Assembly: GCA_000182565.2 (NCBI GenBank)
Contig: KQ257459.1
DNA length: 64,000 nucleotides
From: Spizellomyces punctatus DAOM BR117
Lineage: Eukaryota
Direction: 5' to 3' (one strand)
Both the position numbers and the translations under genes were made by a program. The notes beneath the pieces are model-generated. The model searched no databases. It worked only from the letters and a program-made list of their open reading frames with translations, and was not told the DNA's origin. This document shows, one piece after another, positions 1 through 64,000 of this stretch (positions are counted from its first letter, which is position 1; every line of letters starts with the position of its first letter).

Positions 1-33
1 TACTTGCAGCACTACTTAACCCAAGCACTGTAG

Positions 34-3000
34 CGACTGTCAGTCGATGTGGTATGATATACATGGAACCAAGTCGCCTAGGCTGGCGAGACACAATATT
101 TGTGTCCTGGTTAGCTCGAAGTCAGCTGGATGAAGGCCAGAAAAAGGTGATGGTAGCCATGATTGATTGGCTTGTGAGCTCATGCTTGTCCTTCGTGAGA
201 AGGGAATGCGTTGAGCTGTCTGAGACCAGTGATATCAACATGGTCACCTCACTTCTCAATATCTTTGAAAGCTTGCTGGACGACTTTGCACAAGACAAAT
301 CAGCTGAACTTACTACTCGATGCATTCAAGGAGCGTTCATCTTCTCGCTGGTTTGGTCTGTCGGCGCGAGCGTTAATGAAAACGGCAGAGCAAAGTTTTC
401 CCAGCACCTGCGTACACTCTGCAGCGGCGCTTTGCCCAACGGGTTTTCCTTTGATGCCCAATTCCCGGAAGGAGCCGTATATGACTTCGTTTTTGAAAAA
501 ACTGACGGGGGATCTTGGCGACCTTGGGTGGACACAATTCCTACTGACTGGGCTATTCCATCCAAGATGAAAGTGGACAACATCATGGTTCCAACGGTGG
601 ATACAGCGCGGTATGGATTTTTGCTTCAGCTCTTGGTCCGGCATCAGAAGCATGTTCTGTTTGTTGGACCGACAGGAACTGGAAAGTCGATGTACATACG
701 CGACGGTTTAGTCAATCGTCTGCCCAAAGATGTCTACATACCTGCTTTCATAAATTTTTCGGCTCAAACTACAGCGAATCAGACTCAGGAGATAATAGAG
801 TCAAAGCTTGATAAACGCCGCAAAGGAGTTTATGGACCACCTATGGGGAAAAGGTCGGTGATCTTTGTGGATGATCTAAACATGCCGGCCCGTGAAGTGT
901 ATGGAGCGCAGCCGCCGATTGAGTTGTTGAGACAATGGATGGACCATGAAGGTAAGCCTTCAATTCCATTCCCTCTCTTGAATCCGGCATTTATCAATGT
1001 ATTGGCAGGATGGTACAATCAAAATGTTATGACGGTAAGAAGCCCCGATTGTTAAAGCGCCCAGATGGTTTTACTTATGACCCTACCAGAAATTTGAGGC
1101 TATCCAATTTGTTGGTGCCATGGGACCTCCGGGTGGTAAGTGCGATTAAGCCCGGGTTTATTCCTTCGAGGCACCGGGGCTAACTTTCGCTCTCTTGCTT
1201 TCATCAAGGGGGCCGTAACCCTGTGACTTCCCGGGTGCGTTCTGCTTTCACGCTTCTCTTTGCTAGTATCTAGTCTGACAGCATGCACTTTCCAGTTTCT
1301 TCGACACTTCAACACAATTACTATGACCTCTTTCGATGATACGGCCTTGCACCGAATTTTTGAAACCATCTTGGTATGGCATTTGACGTCCAATAATTTC
1401 CCAAAGGAGATTATCGATATGTCGAAGTCAGTTGTCGATGCCACCCGACAGATTTACAGAGGGGCAATGTCAAATCTCCTGCCAACTCCTAAGAAATCTC
1501 ATTACACTTTCAATTTGCGCGACTTTTCCAGGGTTATACAGGGAGTTTTATTAGCTCGTCCGGAAACGGTCAGCAACAAAGAAAAGATGGTCCGACTGTG
1601 GCTACACGAAGCGTATCGTGTTTTTTATGATCGGTTGATTGATGATGATGATAGAAAATGGTTCTTCACCTTCAGCAAAACGGAAATTGTCAAAGCCGCC
1701 TTTAATCTCGAATTCGATAAAGTCTTCCGCATGTACGATTCAAATGCTGATGGAATTGTAGAAATCGATGATCTACGAAGTCTCATTTTTGGAACATACC
1801 TATCTCCTCGGGATGCAGCCGGCAGAGCTTATGATGAAATAACAGATCTCAATGCACTGACCGAATTTATGGAGAAAAGCTTGGGAGAATTTAATCAAGT
1901 TAGCAAGAAGCCCATGGATTTAGGTATCCTAATGCTTCAATCCCTGTTTTTCATATTTTTTGAATCTAACGCAGATTTTCTGGCAGTAATGTTTCGGTTT
2001 GCTATTGAGCACCTCTCCAGAATAAGTCGAGTTCTGCAACAACCACGCGGCAACATGCTGTTGGTGGGTGTTGGTGGGAGTGGTCGACAAAGCTTGACTA
2101 GGATGGCGGCATATCTTGCAGAATATGAGGTGTTTCAAGTGGAGATATCAAGAAATTATAACGCACAGGCGTGGCATGACGATCTAAAGAAGTTGTATAA
2201 GTCGGCAGGCGGTCTTGGCAAGCCTACTGTGTTCTTGTTCAGTGACACGCAATGTCAAGAAGAATCATTCCTAGAGGATATTAACAACATGCTGAATGCT
2301 GGTGAAGTACCAAATCTTTTTGCGGCCGATGAGAAGCAAGAGCTGTTTGAACTGATGAGATCGGATACTCGGAGCGCTGGACGTGCAGCGGATTCGTCAC
2401 CCGCAGCAATGTTCCAGTGGTTTTTGGACCGTTGCCGAGAAAACCTTCACATATGCCTGTGCATGAGTCCCGTCGGTGATGCGTTCCGCAACCGTTTACG
2501 CAAGTTCCCATCCCTGATTAATTGCTGTACAATCGACTGGTTTACCGACTGGCCAGATGACGCACTGATGGCAGTAGCAAAGAAATGCTTGTCGGATATC
2601 GAAATGGAGGACGACGTACGAAAAAATGTGGTAGCAATGTGCAAGCACTTTCACGAGAGCACCCGTGCGCAGTCAACTAGATTCTTGAGCATCAATAAGA
2701 GACATAATTATGTTACCGCCACCTCATTCATCATGCTTATCAAGACGTTTAAAGACCTGCTGGGGTTGAAACGCTCAGAGGTGCTTAAACTTCGAGATCG
2801 ATATGTGAATGGTTTAGAGAAGTTGAGTTTTGCAAAAGCCTCCGTCTCCAAAATGCAGGTGGATCTGGGTGAGCTACAACCGCAGCTCATCAAGACAAAG
2901 GAGGAAACAGATGTTATCATGCGTCAAATTGAGAAAGAATCGGTTGAAGTGGCACAGGTGAAGACGGTAGTTAAGGCGGATGAAGAGGTTGCCACTAAGA

Positions 3001-6000
3001 AAGCAAATGAAGCGACGGCCATAAAAGAGGATTGTGAAGCTCAATTAGCAGAGGCTATACCCGCTTTGGAAGCCGCCATAGCTGCTTTAGATACCTTGAA
3101 GAAGGTTTGCGTTTACATTTGATTTGTTTAGGCTTGACTATCATGCTGAAATGTTTCCAATTACTTTGTAGAGTGACATCGATATGCTCAAAACAATGAA
3201 GGTGAGTAGGTAATGGCTCACCTGGTCTCCATCAATGTTTCTCACTATTCGCATCGCTGCTTCCACAAATAGAGCCCTCCCTCAGGTGTAAAATTTGTCA
3301 TGGAGGCAGTATGTGTCATGAAGGATGTCAAACCTGTCAAAGTTACCGATCCTAGCGGAAAGAAGGAAGAGAGTTATTGGGTTTGTACCCTCCAGTTTGC
3401 GTCGCGGAATATGCCTTCTGTGGGAGGAACTTACTGATTGTGCTTCGCGACAGGTTCCGGCCCAAAAGCTGCTCGGAGATGCCGGATTTCTACCCAGCTT
3501 GAAATCCTATGATAAAGAGAACATTGACCCCAAAATAATGAAAGTTATTCGAGGAAAATTTATCGATGTAAGTTGGCAGGTATCTGAAAAGAAAGCCGGG
3601 GCTCGATCTGAAAAAGCAAATTACTTCCTCAGCATCCGGAGTTTGACCCTGAAAAGGTGGCCAAAGCGTCATCCGCCGCAGAAGGTCTTTGCCGCTGGGT
3701 GCGTGCAATGGAGTCATACGATCGAGTCGCTAAAATCGTAGCACCGAAGAGGGAAGCGCTCGGCAAAGCACAGGCGGAACTTGCCGAGGTGATGGCAAAA
3801 TTAAATGAAAAGAGAGCAGCGCTGAAGGCTGTCGAAGACAGAATGTCCAACCTTGAGGAAAAGTTCCGGGCCATGACGGATAAGAAAGATCAGCTGGAGA
3901 AGCAAGTTGAATCTGTATCAAACCAGTTGGTTCGAGCGGAAAAGCTGATCGGCTCTCTTGGAGATGAGCGAGACAGATGGACGCAGACTGCTGCCGACTT
4001 ACAAAAGCAGTATATTGCATTGACAGGAGATGTGTTAGTGGCAAGTGGCATGGTCGCATACTTGGGCGCTTTTACCAAGGCATTTAGAGATGGTAGGGTA
4101 CTATTTACTGTGATTCAATATCGCTTTTGTACTGATCTGACCCATTGCAGAATGTGTTGTCGAATGGACGAGAGCCTGCAAAGCTAAAAGGATACCCTGC
4201 TCAGAAACGGACGACATCAAACTCGCCAGCGTTCTTGGTGATCCTATTTTGATACGGGAATGGATATTAGCAGGACTTCCAAATGATGCATTCTCGTAAG
4301 TTGGCATCCTTCTGCCTGAACTCCCCTCGATACCACTTATAAACCTATCATAACCTCATGCATAGAATTGACAACGGTGTGATCATCAAGAACGCATACC
4401 GTTGGCCTTTAATGATTGATCCACAAGGACAAGCGAACAGGTGGATCAAGAACATGGAAAAGGCGAAGAACCTACAGGTCATCAAATTGACGGATGCGGA
4501 CTATATCCGTACTCTTGAGAATGCTATTCAATTCGGGACTCCGGTTCTCCTGGAGAATGTTTTAGAGGAAATCGATCCTGTCCTGGAGCCCTTGCTTTTG
4601 AAGCAGACATTCCGTCAAGGAGGAGTCACCTGCATACGACTAGGAGACAGCACCGTGGAATATTCCCCAGAGTTCCGATTTTATATAACCACCAAACTTC
4701 GAAATCCGCATTACCTACCTGAGCTTTCCACTAAAGTAACATTATTGAATTTCATGATAACCCCTGAGGGACTCGAAGACCAGCTTCTTGGAATTGTTAT
4801 AGCCAAAGAACGGCCTGAGTTGGAAGAAATGAAGGCACAACTTGTTATACAGGTATCGTATTACTGGGGACATTGAACGCCGCCAACGTGTTTGTCAAGT
4901 TATACGAAGATGCTGACTAACTTTGCTGCCGCCGTACAATAGAGTGCCGAGAACAAAAAGCAGTTGCAGGCGGCCGAATCCAAAATTCTTGAAGTGCTAT
5001 CCTCTTCTCAGGGCAACATTTTGGAAGATGAAACTGGTATTCAAATTCTTTCCTCCTCGAAAGCCCTGGCGGTAACTGTTAGCGAGAAGCAAGTTGCGGC
5101 AGAGGCAACAGAGCGTAAAATTGATGAAATTCGCGTTGGGTATAAACCAATAGCGCTCTACGCATCCGGCCTCTTCTTTTGCATTGCTGAGCTGGCGAAC
5201 ATTGAGCCAATGTACCAGTACAGTCTTACGTGGTTCATCAACTTATTCATCCACTCTATCGAATCAAGCGAGAAATCATCGGATTTAGTAACCCGCCTAG
5301 CGACCTTACGCACGCATTTCACAGAAGCTCTTTACAGAAACATATGCAGATCTCTGTTTGAAAAGGACAAGCTTGTGTTCTCGTTTCTCTTAACCATTGC
5401 TATTCTGCGGGGACGTGGGGAGATTGATGCGGACGAGTGGAGATTCCTTCTGACTGGCGGAATCGGTCTTACTGCAACGAAAACACCAAATCCGGATGCT
5501 TCATGGATTAGTGACAAATCCTGGAGTGAAATATGTCGACTATCTACATTGACGGCGTTCACAGATATTGATAAAGTGTTCAGCGAAAACGCAAGCGACT
5601 GGAAGCGCATATTCGATAGTCCCACCCCGCAGGACCTCTCCCTTCCTGGCAAGTGGAAGGATACGTTAAACCCTTTCCAAAAACTCTGCGTTCTTCGTAC
5701 TTTGCGTCCGGATAAGATGATTGCCGCCATATCTTTGTTTATCATCGAGAAAGTGGGAAATCGGTTTGTCGAACCTCCACCATTCGATCTAAGCAGTAGT
5801 TACGCTGACTCAAATCCATGCGCCCCACTGATATTCGTACTTTCGCCTGGGGCGGATCCCATGACGAGTCTGCTCAAATTTGCAGAAGAAAAGAGAATGG
5901 GGGGTAATCGCCTGAATTCTATTTCGCTTGGACAGGGACAAGGACCGATCGCCGCAAAAATGATCAGCGCAGGTGTGAACGAAGGCTCCTGGGTGGTTCT

Positions 6001-7914
6001 TCAAAACTGTCATCTTGCGATCAGTTGGATGTCTAGTCTTGAAAAGATCTGCGAAGAACTTTCGCCGGAGTCTACACATAGGGACTTCCGTTTGTGGTTG
6101 ACCTCATACCCTAGCGACAAATTCCCCGTAACATTACTTCAGAACGGAGTGAAGATGACGAATGAACCGCCCGCAGGCTTGCGCGCCAATCTGCAAAAGT
6201 CATATATGAGCGATCCACTGAATGATAAAACCTTCTATGAAGGATGTAAGCAGCAACAAGTTTTTGAGAAGATGCTGTTTGGCTTGTGCTTCTTCCACGC
6301 AATGGTACAAGAACGAAGGCAATTTGGACCAATAGGATGGAATATTCCGTATGAAGTGAGTATCGATTCTCCAAACGTCCTGGGTACTGTGATATTTTAC
6401 TGATAAAAAAACAGTTCAACGATACAGATCTCAGAATATCCGCGCGACAGTTACGAAATTTCCTCAGCGAATATGACGACATCCCGTACGATGCACTTGC
6501 GTACTTGACCGGTATGTTTAAGACTATATGATTCCTTGCAGCTTTCCACGCTCAATCCTATAACAGGGCAATGCAATTACGGTGGACGAGTGACCGATGA
6601 CAAGGACCGACGTTGCTTGATGACATTGCTCGATCTCGTGTATAACCCAGGCATCCAAAAGGACAATTACAGCTTTTCCCCCAGCGGGGTCTATCACGTT
6701 CCCTCGACAACAAGTCATGCCGGGATCCTAGACTATATCAAAAATCTCCCATTGGAGACCAGACCAGAAGTGTTCCACTTACATGAAAACGCCGACATTA
6801 CGAAAAGCCAAATGGACACGGAAAACTTCTTTCGCTCGATAATGCTAACCCAGGGACGAGCTGACTCTGGTGGCTCGCGTTCCACAGAACAAATAGTTTC
6901 TGAAGTCGCTGCCGATATGCTCAATAGATTACCACCGGCGGTGGATACTCAGCAAGTCTCCACCAAGTATCCCGTGAGCTACATGGAAAGTATGAACACG
7001 GTGCTACTCCAGGAAGTGATTCGATTCCGAAATCTGACGGAGGTCATACGTGAGAGCTTGATCAACATTCAAAAGGCCATTAAGGGTTTAGTGGTCATGT
7101 CCTCTGATCTGGAAGATGTGCTACAAAGCATCCTGGTTGGCAGCATACCTAAAATGTGGGCAGGAAAATCATATCCCTCCATCAAACCTCTGCCGTCCTA
7201 TTTTAACGATCTCCTGCAACGCCTTACGTTTTTCCGGAAATGGATTGACGAAGGACCGCCAATTGTCTTTTGGCTCAGTGGATTCTTTTTCACCCAAAGT
7301 TTTCTTACGGGATGCTTGCAAAACTATGCCCGGAAGTACACCATTCCCATCGACTTGTTGACGTTTGAGTTTCAAGTACAGCCTACCCGCAGTGCTGGGG
7401 TACGCCCGGAAGAAGGCGCTTACATCAATGGAATTTTCTTGGAGGGGGCCCGATGGGATATTGAAGAGAATTCAATTGTAGAGAGTTATCCAAGGGTTCT
7501 TTATGATGCATTGCCCATTATATGGTTGAAGCCAGGAGAGAAAACGAAATTTGAATCGAAAGATACTTATGACTGTCCGGTAGGTTGCCGGGGCAAAGTT
7601 ACCTTGCTGCTATACTCTTCTAACCTACAACGATAACTGCAGGTGTACAAAACTAGCGCGCGAAGAGGAACGTTGTCAACTACCGGGTAATATATACGCA
7701 AGTCAGTAAAAGATCATTGAATCATCCGCTGACAGAGACTTTACACAGGCATAGTACCAACTACGTAATGTCCATGCGGATACCAACGAAAGCGCCAGAA
7801 GAGCAATGGATAAGAAGAGGTAAGATTAGGTTTATAGACTCAGTGAACAATGTCACTTACTTACGAAACCAATGCATTGCAGGAGTGGCTGGCCTACTGC
7901 AACTTAACGACTGA
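34..7914 (+). CDS. Axonemal dynein heavy chain, single-headed inner-arm type (DNAH3/7/12-like), 5' part outside window, many introns
   Basis: [15 protein letters not shown]3 P-loop [33 protein letters not shown]4 GVGGSGRQS, coiled-coil stalk/MTBD, AAA5 [16 protein letters not shown]6 SLGQGQGP and QNCHLA, C-terminal [20 protein letters not shown]...GLLQLND*; ORFs separated by GT-AG introns. Confidence 0.97.
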
Positions 7915-8121
7915 TAAGAGAGCCTGAAGCAGACTAATTGTTGCCTATTCTTGTATTTACGATTTGAATAAATATGTCTCTAACCAGTCGAACTGCTGGT
8001 GGAAGCCAGCTGGAGTTTTGTACTCGAACAAAATCGCTGTCACAAAGACCTAGGAATACCGCGCACAAAACACGGCATGTATATACAGCTAAATGGGTGA
8101 AATTCATCTGGAGTCCCTAAG

Positions 8122-11100
8122 CTAGCTATCTGCTCCACCGTCGGTGCCTTCAGCCAACCGATGAGATTCTACTGACTCAGATATCCGAGCTTCGTCACTT
8201 TCCTGGTCTTTCTCTCTTTTCTGGGTGCGCTCCTTCTGTAAGCGTCTGACTAAGTCGGTATAATCCGACTTCATCTTTTCACGGTAAGGCACTCCTGATT
8301 GATGGCCAGGTGTTGTTAGCGTTTGGTGCTCAGATGACCTTAGCAAGGTAGAAGTGATACGTGCCTGCGTAAGTCACACTCTCGTGTAATTCATTCTTGA
8401 TGCTACTTGTCACGTCCGTGATGCGTGCCTCAATATAGTGCAAACGTCGCATCAGCTGTTCGCGTTCTGCTGCTTCTTTGAGACGTGCTTCCGAAGAACC
8501 CTCATATCCTTTGCGAAAGAATCGGCTGTCGGCATTGTATTAGATGCATCTCAAACGCGCGGCGCAGACTCCGTTCAGAAACTTACAGTGGATCCGAGGC
8601 TGTACGTTCAAAGGCTTCAATCTCATGTAAGACACTCTCTCGTGCAATAATGTGTTCGGAGGCGATCTTCCATAGCCGGATTGCCTAAGGAAGTGGTACA
8701 TGAATGAATACGGGCACATTCAGGTATTATCCGCATCAGAGTTAACTGTTCACCGTTTCTAATTTCGGGGCAAATCGATGGCCTCCGTACTTTATTGCCA
8801 TGTCCAGTTTCTGATCTGCCGGCATTTTAAGTGTTACCCAAAGAGCTTCTAATTCGTTTTGCATTCGGTGGATATCTACAGAGTCTGGTCTCCCGGCAGA
8901 GTGTTTTATATCCGCCGTCTTCGGGGTAGTGGGTGTTTTTGATCGTTCAGGTAAGCTTGCGGTGACCAGTTCTCTTGAAAACCTGTATGCAAGATATCAG
9001 AATGCTAGAAGATCATGGGGAAAGCAAGGGTAATCATACCCATCTTCTTTGTCATCCTTGACTATGGCATTATTCATTGGTGGAACGTCAACAGGCTCTT
9101 GGTCAGATGGCGCTGGCTGGCTGGTGAACGCCGCATTGTGAAGTTCTTCCATAAAGTCCAGAATCTTGGGGTTCCATTCACCCCTCGAGTATGACAGCAT
9201 CTGTCGGCGCTTTTCCGCCCTCTCCCTCCTCTCATTTTCAATTTTCTTTCGTTCTTCCTCGGCCCGAGCCGCTGCCTCTGCTTCCTCTTGTGCCCTCCGG
9301 AGCGCTTCCACGTTTTCATCCTCCTTATACAATAAATCGAATACGAAATCGGTAGTTTTCGTTCGAAGAAACTCGAGATAGTCTTGAAAACCGATGTCAC
9401 TGAAAGCTTGGCGACTACGTTTCTCAACATCAAACGGTATATAACCGCCGTAATTATATTGAAAGGCACCGTCATATCGTGAGGAAATCGTTTTACGCAT
9501 TGCTGCCTCACGATTTCGGATGTATTCGTCAGCTGGGATGGATGGACGTTTTGCATCTTCGCGCGTTCGTAACCGTACGGCCGGCACAGAAGCTCGACCG
9601 CCTGTTGAGGATGTGGTGGTTGGAGCGGCGGCAGCTGGCTTCGCATGAAAGAGCGGCCGGATGAGAGCTGGGTCGGTAAGTCCTTGCCACGCGTAATTTA
9701 CGGGGCCCTCAACATCGATTGGAGCTGCAGGACAGGCAAAACTATCCTCGGGGGCCACTAATTGTTGAATGTCAGCAAGCGCTAGCACTTACACGACAAA
9801 TTGAACACCTACGGTCATCTGGCTCCAAGTGTGATTGATCCAATGTTTTCATTATCTCGTCGTACAGTTCTTCGACTTCCTTGTATCTCGTCAGCTTTTC
9901 ATCTGACGTCCACATGAGTATCGTTTCTGCAGTCCAGCTAATGCTCGCAAAAGCACAAACCTATGCTGTTGAGCATGTTATTATTCACATCACTTCCAAA
10001 TTCGCTGACCGCAGCTGCTGGTTCGGTTGCCAGAGTGATGAAACCTTTCGGTATTCTCTCCGACACATGAGACTGGACCGGTCTCATTATTTTCTACAGG
10101 GCTGTGTTCTCAGAGTATGCACCTTTCGCCAACCAAATGACGCGGAAAGTACCTTTTCCTCTTCAAACATTTTGACGGCGGACGGTGCATTCTTTTCAGA
10201 CGGAGGCGATGGAGGTAAGGACTGCGTAGGAATTGGTTCAATTGATAATACGGCTCAATAGGCCCGGTTAACATCACATTCTTACCACGGTGTCGAACAT
10301 ACTGTAATCAAAATCAGTTAAATGTCGTTTGCGATACTTGCTTAATGGTAAGTATCGAGTCCTCGGAACAGAAATCTTGAGACAATTCTGTAAGTCCAAG
10401 GATTACAAATACGAAACGCAGCCGGTCCCACCTCTTCCTTGAGGTCCATCTGTCGGCGGAAAGTTGACAGACCCGTATGTCCTTGCAAGAGAGGGTTATC
10501 CCCTTCTGCCAAACACAACGCTGCGCAGTCTTGAGCATCATCCTCAGGGTAGCTCAGATCATCGAAAGATTCTTCATCATCATCTGCCCCTTCAACGGAG
10601 AGTTCCCATATTCTTCCTTTGTTTATATGAGTTGTGGAGGGAAACTCAACAATTTCTTCCGATAGAAGACTGGGTCGATGGCCATTAACAGGCACGAGAG
10701 TCTTTCGTCTCAATTCCAAATGTGCCGAGGATCGTCGTGATGAACGTCTCAGCAATTTTTGTATATCATTGGGCTCATTCGACGCAGCCGATATCGATGA
10801 TTGCCGCATGGAGCGACGAATTAGTTCCGTCTGGTGTTTGCCAGTAACAACTGGCGCCTCGAGCTTGGGAATAGCATGTGTAACTCTTTCTAACGCATCC
10901 TTCATCTAAAACCATCGTCTCGCAAGGTTATAGCGCGAAGCAACGTACAGCGTCGAAGAAAATTACCTCTTGGACTTCCACCTTCAAAGGGTCTCCAGGT
11001 CGGAGAAGGCTTGTATCGTGAAGTGTTTGACCACCTTCTGTATCAGCCAACGCTTCTTTCATTATTTTTTCAGTATCTATTCTAGATTTCAGTTCATCAG

Positions 11101-12200
11101 ACAAGTATTTCAGTCGTGATATCATGATGGTCCTGCTCACCGGCGGTTAAGCTCTGTTCTGAAGAATGCCCGTAGTCGCCCACTATTCACAGTCTGATCA
11201 AAGATGCTTGCATGCTCCATTTCTAAGAGAAAAACGTCAAGTAATATTCCCGAGCTAAGTACATTATGACGACTTACTCTCTTTTTTGCGCCGACAACTT
11301 CGCAGAACGTCATCTTTCACCATGCCTATATGACTTATAACGCTGATAGCAACAATGCGGTTCTGAGCCGGCGTCAGTTTTGAAGTAATGAAATCTTGTA
11401 CTTGATTATATCGTGCTGCCAATTCAATAATCAACGTATTTTCCTGGTACAAAGGGGTCATCAGCGAGCGATGCAGTTAGAGGCGTTACTCATCTATTTA
11501 CCAGGCTCTCTCGCGCATCTGGCGGAAGCCAGGTAACATTTTCCATTTCAGCGACCATTCGCTTTAGATGTGAGTTAATCGTTCCCATGCCTTCTGTCAC
11601 TCGTATGCTGCTTTCTGCACATGACAACGGCGTTAATACGGCGATTGGGTGTTCGACTAATTATCAAGAAGATACCAGCAGCTGTAGGCGGTGCTTGGCT
11701 AATTGGATTTTTGCCTAGCATATCTTTCTGCATGGATATCAGCTCAAAGCGCCTAAAACGACGAGATTGCAAATAGAGTTTACTTACATCTACTCTCGCG
11801 AGGGGCTTCAGAGCGAGCTGCTGATACCCTGACTGTCCTAACATCTTTCGGAACTTCTTCCTCATGACGCTTCTAGGAATTTCTGTGGTTGGGACATCCG
11901 TTACTGACAGAATCGACTGCCTCCCTCGTTGAAGCACACGCAGTTGCTTTCGAACAATATCTGTGTGCTCGGCTTTCTCCGCCGCCCTCCGAAAGCAGGC
12001 GGGAAGGTGCTGCAACTCGCATGGATCAAAAAGCGACAATATCCTGCCTTCTTGCAGGAGATGTGGGTTAGGTTGCACATCATGCATGGTTGGACCTTGT
12101 CAATGGCCGAAAAAGTAGAGCTCGGTGAGATCCAGGTTGAAGTCCGAGCATTGTTGGCTATCACGTAATCATGTCATATAACCATTTTGGGATATATTAC
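8122..12200 (-). CDS. Large coiled-coil protein, CCDC87-like (5' end approximate)
   Basis: Spliced C-terminal translation LEALWVTLKMPADQKLDMAIKYGG...AIRLWKIASEHIIARESVLHEIEAFERTASDP resembles the CCDC87 C-terminal region as recalled; charged coiled-coil exons at 8997-9788 and 10342-10905. Confidence 0.6.
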
Positions 12201-12577
12201 CACTTCGATCGTTTTCGTTTTGCGTGCATTGCTCTAGAGCCCGATAATGCACAAATCACTGATTGGATGTACGGAAGTTGGCTCGACAGCAAAAGAGCCT
12301 GCTGATATTGGTTTAAAACATCATCGACGCACGGAGAGAAGTAGAGATCTACAGAATATATTGGTTGTAACTACCGCCCGAAATACTAGCATTGGAAATC
12401 ACATCTTACAGAGAGCCAACTGGCTCTGACCATTTGGCGCTAATCCGCCGGCAAGGATGATATTTGGTTGGGATGTCACGTTTACAACAAGCGTCCCTTG
12501 CTAAAGGTACTTCACACTTACAGTTTTTGATGTGATTAGTCCACCATAAACCCACCCAAAACAGCGCCCTCGCCCAA

Positions 12578-13681
12578 TCATTTGTTCAAATACTTGTGAA
12601 GCGGCTTGACGCGGGCCCGCTTCGATAGACCCAATCGCAGTGGCAAGGCATTAATGCAGGGAATTGGGCTTTCCGCCGTTCTTGACGCATTATGTGGAGG
12701 TGGTACAGGGGACGTTATTGCACTTGTAGCCAATCTTGAATTCTCGGAGGGAGATTGCTCCTTATCAGTTGATACGGCCTTCATTCCAGTCGCATCGTGC
12801 TGATCTGTGGATATCGGCCGTTTCGTACGCTTCTCAGATTGTAGCTGTTTCTGACTCTGCGGATATGTATTAAGGTTGCTTGAAGGTGTCCTATTTGAAG
12901 ATGATTTTCTTTTGGATGCAGACTTGCTATCTCGCGTGCCAGTGAGACTGGGAGGCTCAGCCCCGTCTTCATCAGTTCCATGGTTTTGAAGATCGGCTTC
13001 GGCATAATCATCTGATCCAAACATGTTCTGGCGCAAGGTACTGTCTTCCCCATTGATAGTCGATTCTAACATTAAGGATCATGTCAACATGATGACAGCG
13101 CCGCCTTTCCAGCTTACTGTAGTAGGCTCACCAATTTGCTTAACACTATGATGTTCCTCCCGTTGAGACCCCGCGGTCATCAACTTGTTGGCGTGATCAG
13201 ATAATGGTTTCGGTGATTGCCGTCGCGGTTGTGAACGAGATGTAGGCAGTACAACTTGCACATTATCACTGCCGCAACGTTCGTCTTTCATGGACAGCTG
13301 AATAGCCTTTTGAAGGTCTGCTTGTTCCTTACGCTCCTGACCGGCAACGTTGCTTGAGTCTTACTTGTTCATATCACCACCGTAATTTCAGAAAAACAAA
13401 CCTTTACACTAAGGCGTTTATTTTCTGTCCGACATTGTTCTGATGAACTGGAGCGCTCTTCAGGGATAGCTGATGTTCGCTCTCAATGAATTTCTCAATA
13501 GCAGAGAACCGGAATGTTTAACTCTTGAAGGCGCACCAGAAGTTTTTTGCTTCTTTGTAGCATTGGTCGATGTCGAGTCTTGTTTTCGTCGTGATGGATG
13601 AGGATGTTCCCTCTCGTCGCCATCCAGCGATATGACCTCTGCATAGTTCACCGCCTTCCGGGTTCGCTGTGGGCGGCTCAT
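12578..13681 (-). CDS. Low-complexity basic protein with RAD51AP1-like termini (RAD51-interacting C-terminal motif)
   Basis: N-terminus MSRPQRTRKAVNYAE, C-terminus LPLRLGLSKRARVKPLHKYLNK*; disordered S/K/T-rich middle over several exons. Confidence 0.6.
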
Positions 13682-13839
13682 AAGTACCTTGTTTTTCGTT
13701 TGGAATGTCAGGTTCTTGGGAGGGATGACGACCCCAGACGAGCTAACCGCTGGGCTGACCGCGTTCTCCAAGCCACCTGCCTCATGGCAACCTGCCAGCG
13801 TTTCCAGAGGTTTGGGGCCATTAACATTCCGCAACAAAA

Positions 13840-14156
13840 ATGCCCACTTGCGATCACTTTTACAAGGCATTGCTGACTTGTCTCCTCAAATCTCCGTGCG
13901 TAGTAGAGCAGCGAAACACACCTCGCGAATGTTTGAATCCGAAATATGACGAAAACAGCGTATCTCCGGAATGTAGGCTAGCCCAGCGGGCGTATATCGA
14001 ATGCAAAACGTCAATAGTGAGTTTCAAGATGCTATTGGTGTGTCTGCTATCAGAAACGATGCATAATAAATATATCTTTAGATGAACCCACGGAAACGGT
14101 TCAGAGGACCATATGGCGGAAGACCACCAAAGGAAGAAGACGAAGAGGAGATTTAA
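13840..14156 (+). CDS. PET191: Cytochrome c oxidase assembly factor COA5/PET191 (twin CX9C)
   Basis: Exon 1 13840-14016 MPTC...CLLKSPCVV...RECL...SPECRLAQRAYIECK; intron 14017-14081; exon 2 MNPRKRFRG...EEEI*. Confidence 0.88.
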
Positions 14157-14599
14157 GAAACGAATGGAGAACTGAATATCTGCAATCTAGTACACGGACA
14201 GTGACTAATGGATAGCTGACATTTATTGACTGGCATGTCATGTATATCTTTGGAGCCCTGACATCAAAATCCAGCTGAGGAGCTCTGGCGACAAAGCTTG
14301 TCGAGCCAAAACGGCTACTGGGAACGATGTTGCTGCGCAGAGTGGGGTTCAACCACAACCACACTGGGAACTTGCCAGTCCTTTAGAATCCATGGATCTA
14401 TTGTAGACCTGCATCATCAAATACGATATCCTCCTTGTGATCTTGTAGTAAGTTGCGATGAAGACTGTCATCATCACAATCGCAATCGCGTAAGCGTGGC
14501 TTGCACCAGAGAGGCGTCTTGCCGCCCGCTGCTTTTATCCGTACCGACCATCTTTAACCCACCCCATTACAGTTCTTTTTCGTCACCGACCAGCAAACC

Positions 14600-15319
14600 A
14601 TGCTGCCCGTTTTCACTGATTATAGACATGAGCCAATTTACCCAGAGTCTTACCATCATCCGCTGAATGTACTATGGTTCTGTCAATCCTTTGCAGCACT
14701 TCTCCAAACCCTGCGAACCGGACGTTTTCTCCCTTCCCCGAAGGCTCCCCAGAACTCGCTTTTCACAAACCAATTCCGCTTGCACCTCATCACTCACACT
14801 ATCTTCTACATCCTCGAATTGGTGTTCACGGACATGATGCATAGTTTCACCAGCATGGCTGTTCACCACATATTTGGCATGCTAATCTTTGGGTGGCTGT
14901 GGATAGAGTGGGAAGGTATGTCCACCGTAGTTTTGATCCCATTTGTGCTGCATGCCTGGTTTTGGGTGTGGAGCACCGGGACGAGTTGGATCTTGTTGAG
15001 TGTCTATAATTGGGCATTCCTTGCGGTCGGGATGGCTCTCTTTGCCAATAATACTATGTACGCCGTAAAATATGGACCAAAGAACGTTCCAATATCTTGG
15101 ATCGGAGTGCCGTTCTTGTCTATAGTTGAAGTAGGTGTGAATGCGTTCACGTATTGCTGGAGTTACTGGGGATATTATTGTCCAGAAGTTAGGCCAAAAG
15201 GCTGGCGAGAGGCGTTCGTACTGTTCGGTGGAATAACGGCCGTTCTAACGGCTTGTGTTTTGGCTAGCGTCCTGACAACAATAAGGCTGACATCGGGTGC
15301 GAAAATCAAGGAAGCCTAG
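14600..15319 (+). CDS. Intronless multi-pass membrane protein, possibly TLC-domain-like
   Basis: 239-aa ORF with several hydrophobic segments and a FYILEL...MAVHHIFG pattern. Confidence 0.6.
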   Translation: MLPVFTDYRHEPIYPESYHHPLNVLWFCQSFAALLQTLRTGRFLPSPKAPQNSLFTNQFRLHLITHTIFYILELVFTDMMHSFTSMAVHHIFGMLIFGWLWIEWEGMSTVVLIPFVLHAWFWVWSTGTSWILLSVYNWAFLAVGMALFANNTMYAVKYGPKNVPISWIGVPFLSIVEVGVNAFTYCWSYWGYYCPEVRPKGWREAFVLFGGITAVLTACVLASVLTTIRLTSGAKIKEA

Positions 15320-15421
15320 AATTGTATAGTTACAGATAGAGCTATAAAATAGATATAAATATTATCCGGGTGAGGGTTCTGCGAAAATGCATACATGTCT
15401 CGTTGAGTACAGCAAAACATG

Positions 15422-17164
15422 CTAACGGCTATGTGACTGGGTGAGAAGAAAGCAAATGAGTCGGTTTGCTAAGATTCTGTTTGCCGTTGCCGTTGCATCA
15501 GTGTTTCCTTTAGGGCCCGTATCCGCCTTTCTATTGATTCCATATCTGCCTTCTAGATACAGGACATATGTTAGCGATACTACACGCCGCGCATTGGCAC
15601 CGGTACAACCCACCTCAACGCCAGATGTACCCTGCCCGTCTTCCTCTCCAACTCCAGCGTTACGATTGCCGTCCAGCGGCCCACTAGAGCTGCGGGTCCC
15701 GGCGCCTTGCACAGTCCGAGTACTTCCTTTCGCTCCCGCAGTCGATCGAGATGTCCGCCCACGACTTGATGTCGGTAAGGGAGGTACAACTGAGGCATGT
15801 AGGTCGCCAGTTGCGGTCCGTGTTACGACGGTCAACGGTGGTGGCATCTGTAAGACAGGATGCTATGTCATATTAGTGGTGTTCGTTACAGTTATTACAG
15901 TGGCATCCTGATGCTCACCGATTGTCTGTTTGGCTGGTTAAAGAAAAACGCCGCCCACGCAGGATAGTCCGCTTCCAGTTGTTGCAACCTGTCCTCAAGT
16001 GCCTTTATTCGCTGATATGCATCCAAAGGTGTTCGAGAAACTGCACAGAAAGAGGCTAAAGCGTCAATCTGATGTGTGACGCCTGCCTGCGCTACTACAT
16101 ACTCACCGAATTCAACGTTAAGGTGTTCCTGTACATTCTTGATACGCTCTTCAATCCCGTCAAGTGGTCGCGACGAAGTATCCTCATATTTAGCGGGTCT
16201 TTTGCCTGCAGGGTCTCGATGTGTTGATCTCTCAAGAGGACCGGATAGGTTATGAACAACATCTAGCTTCATTTGCACCGTCCGATTGAGCTGGGCGGCA
16301 TCAACTCGAGCGCAAGTGCCTTTGAAGTTCAGAATCGACAGATAAGCCACCGCCCATCTTCGTATTAATACGGGGTCCATTCAACCTAGCCCTCACCCTC
16401 TTCAGATGCTTTTGGTCTTAGAAATTCCTTTCTGTTACTCGCATTGATTTGTGCACGCTTCGTCTCGATGAAGTTCTGTATTCGTTTATCCATCTATTTC
16501 CAAATGAGATGGCCTTCTGTATTAGTAGGTGAAAATGTGGACCTGCGCAAAATAAATCACCCACCTCTGCTTTATCTGCTCGGATTTGCACAAGTTCAGG
16601 ATCCAGTCGTGCAGCTTTCGCGTCTCGTTCCTCCAAATCTGCACGTAGACCGACCACTTGTTGGAAATGCTACGTTGGGAGACTCCCAACCGCCATTTCA
16701 CTCACCTAAAAGTTCAGCCGCTTGCTTTCGTTTCATAGGAAGTCCATTTACTTTTTCAATATTTAGTGGGTGCTCGACAGGTTGACTTGCTCGAGTGGAT
16801 AGCTCCAAAAATGCAGACAAGACCGCGTTGGTTTTGATAGTGGTCAAGAATGCACACAAGGCATCCGGGGGAGCGACATGTCTCGGTCGTTGGTCAACCT
16901 GCAGAGCTGCACCTTGCGACGGGGCAATAACCAACCCTATTGAGAAAGTGTATTGTTAGAATAATCAAATCTGTTGCGTGAGCTGAGAGTTGACGACATA
17001 CCTACACTCCCAAGAAAGTCGCGTATAGCACCGAGAACCGCATCGGTTGCAGTCTCACAACTGGCGACGTTAGGAGTTGAAGAGGCAGGGACATGTATAT
17101 TCTGCACTATCGGTGGAGCTTCTGCATTGTCTATTTGAGGAGTGCTGTCGGAATGCGAGTTCAT
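15422..17164 (-). CDS. MBIP-like protein (MAP3K12-binding inhibitory protein / ATAC subunit family); ends approximate
   Basis: Spliced LVQIRADKAE...RIQNFIETKRAQINASNRKEFL...TCARVDA...VVHNLSGP...IEERIKNVQEHL...PLDAYQRIKALEDRLQQLEADYP matches the recalled MBIP conserved blocks. Confidence 0.75.
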
Positions 17165-17314
17165 GGTCGAAAGCTCCTCGCAGCCAGACGGACTTTGGCA
17201 AACTAAGCGCTGCTGACGTGGAGGGCATTGGGTGAGTCATCCTGGACTGGGGATTCGAGGACTTTTTGACATCTTTCATCTTTGCCCTTCCCATTAGCAA
17301 GCTACAAAACAAAC

Positions 17315-18432
17315 ATGACGTTGCCTTACTTTGAATTTGTCTCGGTGCCAGGCTTTCATTCGCAAAAACTCGCTGGGTCGACGTTGCTCATGGTACACCC
17401 ATCTCTGTCGCGATTGTGAATTTGCGGCCATCCTGATAACTGTCCACTGCTGTCTTAGCCAGGCCCGAATGGACTGGGGAATATCGGCCAGCTGGCTTTG
17501 GACCTTTTGATTTCTTCCCTTGATTTGATGAGAGTTGGCTTCATATCTTCGACATTGGTTTTGCCTGTATGTGGAAACGAGGACTATGGAAACGAAACGG
17601 CGCCGAACACGTTGCACACAAGTTTTGAAGGTACATGAACTCTGTACTGTATTTTGTCGGGATTATCACTCATACCTCATCTTCTGCAATAGTATATCAG
17701 TCGCGACCAAGTAATACAACGTCTATCACTCTCATCCAACTACGATCGCCTGTGATTACTGTGAGTTCCAGCAGGAAGGATACGGATTTGGCACATTACT
17801 TAGGGTATATGATTAGAAAAAGGGGGTGCTCTTTTCAAAATCCTTCGCGCACTGGGCTCAACAGATGGCTTTTGAGTCGGTAGTACTAGTAACAGCAGCA
17901 GACGCTGGTCGGCGCGTGGATGGGCAAATTCGCAGCGACCGATTACGGTTCATCTCCACCTCCGACAAATACGTTCACGCGGACCGTCTACAGCAGCTAG
18001 GATTCCCGAGATTAGAAGAGAATGAAACAAAACGTGCATGGGTAGCTAGCGAGCTGGCAAGTCCCATACCGCCAGGAGCTGGTGTATCACGATTCATTTT
18101 TGATGAGTTTCGGGAACTCAGTGTTCCGTTGTTGACTCTGATTTGGTTTGCAATTGAAGGAGGTGAGGCATGGCTCACTTTGTGTCATAAACGAAACATG
18201 ACATAACACCAACTGCGTCTAGACAATTATCAAGACGCCCTCCAGCTTGCGTCGGCGGTCAGATCCTTGGTAAATCATGGGGAAGGTGCGGCTGAGCGCA
18301 ATGCTTTATTAAAGATTCTTGGAGCTTAAACAATTTTTTACAGATAATTCAGAGCAGAATACATGGAAAACTCCATTGTCGTGGAAGGGATTATATGGCA
18401 ATGCAATGTTCACGAAAGCCCTTTTCCAATAG
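17315..18432 (+). CDS. PSMG2: Proteasome assembly chaperone 2 (PAC2/PSMG2)
   Basis: Spliced GSTLLMPGPNGLGNIGQLALDLLISSL...LIQLRSPVI...GAGVSRF...FAIEGDNYQDALQLA...WKTPLSWKGLYG...LFQ*. Confidence 0.88.
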
Positions 18433-18818
18433 AATGGAGCTAGACTAGCGGCTCGTCAGCCGAGCGATGATGTCTGTAACCATTCAGTTGGCATGACGCT
18501 CTTCATTAATGGACCCCGCAAAGATAACTTATGTAAAGCGTCCACGTGGAGGCAGATTGGTTGCGATACGGCTCCTATCGTCGCAACGGCTCATATTCAG
18601 CCAACAGCCCAGCTTGATTGTGCTGACTCTGGCATTTCTGCTCCTTTGTACATCAGGTGCGTGCACGAGCGCGCTGCCTGCGCTGCCTGGTTCCAAATAG
18701 TATGATGTGCTTGTCAATTTACATGCCACTTTACCGGAGATTATGTACAAATCAAAGCAGATCTCCCAACGCTTTGCTAACTCTATCTACAAGTATTGCC
18801 AAGAAGCTCGTGACGCTT

Positions 18819-21800
18819 CTATTTTTTGACTTTCAGCTTCAATTTTAGACCCTTCGGAGGCGCTCCGGCGTTTTCCGCCGAAGGCGTGATTTCAGCGGCA
18901 GGTTGGGACTTCGTCTTCTTGCGCTCGGAGGATTCGTTGGCTGCCTTCTTGCGCTTTACAGCTCCGGGCCCGCCCGCACGTTCCTGAGTCTGAAAGAGAA
19001 AGACACTTAGCATGGTTGCTGCGGTCTCATACAAAACCAATCTTGTCTTACCTGTGGTGTTGCTGATGATCCCGAAAGTATTCGTTCCTCCACGGCCGGA
19101 TTGGCTTTCTGCTTTTTGTCCTTAACCTGACCCCCGTCATCCTTTTCTCTCTTGCGCTTTTTGCTGCCTTGATCACCCTGATAGCAGTCATAATCCATCA
19201 GACAAGCACCAGTGCGTAGTGATGGTGAGGCTTCATACTTACTGCTGCGTCCCCAGCGGATATTTGCTTTTCCATCAAAGTTTTCCATTCCTTTTTGAAA
19301 AACCTCTCCAATGCCACCCCGCAATTGTGTCCGTAACTGGTTTTCGCATTATAAAGATAGCAGTTGGCGAACAGTTGCGCCATATCGGCCTCAAATTCAG
19401 AAGTGTTATTGTACACGTGCTGATCCAGCTTTGTTTGCATCGTCTGCAAGTCGATCGGCGTTTTAATCTTGGTGTCATAGTCGGGCAAGACATTCGAATC
19501 CACAGGTTCCAAAAAAATTACGGCACTGCTATGCTCACGGAGCATTTTCAGCATCTTTTGGATGAGTTGTTCTTCTGAGGAGGACAGTCCAGGGTGTGCT
19601 GGGGCCTGTTGGGGACCCGGTGATGAGCTGCGAGAAAGAGGCTTCTGTCCCTCCCGTTTAATTTGTAAGGGGCTACTTTCGCGGCTCCCCCCTGGAAGTG
19701 ACAGAGACTTCCAGTCCTTTTTGAAAGCAGCTTCAAGTCCTTTACCTTGCTCGTACACCCAGTCCCCTTGTCGTAAGATGTTAGCAGCCATCCGAAGAGG
19801 AGGGTTTCGCTGGTGGTTTTGATGTGTAACTTACCAGGTAGATTGAACCTGAAACAATTGTTGAGCATAAGGTTCACATCATCGCGAAATTCATCGCTAG
19901 CTTTGTATTCGCCACTTTCCAGCTTCTTCTGGATAGTACTGAGATCCATTGGCCGCTTGATAATATCAAAATACTGTGGAATGTTTAGCGCGACTGGATC
20001 AACAGGCTGGAGGAATGCCTGCGCATTTGGATGCCGCTGCAGTTTCTTGAGAATTCTCGCGCATGCCTTTCCGTCCGATGTCGACTTCAGTGGAACACCT
20101 CGGTTTTCTTGGTGGCGGGAGTCGGATGTTACTCGGGTGGACGTGTCCACCACATTGACAGAGATTTTGGGGGATTGGGGCCGTCCTTTAGCGACACTAC
20201 TGGGAGCTGACCCAGCAGAGCCTGTTTTACTTCGTCCCCACTCGCGGTCAAAGATAGCTTCGAGATCCTTTCCTTGAATATAGACAGGTTCCCCGGGCCG
20301 ATTGAACGTGAAGCAATTGGTGAATATGAGCCGCACGTCATTTTCAAATTGCTGAAGTGTCTTATAATTTTTATTCCGAAGATTTTTCCGGACGGTGGAC
20401 AGATCCATCGGCTCTTTGATTATTTCAAAGTAGTCAGGATAAAGCGCCCTGGACACAGGTTGTAGAAATGGCCCCGCCGATTGAGTGGCACTTTCCATCC
20501 GCACAAGAGCACGTTCGCACCGTGCCGCATCCGTAGCAGATAACTCGCCCTTACTGCCAGAAGCTACCAACTTCGAATCATTGGTGTCTGCCATTGGTCG
20601 CAGTGCGTCTGGAGCCTGCGAGTTTTCAGGCCAGGTCTTTTCGAAAATATCGAGAAGTGCTTGGCTGTCCTTATGAACTTGAGTGTCAGGTGGATTGAAC
20701 GTGATTGCGTTGTCCAGCATTAATCGGACATCAGCCTGAAACTCCGCGGGTGTAGAATAGGCATTTTGGTCCAGCTTCTTTTTTATGGTCGAAAGATCCA
20801 TGGGCTCCTTTATTATTTCAAAATACGTGGGTATATTCAAGGCAACCGGATCCACCTAAAGGGCAAACGCGGACAGCGACAACTTAGTGATTCCTTTCAG
20901 TACGATCTGATCTTCTGCTTCAATGATACGCTTACCGGTACTCTAAACCAATGAGACAACTCGTGACTTTGTAAGATTCTCCATGTTTTCCTGCATCGTC
21001 GCATATCGTTCAAGGATAAGACTGGCTTCGGAATTGCTGGAGCCGGTAATATTGAGCGGGAAGGCGGTGCCGGTGGAGTTGGCGGAAGCGGTGCTGGTGG
21101 TGACGACGGCCGAGGTATTCTACTCGCTTTGGGTTCCGTCACTACACTTGGAATGCTAGGAATTGTCGCACTCTGCATGTTGTCCTCCTCCGTCGCCCTG
21201 TTCTGCATATCTAATGCCTCTGGTACCACAGACTCTTCGAAGAAACCTTCCAGCTTCTTCGCTTGCCTATGCACATTGCTTTCTTCGAGATTGTATTCAT
21301 AGCAGTTTTTAAAGATCTGGCGGATGTCCATAAACAAGCGGCTTAAGTCGTCCGCGTAAATGCCTGCTTGCAGGTTTCTTCCTGCCGTTTGGAGATCCAT
21401 CGGCTTTTTGATGACTTGATAGTAGTGTGCATGNNNNNNNNNNNNNNNNNNNNNNNNNNNNNNNNNNNNNNNNNNNNNNNNNNNNNNNNNNNNNNNNNNN
21501 NNNNNNNNNNNNNNNNNNNNNNNNNNNNNNNNNATGGATGATTGCGGAGACGTTTTAACATAGCTTCTCCAATACTTTTAAAAACCGGATCAGGCTCTTT
21601 CAAAATTTCCGGAGGCAAAGGGTTTGGTCGCAACAATACTGGCTTCGTGTCCTCTGTTCGTACACGCGGTGGTGTGGGCTTACTCGATACTTTAGGCTTT
21701 GATAACGAGTCTGCGACTATCATATAGTCATTTATCTTGATCTCCAATGTGGATTACCTTCATCAACATACCATTTTTGATTGTAACCTTCTTCACCGCA

Positions 21801-24800
21801 GGTGGAGCTTCTTCATCACTCGCGCTCTGTTACTGACAGATTAGTGTTACGCCAATCGCCACATTCAAAAAAACTAGCGTACATCGTCTGCCGGCTTCGA
21901 AGGCATTTTGATCCTCAATTTGGGTACTGGTGGGCCACTACTAGCTGCTAATGGTTCTTCTGGAGCTGGATCGTACAAATATTCGCAAAATCGCAGAAGA
22001 TACGTGCGCACCCGGTGATCGAGGGTCTCATTGGAACTATTTTTCACACCAAGTAAGAATGAGATGATTAGTACGAAGAGCTCAACAAGATAGTTCACAT
22101 ACTTCATCAAATGCCACACTGTCTTCGCTATGTCTTGTCTTTGAGAAAGGTTGAATCTCATATGCTCCCAGACATTTTGGCGGTTACCGTGGCCATTGGC
22201 TAGAACGCCGCTGTTTAGGAGCACTCCGGCATTCCCTGGAGTTGACGTTATAGACCCTTTGGTCTCTCCAGTGATGACCCCAATAAATTCAGTCAGTGCT
22301 TTCGCCACATGATACCGAATATAGGGGGCCGGATCGTCCGCGACCAGTCTTAGCAACCATTGAGCAATTTCGGGTATGGAAAGCCCGCCCAGAACTAAAA
22401 GGGCATCGATCGCTATGATCCGTACGTACAGGAAGTTGCCATATCTGAATTAAGCAAGGATATAAATATGTTGACCTGCCCGCAGCTACGGATTTATCGT
22501 CACCTTGCGTGCTGAAGGAATAGAGGCATATCGACCGGTATAAGAGTAGCAAGCATCCACTTCAGCAATGTCTACGAAAGGAACCGGTCACCAAATTAGT
22601 ATGATATCACAAAGTTACGCCGTATGATATGATATAATACCTCCAAACACGCGGCGGTCACTGCGTTATGATATGACGGCATTAACCGGTCCAGGTTTCG
22701 ATAACGGTGAACTTCGCGGAGTGCTTCCCTGAACAAGGGTATATTCGCTGCTGTAGCACTCGTGCTTCCCATCGCGGCCGACAGATCCTCGTCATCGCTA
22801 TCGCCACCAAAAGAGAACTCTTCTACGGTCCCATCGCGAGGAGGGATAGCAACTACCGGGCGTTTTCTGACTTGTCTGGCAGTAGGCAGAAATGAATTTC
22901 CAACTGCGACTATCAGGTTTGCTACAAAGTAGTTATCCGAAAACTAACATTCCGTGGGGCATATAATCAGTTAAATTCAGCCTGTCAGAAACAATCGCAA
23001 GGGGAGGTTTTGCTTACGGAATTGCCGGTATTATCATTGAATTTTAACAGGGCCAGGAGAAATCGTCGACATTGAATGGGCGCTATGTCGTCTAACTCTC
23101 GAACAGCAGCAATCGCCGAAATCAACGCCTGACCATTACAGGTTTGTGATCCATTGGTCCGGTAACCTATCAAGCACTATCGTACCTTCTTAACAAAATA
23201 CTCCTGCATCTCCGTAAAATCGTTGCTCTTTGGCAGTACTGCGTCGGGGTCATTTGCATCACCGAAACAGAACTTCTCCCGAAAAGTATCTAATAGTGAT
23301 CTCACACCGAGAGCACCTCTGTGCTCTGATGTACACTGAACATATATGGCCGATTAAATCCTGCCGCAACGCATTCCGAAGGAGAACTGGTCTTCATACC
23401 CTTGCCAGCGCGCACGCGGCTTCCATCCGCAGGCCGTAATACGCGGTTGTATCTCCGACAAAATCACTCAAGACCGCACAAGTGCCTTGGGAAGGTAAGT
23501 GATCCAGTGCCTCAATGGCCTTAGAAAGGCAGATCATCTGTAAGTTACTTCACAACACATCCATCCTGCCGGTAAAGCAATCCGTACCTCGTATTGCGCG
23601 TTCACATCTCGATCTTTCTGTAACTGGGCTGCCCACATGTAGTCCGACTGCTCAAATATCTTTATACAAAGCCATTGGTTATCAGGGTCAAGGCGAATCC
23701 ACTCGAACGTCAATCTGACCGATGTTCATTAGCCATTAGGAGTTATGAATGCAAAGCTCAGTCTCACCTCTCAGGTTCCTCGTCAATCCATTCTATCCGT
23801 CCCTCTTCAGTTCTTGTTACATCGTGCGTTCCTTCCTCAGTCCCGCCAGCCTCTGTGCCCTTCTTCGATTTCGCGGTAATAGGTTTTCGTCGAATACGTT
23901 TATACTTCGTATGATATTGAATGTCATATTGTTTTTCCAAGTCGTCAATGTGGACTTCAGTATCGTAAGTTCCACCAGGCTCATGTATTCGTATTGTGAA
24001 AGGACCCTGCGGTGAACGTGTTAACAATTGCTACAATAAAATGTTGAGGTACAACCTTACCGTGAACTTTGGAGTGCTTCCAACAATGCCACCATTCGTG
24101 TTCTCTTGACGGAACTTGAACTCCACCATCATCTTCTTCCGGTTGAAATTATACTTGAAAGAGAATCGTGGACATCCGCTACCGTATATCCATTGATCGG
24201 CAAAGGTCTTCAGCTCCAACTTCCCCGTGAGTTTCCTGGCTACTCTGAGAAAATGATGTGTACTAAGACCATTGGGTAGTTCCCCAGCAGCTGCGCTGAG
24301 CAAAATTTTGTTGACCATTTTTTGCAGCATCCCCTTGCCCATGCGTCGTTCGAGCATATACAGAATTATCGGAGACTTCAGTGACAGAAACTCGGATCGT
24401 ACTGATGCCCAATCATCGTCCGGATGGAAATGCTGCAACACCAGCGGGTCGATCATAGTCGGCTGCTCATCTGAGCTCGGATCATCTGGTGCGACAGTGG
24501 TCGGATAAACTGGTGGCTGATTGACATCTAACTCGCATACTCTTTGCATGTCCTGGACGCAACGATGAGCCACTGCCTCCAACATGATCACAACAATAAT
24601 CCGCTTCACCTTTTTAAGTCGAAATTTATACTCATTTTTGCCCAAAAATCTCTCCAGAAACAGCCCCACAATATAGTTGGTTAAACCAACAGTCAACCAC
24701 GTATCAGCCCTACTCAGTGCATCAATACAATGGAACAATACGCGTACAATGTGTGTGAGCGACTCACCATGTTTTCGGCACAATGTAGTGCCCGAACCAT

Positions 24801-26630
24801 TGGGTGACGAGTGCTCGACACAGCAGCCGCATGGTCTCATACGTTTGATCAATTATATTATCTTCCAGCAGAAGGTGAGAACTAAAATCCGGTGAATTCG
24901 CCAAATGTTGCCCGCGGATTAGCTGATGGAAGCCTTAAGAATCTAGCACACAGAGTTTGTACCTAAACACAGCCAGAGTTGCACCGACAGCCGCAGGGTT
25001 GTAGGTGTCTTCAAGAAAAACTTGCTTATATGAACCAAAAGGGAACGGTACTCCCAGATACTGTTCAAAAAAAGCTAACGCCTATCGAACCATAGAGTGA
25101 ATCAAAAGCGACAAGACTTTGTTGAGTGCTAACAACAAACCTGGGCTACAAAACTGGTCGTATACTCCAACTGCTCACGTCTCCCTGGCAAGCAAAAGGC
25201 GTACCCTCCATCGCTAATATCATGGTCCCGGATAAAAGCTTCGGCCCCTGTCGTATCGACTTCGTCTTGTTCGTCTGCGTTCATGTCCTCCGGGACAGTC
25301 GCTTTCATCCACTGGGGAATGGGTATACTGTCGAAGGGTCCAATCGCAAGCATTATACTTGCAGGACAAACTGGATTGCTTAGCACGTAACTGGATATCT
25401 TTTTCGTGGCATCCACAGGATGTAGCACTTGCTCATCCAACTCCCCGCTACAAAGAACGAGCATCTCTCTGTCACCCAGTCTCTGACCCGTCTCTTCATC
25501 AATTTCGTCGCCGACTCCTCCAGGACCAAAAGTTTCTGGCAACGCGTCCCGCAGGGTCCGCGGTGTCACACACTGTATATCCCACGTACAACGTTCTTGA
25601 TATCGGTCAATACAAGGTATCCATAAGCGAGCACTTGAGGTTTGGTTATTCGAGTATAATTGAGGGTATCTCTGTGTAACGCGTTTAAGAATGGTGCAAA
25701 TATAAAAAACAAGCGAAATCAACGGTGTTGTCAAAATTCCTTACGTCTGGCGTTACAAGTGCATCAGGAAGAACAAAGTGAAGCCCTGATCTGGGCTCAG
25801 TCAATATGAAGGTTACTTGAACCTGAATAGTGGCAAAACTGGGGGCAGGCGGAGGACGTCCTGTGCTTTGTTCTACATCTACAAATCGGAAATGTTGAGG
25901 AGCCATCCAACGGGGTGACAGCACCGTAGAATCTTACCAGAAGGTTGCGTTGATAGCTCAGATGTGCCGTTAGTTTGGGTGGTCTTCGTCCATATGTAAT
26001 GTCAGCTTACGAGAAGGACCCAGAATCTTGTCATTGGGAACAATGCAAATACCTGGATAATGGGCACCTGTTCTGGAATATCTATCACCAGTTCGCCTTC
26101 ATCAGATTCTTGGAGTGCATAGGTATAGTGTTGCCTGTATTCTGGATGATGGTACGCAGTTTTTCGGGACGAAGGTGGAACGACTGGAGTGAGGGGATCA
26201 TCGTAAACGTATTTTGTCTCAACTTCATTCACAAGGACTTTCAGGATCTCTAAAATTCCAGGTACAAAATCGATAAGAACAGGCAAATAGATGCATACTG
26301 ACGAGGAAGTCATCGACATACTCGACTGTCTACAGTTCAGTCTAATTTGAGTGAAGTCGGCAGTCAGGGGTGTTATGTAGAGGATGACGCAGCCCTGTTT
26401 AGATTGCGACCATCAGCGGGATTCCCATTGCAAGAAGCTGAGTAAAGCTCATGTCAAGCATCTGGAGAGCTTCACCGGGATACCCACTTTTACGGTGCGT
26501 CTGTGGGNNNNNNNNNNNNNNNNNNNNNNNNNNNNNNNNNNNNNNNNNNNNNNNNNNNNNNNNNNNNNNNNNNNNNNNNNNNNNNNNNNNNNNNNNNNNN
26601 NNNNNNNGACAACGCTCTGGTGACTCGTAA
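18819..26630 (-). CDS. TAF2: TFIID subunit TAF2 (inactive M1 aminopeptidase fold) with five C-terminal bromodomains; first exon not located
   Basis: ARLWIPCID...CTW, LVTQWFG, FADQWIYGSGCPRF...FNRKK, GPFTIRIHEPGG, LLKFNDN; spliced in frame to five PMDL/PIDL...N-x(3)-[YF]N bromodomains. Confidence 0.92.
21434..21533. other. Assembly gap (100 N) inside TAF2 bromodomain 1
   Basis: Run of exactly 100 n. Confidence 0.99.
26508..26607. other. Assembly gap (100 N) inside an N-terminal TAF2 exon
   Basis: Run of exactly 100 n. Confidence 0.99.
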
Positions 26631-27081
26631 GATTTCGAAAACGAAGTACAGGAAGAGCAAAAGAAACCAAGAACAAAGGGAATACGACGAACCAGAAAAT
26701 CTCAGGTTAGAATCTTATATTGTTAAACACCGATGGCGTGGAATTGTCACACCGTCGGTGGAGCTGCCTGGTTACAGGCACCCAACCGCCCTCGTCACAT
26801 AGCAAATGTTCTCCAACAAAAGTGTGTAGATACTTATAATTGGAAAGGTTTTGTAGCCTTCACTTTCGCCACGAGATCCCCACTTGACACTGTCTTTTGC
26901 ATGTCGTCATGACTCTTCGCAGGAGCACAGATTGTCATCAGATGTGTGCCAAAAGCTTTCGCAGGAAACAAGCTGCCCAGAGGTGATCTCTGAGAGCATG
27001 ACCTTTGTCACATGATTTGATCAGGTGACAAGTTCAACAAGTCCAAGGCAGACCATTGAGATCTCTGCTATCGAGGGCACG

Positions 27082-27697
27082 ATGCAGGCCCTGGTGCGCG
27101 CCTCTTTAACATCAGGAACGCTGTATACGATTGGGGACTTGCTGAATCAGGGCTTTGTAGAACCTAGAGTATCGGGAAGCGACAGGTCTCAATTCCGTGA
27201 TGTGGACTGGTTGAGGACGGGAAAGTTTGGTGGGTAGAGCATGGCGTTAGTTGGAAGAAAGCTTGGCGACCACTCACCGTTTGTTGCAATTCTTCCCAGC
27301 TTTGACCGGCGCATTGCTTCATGGGCCATTTTTTCTGTATGGGTTTACCATGCTTGATAGGCTGTGTGGGCAAGCCAGGTCGCTGGGAGCCGTATTTAAG
27401 AAATCTGTTGCCGGCCAGGTTTTGCTCTTCCCGCCCTATGTTCTCTCTTTCCTATCCATGACTGCTCTCTTGGACGGGCAGTCACCGTGGGACCGGATCC
27501 AATCCCGCTTTGTTCCAATCATGGTCAATGGCTCTATTGTCTGGCCGATCGCCAACGTTATCAACTTCCGGTATCTTCCAAGCCAATGGCGTATCGCTTA
27601 CATCAATATTGTTGGGATTGGATGGAATACATATCTCAGCTTTAACACTCGACAGCATACTAAGCGGGCCATCCAAATACCTTCCGATTTACGTTAG
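27082..27697 (+). CDS. Mpv17/PMP22 (SYM1-like) membrane protein
   Basis: TSGTLYTIGDLLNQ...DWLRTGKFG / GALLHGPF...VWPIANVINFRYLPSQWRIAYINIVGIGWNTYLS; one intron. Confidence 0.9.
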
Positions 27698-28066
27698 CCG
27701 TGGAGGGGAGAACCACATCAAAGGAATGTTACATGGCCGGTATCGATGATAGCTGAGCGGCTGGTCCCGTTGGCAGTCATTGGCGTCATTCCACGCTCTC
27801 TTCTGCGCCTGACACCAGCCCATGCAAATATCAACCGTCCCGAAGTGACCTAACCATTTTGAGAGAAATCTAGAGCGTGTAGCCTGCACCAGGGACGGCA
27901 TATCACGTTGAAATACAGGTGCAGACACACCCGTATGGCGTCTTCGCATTTATTCCTGATGTTCAATGAGATAATCCAGACATAGCATTATATGTTTTAT
28001 TTTGTGTCGCGCCCAGCTGAAAAGGACGTGCTGTAACTTCACATGAACCAAGGATTGGATGTCTAC

Positions 28067-30004
28067 CTAATCTGTTTTGCTGCGGGTACCAGAACCAGCG
28101 CCATCGTTGGCTGAATCCACAGACCCAACGCTGCTCAGTAGGCCCACAACGAAGCTGATATCATAAAAATGAGTCAATAGAGACAACGTTGGCACATCAT
28201 TCGAAACGGCACCTACATTATTGTGATGATCAAGACAAGACTTGTCCAGAAAATAATCTGGAAAGGAACGGTAATATCCTGATATTGACACGCGTCGCCT
28301 GTCCACTTCACTGGTCCACTGAAGCCAGGCCTCGGCTGACCAGCATCGTCAGTGTACTGGTTGCCACACTGACAGACGAAGCAGCTTGAACCGTTACGTT
28401 GCCCGCACGTGCCGTGATTGGTACAGTTTGAAAACGTCCTGCATACGGGATGGCATTTCCAGACGTTTACGCAAGTTCGGCTTCAGGTAATGGCCTTCTA
28501 ACTGAGCACTTACGAAATACACTCTGCAACGGTCGTTGGACAAGGTGTCGCTGTAGTAGAAGCGCGGCGAGAAAGCAATGTCCTTGAAATTTTAGGGGGC
28601 ACCGTCAAGACTTCGGCCAGCACATGGCCATCGTGAAGTTCGGTGAAGGAGGATACCATCTAAGACTCATGGTTACAATCATGCAGTCCTCAAATGTCGT
28701 ATCACAGCACCATAATACCTCGCTGATAGCCCTGTTAACCATTTTAGCTCCATTTTCGTACTGAGCGGACTTTTCCCCATATCTGTCCCTCAGGCTGGAC
28801 AAACCTGAGAAGGTTACTGCAATAAAAGAGGGTACATCGATCGGCTTTCCCGCGCTTGCCACCCGCTGTACTTTAAATGCCTCGATGAGGCTTGTTGCAA
28901 ATTCGAGTTCCGCCTGCAGAGCAGAATGAGCGTTGCGTACTCTCAATTTACAGAACATGCTTCTTACCATGAGATGCATATCTTCCTGTAACGGCGATTT
29001 CAATAATTAGACATCAGAGATCTAGCAAATCAGAGTGCATGGGTGCCGCGTCCACGTACGGGATTATTACTGTTCAAAGATTGCGCACTCTCTCCAAACT
29101 TCTCAATCGCGTGAGACTTCATGTCTTCATAGAGAGTCTCGGAAATCGCGGTTAACGTCTTTCGAATGCTTGCCGGAAGTTTAGCTTGCGTTGAGACATC
29201 AACCCTCTATTCCATTTCGTCAGAATCACTTCATAGCGAATGCATTCGAAGCGTCCCTACCTTTTCTCCGACATGGACTGCGGATACCTGTCCCGTAACT
29301 GCGCCCTGGCCCTTCGATGAGATGATTAACGGCCAGCTTCCGGGAACATTCTTTACAATAGCACGCGCGGCCCGCTCGCCAAAGTCCACCAACTGTGCGT
29401 CCGCGGTGTTATGCTCTGTATAGATCCGGAAGTAAGGTACCGAATCAACAAGACCTGATTCTGGTGTATTCATGACTATTATTGATGATATTTGTTCCAG
29501 TCAATAAAAACCCCATTCGGGACTTACCAGCATGATAGTCGTCAATGACTACCCACAGGTTCGCTTTAGGTGCCCCTAGAATATCAAATTTGATCTGAAG
29601 CCGAAGTTTGTTCAGAAGATTGTAATGATTCCGCTGAGGACCAGATGCGTGAAAAATCTTACATCTTTGACGGCATCATCCAGTATCTCATTGTCTTGCA
29701 CTTCAAGAATATTGACAGGTTGTAGGATGTCACCAGCCCCAGCTGAAACCGCCACCACATGGGAAACCAAAGATGTTGCTTGAGTCCAAGAAATATCGCG
29801 TGGTGCTCCGTCCGTCAATCGGGGGTATAGATGGAGAGACGCATAGGGTGCTGCAACGGACGAAAGAGACGAAAACATTGTTCAATTTGCTATACCCATC
29901 GGTCGTCATCGCAATCACGGGTTACCAGAACTGTCCGACGCCGAAGCGAAAGCTGCGAGCGCCGCAATACCCGCACATAACGAGACTAGCGTTCTACGGG
30001 CCAT
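28067..30004 (-). CDS. Type I membrane protein with Vps3844/DUF3844 C-terminal domain
   Basis: Signal peptide MARRTLVSLCAGIAALAAFASA (ATG 30004); Cys-rich CFVCQC...WTGDACQYQDITVPFQIIFWTSLVLII...VVGLLSSVGS C-terminus. Confidence 0.78.
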
Positions 30005-30243
30005 GGCTATGTATGCTTGTTATTGATGACTGGCCTTCCGCTATAAACCAGTGAACGCCCAGTTTTCCAATCGCCCGCCTGGTGCCGATGTCCTCCAGCG
30101 CGCCTTTCAGTTTCTGAGGGCACTTGGCTTTGTCACGTGAGCTGACGCGTACGTGATCTGCGCGAGAACCAGAGGTCGTTTTCCCAGGCTTGCCTGGTTA
30201 CCTCCAGAGCACAATTTCCGTTCAACCTGCGGTGAATTGTGGT

Positions 30244-33200
30244 ATGCAGCATCCGTCAACGATAAGGACCGACTTGGTCGACTGTTCTGCCCTTTCATTG
30301 GAGCTTGCGGCAACCGATTCTCCATTTTTCCGGGCCAAGGTCGCTCTGTTTCAGAATGAGTTGGAGGCGTTTGGAAAATGGTTGGACTCTGTCTGCAGAG
30401 TCCTGCGCCAGTATACGGACGAAATGATCAGTAGGTGTGTGCGACTTAGTATCATGGATTGGCATTGCTAATTCATGCGCCAAAAGGGACTAATGAAGTG
30501 CAGTCAACCGTGATAGCAACATTGATGCCTCACTCCGGCCTGCACCTCTTTGGTAAGAACCGAAGTCGGTAACATATCCTTCAGATGCTAACCGACCCTG
30601 GGGAGACAGAGCGGACTATAACGCGAATAATTGGGGACGCTCTACAGTCTGTGTATCAAGTGAAGGCCAAACTTGTAAGGCTATTCATATTGTTATTGCA
30701 CCGTCAGCGGCTACTGACATTCGCTCTATTTAATAGGTTGACGACATTATAGAGCAGCTTATAGAACCATTTCTTGCGTTTCTAAAGGAGGACGTTCGAG
30801 ACATGAAGGTTTGGCATACTGTCACTATGTCCTACCGGCCTGTTTCATATGTGTGCTTTTAGGATGTGACAAGAAATTTTGACCGGGTATTAGAGAGATA
30901 CGAGACTGCCGTGACGCGATATGGTAATCTGTCTAAAACGAAAGAAAGCAGTGCGTTACGTGAGGTTTGTTACGCTTAGCTGACGGAGAACGAGAGCGAT
31001 TACAACACTCGTCCTCAAACTCATTTTTTTGAAAGGATGCTTTTGTACTGTATGAATTCCGCAAGCAATACATACGCGCATCTCTGGAACTTGCCCACCG
31101 GGTGATCATTTTTCGGATTCGTGTACATGGCATGATCATGGAGAGGCTGATGAATTATATCAGCTCCCATTCTGAATTTTACGATACCGCGGCACAAGTA
31201 TTTAAAGGCCTGATGCCTCAACTGACCGGCTTAAAAGCCAAACTTGACGAGGTACAAGAGCATTTCTGCTGGGTCTGGCCTGATTACACTTTACTAAGAA
31301 CGATATGCAGTCCATCAAAGTGCGAAATCAGAGTGCCACCAAATTGGAGACGACGCGGAAGATTCTGGAAGATGTGAGGCAGTCAGTAAAGTACACTCTT
31401 ATTACCTTTTCTGATTCTCCACATTGTGTAGGAAGCCATAACTAAGGCCAAACCCCTCACGATCCCGAGTACCACAACCAGTCTGAGTCTCGATGTACAA
31501 TCGGGGGAGAGGGGTGGCACACGTCACATACCCTCTCCACTGATCCCATCAGCTTCTACTCCAACGGAGAAAGAAGGGTATGTAATCGTTGGTTTATCAG
31601 TAATGGCGTGGTCTCATCACACATCTTCAGGTACCTATTTAAGCGAGTATTTTCCAGCAAGCCTTTGACAGTCCAAACATGGGCAAGGCGATGGTTTCGT
31701 GTCAAAAATGGGGGGTTTTCTTACTGTATGGTATCCCCAAAGCAACGAGGAGTGGTGCTCAGCACCCCTGCCTTGAACGTGCTCTTGTGTAGTGTGCGCG
31801 TGGTCCGAAACGAAGATCGCCGGTTCTCTTTCGAAGTATCTACGGTGCACAAGTACGTCCGCCGATCGAAATTTTTACAATAACAATAATCACACCAACG
31901 CCGCATTGCAAACGATAGGAGGAATTTCATATTGCAAGCCGAAACAGAGGACGATATGAATGAGTGGATAGCAACGATCGAAGCCGCCAAATACCAAGCT
32001 GCTGGTGAAGGACCAGCGTCCACGCCATTCATCGGTGATATGGCTACGGATATTGCTGGCAGTGATGATGAGGAAGACGCAATTCCCTTGCACGAGATTA
32101 AAATGTCAGAAGGGGATATTAAACCATCGACCGCTGAGAATGAGGGAGAAGAAGATGACGATGATGAAGATGAGAGTGATGGTGACAAAGAGCAAGGCAA
32201 GCCCGACAGCCCTGCTGATCAGAGCAGTGGGGATGACATTGGCATCAGATATTCCGACCGGACATTAGGCAAGGAGAACACGAAACTGCATCGACTTCTT
32301 AAGTCTGTTCCCAAAAATGATTATGTTCTTGACGGTAACTCTTCTATCTATGAGTGCCCACATTTATGACTTTTCTGATGTGAGTCTCTTAGCCTTCTCG
32401 TGTGCCATGCAGAAGGACATAGCTGTACATGGAAGACTTTATATTACCTATGATCGCATATGTTTCTACTCCAATATTCTTGGCTTCATTAGAATGGTAA
32501 ACGCAAGTCTTCTGATTTCTGTACCACTCAGGACGCAATAGTTAACGTATACTTGGCAGCTGGTGACGGAAATGAAGGATGTCCTGGCAGTCGTACAAAA
32601 AAAAGGCCCTCTGTCCACCACAATCCTTGTAACTACAAGTGAAGCCACCGTACGTATGCACTGGATATATGCGAGTATGAGAAACATACGTTTTAACTTT
32701 TCTGTTCGCTGATAGCATTCTTTCTTACTGTTTTACAGTAAGGATGAAGCTCACTTCACCACTTTAAAAGCCGCTTGGCTAAATGCCACGAACACTGAAG
32801 TATGTAGCGTCTTGTGCGTGGTGCCGTCACTACAGCTTCGCTAACGTCCATCGCAAAGCAACGACTATCCCCACAAGAACTTTATGATTCGGTCAGTAAG
32901 CGGAAGCATGCCACTGCTGGGGTAGAAATCGAGTCAGAAGAAAGCGACGGTCGAGTGTTAGAGGCTGCTCCAGTTGCAGACCCTACAACCGGGTAGGTAA
33001 CAACGATGTTATGAATTCCCAAGACACGTTGTAATGTCCAGCATTTTGTAGACAACCTGCCACCGCTTCAGGTAAGCTTTTGAACGACATAGTTAGTAAA
33101 ATGCTAGACTCATTGAAGACCCTTGGTGACGAAAGAATACGACCCACCCTCCGATCTGGCTCTCCCAGCCGCGGAAGTACCGTGCGGATGTGGGGCTGAT

Positions 33201-34889
33201 CATCAAGAAAAGAAGGAGGCTGATGTGGTATTCAATGTACCAGCCAAGGTACAGCCGGGATGATTACGATATTAGGGAAATGTGTGGACCTTAACCGTTA
33301 CGTTCCAGAAACTGTTTGACGTTCTCTTTGGTAATGAGACAACATTCTGGAGTCAAAGATTTCATCCCAAACGCGGCGAATCAGGTTCGCGCTCCTCCCC
33401 GCAATGTTTTCCCATGCTATCCAACTTAACCACTATATTCCGTGCATGACACAGGACGACAAAATGGTATTTGGTCTGATGGGCCGGAACCGCAGCGCGA
33501 AGTTAAATATATGATGCCTGTCAATAATCCGATGGGTAAGCTGGCCGAAGTGTCGAGTCACGTAAATGACACTAACGAAAATTCATATCACCAGTCAAAG
33601 TAAAGGAAGCTGAGGTAATCGCAACGGAGAGACTCGTCAAGCGGAATGATTACTTGTATGTTCAGCTTTTGTATTACCGTCGCTCTTTCTGTGTCAGAAC
33701 CCTCTCACTCACAGTGGATGAAAACAAGCATTTATGTTGTTGAAGCCCAAAGCTCGACGCCTGCCCTTCCGTATGCAGATGCTTTTGCACCTGTCACCCG
33801 CTACTGCATAACATGGGTGACGAAGCATTCGTGCCGCTTGGTGATGACCTGTGGAGTGAAGTTCTTCAAGGTGGGACAGTTATGCAACCGGTTATTTATA
33901 TGTATAGATATTCTGATTATGGACGGTGAATGCGTCACGCCAGAGTCCTATGGTTAAAGGTATGGAGTGTACAGCTATTCTGACATAAAGCTCATGTATA
34001 ACCATACCTGGCATACGTTTCGATTAGGCATGATACGCTCCGCCGGAATGAAGGGTTTAGCAGGTACAGACAATGGGGAGATATTGTAATTTACGGCAAA
34101 TTCTAAAAGCCGTTTCGTTCGGAAGAGGGTGCCGCAGATACTGTAGCACTCCTGAAGCAGGAAATTGATGAGTACAACCGGAAAGTACTGGGTAAAACGC
34201 CATCTTCAGCGGAAAGCGCCGGCGCCGAAGCCATCGCCATCAGTTCACCGACACCTGGTGACACGACTGTCAACGTAACCAGGCGAGGTGCCACTGAAGA
34301 GCTTCCGTTTGGACTAGGATCTCCAATAGCGGTGTACACCCTCGTGGTATTATTGCTTATTTCATGCGTCTGTCATCTCGTAGGCTGGTGGCAAGGCCCC
34401 AGTAAAGGGAGTGTGATGAATATTAGCCCGCGGACAGTGGACTGGGTGAAGGATTTCAACCTTGGAGACAATGACGACTTCACGCAAAGGTAACTGGTGT
34501 TTCTTGACAGGTTCCTCAGCTATTGCATTTTAGTAATTTCAGATTCCTCCAGCTTCAAGACATTCATGACGTCTCATTATCACCTTTCAGAAGGAAATTC
34601 CACAATCTCGCTACGAGCACCCTCATCTCGAAGACGGTTGTACTACCATCCATCCCATTTTACATTGCAATCGCAACTCGCTCAAGTTCATTCAGCCGTT
34701 CATGAAGTCTTGACCGATATACGTGGGATGATGGAGGAAGTGCATGAGGTGGAACGGCAGGTGATATGGAGCATGTTCATGAATTGGATTGGTGACAAGA
34801 CTGCTCTTTGTCAGAACGAAGGGGGGTCCCATTGTAACGGAGTGGCCACATTAGTAAAGGAAGTGGAAATAGGCCAAAGAGGAGGATGA
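30244..34889 (+). CDS. SIP3/YSP1/LAM-family lipid transfer protein (BAR-PH-GRAM-VASt-TM)
   Basis: BAR ATDSPFFRAKV; PH GYLFKR...WARRWFRV...EDRRFSFEV...LQAETEDDMNEWI; GRAM FSCAMQKDIAVHGRLYITYDRICFYSNILG; VASt TPALPYADAF..VTRYCITW; C-terminal TM. Confidence 0.88.
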
Positions 34890-34934
34890 GCTGCCTAGTG
34901 TCCTTATTTAATCAAGTTATTTCATCATTAATGT

Positions 34935-36721
34935 CTACACCGCTCCTTCATCAGCAAGTATATTGTCCTTGCGGGGATTCCAGCAGAAGATCTCATGATC
35001 ATTCCCCCCAGAGTAAAGCTCCTTCAAATTCAGCAAAAAATAGTTTTAATTGGTTTGCCAAGGTGAAGCTTTGCAATACTGTCATTTTTTTCACCTCATG
35101 TCCATGTCGAAGGGCAACACAGCCGACCCGGCCGGCGTGCCGCTTTAGCCTCATCATCAATTCCCCACTCCATAAGTTGAAGACCAGTACCTGTCTATTA
35201 TCAGACGGCTGAAAAAGCAATGGCGGATAACAGGAGGAAAGAGGTGTAATCGTCGGTTGAAGAACATGGAAGACCCGATTTCTCAAGTGTGGACCATAAT
35301 TCACCTGGATGCCCCAATGATGAGCGAAAATGAACCGCGCAAAGGAGACATTGCTATTCGCAAATACCAAAGTGTTTTTGCCCGAAAACACATCCCACAG
35401 TCGCAGACTCTCATCGTGCCCGGCGGAAATGAGATACAAGCCGTCGGACGTGAAGCCTAGGCCATTCACATGACCATTGTGTGCAGACGTAGAATCATTG
35501 TCTCCATTGTCCTCTCGTCTCCTAGATCCTGTTAAATCCGATACAGTTGAGAACATCTTTAGATACAGATGCGCCAAGAGTTCATCATATACCAGTTTCA
35601 TGCTGATCGAGGGATATGAGACATGCCTTCGCTTTGCGTATATCCCAAAATCGAATCGTATGATCAGTGCTACATAGAGTGAACAGTTGTCAACATAACA
35701 CCCCAATAGATGTCAATCCGCAAGTACGCCTACCTTCCTGACGCTAACAAAAACTCATCCCGTGGTGACCACCGGACGGTGAGTACCGACCCCCTGTGAC
35801 CTTAACAATACGTATATTGACAGGCAGCGTATACAGATAATGCGCAAGTACAACAACGCACCCATTAACGAATGTGTGAAGGCACCCGTACGCATATCGC
35901 ATAGACGTACTGGCGATTCCGCCGTGCCAGCTGGAAAACGATTGGTCGTCAGCCTAAGCTATTTCTAGCAGAAACAAGATCAACGTCCACGGAGATTATA
36001 CTTGCAATCAAATTGTGGCTCGTTGCCACAGACGACATCTCATGTACATAGACATGATTTTCGATATTGAAAGCACAGACACTCTGCGGCGATCAAATAT
36101 TAGAGAAGGATGCATAGTAGCTTTCAAACTTTGAAAGTATACCTGCATAACATTAGTGTCCCACACTTTCACCGTACCATCCATAGATGACGTAGTGAAT
36201 AAGCCCGTATCTGTCGGGAACCAGTGAACGCCTGTGACGCTATACTGATGGCCCGCCCGCCTAGTGGTGATGCGGACGACATAAGCGATACGTAACACAT
36301 ATTTAAGTTGATGGCCGAGCGTAAGCCGCTCCATACCTTTCCACGGTCGCTATGGGACGTGAAAGGGCTCGTGCAGGCGGAGGTCGTCGCAACCCAGTGG
36401 AAGTTTGGTCTGAGCCACTAGGGACGGTGTCCCACTCCTCCAAGTCATACAGGTGTATTGTCGTATCGGCACTACCTGCAAGTAAGCTGAAAACTGGATG
36501 AGCTCTGCTCGTGTGACAATTGGGAGCGCCCTTGAGACTACTACGTACTATCGTCCTTCCAGAGCTTCAATGTCCAATGCGTTAATAGGACCCGTTGCGA
36601 CCTTTGCCAGACCCTTTGTTTTGCTCAATTCAGTAGTCAAAAAACGCGAAGACGACCAATGCAGTTCAATCTTGGGCAGTTGCGGATTTTCCTCTCGCGA
36701 ACGCAAAAGCCGATAGGTCAT
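34935..36721 (-). CDS. ERCC8: WD40 DNA excision repair protein ERCC8/CSA (Rad28-like)
   Basis: [96 protein letters not shown]. Confidence 0.9.
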
Positions 36722-36936
36722 CGCAGCGCTTGCATCTGGTGTTATTCGTCGAAGTAGATGTTGGAGATCAGCAGACGGAGCTGGGATTCCCGGAAGCAGT
36801 GCGGATAAGCCAGCTGTGTGCACTCCAACCGCATTAGATCTCCATCGATTACGACATCGCGAGCTCGTGCTCGCGTCGCACGCATGCGCTGCTTTTCGTC
36901 CTTCGCTGCCTCACCGCACTGGAAGTGACCTACGCT

Positions 36937-37437
36937 ATGCTACCTTCCGCAAGAACAGCCGTGGATGGATCAAAAGAAGCTCTCAACGTAGCCATTCTCA
37001 TTGTCGTTGCACTGTTGGGACCGACATTGGCCGTGTTATTGAAATCTGTCGTGAGTGGGCTCTCGGTTGGACCGTCAAAGTTAGGGTTGCTAATACAATG
37101 ACCACATTGTGAACCTCTTATCGCAATGCCTTTATGAATTCCGTTATACCAGCGTCTAACCACGCCCCTTCTTACGTCGCCCTCCAAACCAAAGGCAACC
37201 TCATTCAAAAAATCATCTAATCATCTACGAAAGCGTTCTCCTTCATCGTATTTCCCTGCAGCGAACAACCGCGTACATAAAACCTCTACGTCTGATGAAC
37301 CGCGGCTTCCGTTAGTTCTGGTCAAGACCGTGGAATCCTTTGATAAGCTTTGGGATCGTGCTGTGATGACAGCCGCCCGTGCGATTGTGTATATCGCTAG
37401 TTTTTTTGGTTGGAGGTTGAAAGTTCGGCAATGTTAA
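36937..37437 (+). CDS. Predicted small two-exon membrane-anchored hypothetical protein (about 132 aa)
   Basis: ATG 36937, hydrophobic ALNVAILIVVALLGPTLAVLLK, GTGAGT donor 37051, CAG acceptor 37152, stop-free 94-codon exon 2 to TAA 37437. Confidence 0.5.
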
Positions 37438-37702
37438 GAGTAGATTATTTATTTTAAGTTTCCCGGATCTTTGTCTGGAGAATGGTGCTTTCTTAGAAAT
37501 ATAGTTCATTTACGCTTGTTTGCCATATCGCAAAACCATCTGCCGACGATGGCTGGCCGCTATCACATGTTGCTATGTGCGCGAGGTGCTGTGCCTCTAT
37601 CGGTTGCTATGTACGTGAGCAGAGCGTTTAGTCACTGTCCCTTCACACTCTTTTTGGCCAAGAGTGTAATCTCGAGTTCATGTCTGCACTCCGCCCAAGA
37701 CC

Positions 37703-40700
37703 ATGCCCGCCATAACGCATGCCCAGCTGGTGTCCCTCCAAAAGGACCAGCATAAGATACGGAACATTTGCATCTTGGCTCATGTCGACCATGGTAAGCA
37801 CATGACCTTGTGCGAATCTGATGCGAGCAGGTGTTGACGTGTACAACTAGGGAAAACGACCTTGTCAGATAGTCTTTTGGCTTCCAATGGCATTATTAGC
37901 TCCAAACTTTCGGGAAAAGTGCGGTATCTGGATTCTCGTGAGGATGAGCAACAACGAGGCATCACAATGAAATCGAGTGGAATATCACTGTACTTCAAAA
38001 TCGTCAAAAACTTGATAGACAGTGCAAAGCAAGGTACTTGGGGTTTGTTTACAGAAGCCGTAGTATAAGTCTGACGCGTCGAAAGAGTCTTCTACTGTAG
38101 CCGATGAATATCTGGTTAATCTGATCGACTCCCCTGGACATGTGGACTTTTCGAGCGAAGTGTCAACCGCTTCCAGGCTGTGTGATGGGGCTCTCGTGCT
38201 TGTAGATGCAGTAGAAGGAGTTTGCACGCAGGTGAAAGGAGCTATAGGAGATCATTCATGTCACTTTGGGATAGTCAACTTACATATGCATGTGTAGACA
38301 CATACGGTGTTGCGTCAAGCATGGATGGAGAACGTTCGGCCTGTTTTAGTACTGAACAAGATCGACCGCTTGATTACCGAGCTCAAGCTAACGTCGTCAG
38401 AAGCATACATTCATCTGAACAAAATTCTGGAGCAGGTGAATGCAATCATGGGAACCTTCTACTCTGAAAGCATGATGCAGGAAGATGCGGCTCGGTACGA
38501 GGTAAAAGGCGAGGCAGAACAATGAGTTTCCTTTATAACCATTGACTTTTGTAATTATTCACTGGAAATTAGGCATATCAGGCGAAAAGATCAATGACGA
38601 AGCACGGGAAGGAAGAAGAGGAGGAAATTGAATGGAGACTTGAGCATCAGGACGACTCGACCCTGTACTTTTCTCCAGATCAGGGGAACGTCATCTTCTC
38701 TAGTGCAATAGATGGGTGGGCTTTCAGGTATCTATCCACCCTACTGACTCGTATATGGACACTTCGGCTACTAAGAACTTATAAAGGATAGAGCAGTTTG
38801 CCCAGATATATGCCGCCAAACTGGGTATCAAAGAGGAGTTGTTACGGAGAGTGCTTTGGGGCGACTATTATCTAGATCCGAAAACGAAAAGGGTGCTGGG
38901 ACATAAGGGATTGAAGGGCAGACCATTGAAGCCCATGTTCGTGCAGTTTGTCCTCGACAATCTCTGGGCACTCTATGACAGCGTACTGGAAACAAAGTAA
39001 GACTTGATAATGTCAAGCATGGATCCTCATAGCATGGATTGGAAGAGCTGAGTTTCGTTTCATATAGCGACCGGGAAAAGGTGGAAAAGATTGTGAAGGC
39101 ATTAAACGTGAAGGTGCTGCCGCGTGACATGAGATCAAAGGACAGTCGAGCTCTCTTACAAGCGATCATGAGCCAGTGGCTACCACTGTCGAGTTCTGTG
39201 CTCCTGACTGTGATAGAGAAGATTCCCTCGCCTGGCGTGGCGCAGAATCTGAGGTTACCGAAGATATTGTATCCAAAGGGCAATCAACCAGAGTTAGCAT
39301 CGTTATCAGAATCTCGACGTGCCTTTGAAACCGCAATTTACAACTGCGACCGTAGTGATGATGTCCCTGTGGTCGCCTATGTGAGCAAAATGTTTAGTGT
39401 GTCTGCTGACATGCTACCAACAAATCGACGTGTGCAACTAACTGCCGAAGAGATGAGAGAACGACGGCGAGCAGCCATTGCGAAGCAACAGGCGGCGATC
39501 TCAAAAGGAGAGACGACTAGCGACAAGGCAGTTGAGTCGGGTCATATCCAGCTGGACGATTCTGGGAGTGCTGAAAGTGCAGAGACGGGACCTGTGGTAC
39601 TACAAGGACCGACAGACACACCATCAACTCCCGAAGTCCCCGAAGCGCCAGCGGAGGAGACATTGATCGGCTTTGCGCGCATTTACTCGGGAACGATAAG
39701 AGTGGGACAAACATTTCAGGTATTAGGTCCCAAGTACGATCCAGCTTTTCCCACCCGACACCGGTCAGCGGTTACCATTGAGAAATTGTATCTCATGATG
39801 GGGCGTGAACTTCAAGAGTTGAAGGAGGTGCCGGCTGGAAATGTCTTTGGTATCGGCGGCTTGGGCCAGCACGTTTTAAAATCTGCGACCTTGTCCAGTA
39901 CAGCAGAGTGTCCAAGCTTTGGAGGCGTAAGGGCTGACGCAGCACCGATCGTGCGTGTTGCGCTGGAACCAAGAGAGCCAAACCAAATGGGACAACTGAT
40001 TGACGGGTTACGATTGCTCAATCAAGCCGATCCTTGTGTTGAAGTGTACTTACAAGAGACCGGGGAGCACGTTATTGTGTGTGCAGGAGAGCTGCATTTG
40101 GAACGGTGCCTGAAAGATTTGCGAGAACGATTTGCCAAAATAGACATCCAAGTGTCTCCCCCAATTGTGCCATTCCGGGAGACGGTTTCCACATTCCCAG
40201 CCATTCCTTTAACTCTGACTCCAAATGGACAAAAAGTCGAGGATTCCACCGGTACGCTAAATAGGACTTCTCATATGAAACAATCATACTCATTTACATA
40301 TATTGTAGATCCACTTGACTCTGCCTCTCGACCGACTGAAGTCGCGACATCTCTTCCAACAGGAACAGCCATTGTTCAAACTCCCGACAAGCTGTGTACC
40401 ATACGCGTAAGAGCAGTCCCGTTGCCGTCACGAGTCACTGCGTACCTGGAGAACCAGTCGAAGACCATGCGTAATATTGTCGAAGAGCGAGACGTTAGTG
40501 TGGAGCAAGAGGGAAGCGGTGCAGCGTTCATACGGAAGCTCAAAGACGTGTTCGACGAGGCGTATAGAGAAAACGAAATTAAGGATAAAGAATTATGGAA
40601 TGGAGTTGTCGAGAGGTACTTTGGTTTAATGCCATAAGTTGGTTTTTTGTAACACGTTCACTAAGATCGTTACGACAGACTGTGGGCATTCGGACCCAAA

Positions 40701-41625
40701 CGTATTGGTCCGAACTTGCTCGTTAATAATGTACCAGGATATGAGAGATCCCCCTGGTTTCGCTCAGCTGCTTCAGGGTCTGGGCGCTCACGGACTCGGT
40801 CAGATTCACCTACTGAAGAGGATGAGGGTGTTGATGCTGAAGAGACACTGAATACCTCGATCGAGGAGCTATCTCTTGACGATGGACACATAGAGAGACG
40901 CGTACCGAACATCCGACACTACGAAGGAAGTATTAATGCGGGCTTTCAGCTGGCAACGTTGCAGGGCCCCTTGGCCGCCGAACCTATGATGGGCGTTGCG
41001 TTCTTATTGGAGGAATTCACGATCGAAGGGTGGCAAGAAGCTTCCGAGGCACAATTAAGTTTGTTGTCGGGACGGGTGATTTCAATGCTCAAGGACGCTT
41101 GTAGGCAGGCATTCCTAGGGTGGTCGCCAAGATTGATGCTTGCCATGTATTCTTGTGATCTGCAAGCTCCAGCAGAAGTTCTGGGAAAAGTATATGCAGT
41201 CTTGGCCCGACGAAGAGGCCGCATCCTATCTGAAGAGATGCGAGAAGGCACCCCGTTCTTTAACATCAAATCCATGTTGCCAGTCGTGGAGAGTTTCGGC
41301 TTCGCGGATGAGATTAGGAAGCGAACTTCTGGAGCGGCAAGTCCGCAGTTGATCTTTAGTGGATTTGAAGTGCTTGATATTGACCCTTTTTGGGTTCCGA
41401 CCACTGAGGAGGAGCTGGAGGACTTGGGTGAGAAAGCGGACAGAGAGAACCTCGCAAAAAAGTATATGGAAGGAGTTCGTAAGCGAAAGGTGGGTGACCG
41501 TTTTCCTTGTCACATTCAAGGGCCTATTTATTCTAAAGCATCGGTGCCTGGCCGTATAGGGGTTATTGGTGGAGAAGAAGATCGTTGAGCATGCTGAGAA
41601 GCAACGCACTTTGAAAATCAAATAG
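37703..41625 (+). CDS. EFL1: Elongation factor-like GTPase EFL1/RIA1 (60S maturation)
   Basis: [93 protein letters not shown]. Confidence 0.96.
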
Positions 41626-41838
41626 ATCTGAAAGCTTCCCCTCACCCTTTGTACATGATAATTTAGTTCATAGCTTGTAAAAATACGCATTTTTCACATC
41701 TAGACATGATAGAGGAATTTGTACCATAGTATTGAGAAGAGAGATGACTTGTGACTGATATGTCAATCTTGGCATTTTGGCTACATATGTGTTCTATCTA
41801 CCGCAATGGCATCAACTGCACCACAACTACCTAGCACG

Positions 41839-43154
41839 TCAATACACCTCGACAGCCAAACACGCAGCCTGATGACCACCCGCCGCTATTTGTATTACAA
41901 ACCAATCGGTATTCGAGAATGGTAGGAGTTCGCATGAGCTTTCTGAGCATCCTAGGGCAGGCCCCGATTGTGGAAATGCGTTTTTCAAAGCTATTGAAGA
42001 AGGTCACAATTGGCCAACACACTGAATGATAAAAATGATATACCTGTGCATCCCTCTCCCCATTTATAGACTTTTCCATTTTTGGTCAGACACAAACTAT
42101 GCCAATCTCCAAACGCTATCTGCCGAATGGCGTTGTGTGGATTAGATCCATCCGGCAATGTCAAGCCGAAAATGTTTGATCTGTCTTTGCACCAGATTGG
42201 AACGACTGGCTTGGTACTTGACTGTTTCGGTGGCATGTTAGAACGCCTAACATCTTGACCAAAAGCTGCATAATGGCGAAAAAACGAAGACAGCTTTGTG
42301 AAGCGTAATCCTGATAAATCTGGGACAATTAATGCCTCATCGGCGTTTGGGCTCCACTTGTACACGTCCCCATGGCGCGTAAGAGCTACACAGAAATCCT
42401 CACCACCTCCCATTTCGACGTATGGGTTGTCCATAGAGGGCGGAGAAATCGTCTTGTATTGCTGATTCCTGGCATTTTCGGTAGGAAAGACGTAGATCGT
42501 ACCGGAGCGGGACATGGCGAGTCCGTGGGCCCATCCTGCAGTGACTTTGACGATATCCTTGTCACGAAGCCCTTCATGTTCCCATACCGCTTCCACACTA
42601 GAAAAGACAAAGACGCGTTTACGGCCCAAACCGTCTGGGTCTTCTGTCAAGGCGACACCAAAAGTCCTTCCTCCAGTGACATCGAGCACTCTGGGTAGAC
42701 GCGAGCTAGAATTTGCAACTTGCACCGGTTGTAGATAACTCCTACTTCTATTGTCGCCCCATGTTTCACCGTTCATTTGACCCCAAAACCAGATTTCGCC
42801 GGTCACCGTAGAAGCAAGTCTTCCCCATCCGGTGCAAACGACTTTGACCAAATTCTTGCCAGCAAACCTTCCATAATCGATAGGGTAGGTATTACTATCC
42901 CACTCAAACAATTTCGGACTCTTTAGGCGCCCATAGAGCGCTCGCCAGCTGGTTACTTCCCGCTGGGCGATAGATTGCAGACCGTAATCTTCAATGCACT
43001 TGTGCTTCCAAAGACCCTCATCATAGCCCAAGTCACGAAAGTACCGGTTTGTTTGGCAGACGTTCACCAAATAACATGCTGGAAGATGCCGAAGGATAAT
43101 GAGCAGACATTCTTCCGGTTGCGTATCAAGTCGTTTGGATAGGGGGGGTGTCAT
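41839..43154 (-). CDS. F-box + RCC1-like repeat protein (SAF1/Pof9-like)
   Basis: N-terminal F-box PEECLLIILRHLP...VCQTNRYFR...LWK; RCC1-type repeats AGWAHGLAMS, GGEDFCVALT, FGDWHSLCLT; last exon IQIAAGGHQAACLAVEVY*. Confidence 0.85.
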
Positions 43155-43516
43155 GCTTGGTGTGAACCCTCCGCTCCAGTTTCACAGCCTTCGCGGTGTG
43201 ATTATGCAAGCATTTCGTAATCCTAGTCAGACTCTTCAGCAGATCCGCCATCTTTTCCGAGACCTTAGAGGCCAGCACAACACTGTAATCTGGCAGCAAC
43301 TGACCGCAAGTCCTTTAATATTGCTATCGACTTCCGTTTTATGTGGCAGCGGTTCGCTGGTTGCCGATTACTGGTTGCTGAAGCTTTAAAAAGTGTCGTG
43401 CCAGGCTCCGCAGACGAGGCCAAACGACATTGTTCCAACGCATCTCCAGCGAGATCTTGTTGAAGTAAAGGTTCAATGGTTATCGTGACTACTAAATTGC
43501 CCAAAGTTCGTTCTCA

Positions 43517-43555
43517 TCGTCCTCGTCCAATTCGTCCAATTCGTCCAATTCGTCC
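43517..43555. repeat. Short tandem repeat, 9-bp unit TCGTCCAAT (about 3.5 copies)
   Basis: tcgtcc tcgtccaat tcgtccaat tcgtccaat tcgtcc read directly. Confidence 0.9.
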
Positions 43556-43592
43556 TCTGTGTGTTTAATAATTCCTGCCTATAAGTTGGCAG

Positions 43593-43608
43593 TGACTCAT
43601 GTGACTCA
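43593..43608 (+). promoter_or_regulatory. Tandem TGACTCA Gcn4/CpcA-type response elements upstream of ILV1
   Basis: gTGACTCAtgTGACTCAt about 50-60 bp before the ATG of an amino-acid biosynthesis gene. Confidence 0.7.
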
Positions 43609-43655
43609 TATTCTGTATTTTTATCTTGTGAAGATCTTGAGGGTCGCTCCGCACC

Positions 43656-45822
43656 ATGGCCCAATTTGACGCTAGCAATCACCTTGCTGACGCAGGGAAC
43701 ATGGCTTCACAAAGCACGTCGTCAACACAAACATCTCACAGCGGCGGGGCCTCGGCGGACACTGTTTCAACGACGACACAGACTACAAGCCATGTCCAGC
43801 ACTCTGTAGCAACGGGCACCGTTCACACGGACACGACTGAAAGTGGAACGGATCCATTCACTCGTGCAGTCAGAGATGCGGGCGTCATGGTGGGAGCTGT
43901 AGAGGGACTTGGTTTGGCAGTGTCTGGTGGGTCCCCCGAAGTTGCGTCTGTTGTGGATTCAACAAGCAACAAGCCCACACACGGGAAGCAGCAAAGTTTA
44001 AGTCTCCCAGCGGTTCCACTTGCTCAGTACGATGAAGATATCGATTCCCCCAATGCATCGTCCATATTTCCCAACCCTCATGCCGGCAAACCGGACAACA
44101 CACCAACTGCTGCAGCAAACTTCCAACTCCCCGATTATGTCCGCTTAATTCTGACCGCTCAAGTGTACGACGTCGCCATGGAATCCCCACTTCAAAAGGC
44201 ACACAACCTATCAACGCGCATTGGAAATACGGTGCTTCTTAAGCGAGAAGATCTGCAACCTGTATTTTCCTTCAAGTTGCGGGGGGCGTATAATCGCATG
44301 CATCAGCTCTCAGAGGAGGAAAAACAGAAGGGAGTCATCGCATGCTCAGCTGGCAACCATGCACAAGGTGTTGCTCTAGCAGCTCAAAAGATGGGTATTC
44401 AGGCAACTATCGTTATGCCAACAGTAACTCCTCCGATCAAGTGGAGAAATGTCCAAAGACTTGGTGCGCAAGTGGTATTGCACGGGAACGACTTTGATGA
44501 AGCAAAAGCAGAATGTGCGAGGCTTGCCAAGGTACTGTGGATTATTCATTTTGTAGAATTCCACATTTTCTCAAGTCCCAAGTGACTAGGAACGCGGATA
44601 TATCAATATACCCCCATACGATGATCCATACGTCATTGCAGGGCAGGGAACGGTCGGTTTGGAAATAATGAGGCAATCTGGACCAAAAATTGACGCGATA
44701 TTTATTTGTATCGGTGGTGGAGGACTGGCAGCCGGTGTTGCATCTTACGTTAAAAGGATCTTTCCCCATGTGAAGATCATAGGGGTTGAGACGCATGATG
44801 CAGCGGCGATGACACGTTCCTTGAAGGCTGGCGAACGTGTTATGCTATCGCAGGTCGGCTTATTCGCGGATGGTGCGGCCGTGAAAGTCGTTGGGGAAGA
44901 AACGTTCCGGGTCTGCAAGGAGTTGGTGGACGAAACTGTACTGGTCTCTACGGATGAAATCTGCGCAGGAATCAAGGATGTCTTTGAGGACACCAGGAGT
45001 GTTGTAGAACCGGCTGGAGCACTCGGTCTGGCGGGGGTGAAGAAATATGTCCAGGAGAAAGGATGCAAGGGCATGACATTTGTTGCCGTGACCAGTGGGG
45101 CGAATATGAATTTTGATCGACTGAGATTCGTCGCAGAACGAGCGGAGCTTGGTGAGAACAGGGAAGCTTTGATTACGGTTATTATTCCAGAGCGACCTGG
45201 CAGGTATGACTACGGATTTCCGGTTCGTGTTAGCTATAAGTCGGTCGTATCTTACGATCTTTGCTGTCAAAGCTTCATGGATCTGTACAAAGCAATCTCA
45301 CCACGAGCTGTATCCGAGTTCTCCTACCGGTATGGCGATCCCTCGGAAGCACACATTTTCATGTCGTTTGTGGTAAACGACAGGGAAAAGGAATTGGGAG
45401 AGATTTTCAAAGAGCTGGATAGCAAAGGGATGCGTGCCATGGATGCTAGTCGGAATGAGATGGCCAAAGCCCACGCTCGATACCTGGTTGGGGGAAGAAA
45501 AGAGGTCGCGAATGAGAGACTTTTCCGATTTTCCTTCCCCGAGCGACCGGGCGCTCTCAGCCATTTCCTGTCTACGCTTCGCCATCCTCTATGGAACGGT
45601 TAGTGAAAGTCAAAGTCGCTCGTTTGATGTTTGTGTTCTGATCTGTCAATTGTAGTATCCTTATTCCATTACCGCAATTATGGCGGCGACGTCTCGAGGG
45701 TATTGGCAGGCGTCCAAGTGCCACCAGAGACAACACACGAGTTTGAAAAGTTTTTAAAGGACCTGAGATATCCATATGTAGAAGAGACAGACAATTTGGT
45801 ATATCAGCAATTCTTGCGATAG
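43656..45822 (+). CDS. ILV1: Biosynthetic threonine dehydratase (ILV1/IlvA) with ACT-like regulatory domains
   Basis: [19 protein letters not shown] (PLP lysine), [38 protein letters not shown] twice, [11 protein letters not shown]. Confidence 0.97.
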
Positions 45823-45955
45823 TTTTTTTGCGAGCACTGTAGAATCATATTTTGTATAACTTATTCAAAAAACCCTTGGTATCACGTGTGTGTAGCCCCA
45901 ATGTTAGCGCGCAATTCAAACCATCTTGCACCCATCTGCAGCGTTTTGCATCATC

Positions 45956-47400
45956 ATGAGGTACATTAAGACTCCTGTTAGACTCTGTCGCAGTCAGTCG
46001 GGACTCTGGCTCGCACGGTTCTACACGACCGAGAGCAATCCCACCAAGAAGGTTGTTGTAATTGGAGGAACAGGGTTGGTATTTTGGAAGACTCGAGTGG
46101 TTCCTTGGACTGATATATATAGTGTTTACATGCTTTTGTTTCAGGTTTATAGGCCCATATATTGCCAGATCTGTTCTTCAAGACTCACCTTCTGCCACCG
46201 TTCAACTGGCATGCCGCTCGCCGCGCGATCATCCTCAAGTTTCTAGCAGCCACGGTGGTCGGCTCCTACCTTCGATCGCCGCAGATGTTACCGATTCCCA
46301 GTCCGTTCGTGAAGCATGTCGCGGAGCATCAGCTGTCGTCAACTTGGTGGGAATCATGCACGAGCGGAGACCACGGTACACATTTGATGCAGTGCAGAAC
46401 GAAGGGGCGCGGGTGATTGCTCAGGCAGCCAAAGATAGTGGAGCCAAGCTGGTGCACGTGAGTGCCATCGGAGCTGATGTGGAGTCGGAGGTACCTTATG
46501 CAAGGACGAAAGGTGCGTCTTTGTGCGGTCAAAAACACCCACGATTGGATTAAGAATGGATACGATATTGGTTCTTAGGACTAGGAGAACAGGCGGTTCT
46601 TGATGTTCACCCCGACGCGTCGGTCGTCCGTCCTAGCCTAGTATTCGGAAAAGAAGATGATTTCTTCAACGTAAGAAAAGATGTGCTGCAAACACTTCTT
46701 TACCCGCGCAATCCGCGAAGTCTACATCGGTTGCATCTCACCATAGACTGGTGTCAAAACCTAGCGCTTTGCCAAACTCGCAAGAATACTTCCTTTTGTT
46801 CCTGTTTTTGGAGGGGGACATACAAAATTTCAACCAGGTATGCTTCTAATGTTCGGAGAGATATGTTATGATCTAGCCCTGCTGATTCCAACTACCCAGT
46901 CTACGTGGAAGACCTCGCCCGCGCCATAACACAGTGCATTGCGACTGACAAGGTCAACGGGAAAATAGTTGAAGTAGGCGGACCACATGGTAACGTGTCT
47001 TTTCATGGTAACGACAAGACGGTAAAGCTGAGCGTAACGTTCAGTGTATGAATACAGGGACCTTATGCAGCTTATGTTGGATCAGGCTGGGATACGGCGC
47101 CCGATCATATCCGTTCCATGGGTACGTGTGCCAAACGTTGAGTTTTTACTGATGCGTTTATCGACATAACCTCCCAATATTAGATCGTCGGTTATATCCA
47201 AGGATTTTTTCTGGAGCGCCTACCAGAGAACTTGTTCACTCTCACCCGTGATCAGGTCAAGCTTTTGCAGCGAGACAACGTGGTGTCAGGAAGTCATATG
47301 ACGCTCGCGGATCTTGGCGTGTCACCGACTCCGGCGGAAGATGTACTGCATAGATATCTGAGGCGTACGCGTTCCGGAACCGGTGTACGTCCACCTACTC
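45956..47400 (+). CDS. NDUFA9/Coq11-like atypical SDR with mitochondrial presequence; N-terminal module of a predicted fusion with pantothenate synthetase
   Basis: Presequence-like MRYIKTPVRLCRSQSGLWLARFYTT; GGTGFIG; VVNLVGI; HVSAIGA; YARTK; RPSLVFGKEDDFFNRFA; FQPVYVEDLA; seven exons traced. Confidence 0.9.
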
Positions 47401-47458
47401 GTGAGTTTGTCTCTGCTATGCACCGTAACACTCTACCTGCTGATACATGGTCCTCCAG

Positions 47459-48399
47459 CCGCAAGCACCCACTCGCGCTCATACTTCACCAGCACCCGTA
47501 AACCGCGCATCGTTGAGACGATTGCCGAATATCGCGCTCTACGGCATCAATGGCAGCGACAAGATCTCAGTGTTGGCTTTGTGCCCACCATGGGAGCACT
47601 CCATGACGGTCACGTAAGCCTAGCCCGCACTGCAAGGAAAACCTGCGATATCGTTGTTGTGAGTATATTCGTTAACCCAGCTCAGTTTGCTCCCCACGAG
47701 GATCTGGGGAAGTACCCACGCACCATGGAGCAAGATGTTGCAATGTTGACGGAGGTCGGTGTGGACGTAATCTTTCTTCCCAACGTCAAGGAAATGTATC
47801 CCGCTGGCATCGTTTTGGACGTCAAGGATCAACAAGGCACATTTGTTGAAGTGAAGGGAAAATCCCACCAAATGGAGGGGTCTATACGTCCGCACTTTTT
47901 TCGGGGAGTCGCAACCGTTGTAACCAAGTTTCTGAACATTATGCAACCCACAAAAGCATTCTTCGGGCAAAAGGACGCACAGCAATGTGCGGTTGTACGC
48001 ACGATGGTTCGCGACTTATTCATTCCCACCGAAATAGTAGTCGGTGAGACCGTGCGGGAGCCAGATGGGTTGGCGATGAGTAGCAGGAACAGATATTTGT
48101 CGCCAGAAGAGAGAGCTATTGCCCCAGTGCTGTACAAGGCTTTATCTGCCGGCCAAAGAGCCTTCAATGAAGGAACGGCAAAGAGCCGCGACGAGCTGAT
48201 ACAAATTGCAAAAGCTATCATTGACGTACAACATGGTGCGGAATTGGAGTATTTAAGTGTTGCAAATCCCTTTTCTTTGGCGGAGGAGGAGCAAGTTGGG
48301 TCCGAGGGTGCGATATTTTCCGGCGCTGTTAGGGTGGGTAAAACGAGGATCATTGACAACGTCCTTTTGGGTATATCAACCGAGACTTGGGTCAAGTGA
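47459..48399 (+). CDS. PAN6: Pantoate-beta-alanine ligase (pantothenate synthetase, PAN6/PanC), last exon of the predicted fusion gene
   Basis: GFVPTMGALHDGH, FVNPAQF, RPHFFRGVATVV, FGQKDAQQ, REPDGLAMSSRN, TRIIDNV; no in-frame ATG upstream of the conserved core. Confidence 0.95.
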
Positions 48400-48697
48400 A
48401 AGCGAGCTCTGTTTTTCCTCTGACGCAGATTTCTTTGAGGTACTCTTTGTATGATGCTCAATGGTGCCTGTCATGTCAAGGACACCTGCAATAACTCAAG
48501 TGTGTACTGCCTTCTATAACTGAGAGCAGATCCACTATTTAGAACCTCGTTCCCCCTAAGGGAGGAGCCCAGGCTTATGCATCGCAGATTGTTTCTATTG
48601 TACGCTAGCTTTCCATTTGATCACGAAACCAGTTTCATAAGATATAAGATATATTCGCCCAGCTCAATTCCACTTTAAGGACAGTTATACAATTACA

Positions 48698-49603
<906 letters not shown>

Positions 49604-50082
49604 TATGACTGACTGCGGGGATAATGGACGGATTTGTAAAAAAGCACAAGTCTAGAGTGCAGCAAGATGAAATCGGGGTAGTATCTAGGCAAATCGGTCT
49701 TATTGACGGATACTAATGAGCAGGGAAACGCCAACGGAGCAGGGGGAAATGGGGTCGATGTCGATGGGTTGAAAGGAAAACCAACCTGCTCTCGATCATG
49801 ACCAAAGGTCGGAAGGTCACATTGGAATGCATTAAATGCACATGTCCGAATCGACGGACGGATGGATTGCTTAATTGAATCCGTTGCTATGCGCGGTCGT
49901 CAGGTCGCCTCCGACACAAGTCGAATCACGTGCTTGGGTTCGCGTCGGCGCTGCTCGCTCGTTGTTGTCACTGGAGGTTTGCCATCCGAGCGGGTCGTCC
50001 GCCGAAGCTTTCCCTGCCTCCCACGCTTCCTCGATCCGGGATATCTCTTGGCTAGCCGTACTTTGAATAGTTTTGCCTCCAT

Positions 50083-53000
50083 ATGAACCAATGGGGAGAT
50101 AACTTGGACTCCCACAAAGAATTGCACATGAGCGACCTGGGAAGCATAGAAGACCATTTTGACAGTTTGCAACAAGGCGGTCAGGACTCAAATGCGCATC
50201 ACACTCGATTGAACGGTACTACTCAGATAGGGGGAATAGGGACTGTGTCAGAGGATCCCTCTGGTTGGAGACCGTTTGGACTGGGGTTCAAAATTCCGGC
50301 GTGGGGACGGAGGAGCACAACGAATTCGAACTTGAGTCGAAGCAACAGTGAGAGTCGATTGTCTGTGGCAAGCTCCACAGGGAGCAATGGAGATCTTAAG
50401 GGGGAGTTGGGCAGGACTTCGGATAAGAGAAGCTCGCATCTCAGACATGAGGTCGGAACTCGAGAAAATGCCGATGGGTATGTGAAACTTTAAGACGATG
50501 GCGTAGTGCACCTCCATCTTTTTCAACGTGTGGAGTAGACTCAGACTCGTTCTTTCTGCTAGCTTGTCTTTGATTGAAGACTCGGAGCATCACGGTGAGT
50601 ATCGACGACATCGATGCAGCGGAAAAGGCGTTCTTGTTTGACTTTGGACAAATGTCAGATATTCGAACATTGTCAGAACTGACCGCGCGGTTTGCAAGGT
50701 ATGCATTTTTGGAGAGCCGTCGTCAGAGTGTATGGCTTATCACTTTCTGCAGCTTGATCATTCCGGGTGACATCGCAGATGCCGATCAACAAGTGCTACA
50801 GACTAGAATTGAGGAACTTCAAACATTACAGCAAGATGTCCTGGCGCATATTGATACAAATGATCTTGAAACAGACGAAAAGGCTCGAACACTACTGGAA
50901 GCCATCGTGGAGGAGATCGGCGTATATGGAGAATTTTTGGAATCGAGTGGTATGGTCTCATCAGGTGCGCACGCACGCGTATTGTACTCATCCGAGAAAT
51001 GCAGAGAGTGCATCTGGTCTCGGCATTTTGGCGAAGAACGGGGAAGAAACAGATGATGTCATCAGCTATGGGAGCTCCGCACAGACCCCCGATGATATGC
51101 GATCCTCTGGTTCACAGACATTCGAAGTACGTAAAATGCAAAACATATTATGGTATTAGTACTTAGGCTGCAGTATCGCTTATCGTACTACCCTATAATT
51201 CTAGGATAGTACATCGGATGCTTGTTCTGATGTTAGTGGTTTGGCAAGTCCTCCTGTACAATCCCCAGCTACCCAACCACCTCGCCCGTTATCACATTTC
51301 CGACGAATTTCAACCTCCACAGTTGCCTCTGGTGCATCTTTATCATCTTCCACAATCCCCTCCACTGCAGCCATGTCAGCAAGTAATCTAAGTGTGCTTG
51401 CTGGGCAGACGGTTCCACCTGGACCAAAGGATGTTCTGCGATGGACTTCGTTGCAAAAGTTATCGATGCAACTCATGTCAGGTGCCATGAGGCAAAAAGT
51501 TGGCGTTCCAACCGTCTTGTCTATTTCAGGAGGTATCCTGATTGGCACATCCTGGTCGATGATTCTTGTTTACGACTTTGCGCAAGTCTTGAAGACGATT
51601 CTTGGGGATCCTGCCGATGGTGAATAATGTACCGATGCGGACATTAGAATGTCGGCGTACGGCTGACTCCATTTTCATTTTAACGTAGCAAGTAATCCAG
51701 GGCCCGTAACAGCCGTTGCTCTTGCACCGGATCATAATCAGCTGGCTTGTGGTTACGCACACGGATTAATTCGTGTATGGGACATTCAGAGACGTGCAAT
51801 CGTCAAGTCTATCATTCCTATTGGCGTCCAGCAAGAGGCGAAATCGAAGAAAGATGGACATGCACAAGGTGCGGCCATCATTCACCTTGCTTTCATCGGA
51901 ACCAAAGGAGCGTTCGTATCGGGTGACAACCAGGTTTGGCAATACCCACTTTGGGTTGCTTTTGTTGGCATACAGCGTGTGACTGGAATATTGTATCAAC
52001 CTGCAGGGCTCCGCTTTCTACCATGCATCATCGAAGGGACTCGTCATGAGCACTCAAGTATCCACACGTATTCACCCGAGCAGCTCCAACCCAGCCGTAT
52101 CGACAACCCTCTATGCATTGTCTGCCCTCCCCCGTGTGTCAGGTCATTTACGATACCCAGGCGATCATTTGGACCTGATAGCCCTCAGCACTCCGTACAA
52201 GGTACATGCCCTGTTTCTCACCCTGCCCTCCATGAATGAAAAAACGTGGCCTAACTTGATGAATAGATGGCCATCATCAGTTTGAAGCCGGCACCGCAAA
52301 CGCAGTTCAGATTGTCATGGACGCGAGGATCTACCGTCACCAACCCGTCTGCGCTCGCATGCTCGATTTCGTGTCTCGCATGGTGTCCTCCGTCTAAGCA
52401 GGATAAACATGGTGGGTGGAATAAATGCCTGACTCGGTATGGTGACTTTACCATCGTCGATGACTCTGAAACTTACCCAGGATTACGCTCATCACATTCC
52501 GTATGTCCGGAATTTCATATAATCAGGAAAGATTCCAGTCCTCAGCAATCCCCTGCTCGCTTGTTCGTTCGGCAAACAGCTACGAATCATTCGCGTATCC
52601 TGGGTATCTACCGCAAAGCGGAGCAAGCGAGACTCGGTCAACGTACAGTCGAACGCAGTGGACTACTCCGTCCAAGGAAGCTGGGTCGCAAATGATGATA
52701 TAGTTGCTCTCCAGTGGATGGACGATAAGGTAGATTGTTGTCACCAATCGTCCCTTATGGATCCATGAGACGCTAACTGATTGGTATCGTAGCTACTGTT
52801 ATGTCTAACTAGTCTGCAAGAGCTAATCCTTTTCGACGCTACAATCATGAGAGAGATAGAGCGATCTGATGTCAGCATGCGACAGATCATCTCCTCAGAT
52901 TACTATACGCGTAGTTTACAATCGTTGCGCGTGACACCAGCAATGGCATACCATCAAAGCATTCGTTCATATAAAGGAAGATTGTTTGTTTTGGTAAGGC

Positions 53001-56000
53001 AATTTGCCGCTACTGGTAAATTACTTGACATTTATTTGGCTTTCCTCCTGCCAGGGTCAGCGAGAGCTTACAGTAGCTAGCAGGCTGTCCTGGACGGATC
53101 GCCTCAAAGCACTTGTAGTATCTGGCAATTTTCAGGAAGCTATAGCAATGGGTCTTACTTTCTATTATGGCAGCGCAAAGCGCGCGGTAATCGGATTGCC
53201 ACCAGATGATGAGATGCGACGTACTATGGTCGGTGACCATCTTACAGACCTGCTCTTGTCTTTTATCAACATGTCATTGACAAGCTATGACGCAAGCGAC
53301 CAAAAACTTCTTGAGGGAGAGGATATTTCCGTGTTTCGCCAACTGGCGGCTACGGCCTTTGATACGTGTTTAGCTATTGGCCGTGATGATCTTCTCTTCG
53401 GCGACATCTACGAAAACTTCGGTGACAAGAATCTTCGAGTAGTTTTCTTCGAGCTCCTGGAGGCGTATGTGTTGGATGAGCGGATTACCACCTTCAGTAA
53501 CCCGGTGATTGTCCAGGAATTTATTGCATTCTATGAGATGCATGGGTGGTTGGACCGACTTGAGCAAGTGATCTTGCACCTTGACCCCATGGTGCTGGAT
53601 GTACATCACACTGTGGGCCTCTGTCTCAAGTACGGATTATACAGCGGTTTGCTCTACGTCTATAACCGTGTTGGCGATTTTGTGACACCTATTATCGAGC
53701 TCCTTCACCTATTGGAGTTGCACGGGAAAGCGAGAAACGACAAAGGGCACTCAAATGGCAACGGGTCAGCGCTGTCTACATCCATAGCCCATTCTCCGGA
53801 GGATGCGGTCTACACGTTGTACGTGTACCTGGCTTATATCCTTACCGGGAAAGCCTTTCCCGTTGGACATCTCGACGAGAAGGAAGCTGTGGCGGCCAGG
53901 GAGGATGTCTTCAGCTTCCTGTTTTCACCTTTTCATGCGATCTGGCCTCCTGGCACCGGGGCCTGCAAACTCGGGCGAGAACCATATCCATACATTCATT
54001 TGCTATTAAGTTATGATCCTCGAGAATTCCTGAAAGCTCTCGGGGCCATTGTTGCGGATGACGCATTGCAAAACAAAGATCTTAAAATTAGGCCAAATGT
54101 CTTTGTAGCCGACGAAGATGGCATGGGCCGATTTGCTGATAGGTACGAAATCAGCCGACAGTTCATTTTGAACGCCTTAATTTCGGCGGTAGAGGGAAGC
54201 AGTCCACCGAGCGTAGATATTCTGTCGCTGCAACATGGAGAGTCAATTTACGAGAATAACGTGCTGGATCCTCGCGACGTTACCCTTTGCTTCTGTTTTG
54301 TGGCACGCATATATGCAAACTATCGCAGCACTGTTTCCCTACAGAAGGATGTGCTACGAAGGGTCCTTTTGTGCTTGATGACATCACCAGACAGTACAAC
54401 GCGTGAGGAGAGACAGCGGGCCATTGTGGGCGTGCTACTGACCGGTTTTGAGCCAAGCAACGCCGAACAGGATAAATGGCTGGACCTATACCAGCAAGGC
54501 GGTTTGTGGCGGCCCTACGAATTGGCAGCTCGCAAGCTCCAGCGCTACGAGCTCGTAATTTTGTCTTATTTAAATGACCCTACGCGCCAGGAGCAGGGCT
54601 TTCACGCGATTTACGAACTGCTGGAGAGTGAAGCGCTAGCACCTCGACAGTCTTTGGCGGTCAAACAGAGTGTATTGCAAAATGTCGTACAACTCACGCA
54701 TATAGATGAAGTGGCAACCACGGATCTTATGTCAACATTTTGGCCAACAGAGCATAAAGCCGTTATTCGCACCCTTTCCCCGAATGCGGACGACTTGTTC
54801 ACCTATCTGAGAGGGCTTCTCGATGCCGAGTGGGCTCTATCTCTTCGAAAGACAGCCGACCGTCCTCGTCGGCGAAGACCAAAACAGAGTACATCTACTA
54901 CAGACCTTGGGGAAGAAGTTTATGAGAAGTATATTGAACTCCTATGTATACGTGAGCCCCGGGAGGTGAAAAGATATCTTGATAGGCTTAGCGTGGATCA
55001 CACTGGATACCCGTATGCATTTGATCGAGTACTGGCTCTATGTAAGCAACACAATGTCCTTGATGCCGCCGTCTGGATTCTGGAAAAGAGCGGGAATTTG
55101 GAAGGTGCCCTGCGGCTGATAATGGAAGGCGTACAGGTTGCTGTTGAAATTATTACCAACACAGGGAACAGGTCAGGAGAAACATCTGGGGAGATTACAT
55201 CCCTGAATGCACTTGAGCACATCAAACGCCGGATAGACATGGCCTTGGATCTTTGTATGAGAAGCTCGGGAAGACTTGGCAAAGACGAGTGTGAATCTCT
55301 TTGGTTTAGTCTGCTGGATGCCATAGTTGAGCCACAGAAGGTAACAGCGCCTCCTTCTCCTACACGACCGGAAGGTGGACCCCTCAGTGCAACCTTCGAC
55401 GATGAGAGAGAGCCGAAGGTGGTTGAACTGTATGATTGCCTCAAGAACAGTGCCCGCACACTACTTTACGCCATGGTTGGATATGTGCCATTCCACTCAA
55501 TCCTCTACCGAATTGTCCAGTCACAACGTCGAGCATCCTTTGGCGAGCATAGAGAGATTATCTTTTCCATGCTTGATTCTTACAGCTACGAACGAGAACT
55601 TCTTCAAGCCACAAACCGCATATTGTCGATCGACGTACACGGCTCACAAGCTCGCAGCACCTCACTACGACGAAAAGCCTTGCGACCTTTTAAAGGACAA
55701 TGCGGTGTATGCAAACGGATGCTTCACATACGGGCCATGTCTGACTTGCAAAAGATAAACAAAATTGCTGTGATGAAATGTGGACATGCTTTCCATGCGA
55801 CGTGTTTGCAGACTGACATGGAGCGGATTGCGAGCATGGAGGGATGGGAAACTGCTGGTGACGCGATTTCTGGGTCGGGATGGTGTGTAATTTGTGCAAA
55901 GAACAGGGATAGGGCCAAGGCGGCCGCAAAAAAGTTAACCACTAGTTCGGCTGAGAGAACGAAGGAAAAAGGAAAAGATAAGATGGTGTGGCTCTGTCTT

Positions 56001-56491
56001 TGCATGTGTTACTGCCTTCTGTCAGATGACATTGACTATATGTTCATTTCCAGGCTGTTGTGGCGGACGCAGAGGAGCCACCAGATACACAGCAAAAGCA
56101 ACAAGTGCAACGAGCAAACGCCGAACTCTTCGTTCGGCTCTCGTCCCACATGCCTACAGTATGTACTACCTCGTACTTGACAGAGAATGCAATTTTGCCA
56201 AACCGCAGAGGTGATAACCATTTGTTACAGAATGAAATATATAGGCTCCTCCATCCACACCGCGCCAGCAATGTTGAGGATATGATTAACATGAACGACG
56301 ACGTCATCGACCTTGGAGAGTCGCCATACGACTCGGTGTATGGGGATGGTCAATCTGCTTACCGGCGAGGATCAGAGTTCCCATCGCACCAGATTCAACA
56401 TATACCGTCAAGCATTGTCAAAACCCCACATAAATATTTCTTGAGTCTCGCCCCACCTTCAATGCCTCCTTCGATAGACTCTGTTGACTGA
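50083..56491 (+). CDS. VPS8: Vacuolar protein sorting 8 (CORVET subunit)
   Basis: WD-like N-terminal region (GVPTVLSISGGILIGTS), LSWTDRL, FFELLEAYVL, LEQVILHLDP..LDVH, clathrin-like repeats, C-terminal RING-like CGVC...CGHAFHATC...CVIC. Confidence 0.9.
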
Positions 56492-56770
56492 GTTGAGGAT
56501 TGGGAATTCTGTGTACCTAGGGATGTGCGCTTTTCTATTTTAGTTTTTTCTTCCTGTGGCTTTTGATAAAATAGTGAAAACGAAGGCTGTTTGTCTCTTT
56601 CTTTGGACTGGAGTGCAATGTGGAATGAACGGTCGAGTGTGCGCCAAGCACACTAATTTATGCTGGCGCTACAAAAGTAAAAGATTGCACAGGGCAATCG
56701 CACAAACTCTCATTGGCATCTTCAGAGCAATCTTCAGCATTTGATCATTACATCATGGTATCAAACTCTA

Positions 56771-59631
56771 TCACGAAGCAAAGACGGCCAAATCCTTTAG
56801 TGTTTCCCGTACGGCCCCTCCAACTTGTCCACCTGATCGCTTTAGTTCCTCCAAGGTTGTAGATATCTCGATGAACCCATGACGACATGCTCTGCATCGT
56901 TGAATTCTGTCAAAGAGGCAAAAGATGAGCTTGTATTGCGGCGATTTCCAATCAAAAGGACCGGTCTTACCGATCTTCTCTGCTGATATCGACACCTGGA
57001 GAGGACAGATTATCTGCATTCATGGTTGATATGATAACATGAGAGAAGCTCTTCACAAGAAGTCGTATCGTTGCGCAGGCCGTGACGATAAAACTATGGT
57101 TGGATGAATTCAGTTCGCAAGATACCTAGTTCTGATGCGAATCAATTCAAGTGATCACATACTCTTCATACATCTCAAACAGCAACTCGTTCAACACGGG
57201 AAGAAGCAAAATCGCAACGTCCAGCGTCAACAATTTCGGTTTTAAATTGATGATTCTCAATAAATCGATGCATACGCTCGAATCTTTGAGTTCGATCATT
57301 GTTTCTATGGCCTGTCGGATGTTGGTTTCGTCCCACGTTTGTCGGATGCACCGAATACTGGTTAAGCGGGAGTTGAGAATGGAAGTGATGGAAGCGTGCC
57401 GGAACATCAGGGAATCTATAATGTCGTTATCGGATGTCGGTGGAGGAGCTCCAGGAGAAGATGGGGAGAGAGGAAGAGGTTGGGCGCGTCGTTGAGCATT
57501 CTGGTATGCCCAAATGGGTGAGATTTGTGCAGGTATACACACGACCCTTGCAAAGTACATGTACCTGTAAGAATTTTGCCACATCCAAATTGAGTAATCT
57601 CTGGCCATTCCCAGACGGCACAAAGGAGTTTGGGCCGCGTGAGGCGTGTGTGTGAAGTTGTTGAGCAAATTGTTCGTCAGCACTTCGAGAGAATCCCGGA
57701 GCTGTCGCTGGCCTATATCCAGCATCTTCTGGGAAATTCAGTCGGTCCAGCGAAGTAGACATGGACCGTCCGTACGGTGGCGTGTCACTTGGTTCTGGTT
57801 TCATGTAGGGTGATGACATCGATTTAGGAATACCATACGGTGGTGTACGCTGGGTACCTTTTGTATGCAAACGTCAATAACGTTTCCACGCGCACTCTGC
57901 AACAGAAAAACGTCACAAACCAGCATTGTTTGGCTGTTGGGATGGGGGCGGGGTATGGTGTCGCTCCGCAAACTCCTGTCGTTGTGCCGCTGATAGTTTA
58001 TTAAAACCTTATCCTGCATGTTCTCGATAGTAAATCATACCCACCAATTTTTGAGACAATGTCATCCTGAATTGTTGTTTGAGACCCTCGTAGTGATGAT
58101 TCTATTGGAGCACTCTGATCCTCGCTAATGTACAGTCGGCCTACGGATGATTAAAGGTTGATCCCGATGATTTGACGCAATGGGCTTATCATATCGCAAA
58201 AACCTTACCAAGATCGAGCTCCGCGCTGTCGATGTTACTACGATTTGCTCCACCATACGGACTCTCAGGACCTTGTGTGAACCCTGCGGGTGCAGCCAAG
58301 TCCGGCGGTCGTCGGTCCGTTGGGCTTAGATGCGGCTGAGCAAGTTCGTGTCAGATGCCAATCCGATATGTGATTTGATGCCCCGCCACTTACCGTTATA
58401 TCCACCCCCCACACGCTCACGAAATTTTGATCCAGAGCACCACCTAGCACCTTCCCCTCCTCCAAGAGAATTCTCATGTCCGCAATGTTGGGCCAGCTAA
58501 CCGAGATAACGTCGTGGCATACAGCGGGTTCCCATGTCCATATTTGCAGAGAATCAGTATATGCAGCATACACTTCATGTCCTTCCGGATCAAATTGCAA
58601 TGCTTGCGGCCGGCCGGTGCTTGCGGGGGTGGCGGATATACACTCAAATGTTTGAAGATCGTAAAACCTCAAGACATTATCGGCGCCTGCTGATACCATT
58701 AAAAATTCGGAAGGGTTAAAAGCAAGTGCTGTTATAGCGCCTGTATGATCGGAATATGAATGTAAAAGTTTCCCGGCGGTCATGTCCCATATCTAGATGT
58801 AAGGCATTTTCAACACCATTACAGTACAAACCAAGCGGAAAAGTTCCCTCTAATACCGTACCTTTACTGTTGCATCACTGCCTCCTGTTGCAATCCATCG
58901 CCCATCAGGTGTTATACGAAGAATATTGACTGCGTTTTGATGACCGTGGTATGTCTGAATACATCCCTTCCGCCGAACGTCCCATATCTTAACCGATGAA
59001 TCAGAAGAGCCGGAAGCAAAGAACTCGCCAAAGGGGTGAAATTCAACGCATCGGGCTGCAGACTTGTGGCCAGCTAAAGTTCGTATTACTGTTACGCGAA
59101 CAAACATACCGATGAGATACCGATGAGATGAACAACAGTATTAGTCGTGCTTACTGTAGCTTAGAACGTACCTTTTGCGTGTTCCAGGTCCCAGAGCTTG
59201 ATCGTTCCAGAAGATGACCCTGCTACCACGATCTCCTCTGGCCAATCTAATGTAACACATTCTATTGCACTTGCGTGCCCGCTAAGACTCTGAAAGCAAT
59301 AAGAGAAAACTTATCAGCATTCTCTTTCAATGCACACGCTGTGTGGAGGCAAACAAGATGCTTGCCACACTGTTTACGCAGTAATTCCTCAACACTTACC
59401 AATATCGGTGCTGTTTTCCCAATAGCCCACAAGTTCACTTTTCGATCCTCTCCGCCCGTAACCATCACCCGCCCCGACTTTGGTCCTATTCGCAAGCATG
59501 TTCCGTTCGCATTGTGTGCGACAAAATCATCTACGCATGCCCATGACCGTGTTAGCTTGTCGACGACTATCTGGCGCAAGTTTTGAACGATACAACATAC
59601 AGATCTTGGACGCCCTGGTATCGTTGTTCAT
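56771..59631 (-). CDS. KATNB1: Katanin p80 WD40 subunit
   Basis: [65 protein letters not shown]-terminal con80 region [12 protein letters not shown]...[10 protein letters not shown]...DISAEDR. Confidence 0.93.
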
Positions 59632-60110
59632 TTTTCACGCTGCTCACGCAAATAGCCCCTCTACAAATCCCCCGACGCTTATTCCTTCTCTACAGAGAAA
59701 GTTCTATCTGCTCCTGCAAGGTAGCTGGTATGATATTTGCGTCGTGACAAGGCTGAGAGACTCGGCTGAGAGAATTTCAGTGCGAATGTTGAAAACGGCC
59801 CGCGATAGGGCACGCAGTTCGAGCTGACAGCAATATAGGTGTCCTAGATTACAAGGAGGCCTCGTTTAGGTGGAATATCTAGGATAACTGTTCAATTCTA
59901 AAAGGTAATCGTTTCTTGGCGATGTTTGGTGCGAAAGCCCACGGTGCTTTGGGCATGGCCTATTTAGGTTCAAATTACAAGCATTCAGCGCGAACGAGTC
60001 TGAGTCAGCGTCGCTCTTTGGGCTCTCCTTCCTTCCGTTCCAACAAACGTCTTGGTTTTCTTTCTTTTTGCGCTCTCGGGCGGCCTCTTCTTTTCCGTCG
60101 TCCTCCACAA

Positions 60111-61788
60111 ATGGAATGCGGTACATGCGCTTCAACGCATAGGAAATTTTGGTGCTCCAGCTGCATAAGTGAAAGGCAATTGCTTCGCTATAAACTCCAC
60201 TCTTTTATTGTTGCTCACTCGTCTATTTATCAGACTTCAAAATCACGTATCCAACTACACTGTACTCGCCGTTGAGCGGGATTCTCTGGCAGAGCGCATT
60301 CATACAATCCTTGGCTCTAACCGACCACCTACTGGAATATCACCAGCCGAGGAGGCAGAGGCAGCAAAGGGACGTATAAAAGCAGTAGAGAGTTCCATTG
60401 CCGCTGCGAGGGAAGCAGTTCAGAAAGGCAAGCTTGTGCATGTCTACATGAGACAGAATATCTCCGAACGTTACGAGTTTATTGAAGAAAATCACCTCTA
60501 GGTAGAGAAGAGCTCAAGACTGTACGCCGTACTATCAATCAGCGTCGTCAGATTCTAGCGCAAGCACACGCAACGTTAGAACACGAGCGGTTACGAAGTA
60601 TCGGGAATATCCGACAGGAAGTGGACCATGGACGGGGAAAGTATCGGCAAGCGGCCGAAGTGCTGATGCAGTCCCGTCGGCTGTTGGTACGAGAAGTTGT
60701 GTCCATATTTCGGTTGAGAAAGGTCCAACGTAAACAAGGCAAAGAAGCGATTGGTGGAGGTGTGATGAGCTCTGCAATCTCTACATATTCTGTTCGTAAT
60801 GGAACATCATCATCATTGGTTTCATCGGGGGTGACCACGACACAATCTCTACCCATCGCACGGACCTCTACTAGTGCGTTGCTCTCTTCTTCACCCGACG
60901 TGCCTGAGTATCGTATTATTAATGTTGGATTTCCGATATTCGGGTATTCTCTGAGTGAGTGAGTGACCCGAGATGCTAATCGCCGTGCTGCATAGCGTCT
61001 CTATTCACACAACCTGCACAGGCTCCCCGCATGAAAGATTCAATGCTGGACTCGGTTACGTTATCCACATGACCATACTGCTTTCCCACTACCTTCATGT
61101 GACGCTGCCGTTCCAAATCGTCAATAAAGGTGCTCGATCTTTTGCGCAAGCAGCCTATGTGGATTCTTCGTCCGAATTCAGGTTGGAGGACATGTAAATA
61201 TGCTTTTAATCGCATGCTCCGTAGCACTAATTGCACTTATTTCTACAGTCACTTGCCGTTGTACCTTTCCGATAATAATGTTGAAGCGTTCACTGTGGGA
61301 CTCTCAATGCTTAACTATAATATTGCCTACTTGTGTTATACCCAGGGAGTCGATATTCCAATTTATCAAGTACACAATACGCTTGAGAACCTGGCATTGT
61401 GCTGTCAAGCGCCAGATCTGGGCTGGTGTGTTCATTCATGCCTAGAAATTGGTCCGAAATGAATTACTCAATGATTGTCTTTTTTAGTGACGTCAGCCGT
61501 CCTCGCCGGGACAGTCCTCACGGCCCTCAGTCCACTACAGCGTCGTACCCATCTCCACGGGAACCATTCTCCCTGGACTTTCAAAAAGTGGTACGGCTAC
61601 ACATTGCAATAAGGACACGGAGATGGGTGGTGAGCGAGATCGCCGCGTTAAGAAATGATGGTGAGCCAAAGTCAGAATATACGATATCTCCGTCCTTGAG
61701 ACAGATTTTGGAGGAAAATTCCGAAGATGAGGATGAAACTGTATCTGGATGGCATTTAGTAGATGAACCACTGCCGCCGCATGTATGA
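60111..61788 (+). CDS. ATG14/UVRAG (Vps38) family PI3K complex subunit
   Basis: N-terminal CGTC...CSSC, coiled coil, RRLLVREVVSIFRL, FNAGLGYVIHMTILLSHYLHVTLPF, FTVGLSMLNYNIAYLCYTQG. Confidence 0.85.
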
Positions 61789-61932
61789 TAAATGTATGTA
61801 GATATATGTTGTGTTGTATATAACGTTAAATCGGAAGAGGACGTACGATAAGTCTTTCACCATATATGCCTCTATTTACAAGCGGTCCTTCTCGGACACT
61901 TGTGCCCATTCCCACATGAGTATCATAGTATT

Positions 61933-62480
61933 CTAAGCATAATTTTTGCTTCGCTGGCCAGCAAAGTTCCCTTCAAAAAAGTCCGCCAAAAAGTCAGAAT
62001 ATTTCCCTCTTCCGTTGTCGTCCTCGAAAGGTCGGACTTTCCGCTCGGGCTGCTCGTACGTGTTGTTTGGGAAGAACCGCTGGACATGGTCATCTTGCTT
62101 CCATTGTTCAAGAGTCTCAGTGAGCTCATTTCGGCCTTTGAAGATGAGGATATCAATGACTTGTTGGTTCTCGATGGAGCGATTTGCTTCGAATTCTCGG
62201 CGGAACCTTTGGCGAACCTGGTGTCGAAGTAAAGAGTCAGACCTGTATTATACTGCAGAAGGACTACACCAGCCATTGGTTGTGCTTTTTGCTGTTCATT
62301 CCGGGCCTTAATCCTGGTTCCTATATACTACCTTACCTTCCACACGGGATACGGCAGCCTGTACATTTCTACAATGTCAGGAGCCGCTCGGACGCAGTCT
62401 CTGAACAGCTGAAGCACGCGCTTCCGCTGTTCCTGGGCATTCCGAGAGATGATGGTAGGAAGCGGTTTAGTTAGAGTCAT
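61933..62480 (-). CDS. NDUFA6: Complex I LYR-family subunit NDUFA6 (B14/NB4M)
   Basis: RKRVLQLFRDCVRAAPDIVEMYRLP / VRQRFRREFEANR...VIDILIFKGRNELTETLEQWKQDDHVQRFF...SDFLADFFEGN; one intron. Confidence 0.9.
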
Positions 62481-63715
62481 GGTTTGGGTATGTTGCGGTG
62501 CGGTATTGGTCCAAATCGCAATCCAAACGCAACTCGCCTTGGTGAAAGTTGAGTCTGCCCCCAAGGCAGTCATGTGACTGGAATCATGTGATCGATCGGT
62601 AGCCACATACGCCACTTTCAAGCGCAGATCAATGAGCGCTGATAAAATAGTTGATCCATTGACAGATTCGTTCAAGTAGTGTTTGATCTGCAGTAAGCGC
62701 ACGATATCTGTATGGGCAAGGCGCAAAGTAACTCAGCGGTCTTTTTACGAAGAACAAGACAAGTACTTGTATACTGGGTTTGGAACAACCCAACCTGGCT
62801 CCGGCATACTCTGTGTGTCCACCTTGTGTTTAAGCAAGACTATCCTCAATCTCAAGCCCCCATATTTCTCTGGTAATTCAAAGACTACATTCTAGAAGAG
62901 CCGTTGCACCTCAAAATAAGAGCTCAAAATGCGACTACTCTTTAACATTGGAGATTGGAGATTGATTGCCCATGCAATAATACGGCCACGTGCATTGGTG
63001 CTAAAGAACCCCGGCCACAAAGGCACCATTTATCCATAAGACTGTTTAAATCATTTGTAAACGAGAAATCAACGGCCACCTTCTACAGCAGTGCTGTTTT
63101 GGACAGCTCATACCTTGTATTGATTCGTGGTTGAAAAACAGAAAGATGCCAGAATCCGTTGATCCTCACCTTCCCCCAATGCTCATCTGGCACCATCATA
63201 CTCTGCAATCCTAAAGCATCGTTAAAGCCAATGCTGAATTCCTTTTGTGAAGATTGCAAACAAAACGCCTGTCAACTTACCCTCCTCGTGACTCTGTTGG
63301 GGGGGCGTGTTGACGCGTGACTTGCAGCAAATGGCGCTTGGCACGTCATGCACGACTTACTCTCCTGTCGACTTGCCCATTTCCTACGGTCAAAACCCAG
63401 GTTTCCATTGCGCATTCTCTTACACAACACACAAGGCATTTGTCCAAGTATTTTTGTTGAAAACGCAACTGTTGCTACAGGATAATTGGGCAACCGCATT
63501 ATTTGTTCCCACGCCGCCACAACTTGCTTTGTTTGGCTCGTCCTGGGCCAAGCGTCTTACGGTCTTCAGTTTTTACCCAAGGTAGCCTTCTTCCTTCCCT
63601 TTTTCTTCTCTTTGGCTTTGTTTGCCCACACTCCAACAGTGCGTCGTTGGTCGGTATCCAGACCACCCGCTTTTGCTTTCCCTATAACCCGACAATTTCC
63701 GACCGTCTCCATACC

Positions 63716-64000
63716 ATGGACAAGATGGACTTGACTCTCCCCTTTGGGCCAGACAACCACCAGACCCGCACCTGGAAGCTTGATGAAAGCCGCAAGGAAC
63801 AGGCCCGATCGCTTGCTTCCCGTCTTGGAATTACTTACGCTCCCGGAACTGCTCCACCTTTACCGTCCGCATCTACTCATCCCGAGCTCTACGAACTCGC
63901 TACAACAGCACTCAAAGAGGCAGGAGGTCCACAATTCATTAACCCCGATCACATTACCGCCCGAAAAATGCATGTTACCCCGAATTCTGACGAGAGCATC
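63716..64000 (+). CDS. 5' end of an unidentified gene running off the window
   Basis: ATG 63716 opens a stop-free frame to the end (MDKMDLTLPFGPDNHQTRTWKLDESRKEQARSLASRLG...). Confidence 0.5.
   Translation, partial: MDKMDLTLPFGPDNHQTRTWKLDESRKEQARSLASRLGITYAPGTAPPLPSASTHPELYELATTALKEAGGPQFINPDHITARKMHVTPNSDESI

What the first reader, a model, noticed from the sequence alone, without database searches (positions are those of the whole stretch)
45956..48399. NDUFA9/Coq11-like SDR spliced in frame to a start-less pantothenate synthetase: candidate mitochondrial tandem protein
Seen: the PanC frame has no ATG before its HxGH (HIGH-type) motif. A 58-nt intron (GTGAGT at 47401, GCTGAT branch-like at 47439, CAG at 47458) joins the last SDR exon to PanC exactly in frame (C+CC = Pro). 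The result is presequence-SDR-linker-PanC as one protein. Known: PanC/Pan6 is normally stand-alone, and the NDUFA9-related Coq11 is fused to Coq10 in some smut fungi. I know of no described SDR-PanC fusion. Inference: this links a respiratory/CoQ-associated SDR to CoA-precursor synthesis and would place pantothenate ligation in mitochondria.
Basis: partly seen in the sequence, partly recalled or inferred. Interest (0 to 1): 0.85.

Follow-up and report, generated by a model that had tools for sequence, protein, structure and literature searches.

The report
Chytrid SDR–pantothenate synthetase fusion gene
In the soil chytrid Spizellomyces punctatus, and in the related genus Gaertneriomyces, the enzyme that makes vitamin B5 has lost its own start codon and is made as the tail of a mitochondrial NDUFA9-like reductase; the single precursor is probably cut in two after import.

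Summary
The PanC frame has no ATG before its HxGH motif. A 58-nt GTGAGT…CTGAT…CAG intron (47401-47458) joins the last SDR exon to PanC in frame. My eight-exon model gives 658 aa, letter for letter the public S. punctatus protein XP_016607058.1, so the gene model is already annotated.

The fusion looks real. A Gaertneriomyces sp. protein of 664 aa has the same architecture (56% identity over 643 residues, across the junction). The G. semiglobifer PanC model starts inside the SDR C-terminal motif. PanC models of the sister family Powellomycetaceae stand alone, with their own presequence-like N-termini.

The linker is the most basic, acid-free stretch of both fusion proteins. It keeps an Arg-Ser-Tyr motif, the motif at which MPP cuts yeast Arg5,6 internally. 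My best reading is a mitochondrial composite precursor, split after import; the cleavage is inferred.

Splicing at 47400/47459 was not seen directly, because the one RNA run was 3'-biased and too thin. Coq11 orthology was not tested. No paper on this fusion was found. Moderate interest.

The parts
45956..46074 (+). Exon 1: start codon, presequence-like N-terminus (residues 1-25 = 45956-46030) and the start of the GGTGFIG nucleotide-binding motif
   Evidence: Residues 1-25 are acid-free with net charge +5 and contain an R-F-Y-T motif at residue 21. The only in-frame ATG after the stop at 45905-45907 is this one.
46075..46144 (+). Intron 1 (70 nt, GTTGGT...CAG)
   Evidence: Removing it restores the GGTGFIG motif.
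46145..46512 (+). Exon 2: Rossmann core of the SDR, with Ser146 (46461-46463), Tyr158 (46497-46499) and Lys162 (46509-46511)
   Evidence: Pfam NAD_binding_10 and 3Beta_HSD match this exon alone. S146, Y158 and K162 are invariant in 10 of 10 aligned sequences.
46513..46578 (+). Intron 2 (66 nt, GTGCGT...TAG)
46579..46670 (+). Exon 3 of the SDR
46671..46764 (+). Intron 3 (94 nt, GTAAGA...TAG)
46765..46837 (+). Exon 4 of the SDR
46838..46899 (+). Intron 4 (62 nt, GTATGC...CTGAT...CAG)
46900..46989 (+). Exon 5 of the SDR
46990..47044 (+). Intron 5 (55 nt, GTAACG...CAG)
47045..47121 (+). Exon 6 of the SDR
47122..47183 (+). Intron 6 (62 nt, GTACGT...CTGAT...TAG)
47184..47400 (+). Exon 7: C-terminal part of the SDR fold and the first half of the linker. 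It has no stop codon. It contains the internal ATG at 47298 (Met312).
   Evidence: Models of bacterial NDUFA9-family proteins align structurally through residue about 344. The ortholog HMM aligns to residue 336-337.
47401..47458 (+). Intron 7 (58 nt, phase 1): GTGAGT donor, CTGAT at 47440-47444, CAG acceptor. If retained, the SDR frame stops at 47499-47501, giving 378 aa.
   Evidence: The spliced product is identical to P0001, and the junction region aligns with Gaertneriomyces proteins. No spliced read was obtained.
47459..47514 (+). Second half of the linker, an internal presequence-like stretch with Arg352-Ser353-Tyr354 at 47476-47484
   Evidence: Residues 327-364 form the longest acid-free run of the protein. 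The window 330-354 has net charge +6, the highest in the protein. RSY or R-x-Y-S is also present in Gaertneriomyces and in stand-alone chytrid PanC N-termini.
47506..48363 (+). Pantoate-beta-alanine ligase (PanC) domain, residues 362-647. The first in-frame ATG is 47590 (Met390). HDGH lies at 47602-47613.
   Evidence: Pfam PF02569, 346.9 bits, profile positions 1-267 of 268. TIGR00018 panC equivalog, 326 bits against a cut-off of 212.75. PDB PanC chains score up to 266.7 bits.
48397..48399 (+). Stop codon of the fused ORF
48200..48650 (+). The only 3'-end-like pile of + strand RNA reads downstream of the gene's start
   Evidence: Run X5. Depth is 5.7-19.8 over 48200-48583 and 9.0 over 48584-48650. 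It is 0.8 or less in every bin from 45896 to 48199.

Best explanation
This is one real gene of eight exons in Spizellomyces punctatus. It encodes a 658-residue precursor made of four parts:

- an N-terminal mitochondrial presequence;
- an NDUFA9-family atypical SDR, about residues 26-340, with intact GxxGxxG and Ser-Tyr-Lys residues;
- a basic, acid-free, Ser/Thr/Pro-rich linker of about 25-38 residues;
- a complete pantothenate synthetase (PanC, residues 362-647).

PanC has no start codon of its own. It can only be translated through the 47400/47459 splice from the SDR's last exon.

The fusion arose in the family Spizellomycetaceae. The SDR lost its roughly 50-residue C-terminal tail and its stop codon. 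PanC lost its start codon but kept the end of its own presequence, which now forms the linker.

Inferred, not shown: the precursor is imported by the N-terminal presequence, and the mitochondrial processing peptidase cuts it twice. One cut removes the presequence. The other is at the internal Arg-Ser-Tyr site and releases separate SDR and PanC enzymes in the matrix, as in yeast Arg5,6.
For: **Gene model**
- Seven GT..AG introns of 55-94 nt give one ORF.
- The ORF is identical to XP_016607058.1 / KNC99018.1.

**PanC cannot start on its own**
- No in-frame ATG lies between the stop at 47359-47361 and the Met inside the PTMGALHDGH motif.
- The SDR frame has no stop before the donor site.

**Conservation**
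- Gaertneriomyces sp. JEL0708 protein P0493 (664 aa) carries SDR Pfam domains plus PF02569.
- It aligns with P0001 over 28-655, with 361 of 643 residues identical, straight across the junction.
- The G. semiglobifer PanC model P0401 (361 aa) begins with the SDR C-terminal motif. Its residues 1-40 match stand-alone SDR P0121 at 311-348 (21 of 41 identical, E 1e-5). Its residues 6-352 match P0001 at 312-655 (209 of 355 identical).
- Both genera are Spizellomycetaceae.

**Stand-alone forms elsewhere**
- PanC models of Powellomyces, Geranomyces and Thoreauomyces (Powellomycetaceae) have their own long S/T/R-rich N-termini and no SDR part.
- SDR orthologs in other fungi are 363-388 aa and carry an extra C-terminal tail.
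- That tail is missing in both fused proteins: the ortholog HMM aligns only to position about 327 of 378.

**No second PanC found**
- None from S. punctatus among the 120 listed hits of 171-546 aa.
- None besides P0001 among the 120 listed hits of 547-2000 aa.

**Linker**
- It is the most positively charged 25-residue window in both fusions: +6 at 330-354 in P0001 and +7 at 332-356 in P0493.
- It is acid-free for 38 and 41 residues respectively, and it carries RSY.
- The N-terminus is acid-free with net charge +5.

**Precedent**
- MPP cuts Arg5,6 at an internal RSY motif inside a presequence-like stretch.
- Similar sites are predicted in Atp25, Etp1 and Rsm22-Cox11 (PMC8734313, abstract and passages read).

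**RNA**
- In 3'-biased run X5, + strand depth is 0.8 or less in every bin from 45896 to 48199, then rises to 5.7-19.8 after PanC.
- No poly(A) loose end is listed between the upstream gene's sites (45888, 45901) and the end of PanC.
Against: **No direct RNA proof.** No read or contig across 47400/47459 was obtained. One search lists no joints, and depth over the junction was 0.18 or less. About 6% of one run was read, and 8 loose ends were not shown.

**All homologues are predicted gene models.**
- Gene callers can merge neighbouring genes. Several other chytrid PanC models are visibly merged with downstream genes.
- The JGI model for G. semiglobifer starts at an internal Met rather than at the SDR start.

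**Possible internal start.** A Met lies near the SDR C-terminus in both fused lineages: Met312 in S. punctatus, and about five residues further upstream in Gaertneriomyces. A shorter PanC isoform from an internal promoter is therefore not excluded.

**Targeting and cleavage rest on composition.** No targeting or cleavage predictor was available. Presequence and cleavage site are judged from composition and motif only. In S. punctatus the residue after RSY is Phe, not the Ser or Ala seen in relatives.

**No genomic DNA of relatives.** Synteny and conservation of the intron could not be checked.
Confidence: 0.78

Rival explanations
1. Two overlapping genes rather than one. PanC is made from its own transcript, which starts inside the SDR gene. 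It uses ATG 47298 (Met312) and the same 58-nt intron. The SDR is made separately, for example from an intron-retaining mRNA that stops at 47499-47501 (378 aa). On this reading the 658-aa model is a merger of the two.
For: - ATG 47298 is in the SDR frame and would read into PanC through the intron.
- The JGI model of G. semiglobifer PanC starts at an internal Met in the same region.
- A Met occurs within a few residues of this spot in both fused lineages. The 9 stand-alone orthologs aligned have none there.
- Intron retention gives a plausible stop 33 codons further on.
Against: - The two Met residues are not in the same alignment column.
- Residues 312-344 belong to the SDR fold (structural alignment to residue 344). 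They begin with acidic residues, which is unlike a presequence.
- An independent annotation of Gaertneriomyces sp. JEL0708 gives the full 664-aa fusion.
- Run X5 shows no 3'-end pile or listed poly(A) end for an SDR-only mRNA near 47500-47800.
- The retained-intron tail gains nothing against the ortholog HMM: 505.2 bits against 504.6 bits for the spliced form.
- Even on this reading, PanC still depends on SDR exon 7 and the splice.
Confidence: 0.12
2. An uncleaved bifunctional enzyme in which the two halves work together. For example, the NAD(P)H-binding SDR might reduce ketopantoate to pantoate for the adjoining PanC, as in the widespread PanE-PanC fusions.
For: - PanC fused to a ketopantoate reductase (PF02558/PF08546) recurs many times among the long PanC proteins.
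- The SDR keeps GxxGxxG and the Ser146, Tyr158 and Lys162 residues, so it could be catalytically active.
- The Atlas model of the whole protein has mean pLDDT 0.81.
Against: - The same SDR is a widespread stand-alone protein in fungi, and in bacteria at 41-48% identity. Nothing links that family to pantothenate.
- The fusion is confined to one chytrid family among the models examined.
- The linker looks like a leftover presequence with an MPP-type motif, not a structured interface.
- The whole-protein pTM of 0.51 suggests no fixed arrangement of the two domains.
- I could not check whether S. punctatus has a normal PanE/Pan5, because no genome is held.
Confidence: 0.06
3. PanC here is a decaying pseudogene that lost its start, and the in-frame join is a coincidence exploited by gene callers.
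For: There is no ATG of its own. 54 alternative in-frame GT..AG joins exist.
Against: - The PanC frame is open for 312 codons.
- It matches the whole Pfam profile (positions 1-267 of 268) and passes the TIGR00018 equivalog cut-off.
- It is 75% identical to Powellomyces PanC.
- The same join is kept in a genus only 56% identical overall.
- No other PanC of this species was found.
Confidence: 0.02

Closest known systems
Mitochondrial composite ('tandem') precursors cut internally by MPP: Arg5,6 (S. cerevisiae) and arg-6 (N. crassa), Atp25, S. pombe Etp1 (named a Cox15-Yah1 fusion from recall; the passages read do not say so) and Rsm22-Cox11 (PMC8734313, abstract and passages read)
   Same: - One N-terminal presequence serves two unrelated mature domains.
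- The domains are joined by a presequence-like basic linker.
- The linker carries an Arg-Ser-Tyr motif, the motif shown to be the internal MPP site of Arg5,6.
   Different: - Cleavage and import are not shown here.
- The partners (an NDUFA9-family SDR and PanC) are new.
- Stand-alone relatives with matching presequence ends show that the linker derives from the downstream partner's own presequence.
- The fusion is confined to one chytrid family rather than being fungus-wide.
Other PanC fusions: PanC-(d)CMP kinase in cyanobacteria, and PanB-PanC, PanC-PanE and PanB-PanC-PanE in bacteria, protists and some animals (Pfam architectures)
   Same: PanC is one module of a longer polypeptide.
   Different: - In those, the partner is another pantothenate-pathway enzyme or CMP kinase.
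- Here it is an NDUFA9-family SDR at the N-terminal side.
- Of the 120 long PanC proteins listed, only P0001 has SDR domains.
Coq11 (YLR290C) and the Coq11-Coq10 fusions of five fungal genomes (PMC6056717, passages read; PMC11495197, passages read)
   Same: A mitochondrial atypical SDR related to NDUFA9 is fused to another mitochondrial protein in a few fungi.
   Different: - The partner is PanC, not Coq10.
- Orthology of this SDR to yeast Coq11 was not tested here, because no Coq11 sequence was obtained from a tool.
NDUFA9 / NUEM, the 39-40 kDa accessory subunit of complex I
   Same: Same fold and family. PDB NDUFA9 chains match residues 25-344 at 67-129 bits.
   Different: - The SDR scores much higher against a 330-aa chain deposited as 'NAD-dependent epimerase/dehydratase' (9g83_P, 187.6 bits).
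- It is also closer to bacterial 'complex I NDUFA9 subunit family' clusters (TM 0.92).
- Fungal NUEM chains score only 96-101 bits. It is therefore a paralogue of the complex I subunit, not the subunit itself.

Membership tests
Pantoate-beta-alanine ligase (PanC; Pfam PF02569, NCBIfam TIGR00018) | Full-length match to the family profile above the curated cut-off | tested here: met
   PF02569: 346.9 bits, profile positions 1-267 of 268. TIGR00018 equivalog: 326 bits against a cut-off of 212.75.
Pantoate-beta-alanine ligase (PanC; Pfam PF02569, NCBIfam TIGR00018) | HxGH nucleotidyl-transferase motif in the PTMG..H.GH context (the motif definition is recalled) | tested here: met
   PTMGALHDGH at residues 388-397 (47584-47613). 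The same block is present in the chytrid PanC sequences listed.
Pantoate-beta-alanine ligase (PanC; Pfam PF02569, NCBIfam TIGR00018) | Ligase activity (pantoate + beta-alanine + ATP) | not testable with these tools
   Needs an enzyme assay or complementation of a panC mutant.
NDUFA9-family atypical SDR (extended Rossmann fold) | Glycine-rich GxxGxxG motif and an NAD(P)-binding Rossmann domain | tested here: met
   GGTGFIG at residues 37-43. Pfam Epimerase, 3Beta_HSD, RmlD_sub_bind and NAD_binding_10 are above their cut-offs. G38 and G40 are invariant in the alignment.
NDUFA9-family atypical SDR (extended Rossmann fold) | Closest relatives are proteins named as the NDUFA9 family | tested here: met
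   Atlas: the 10 structural rows shown are bacterial clusters with TM 0.91-0.92; seven are named complex I NDUFA9 subunit family and the other three carry related NADH-dehydrogenase or steroid-dehydrogenase names. PDB NDUFA9 chains score 67-129 bits. These names are automatic.
Canonical complex I subunit NDUFA9/NUEM | Orthology to the subunit found in solved complex I structures of fungi | tested here: not met
   Yarrowia NUEM (6gcs_E) scores 100.8 bits and chain 7zm7_E 96.3 bits. The 330-aa 9g83_P scores 187.6 bits, and stand-alone fungal orthologs score 284-447 bits. I made no tree.
Coq11 (YLR290C) orthogroup | Reciprocal best match or tree placement with yeast Coq11; association with the CoQ synthome | not tested
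The primary paper PMC4367260 is not held.
Mitochondrial composite precursor cut by MPP (Arg5,6 type) | Strong N-terminal presequence | tested here: inconclusive
   Residues 1-25 are acid-free with net charge +5 and an R-F-Y-T motif. The Gaertneriomyces N-terminus is acid-free for 43 residues. No targeting predictor was available.
Mitochondrial composite precursor cut by MPP (Arg5,6 type) | Internal presequence-like stretch with an MPP motif exactly at the domain junction | tested here: met
   The linker is the most basic window and the longest acid-free run in P0001, and the most basic window in P0493. RSY lies at 352-354 in P0001 and at 344-346 in P0493. RSY is the Arg5,6 site. This test rests on composition and motif only.
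Mitochondrial composite precursor cut by MPP (Arg5,6 type) | Import into mitochondria and cleavage into two polypeptides | not testable with these tools
   Needs tagging with a western blot, in-vitro import with MPP, or N-terminal proteomics.

The most novel reading that the evidence does not exclude
The fusion is a Rosetta stone: the NDUFA9/Coq11-like SDR works in the same pathway as PanC. It might be a non-orthologous ketopantoate reductase, or might otherwise link the family to pantothenate, CoA or acyl-carrier metabolism in mitochondria. That would give a first biochemical handle on an SDR family whose function is still unknown, in yeast Coq11 and in the alphaproteobacterial NDUFA9 homologues. 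It would also place the last step of vitamin B5 synthesis in the mitochondrial matrix of chytrids.
Probability: 0.07. Interest if true: 0.8.

Novelty: new member of a known kind. Interest (0 to 1): 0.42.

Why it matters
**A young composite precursor with its intermediates still visible.** If the precursor is imported and cut as proposed, this is a clean, recent example of how such precursors arise.
- Stand-alone forms survive in the sister family.
- The internal cleavage site can be traced to the downstream partner's own presequence.
- S. punctatus can be transformed (recalled, not checked here), so the idea can be tested directly.

**Location of vitamin B5 synthesis.** It suggests that chytrids carry out pantothenate ligation in mitochondria. 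PanC is nuclear/cytosolic in Toxoplasma, and in plants only the ketopantoate step is described as mitochondrial (PMC8764084, passages read).

**A practical annotation problem.** The fused record's name, 'pantoate-beta-alanine ligase', now sits on SDR-only proteins of other fungi. Many chytrid PanC models are also truncated or merged.

**Limits.** The gene model itself is already public and the fusion is lineage-restricted, so the interest is moderate.

Tried and rejected
**RNA support for the junction**
- The look-up of sequencing runs listed no RNA holder. Only a same-species raw-read RNA run (X5) and small runs X1-X3 were offered.
- Laid, X1-X3 proved to be low-depth DNA, contiguous across introns.
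- X5 is 3'-biased: 243 reads laid and about 6% of the run read. No joints were listed, so the 47400/47459 splice stays untested.

**Whole genome.** None is held. A separate PAN6, NDUFA9, Pan5 or PanB could not be sought in DNA.

**Search for other fusions**
- 1 of 120 listed long PanC proteins has SDR domains.
- 1 of 120 listed SDR hits has PF02569.
- best of 150 listed is 416.7 bits, an SDR-only protein. Of the rows whose best stretch starts at 299-348, I fetched 5. They have S/T/R-rich extensions, not SDR. P0376 was not inspected.
- These searches cannot exclude further fusions. P0493 was hidden in the 90% cluster of the shorter P0401 and came to light only. P0001 itself is absent from the list.

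**Thoreauomyces.** Its PanC N-terminus first looked like the SDR C-terminus. BLAST aligns it to the linker instead, so I dropped the idea.

**Vestige of the lost SDR tail.** I tested this with an HMM of 9 stand-alone orthologs. Both the spliced form (504.6 bits) and the intron-retained form (505.2 bits) stop aligning at profile position about 327 of 378. There is no discrimination between them.

**Metagenome scan.** Of 156 matching stretches, 1 locus was confirmed (L001). It is an AT-rich stand-alone PanC with its own ATG and does not help.

**Structure prediction.** Alignment A2 put SDR-only rows on the PanC columns, so I did not send it. I ran no structure prediction and no complex prediction, and I make no binding claim.

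**Literature**
- Searches found no paper on the fusion or its accession numbers.
- One search found nothing on PDB entry 9g83.
Full report
**What is in the sequence**

The window comes from Spizellomyces punctatus DAOM BR117. The PanC ORF is 100% identical to part of a 658-aa NCBI protein of that strain (accessions XP_016607058.1, KNC99018.1 and A0A0L0HE29).

Reading 45500-48900 and the stop-to-stop frames, I rebuilt the gene as eight exons:
- 45956-46074
- 46145-46512
- 46579-46670
- 46765-46837
- 46900-46989
- 47045-47121
- 47184-47400
- 47459-48399

They are separated by seven GT..AG introns of 55-94 nt. The product has 658 residues and equals the public protein letter for letter.

- GTGAGT at 47401, GCTGAT at 47439-47444, and CAG ending at 47458.
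- A phase-1 join, C|CC, giving Pro346.
- No ATG in the PanC frame between the stop at 47359-47361 and 47590, which is the Met inside PTMGALHDGH.

The other downstream ATGs (47418 and 47446) are in other frames and run into stops. PanC can therefore be translated only through a splice from the SDR frame.

The in-frame join by itself is not remarkable. 54 GT..AG pairs around the junction give a stop-free join. Only one of them has a GTGAGT donor together with a size like the gene's other introns.

**What the two halves are**

Residues 362-647 match the whole Pantoate_ligase profile (346.9 bits). They pass the NCBIfam panC equivalog cut-off (326 against 212.75 bits). Solved PanC structures match at up to 266.7 bits.

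Residues about 26-344 are an extended Rossmann SDR. It has GGTGFIG and invariant Ser146, Tyr158 and Lys162. Its nearest relatives are:
- stand-alone fungal proteins of 363-388 aa: Quaeritorhiza 67% identical, then Basidiobolus, Paraglomus, Glomeromycota and Cladochytrium;
- bacterial proteins at 41-48% identity.

The protein atlas places the SDR half with bacterial 'complex I NDUFA9 subunit family' clusters (TM 0.91-0.92). In the PDB its best SDR match is a 330-aa chain, 9g83_P (187.6 bits). Genuine complex I NDUFA9/NUEM chains score 67-129 bits, and Yarrowia NUEM scores 100.8.

It is thus an NDUFA9-family paralogue, not the complex I subunit. Whether it is the orthologue of yeast Coq11 was not tested.

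**Is the fusion real?**

The direct test, spliced RNA reads, failed for lack of data.
- The one RNA run available (X5) is 3'-biased. With about 6% of it read, it gave no listed joints.
- It does show that + strand reads pile up only beyond PanC: 5.7-19.8 deep over 48200-48583, against 0.8 or less in every bin from 45896 to 48199.
- The only poly(A) loose ends listed belong to the upstream gene (45888 and 45901).
- So there is no sign of an SDR-only mRNA ending before PanC. This is weak evidence.

The strong evidence is comparative.
- The PanC model of Gaertneriomyces semiglobifer (P0401, 361 aa) begins with the conserved C-terminal motif of the SDR family. Its residues 1-40 align with residues 311-348 of the stand-alone Quaeritorhiza SDR (21 of 41 identical, E 1e-5). 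Its residues 6-352 align without a break with residues 312-655 of the S. punctatus protein (59% identical).
- The 90% cluster of that model also holds a 664-aa protein of Gaertneriomyces sp. JEL0708 (P0493).
- P0493 has SDR domains plus PF02569. It aligns with the S. punctatus protein over 643 residues at 56% identity, across the junction.
- Three annotations in two genera of Spizellomycetaceae therefore join the same SDR to PanC in frame, with linkers of nearly equal length.

By contrast, PanC models of Powellomyces, Geranomyces and Thoreauomyces (Powellomycetaceae) have their own long Ser/Thr/Arg-rich N-termini and no SDR part. PanC models of other chytrids do too.

No second PanC of S. punctatus appeared among 120 listed hits of 171-546 aa or 120 listed hits of 547-2000 aa.

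**How it probably arose and works**

Stand-alone SDR orthologs carry a conserved C-terminal tail of about 50 residues. Both fused proteins lack it: an HMM of nine orthologs aligns only to position about 327 of 378.

Stand-alone chytrid PanC proteins carry N-terminal extensions that end in R-x-Y-S type motifs just before the conserved core. The fused proteins keep that end piece as their linker, with RSY followed by FTS in S. punctatus and by STS in Gaertneriomyces.

The linker has these properties:
- It is the most positively charged 25-residue window of both proteins (+6 and +7).
- It lies in an acid-free run of 38 and 41 residues respectively.
- The N-terminus is likewise acid-free and basic.

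This is the anatomy of the known mitochondrial composite precursors.
- Yeast Arg5,6 is imported by its N-terminal presequence.
- MPP then cuts it at an internal RSY motif inside a presequence-like stretch.
- Similar sites are predicted in Atp25, Etp1 and Rsm22-Cox11 (PMC8734313, abstract and passages read).

I therefore propose import by the N-terminal presequence and a second MPP cut at Arg352-Ser353-Tyr354 (47476-47484), which would release separate SDR and PanC enzymes. Import and cleavage are inferred; nothing here shows them.

**Rivals**

1. *An internal promoter* could give a PanC-only mRNA that uses Met312 (47298) and the same intron, with the SDR ended by intron retention at 47499-47501.
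   - For: the JGI model, and a Met near this spot in both fused lineages.
   - Against: the Met residues are not in the same column; residues 312-344 belong to the SDR fold; an independent annotation gives the full fusion.
2. *An uncleaved bifunctional enzyme*, for example with the SDR acting as a ketopantoate reductase.
   - For: the many PanE-PanC fusions.
   - Against: the wide stand-alone distribution of the SDR and the presequence-like linker.
3. *A pseudogene.* This is very unlikely given the intact, conserved PanC.

**Comparison with what is known, and novelty**

PanC fusions with CMP kinase, PanB and PanE are common. Coq11-Coq10 fusions are in print (PMC6056717).

I found no paper on an SDR-PanC fusion or on these accession numbers. 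Supplements were closed and could hold such a mention. The gene model itself has been public for years under a PanC name.

I file the finding as a new member of a known kind, the mitochondrial composite precursors. It has two points of interest:
- The origin of the internal site from the partner's presequence is visible.
- The last step of pantothenate synthesis would lie in the mitochondria. Tagged PanC of Toxoplasma is nuclear, and in plants ketopantoate synthesis is described as mitochondrial (PMC8764084, passages read).

**Verdict**

- Observation: confirmed.
- Interpretation: supported, with two corrections. The model is already annotated, and mitochondrial targeting of PanC seems to predate the fusion.
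- Interest: moderate (0.42).

Noticed in passing
P0254 (Dimargaris cristalligena, 262 aa) and P0263 (Sorochytrium milnesiophthora, 325 aa): Both are named 'pantoate-beta-alanine ligase' in NCBI. Their best-scoring stretch matches the SDR half of the query (residues 19-247 and 32-310). This is probably name propagation from the fused S. punctatus record.
   Followed up: partly
Chytrid PanC models: Many models of 266-271 aa (Powellomyces, Geranomyces, Borealophlyctis, Rhizophlyctis and others) begin at the Met inside the PTMG motif, so they are N-terminally truncated. Several long models (Thoreauomyces 877 aa, Siphonaria 646 aa, B. salamandrivorans 730 aa, Entophlyctis 741 aa) are PanC merged with an unrelated downstream gene.
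   Followed up: partly
window 45896-46183: Run X5 has a small pile of reads in the opposite orientation (depth 1.59, 1.26, 0.51) over the first exon and intron of the gene, where + strand depth is near zero. They may be 5'-end fragments of the same mRNA or an antisense transcript. This is unexplained.
   Followed up: no
window 45820-45956: The upstream threonine dehydratase gene (+ strand; Pfam PALP and Thr_dehydrat_C) has poly(A) loose ends at 45888 and 45901. That is only 55-68 nt before the ATG of the fusion gene, so the promoter and 5' UTR region is very short.
   Followed up: partly
Alignment A1, stand-alone SDR orthologs: Early-diverging fungal orthologs share a conserved C-terminal tail that starts with a T-x-N-K-R-T-H-R-like motif, followed by about 35 charged residues. 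The tail is absent from the bacterial-length proteins and from both fused proteins. Its function is unknown.
   Followed up: partly
window 47298 (Met312) and Gaertneriomyces P0401 residue 1 / P0493 residue ~307: Both fused lineages have a Met within a few residues of the start of the SDR C-terminal motif. The nine stand-alone orthologs aligned have none there. This may be chance, or a hint of an alternative internal start.
   Followed up: partly
window 21434-21533 and 26508-26607: Two runs of 100 N (assembly gaps) lie in the window.
   Followed up: no
window 48913-49381, - strand: A convergent ubiquitin-conjugating enzyme gene (Pfam UQ_con on two exons). Its 3'-end read pile begins at about 48584-48650, so the two genes' 3' ends lie close together or overlap.
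   Followed up: no

What the first reader, a model, noticed from the sequence alone, without database searches (positions are those of the whole stretch)
47359..47510. Fusion linker looks like an internal mitochondrial presequence with an MPP cleavage motif
Seen: the spliced linker LRRTRSGTGVRPPTPASTHSRSYFTSTRKP is rich in Arg/Ser/Thr, has no acidic residues and ends in R-S-Y-F-T-S, resembling R-2/R-3 MPP sites. Known: yeast Arg5,6 and S. pombe Rsm22-Cox11 are imported as tandem precursors and split in the matrix. Inference: one import event would yield two mature proteins, as in a polyprotein.
Basis: inference. Interest (0 to 1): 0.75.

Follow-up and report, generated by a model that had tools for sequence, protein, structure and literature searches.

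The report
Chytrid two-protein mitochondrial precursor, probably split
In this soil chytrid fungus, a gene for an NDUFA9-like protein runs in frame into the gene for the last enzyme of vitamin B5 synthesis through a leftover mitochondrial signal, so one imported chain is probably cut into two unrelated proteins; a second chytrid genus shows the same join, but the cut itself has not been shown.

Summary
The window is Spizellomyces punctatus. An 8-exon model (45956-48399) gives a 658-aa protein identical to the public model P0001: N-terminal presequence, alphaproteobacterial-type NDUFA9-like SDR, linker, pantoate-beta-alanine ligase (PanC). The linker is as described. It lies in the longest acid-free run (38 aa) and carries R352-S353-Y354, the triplet at which MPP splits yeast Arg5,6. 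New evidence: the Gaertneriomyces PanC model starts with the last 24 residues of the same SDR (E 2e-11; only it and P0001 of 257 hit), followed by an acid-free linker with the same RSY. Stand-alone chytrid PanCs often carry such a motif in an N-terminal leader (12 of 25, against 2 of 35 other fungi). So the linker sits where PanC's own presequence was. PanC has no in-frame ATG of its own, and 3'-end RNA reads pile up after PanC, not after the SDR. Best reading (0.6): a tandem precursor split by MPP. Not shown: splicing of the linker intron, import, cleavage. The linker is weakly amphipathic and the +2 residue is non-ideal. New member of a known kind; the scan noted similar linkers on other gene pairs elsewhere, not this pair.

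The parts
45956..48399 (+). Eight-exon gene for a 658-aa SDR-PanC fusion (exons 45956-46074, 46145-46512, 46579-46670, 46765-46837, 46900-46989, 47045-47121, 47184-47400, 47459-48399)
   Evidence: Hand-built splice model is open from ATG to TGA and equals the public model P0001 of Spizellomyces punctatus
45956..46021 (+). Predicted N-terminal mitochondrial presequence, residues 1-22, with R21 at -2 of a predicted cut before Y23
   Evidence: Residues 1-25: 4 R, 1 K, no D/E; best 11-residue hydrophobic moment 0.86; inferred, no TargetP or MitoFates run
46043..47360 (+). NDUFA9-like atypical SDR domain (about residues 30-332), alphaproteobacterial type; S146, Y158 and K162 conserved
   Evidence: Best PDB match 9g83_P, E 3e-54, against 2e-36 or weaker for eukaryotic NDUFA9 chains; ESM Atlas neighbours are bacterial NDUFA9-family clusters, TM 0.90-0.94; last helix 324-332 in the model; conservation
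47358..47505 (+). Linker, residues 332-361, basic, Ser/Thr-rich and acid-free, interrupted by intron 7
   Evidence: coil with pLDDT under 50 over 336-355 in both models
47401..47458 (+). Intron 7 (58 nt, phase 1) whose removal puts PanC in frame with the SDR; if retained, the SDR frame stops at 47499-47501
   Evidence: Consensus donor, branch and acceptor; such a signal set occurs about 0.05 times per kb per strand in shuffled window DNA; no junction read seen
47476..47484 (+). R352-S353-Y354, predicted internal MPP site (cut between S353 and Y354)
   Evidence: Same triplet as the mapped internal site of yeast Arg5,6 (PMC8734313); kept in Gaertneriomyces P0263
47503..48399 (+). Pantoate-beta-alanine ligase (PanC/Pan6) domain, residues 361-658, with intact HxGH (394), GQKD (515) and MSSRN (552) motifs; first in-frame ATG only at 47590 (M390)
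   Evidence: PF02569 E 1.5e-104; TIGR00018 326 bits, cut-off 212.75; motifs; ATG scan
48225..48628 (+). Pile of sense 3'-end RNA reads marking the end of the PanC-containing transcript
   Evidence: Run X5: depth 9-20 here against 0.07-0.13 at 47417-47618 and 0 at 47619-47820

Best explanation
One transcript encodes a tandem mitochondrial precursor. The N-terminal presequence takes the whole 658-aa chain into the matrix; MPP removes it and cuts again at R352-S353/Y354. This releases an NDUFA9-like SDR of about 330 aa (36 kDa class, with a short basic tail) and a PanC of about 305 aa (34 kDa class), perhaps trimmed by Icp55 or Oct1. The arrangement arose when two neighbouring genes for mitochondrial proteins joined in frame: the SDR lost its stop, PanC lost its own start, and the end of PanC's old presequence was kept as the release site. 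Shown: domains, open frame under the splice model, absence of a PanC start codon, linker composition, the same join in a second genus's gene model. Inferred: splicing of intron 7, import, cleavage, trimming and history.
For: (1) Spliced model is open and equals the public model, from an annotation that used RNA-seq in general (PMC4991717). (2) No ATG in the PanC frame between 47362 and 47590; starting at M390 would drop the first two strands and first helix of PanC. (3) An HMM of the SDR C-terminal end, built from 120 SDRs without P0001, hit 2 of 257 PanC upstream segments: P0001 (E 2e-14) and Gaertneriomyces P0263 (E 2e-11); the next best was E 0.18. (4) The Gaertneriomyces linker is of similar length, acid-free, and keeps RSY and TS amid indels. 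(5) Cleavage-type motif in 12 of 25 stand-alone chytrid PanC leaders against 2 of 35 other fungal PanCs. (6) RSY is the mapped internal MPP site of Arg5,6, and internal cutting needs a strong N-terminal presequence (PMC8734313), which is present here. (7) Linker modelled as low-confidence coil between two separately folded domains (Atlas pTM 0.51 with pLDDT 0.81). (8) Sense 3'-end reads follow PanC, not the SDR. (9) In Phlyctochytrium arcticum the SDR model ends without a stop and the PanC model starts at the internal Met, both on a 204,127-base contig; 1 of 10 species with both genes listed shows such a match.
Against: No read or contig shows intron 7 spliced or links the two halves in RNA: X5 is 3'-biased, and the X1-X3 contigs keep the introns. 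The Gaertneriomyces evidence is a gene model whose DNA I could not see, and it covers only the last 24 SDR residues. No second full-length SDR-PanC fusion appeared among the best 120 of 789 longer hits or the best 150 of 30,702 representatives. The linker is weakly amphipathic and has Phe at +2, whereas the consensus in PMC8847149 is R-X-(F/Y/I/L) then (S/A)(S/T). A kept motif can be inherited without being used. In the PanC tree the Gaertneriomyces sequence is long-branched and outside the supported Spizellomycetales group; pairing the two fused sequences alone is rejected (p-AU 0.02), though the order as a whole is not (p-AU 0.23). Low model confidence in a linker with few aligned rows is expected in any case.
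Confidence: 0.6

Rival explanations
1. The fusion is real and imported but stays whole: a two-domain matrix protein in which the old presequence is only a flexible tether, possibly holding PanC near the inner membrane through the SDR.
For: Weak amphipathicity and non-ideal +2 residue. PMC8734313 reports an iMTS-L-like region near residue 344 of Arg5,6 that is not the site separating the two enzymes, so such sequences are not always cut. Many PanB/PanE-PanC and PanC-Cmk fusions exist, most without the motif (93 of 106 long-leader PanCs lack it).
Against: RSY and the lack of acidic residues are kept between two genera whose PanCs are only about 60% identical and whose linkers differ by indels. 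Long C-terminal tails of unfused SDR orthologues are acidic (4-7 D/E in the first 32 residues in 4 of 4 genuine tails), unlike this linker.
Confidence: 0.2
2. Two separate neighbouring genes were merged by gene prediction. The SDR ends at the stop 47499-47501 or elsewhere, and PanC has its own start, for instance from the ATG at 47418 through a 34-nt intron (47425-47458), which would restore the PanC frame with a very short leader, or from a non-AUG codon.
For: Merged models are common among chytrid PanCs: PanC is joined to five different downstream partners. The ATG at 47418 and a GTAAC donor at 47425 are in the sequence. Splicing of intron 7 is unobserved.
Against: The 7 introns of this gene are 55-94 nt, so 34 nt is out of range. 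There is no SDR 3'-end pile, though a silent SDR would look the same. An independent genus shows the same join. A 2020 DNA contig set agrees letter for letter over 46945-47732, so an assembly error hiding a start or stop is unlikely (run X1, depth about 2).
Confidence: 0.1
3. Both forms are made: splicing of intron 7 gives the cleavable fusion, retention gives a 378-aa SDR alone, so intron 7 sets how much PanC is produced.
For: Retention yields a complete SDR with a 33-residue alternative tail and a stop at 47499-47501. Both forms could share the 3' end seen.
Against: Intron 7 has the best consensus donor of the seven. A stop about 1.1 kb before the 3' end would probably invite decay (inference). 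No read evidence either way.
Confidence: 0.1

Closest known systems
Arg5,6 of Saccharomyces cerevisiae / arg-6 of Neurospora crassa (PMC8734313)
   Same: One precursor with an N-terminal presequence and two enzyme domains; the internal site is RSY (R at -2, aromatic at +1), as here.
   Different: Arg5 and Arg6 act in one pathway, form a complex and are fused across fungi; cleavage is proven. Here the partners have no known link, the join is seen in two genera of one order, and cleavage is untested.
Rsm22-Cox11, Etp1 and SPAC22A12.08c of Schizosaccharomyces pombe; Atp25 of S. cerevisiae; RPS14 of rice (listed in PMC8734313)
   Same: Composite mitochondrial precursors, in several cases of unrelated proteins, with a presequence-like stretch and MPP motif at the junction. 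This is the closest kind.
   Different: Different proteins and lineage; none involves PanC or an NDUFA9-like SDR; no chytrid case appears in the parts of that paper I read.
Stand-alone chytrid PanC with N-terminal leader (e.g. P0260, P0262, P0258, P0254)
   Same: 60-65% identical enzyme; an R-x-Y/L-S motif 6-9 residues before the first strand, where the S. punctatus motif also sits (-9).
   Different: They have their own Met and short leader; the S. punctatus copy has none and depends on the upstream SDR.
Alphaproteobacterial 'complex I NDUFA9 subunit family' SDR (PDB 9g83 chain P) and eukaryotic NDUFA9/NUEM
   Same: Same atypical SDR fold and NAD(P)-binding motif.
   Different: Much closer to the bacterial type (E 3e-54) than to fungal NUEM (E 5e-28 or weaker), so probably a second paralogue of unknown role, not the usual complex I subunit. 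That 9g83 is a Paracoccus complex is recalled, not from a call.

Membership tests
MPP-processed tandem mitochondrial precursor | Two separable proteins in one open frame | tested here: met
   Open under the splice model and equal to P0001; same join in the Gaertneriomyces model. Rests on gene models.
MPP-processed tandem mitochondrial precursor | A single spliced mRNA spans both parts | tested here: inconclusive
   One 3' end after PanC and none after the SDR, but no junction-spanning read
MPP-processed tandem mitochondrial precursor | Strong N-terminal presequence | tested here: met
   By composition and moment only: 4 R, 1 K, no D/E in residues 1-25, moment 0.86, R-F-Y-T motif; no trained predictor available
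MPP-processed tandem mitochondrial precursor | R-2 motif with aromatic +1 at the junction, conserved in orthologues | tested here: met
   R352-S353-Y354; kept in the 1 other fused model found; +2 residue non-ideal here
MPP-processed tandem mitochondrial precursor | iMTS-L peak (TargetP profile) at the junction | tested here: inconclusive
   TargetP and MitoFates not available; a charge profile peaks at the linker, amphipathicity is low
MPP-processed tandem mitochondrial precursor | Import and internal cleavage by MPP into two mature proteins | not testable with these tools
   Needs import, MPP assay or N-terminomics
Pantoate-beta-alanine ligase (PanC, TIGR00018/PF02569) | Full-length domain above curated cut-offs with HxGH, GQKD and MSSRN motifs | tested here: met
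Canonical eukaryotic complex I subunit NDUFA9/NUEM | Closest to eukaryotic NDUFA9 orthologues | tested here: not met
   Closer to the bacterial-type chain 9g83_P and bacterial clusters than to any eukaryotic NDUFA9 chain; no tree built, and the genome could not be searched for a second copy
Canonical eukaryotic complex I subunit NDUFA9/NUEM | Present in assembled complex I | not testable with these tools
   Needs purified complex I or complexome profiling

The most novel reading that the evidence does not exclude
The join is a functional pairing, not an accident of neighbourhood. The NDUFA9-like SDR, which keeps a Ser-Tyr-Lys set (S146, Y158, K162) and sits where ketopantoate reductase sits in other eukaryotic PanC fusions, would be an NADPH enzyme tied to mitochondrial pantothenate/CoA supply, co-imported with PanC and released by MPP, with intron 7 acting as a switch between SDR alone and SDR plus PanC.
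Probability: 0.07. Interest if true: 0.75.

Novelty: new member of a known kind. Interest (0 to 1): 0.5.

Why it matters
Only a handful of MPP-split tandem precursors are described (PMC8734313 lists Arg5,6, Atp25, Etp1, Rsm22-Cox11, SPAC22A12.08c and RPS14). This would add a pair of unrelated proteins in chytrids, with unfused relatives that show the ancestral state: PanC with its own leader ending in the same kind of motif. It therefore shows how such precursors can arise from two neighbouring genes. It also implies that the last step of pantothenate synthesis is mitochondrial in many chytrids, whereas the Toxoplasma enzyme is nuclear (PMC8764084) and the yeast one is cytosolic/nuclear (recalled). 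The prediction is exact (R352) and testable with yeast mitochondria. It does not overturn a principle.

Tried and rejected
No whole genome is held for this window, so a second NDUFA9 or PanC copy and intron-length statistics could not be checked. The cluster look-up for accession numbers could not be made, so adjacency in relatives rests on contig lengths alone. Sequencing runs: no RNA holder listed. Four of 7 listed runs were laid: X5 is 3'-biased with reads up to 60 letters, about 6 in 100 of it read; X1-X3 contigs keep introns and so look like DNA; no joints were reported. The metagenome scan gave 1 relative of 142 candidate stretches (L001, 1,524 bases, a stand-alone PanC of 57% identity from an AT-rich contig, no SDR upstream): uninformative. 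The first splice model had three acceptors misplaced and was corrected. A combined SDR+PanC alignment (A1) misaligned the SDRs and was discarded; two single-sided alignments were folded instead, each resolving one domain only. No complex prediction was run, as binding is not claimed. The other chytrid PanC 'fusions' were rejected as parallels: PanC is N-terminal there and the partners differ. A second possible R-2 site (R330-Y331-L332) was set aside because it lies in the last SDR helix. Literature searches that found nothing on this fusion: pantoate + fusion + NDUFA9 (0 papers); Spizellomyces + pantoate (1 paper on anaerobic fungi, listing only); chytrid + polyprotein + mitochondrial processing peptidase + fusion (0); Spizellomyces + gene fusion + pantothenate (0). 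The library lacks most subscription papers. The scan's earlier findings held nothing like this sequence.

Full report
Observation. The finding lies in a plus-strand, intron-containing gene between a threonine dehydratase gene (PALP and Thr_dehydrat_C) and a minus-strand gene whose frames read like a ubiquitin-conjugating enzyme (my reading, not scanned). Seven introns of 55-94 nt give one open frame of 658 codons from 45956 to 48399. This protein is identical to P0001, the public model named pantoate-beta-alanine ligase of Spizellomyces punctatus DAOM BR117. That genome was annotated with RNA-seq among other methods (PMC4991717, whole text read), which does not prove this junction. It has 6 Arg, 11 Ser/Thr, 4 Pro and no Asp/Glu, and lies in the longest acid-free run and the most basic window of the protein. 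A pattern defined after the fact matched 1 of 6,962 positions in the window's long frames and 3 of 146,453 internal positions in the other 493 fetched proteins.

The two halves. Residues 361-658 are a complete PanC with its catalytic motifs. Residues about 30-332 are an NDUFA9-like SDR. Its best solved relative is 9g83_P (E 3e-54); eukaryotic NDUFA9 chains score 2e-36 or weaker and fungal NUEM 5e-28 or weaker; the Atlas neighbours are bacterial NDUFA9-family clusters. It is therefore probably a second, bacterial-type paralogue of unknown role. Orthologues in other early-diverging fungi and agaricomycetes are stand-alone proteins of about 310-380 aa, with a median of 6 residues after the last conserved motif (80 of 122 rows gave a match). 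Two AlphaFold runs, each with relatives for one half only, put the last SDR helix at 324-332, the first PanC strand at 362-364, and coil of pLDDT under 50 between. Low confidence there is weak evidence.

Is the fusion real? Merged models are common among chytrid PanCs, so this was the main doubt. Four results favour a real join. First, the PanC frame has no ATG from 47362 to 47590, and a start at M390 would remove two strands and a helix of the core. Second, low-depth DNA contigs of run X1 agree with the window over 46945-47732 without a difference or gap. Third, 3'-biased RNA reads of run X5 pile up on the sense strand at 48225-48628 (depth 9-20) and at the neighbours' poly(A) sites (45888 and 48633), but reach only 0.07-0.13 at 47417-47618; a silent SDR gene would look the same. 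Fourth, the Gaertneriomyces semiglobifer PanC model P0263 begins with the end of the same SDR: a profile of the SDR C-terminus from 120 proteins, excluding P0001, hit 2 of 257 PanC upstream segments, P0001 and P0263 (E 2e-11), the next at E 0.18. NCBI places both genera in Spizellomycetaceae. In Phlyctochytrium arcticum (recalled as a synonym of Triparticalcar arcticum; NCBI files it in Chytridiales) the SDR model ends without a stop and the PanC model starts at the internal Met, both on a contig of 204,127 bases; none of the 9 other species with both genes listed shows equal contig lengths. Against: no read shows intron 7 spliced; I could not see the Gaertneriomyces DNA; and no second full-length fusion was among the best 120 of 789 longer proteins or the best 150 of 30,702 representatives. 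I put the real join at about 0.9.

What the linker is. In stand-alone chytrid PanCs the same position holds an N-terminal leader, often basic, acid-free and ending in R-x-Y/L-S a few residues before the first strand. With a permissive pattern, 14 of 27 chytrid models matched (12 of 25 without the two fusions) against 2 of 35 other fungal PanCs. Both sets were hand-picked from named rows; I left out 14 chytrid models that start too late to show a leader, 2 near-duplicates, and many redundant Mortierellaceae; some matches are loose. The linker is thus most simply the remainder of PanC's own presequence. The Gaertneriomyces linker is 27 residues against 28, also acid-free, differs by indels, and keeps RSY and TS, which suggests selection but rests on one comparison. 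Powellomycetaceae models (Thoreauomyces, Geranomyces, Powellomyces) have leaders without SDR sequence. A PanC tree of 27 rows left Gaertneriomyces on a long branch outside the supported Spizellomycetales group. With 17 rows, the order as one clade was not rejected (p-AU 0.23) but the two fused sequences alone were (p-AU 0.02). So the fusion may be older than the family, with later fission or incomplete models in Powellomycetaceae; this is unresolved.

Mechanism. PMC8734313 (parts 1-4 of 7 read: abstract, introduction, results, discussion, start of methods; supplements not seen) shows that MPP splits yeast Arg5,6 at RSY 523-525, that the internal cut needs a strong N-terminal presequence, and that Atp25, Etp1, Rsm22-Cox11, SPAC22A12.08c and RPS14 have similar junctions. 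P0001 has a presequence-like N-terminus (moment 0.86, R21-F22-Y23-T24) and RSY at 352-354. The predicted products are an SDR of about 330 aa and a PanC of about 305 aa. After a cut before Y354 the new end would be Tyr-Phe; Icp55 removes Y, L or F and may act twice in plants (PMC8847149, 12 of 22 passages seen), and an octapeptide trim would end at R362, the start of the fold (inference). The site departs from the consensus in having Phe at +2, and the linker is weakly amphipathic (0.40), so it is a candidate processing site rather than a second import signal. Overall: cleaved tandem precursor 0.6, uncut fusion 0.2, merged separate genes 0.1, regulated intron retention 0.1.

Comparison and novelty. 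It works like Rsm22-Cox11 or Atp25 (unrelated partners) and shares its motif with Arg5,6. Membership is supported on sequence features and untested on the defining one, cleavage. Four searches found no paper on this fusion, in a library that lacks most subscription journals; supplements of PMC8734313, whose tables concern Arg5,6, were not seen. A mitochondrial PanC would differ from Toxoplasma, where the ligase is nuclear and the earlier steps mitochondrial (PMC8764084, 12 of 23 passages seen). The scan's earlier notes hold nothing with this sequence but three unchecked reports of similar linkers on other fungal gene pairs, which suggests this kind of fusion recurs in early-diverging fungi; I did not test them. 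Verdict: new member of a known kind, interest 0.5.

Noticed in passing
P0492, P0396, P0383, P0101: Unrelated long PanC proteins (P0492 is PanB-PanE-PanC, P0383 has a PanE end; the other two were not scanned) also carry an R-x-Y/F-S motif in an acid-poor linker just before PanC: possible independent internal MPP sites. Sources unnamed.
   Followed up: partly
P0126, P0127, P0222: SDR-only proteins of Dimargaris and Tieghemiomyces are named 'pantoate-beta-alanine ligase' though they have no PanC domain; probably a name copied from the S. punctatus fusion.
   Followed up: no
P0002-P0007, P0009: Several chytrid models join an N-terminal PanC to different downstream proteins; probably merged models. 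Siphonaria and Entophlyctis luteolus both join it to a 26S proteasome ATPase, which points to shared neighbourhood in Chytridiales.
   Followed up: no
window 45888-45956: The poly(A) site of the threonine dehydratase gene lies only 68 bases before the ATG of the fusion gene, so its promoter overlaps the neighbour's 3' end; weak antisense reads cover 45902-46204.
   Followed up: no
window 48399-48700: The 3' end of the PanC transcript runs up to the poly(A) site (48633) of the convergent minus-strand gene, which reads like a ubiquitin-conjugating enzyme.
   Followed up: no
window 47418-47458: An ATG inside intron 7 followed by a GTAAC donor would, through a 34-nt intron, give an in-frame PanC with a very short leader; probably too short to splice, but it could be a relic of PanC's old start.
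   Followed up: partly
P0122, P0123, P0124, P0129, P0133: SDR orthologues of Glomeromycota and Entomophthora share a conserved charged C-terminal tail of about 55 residues that chytrid and agaricomycete orthologues lack; several agaricomycete orthologues also seem to lack a presequence.
   Followed up: no
window 43641-44100: The threonine dehydratase frame begins with a long Ser/Thr-rich, non-basic extension, not an obvious presequence.
   Followed up: no
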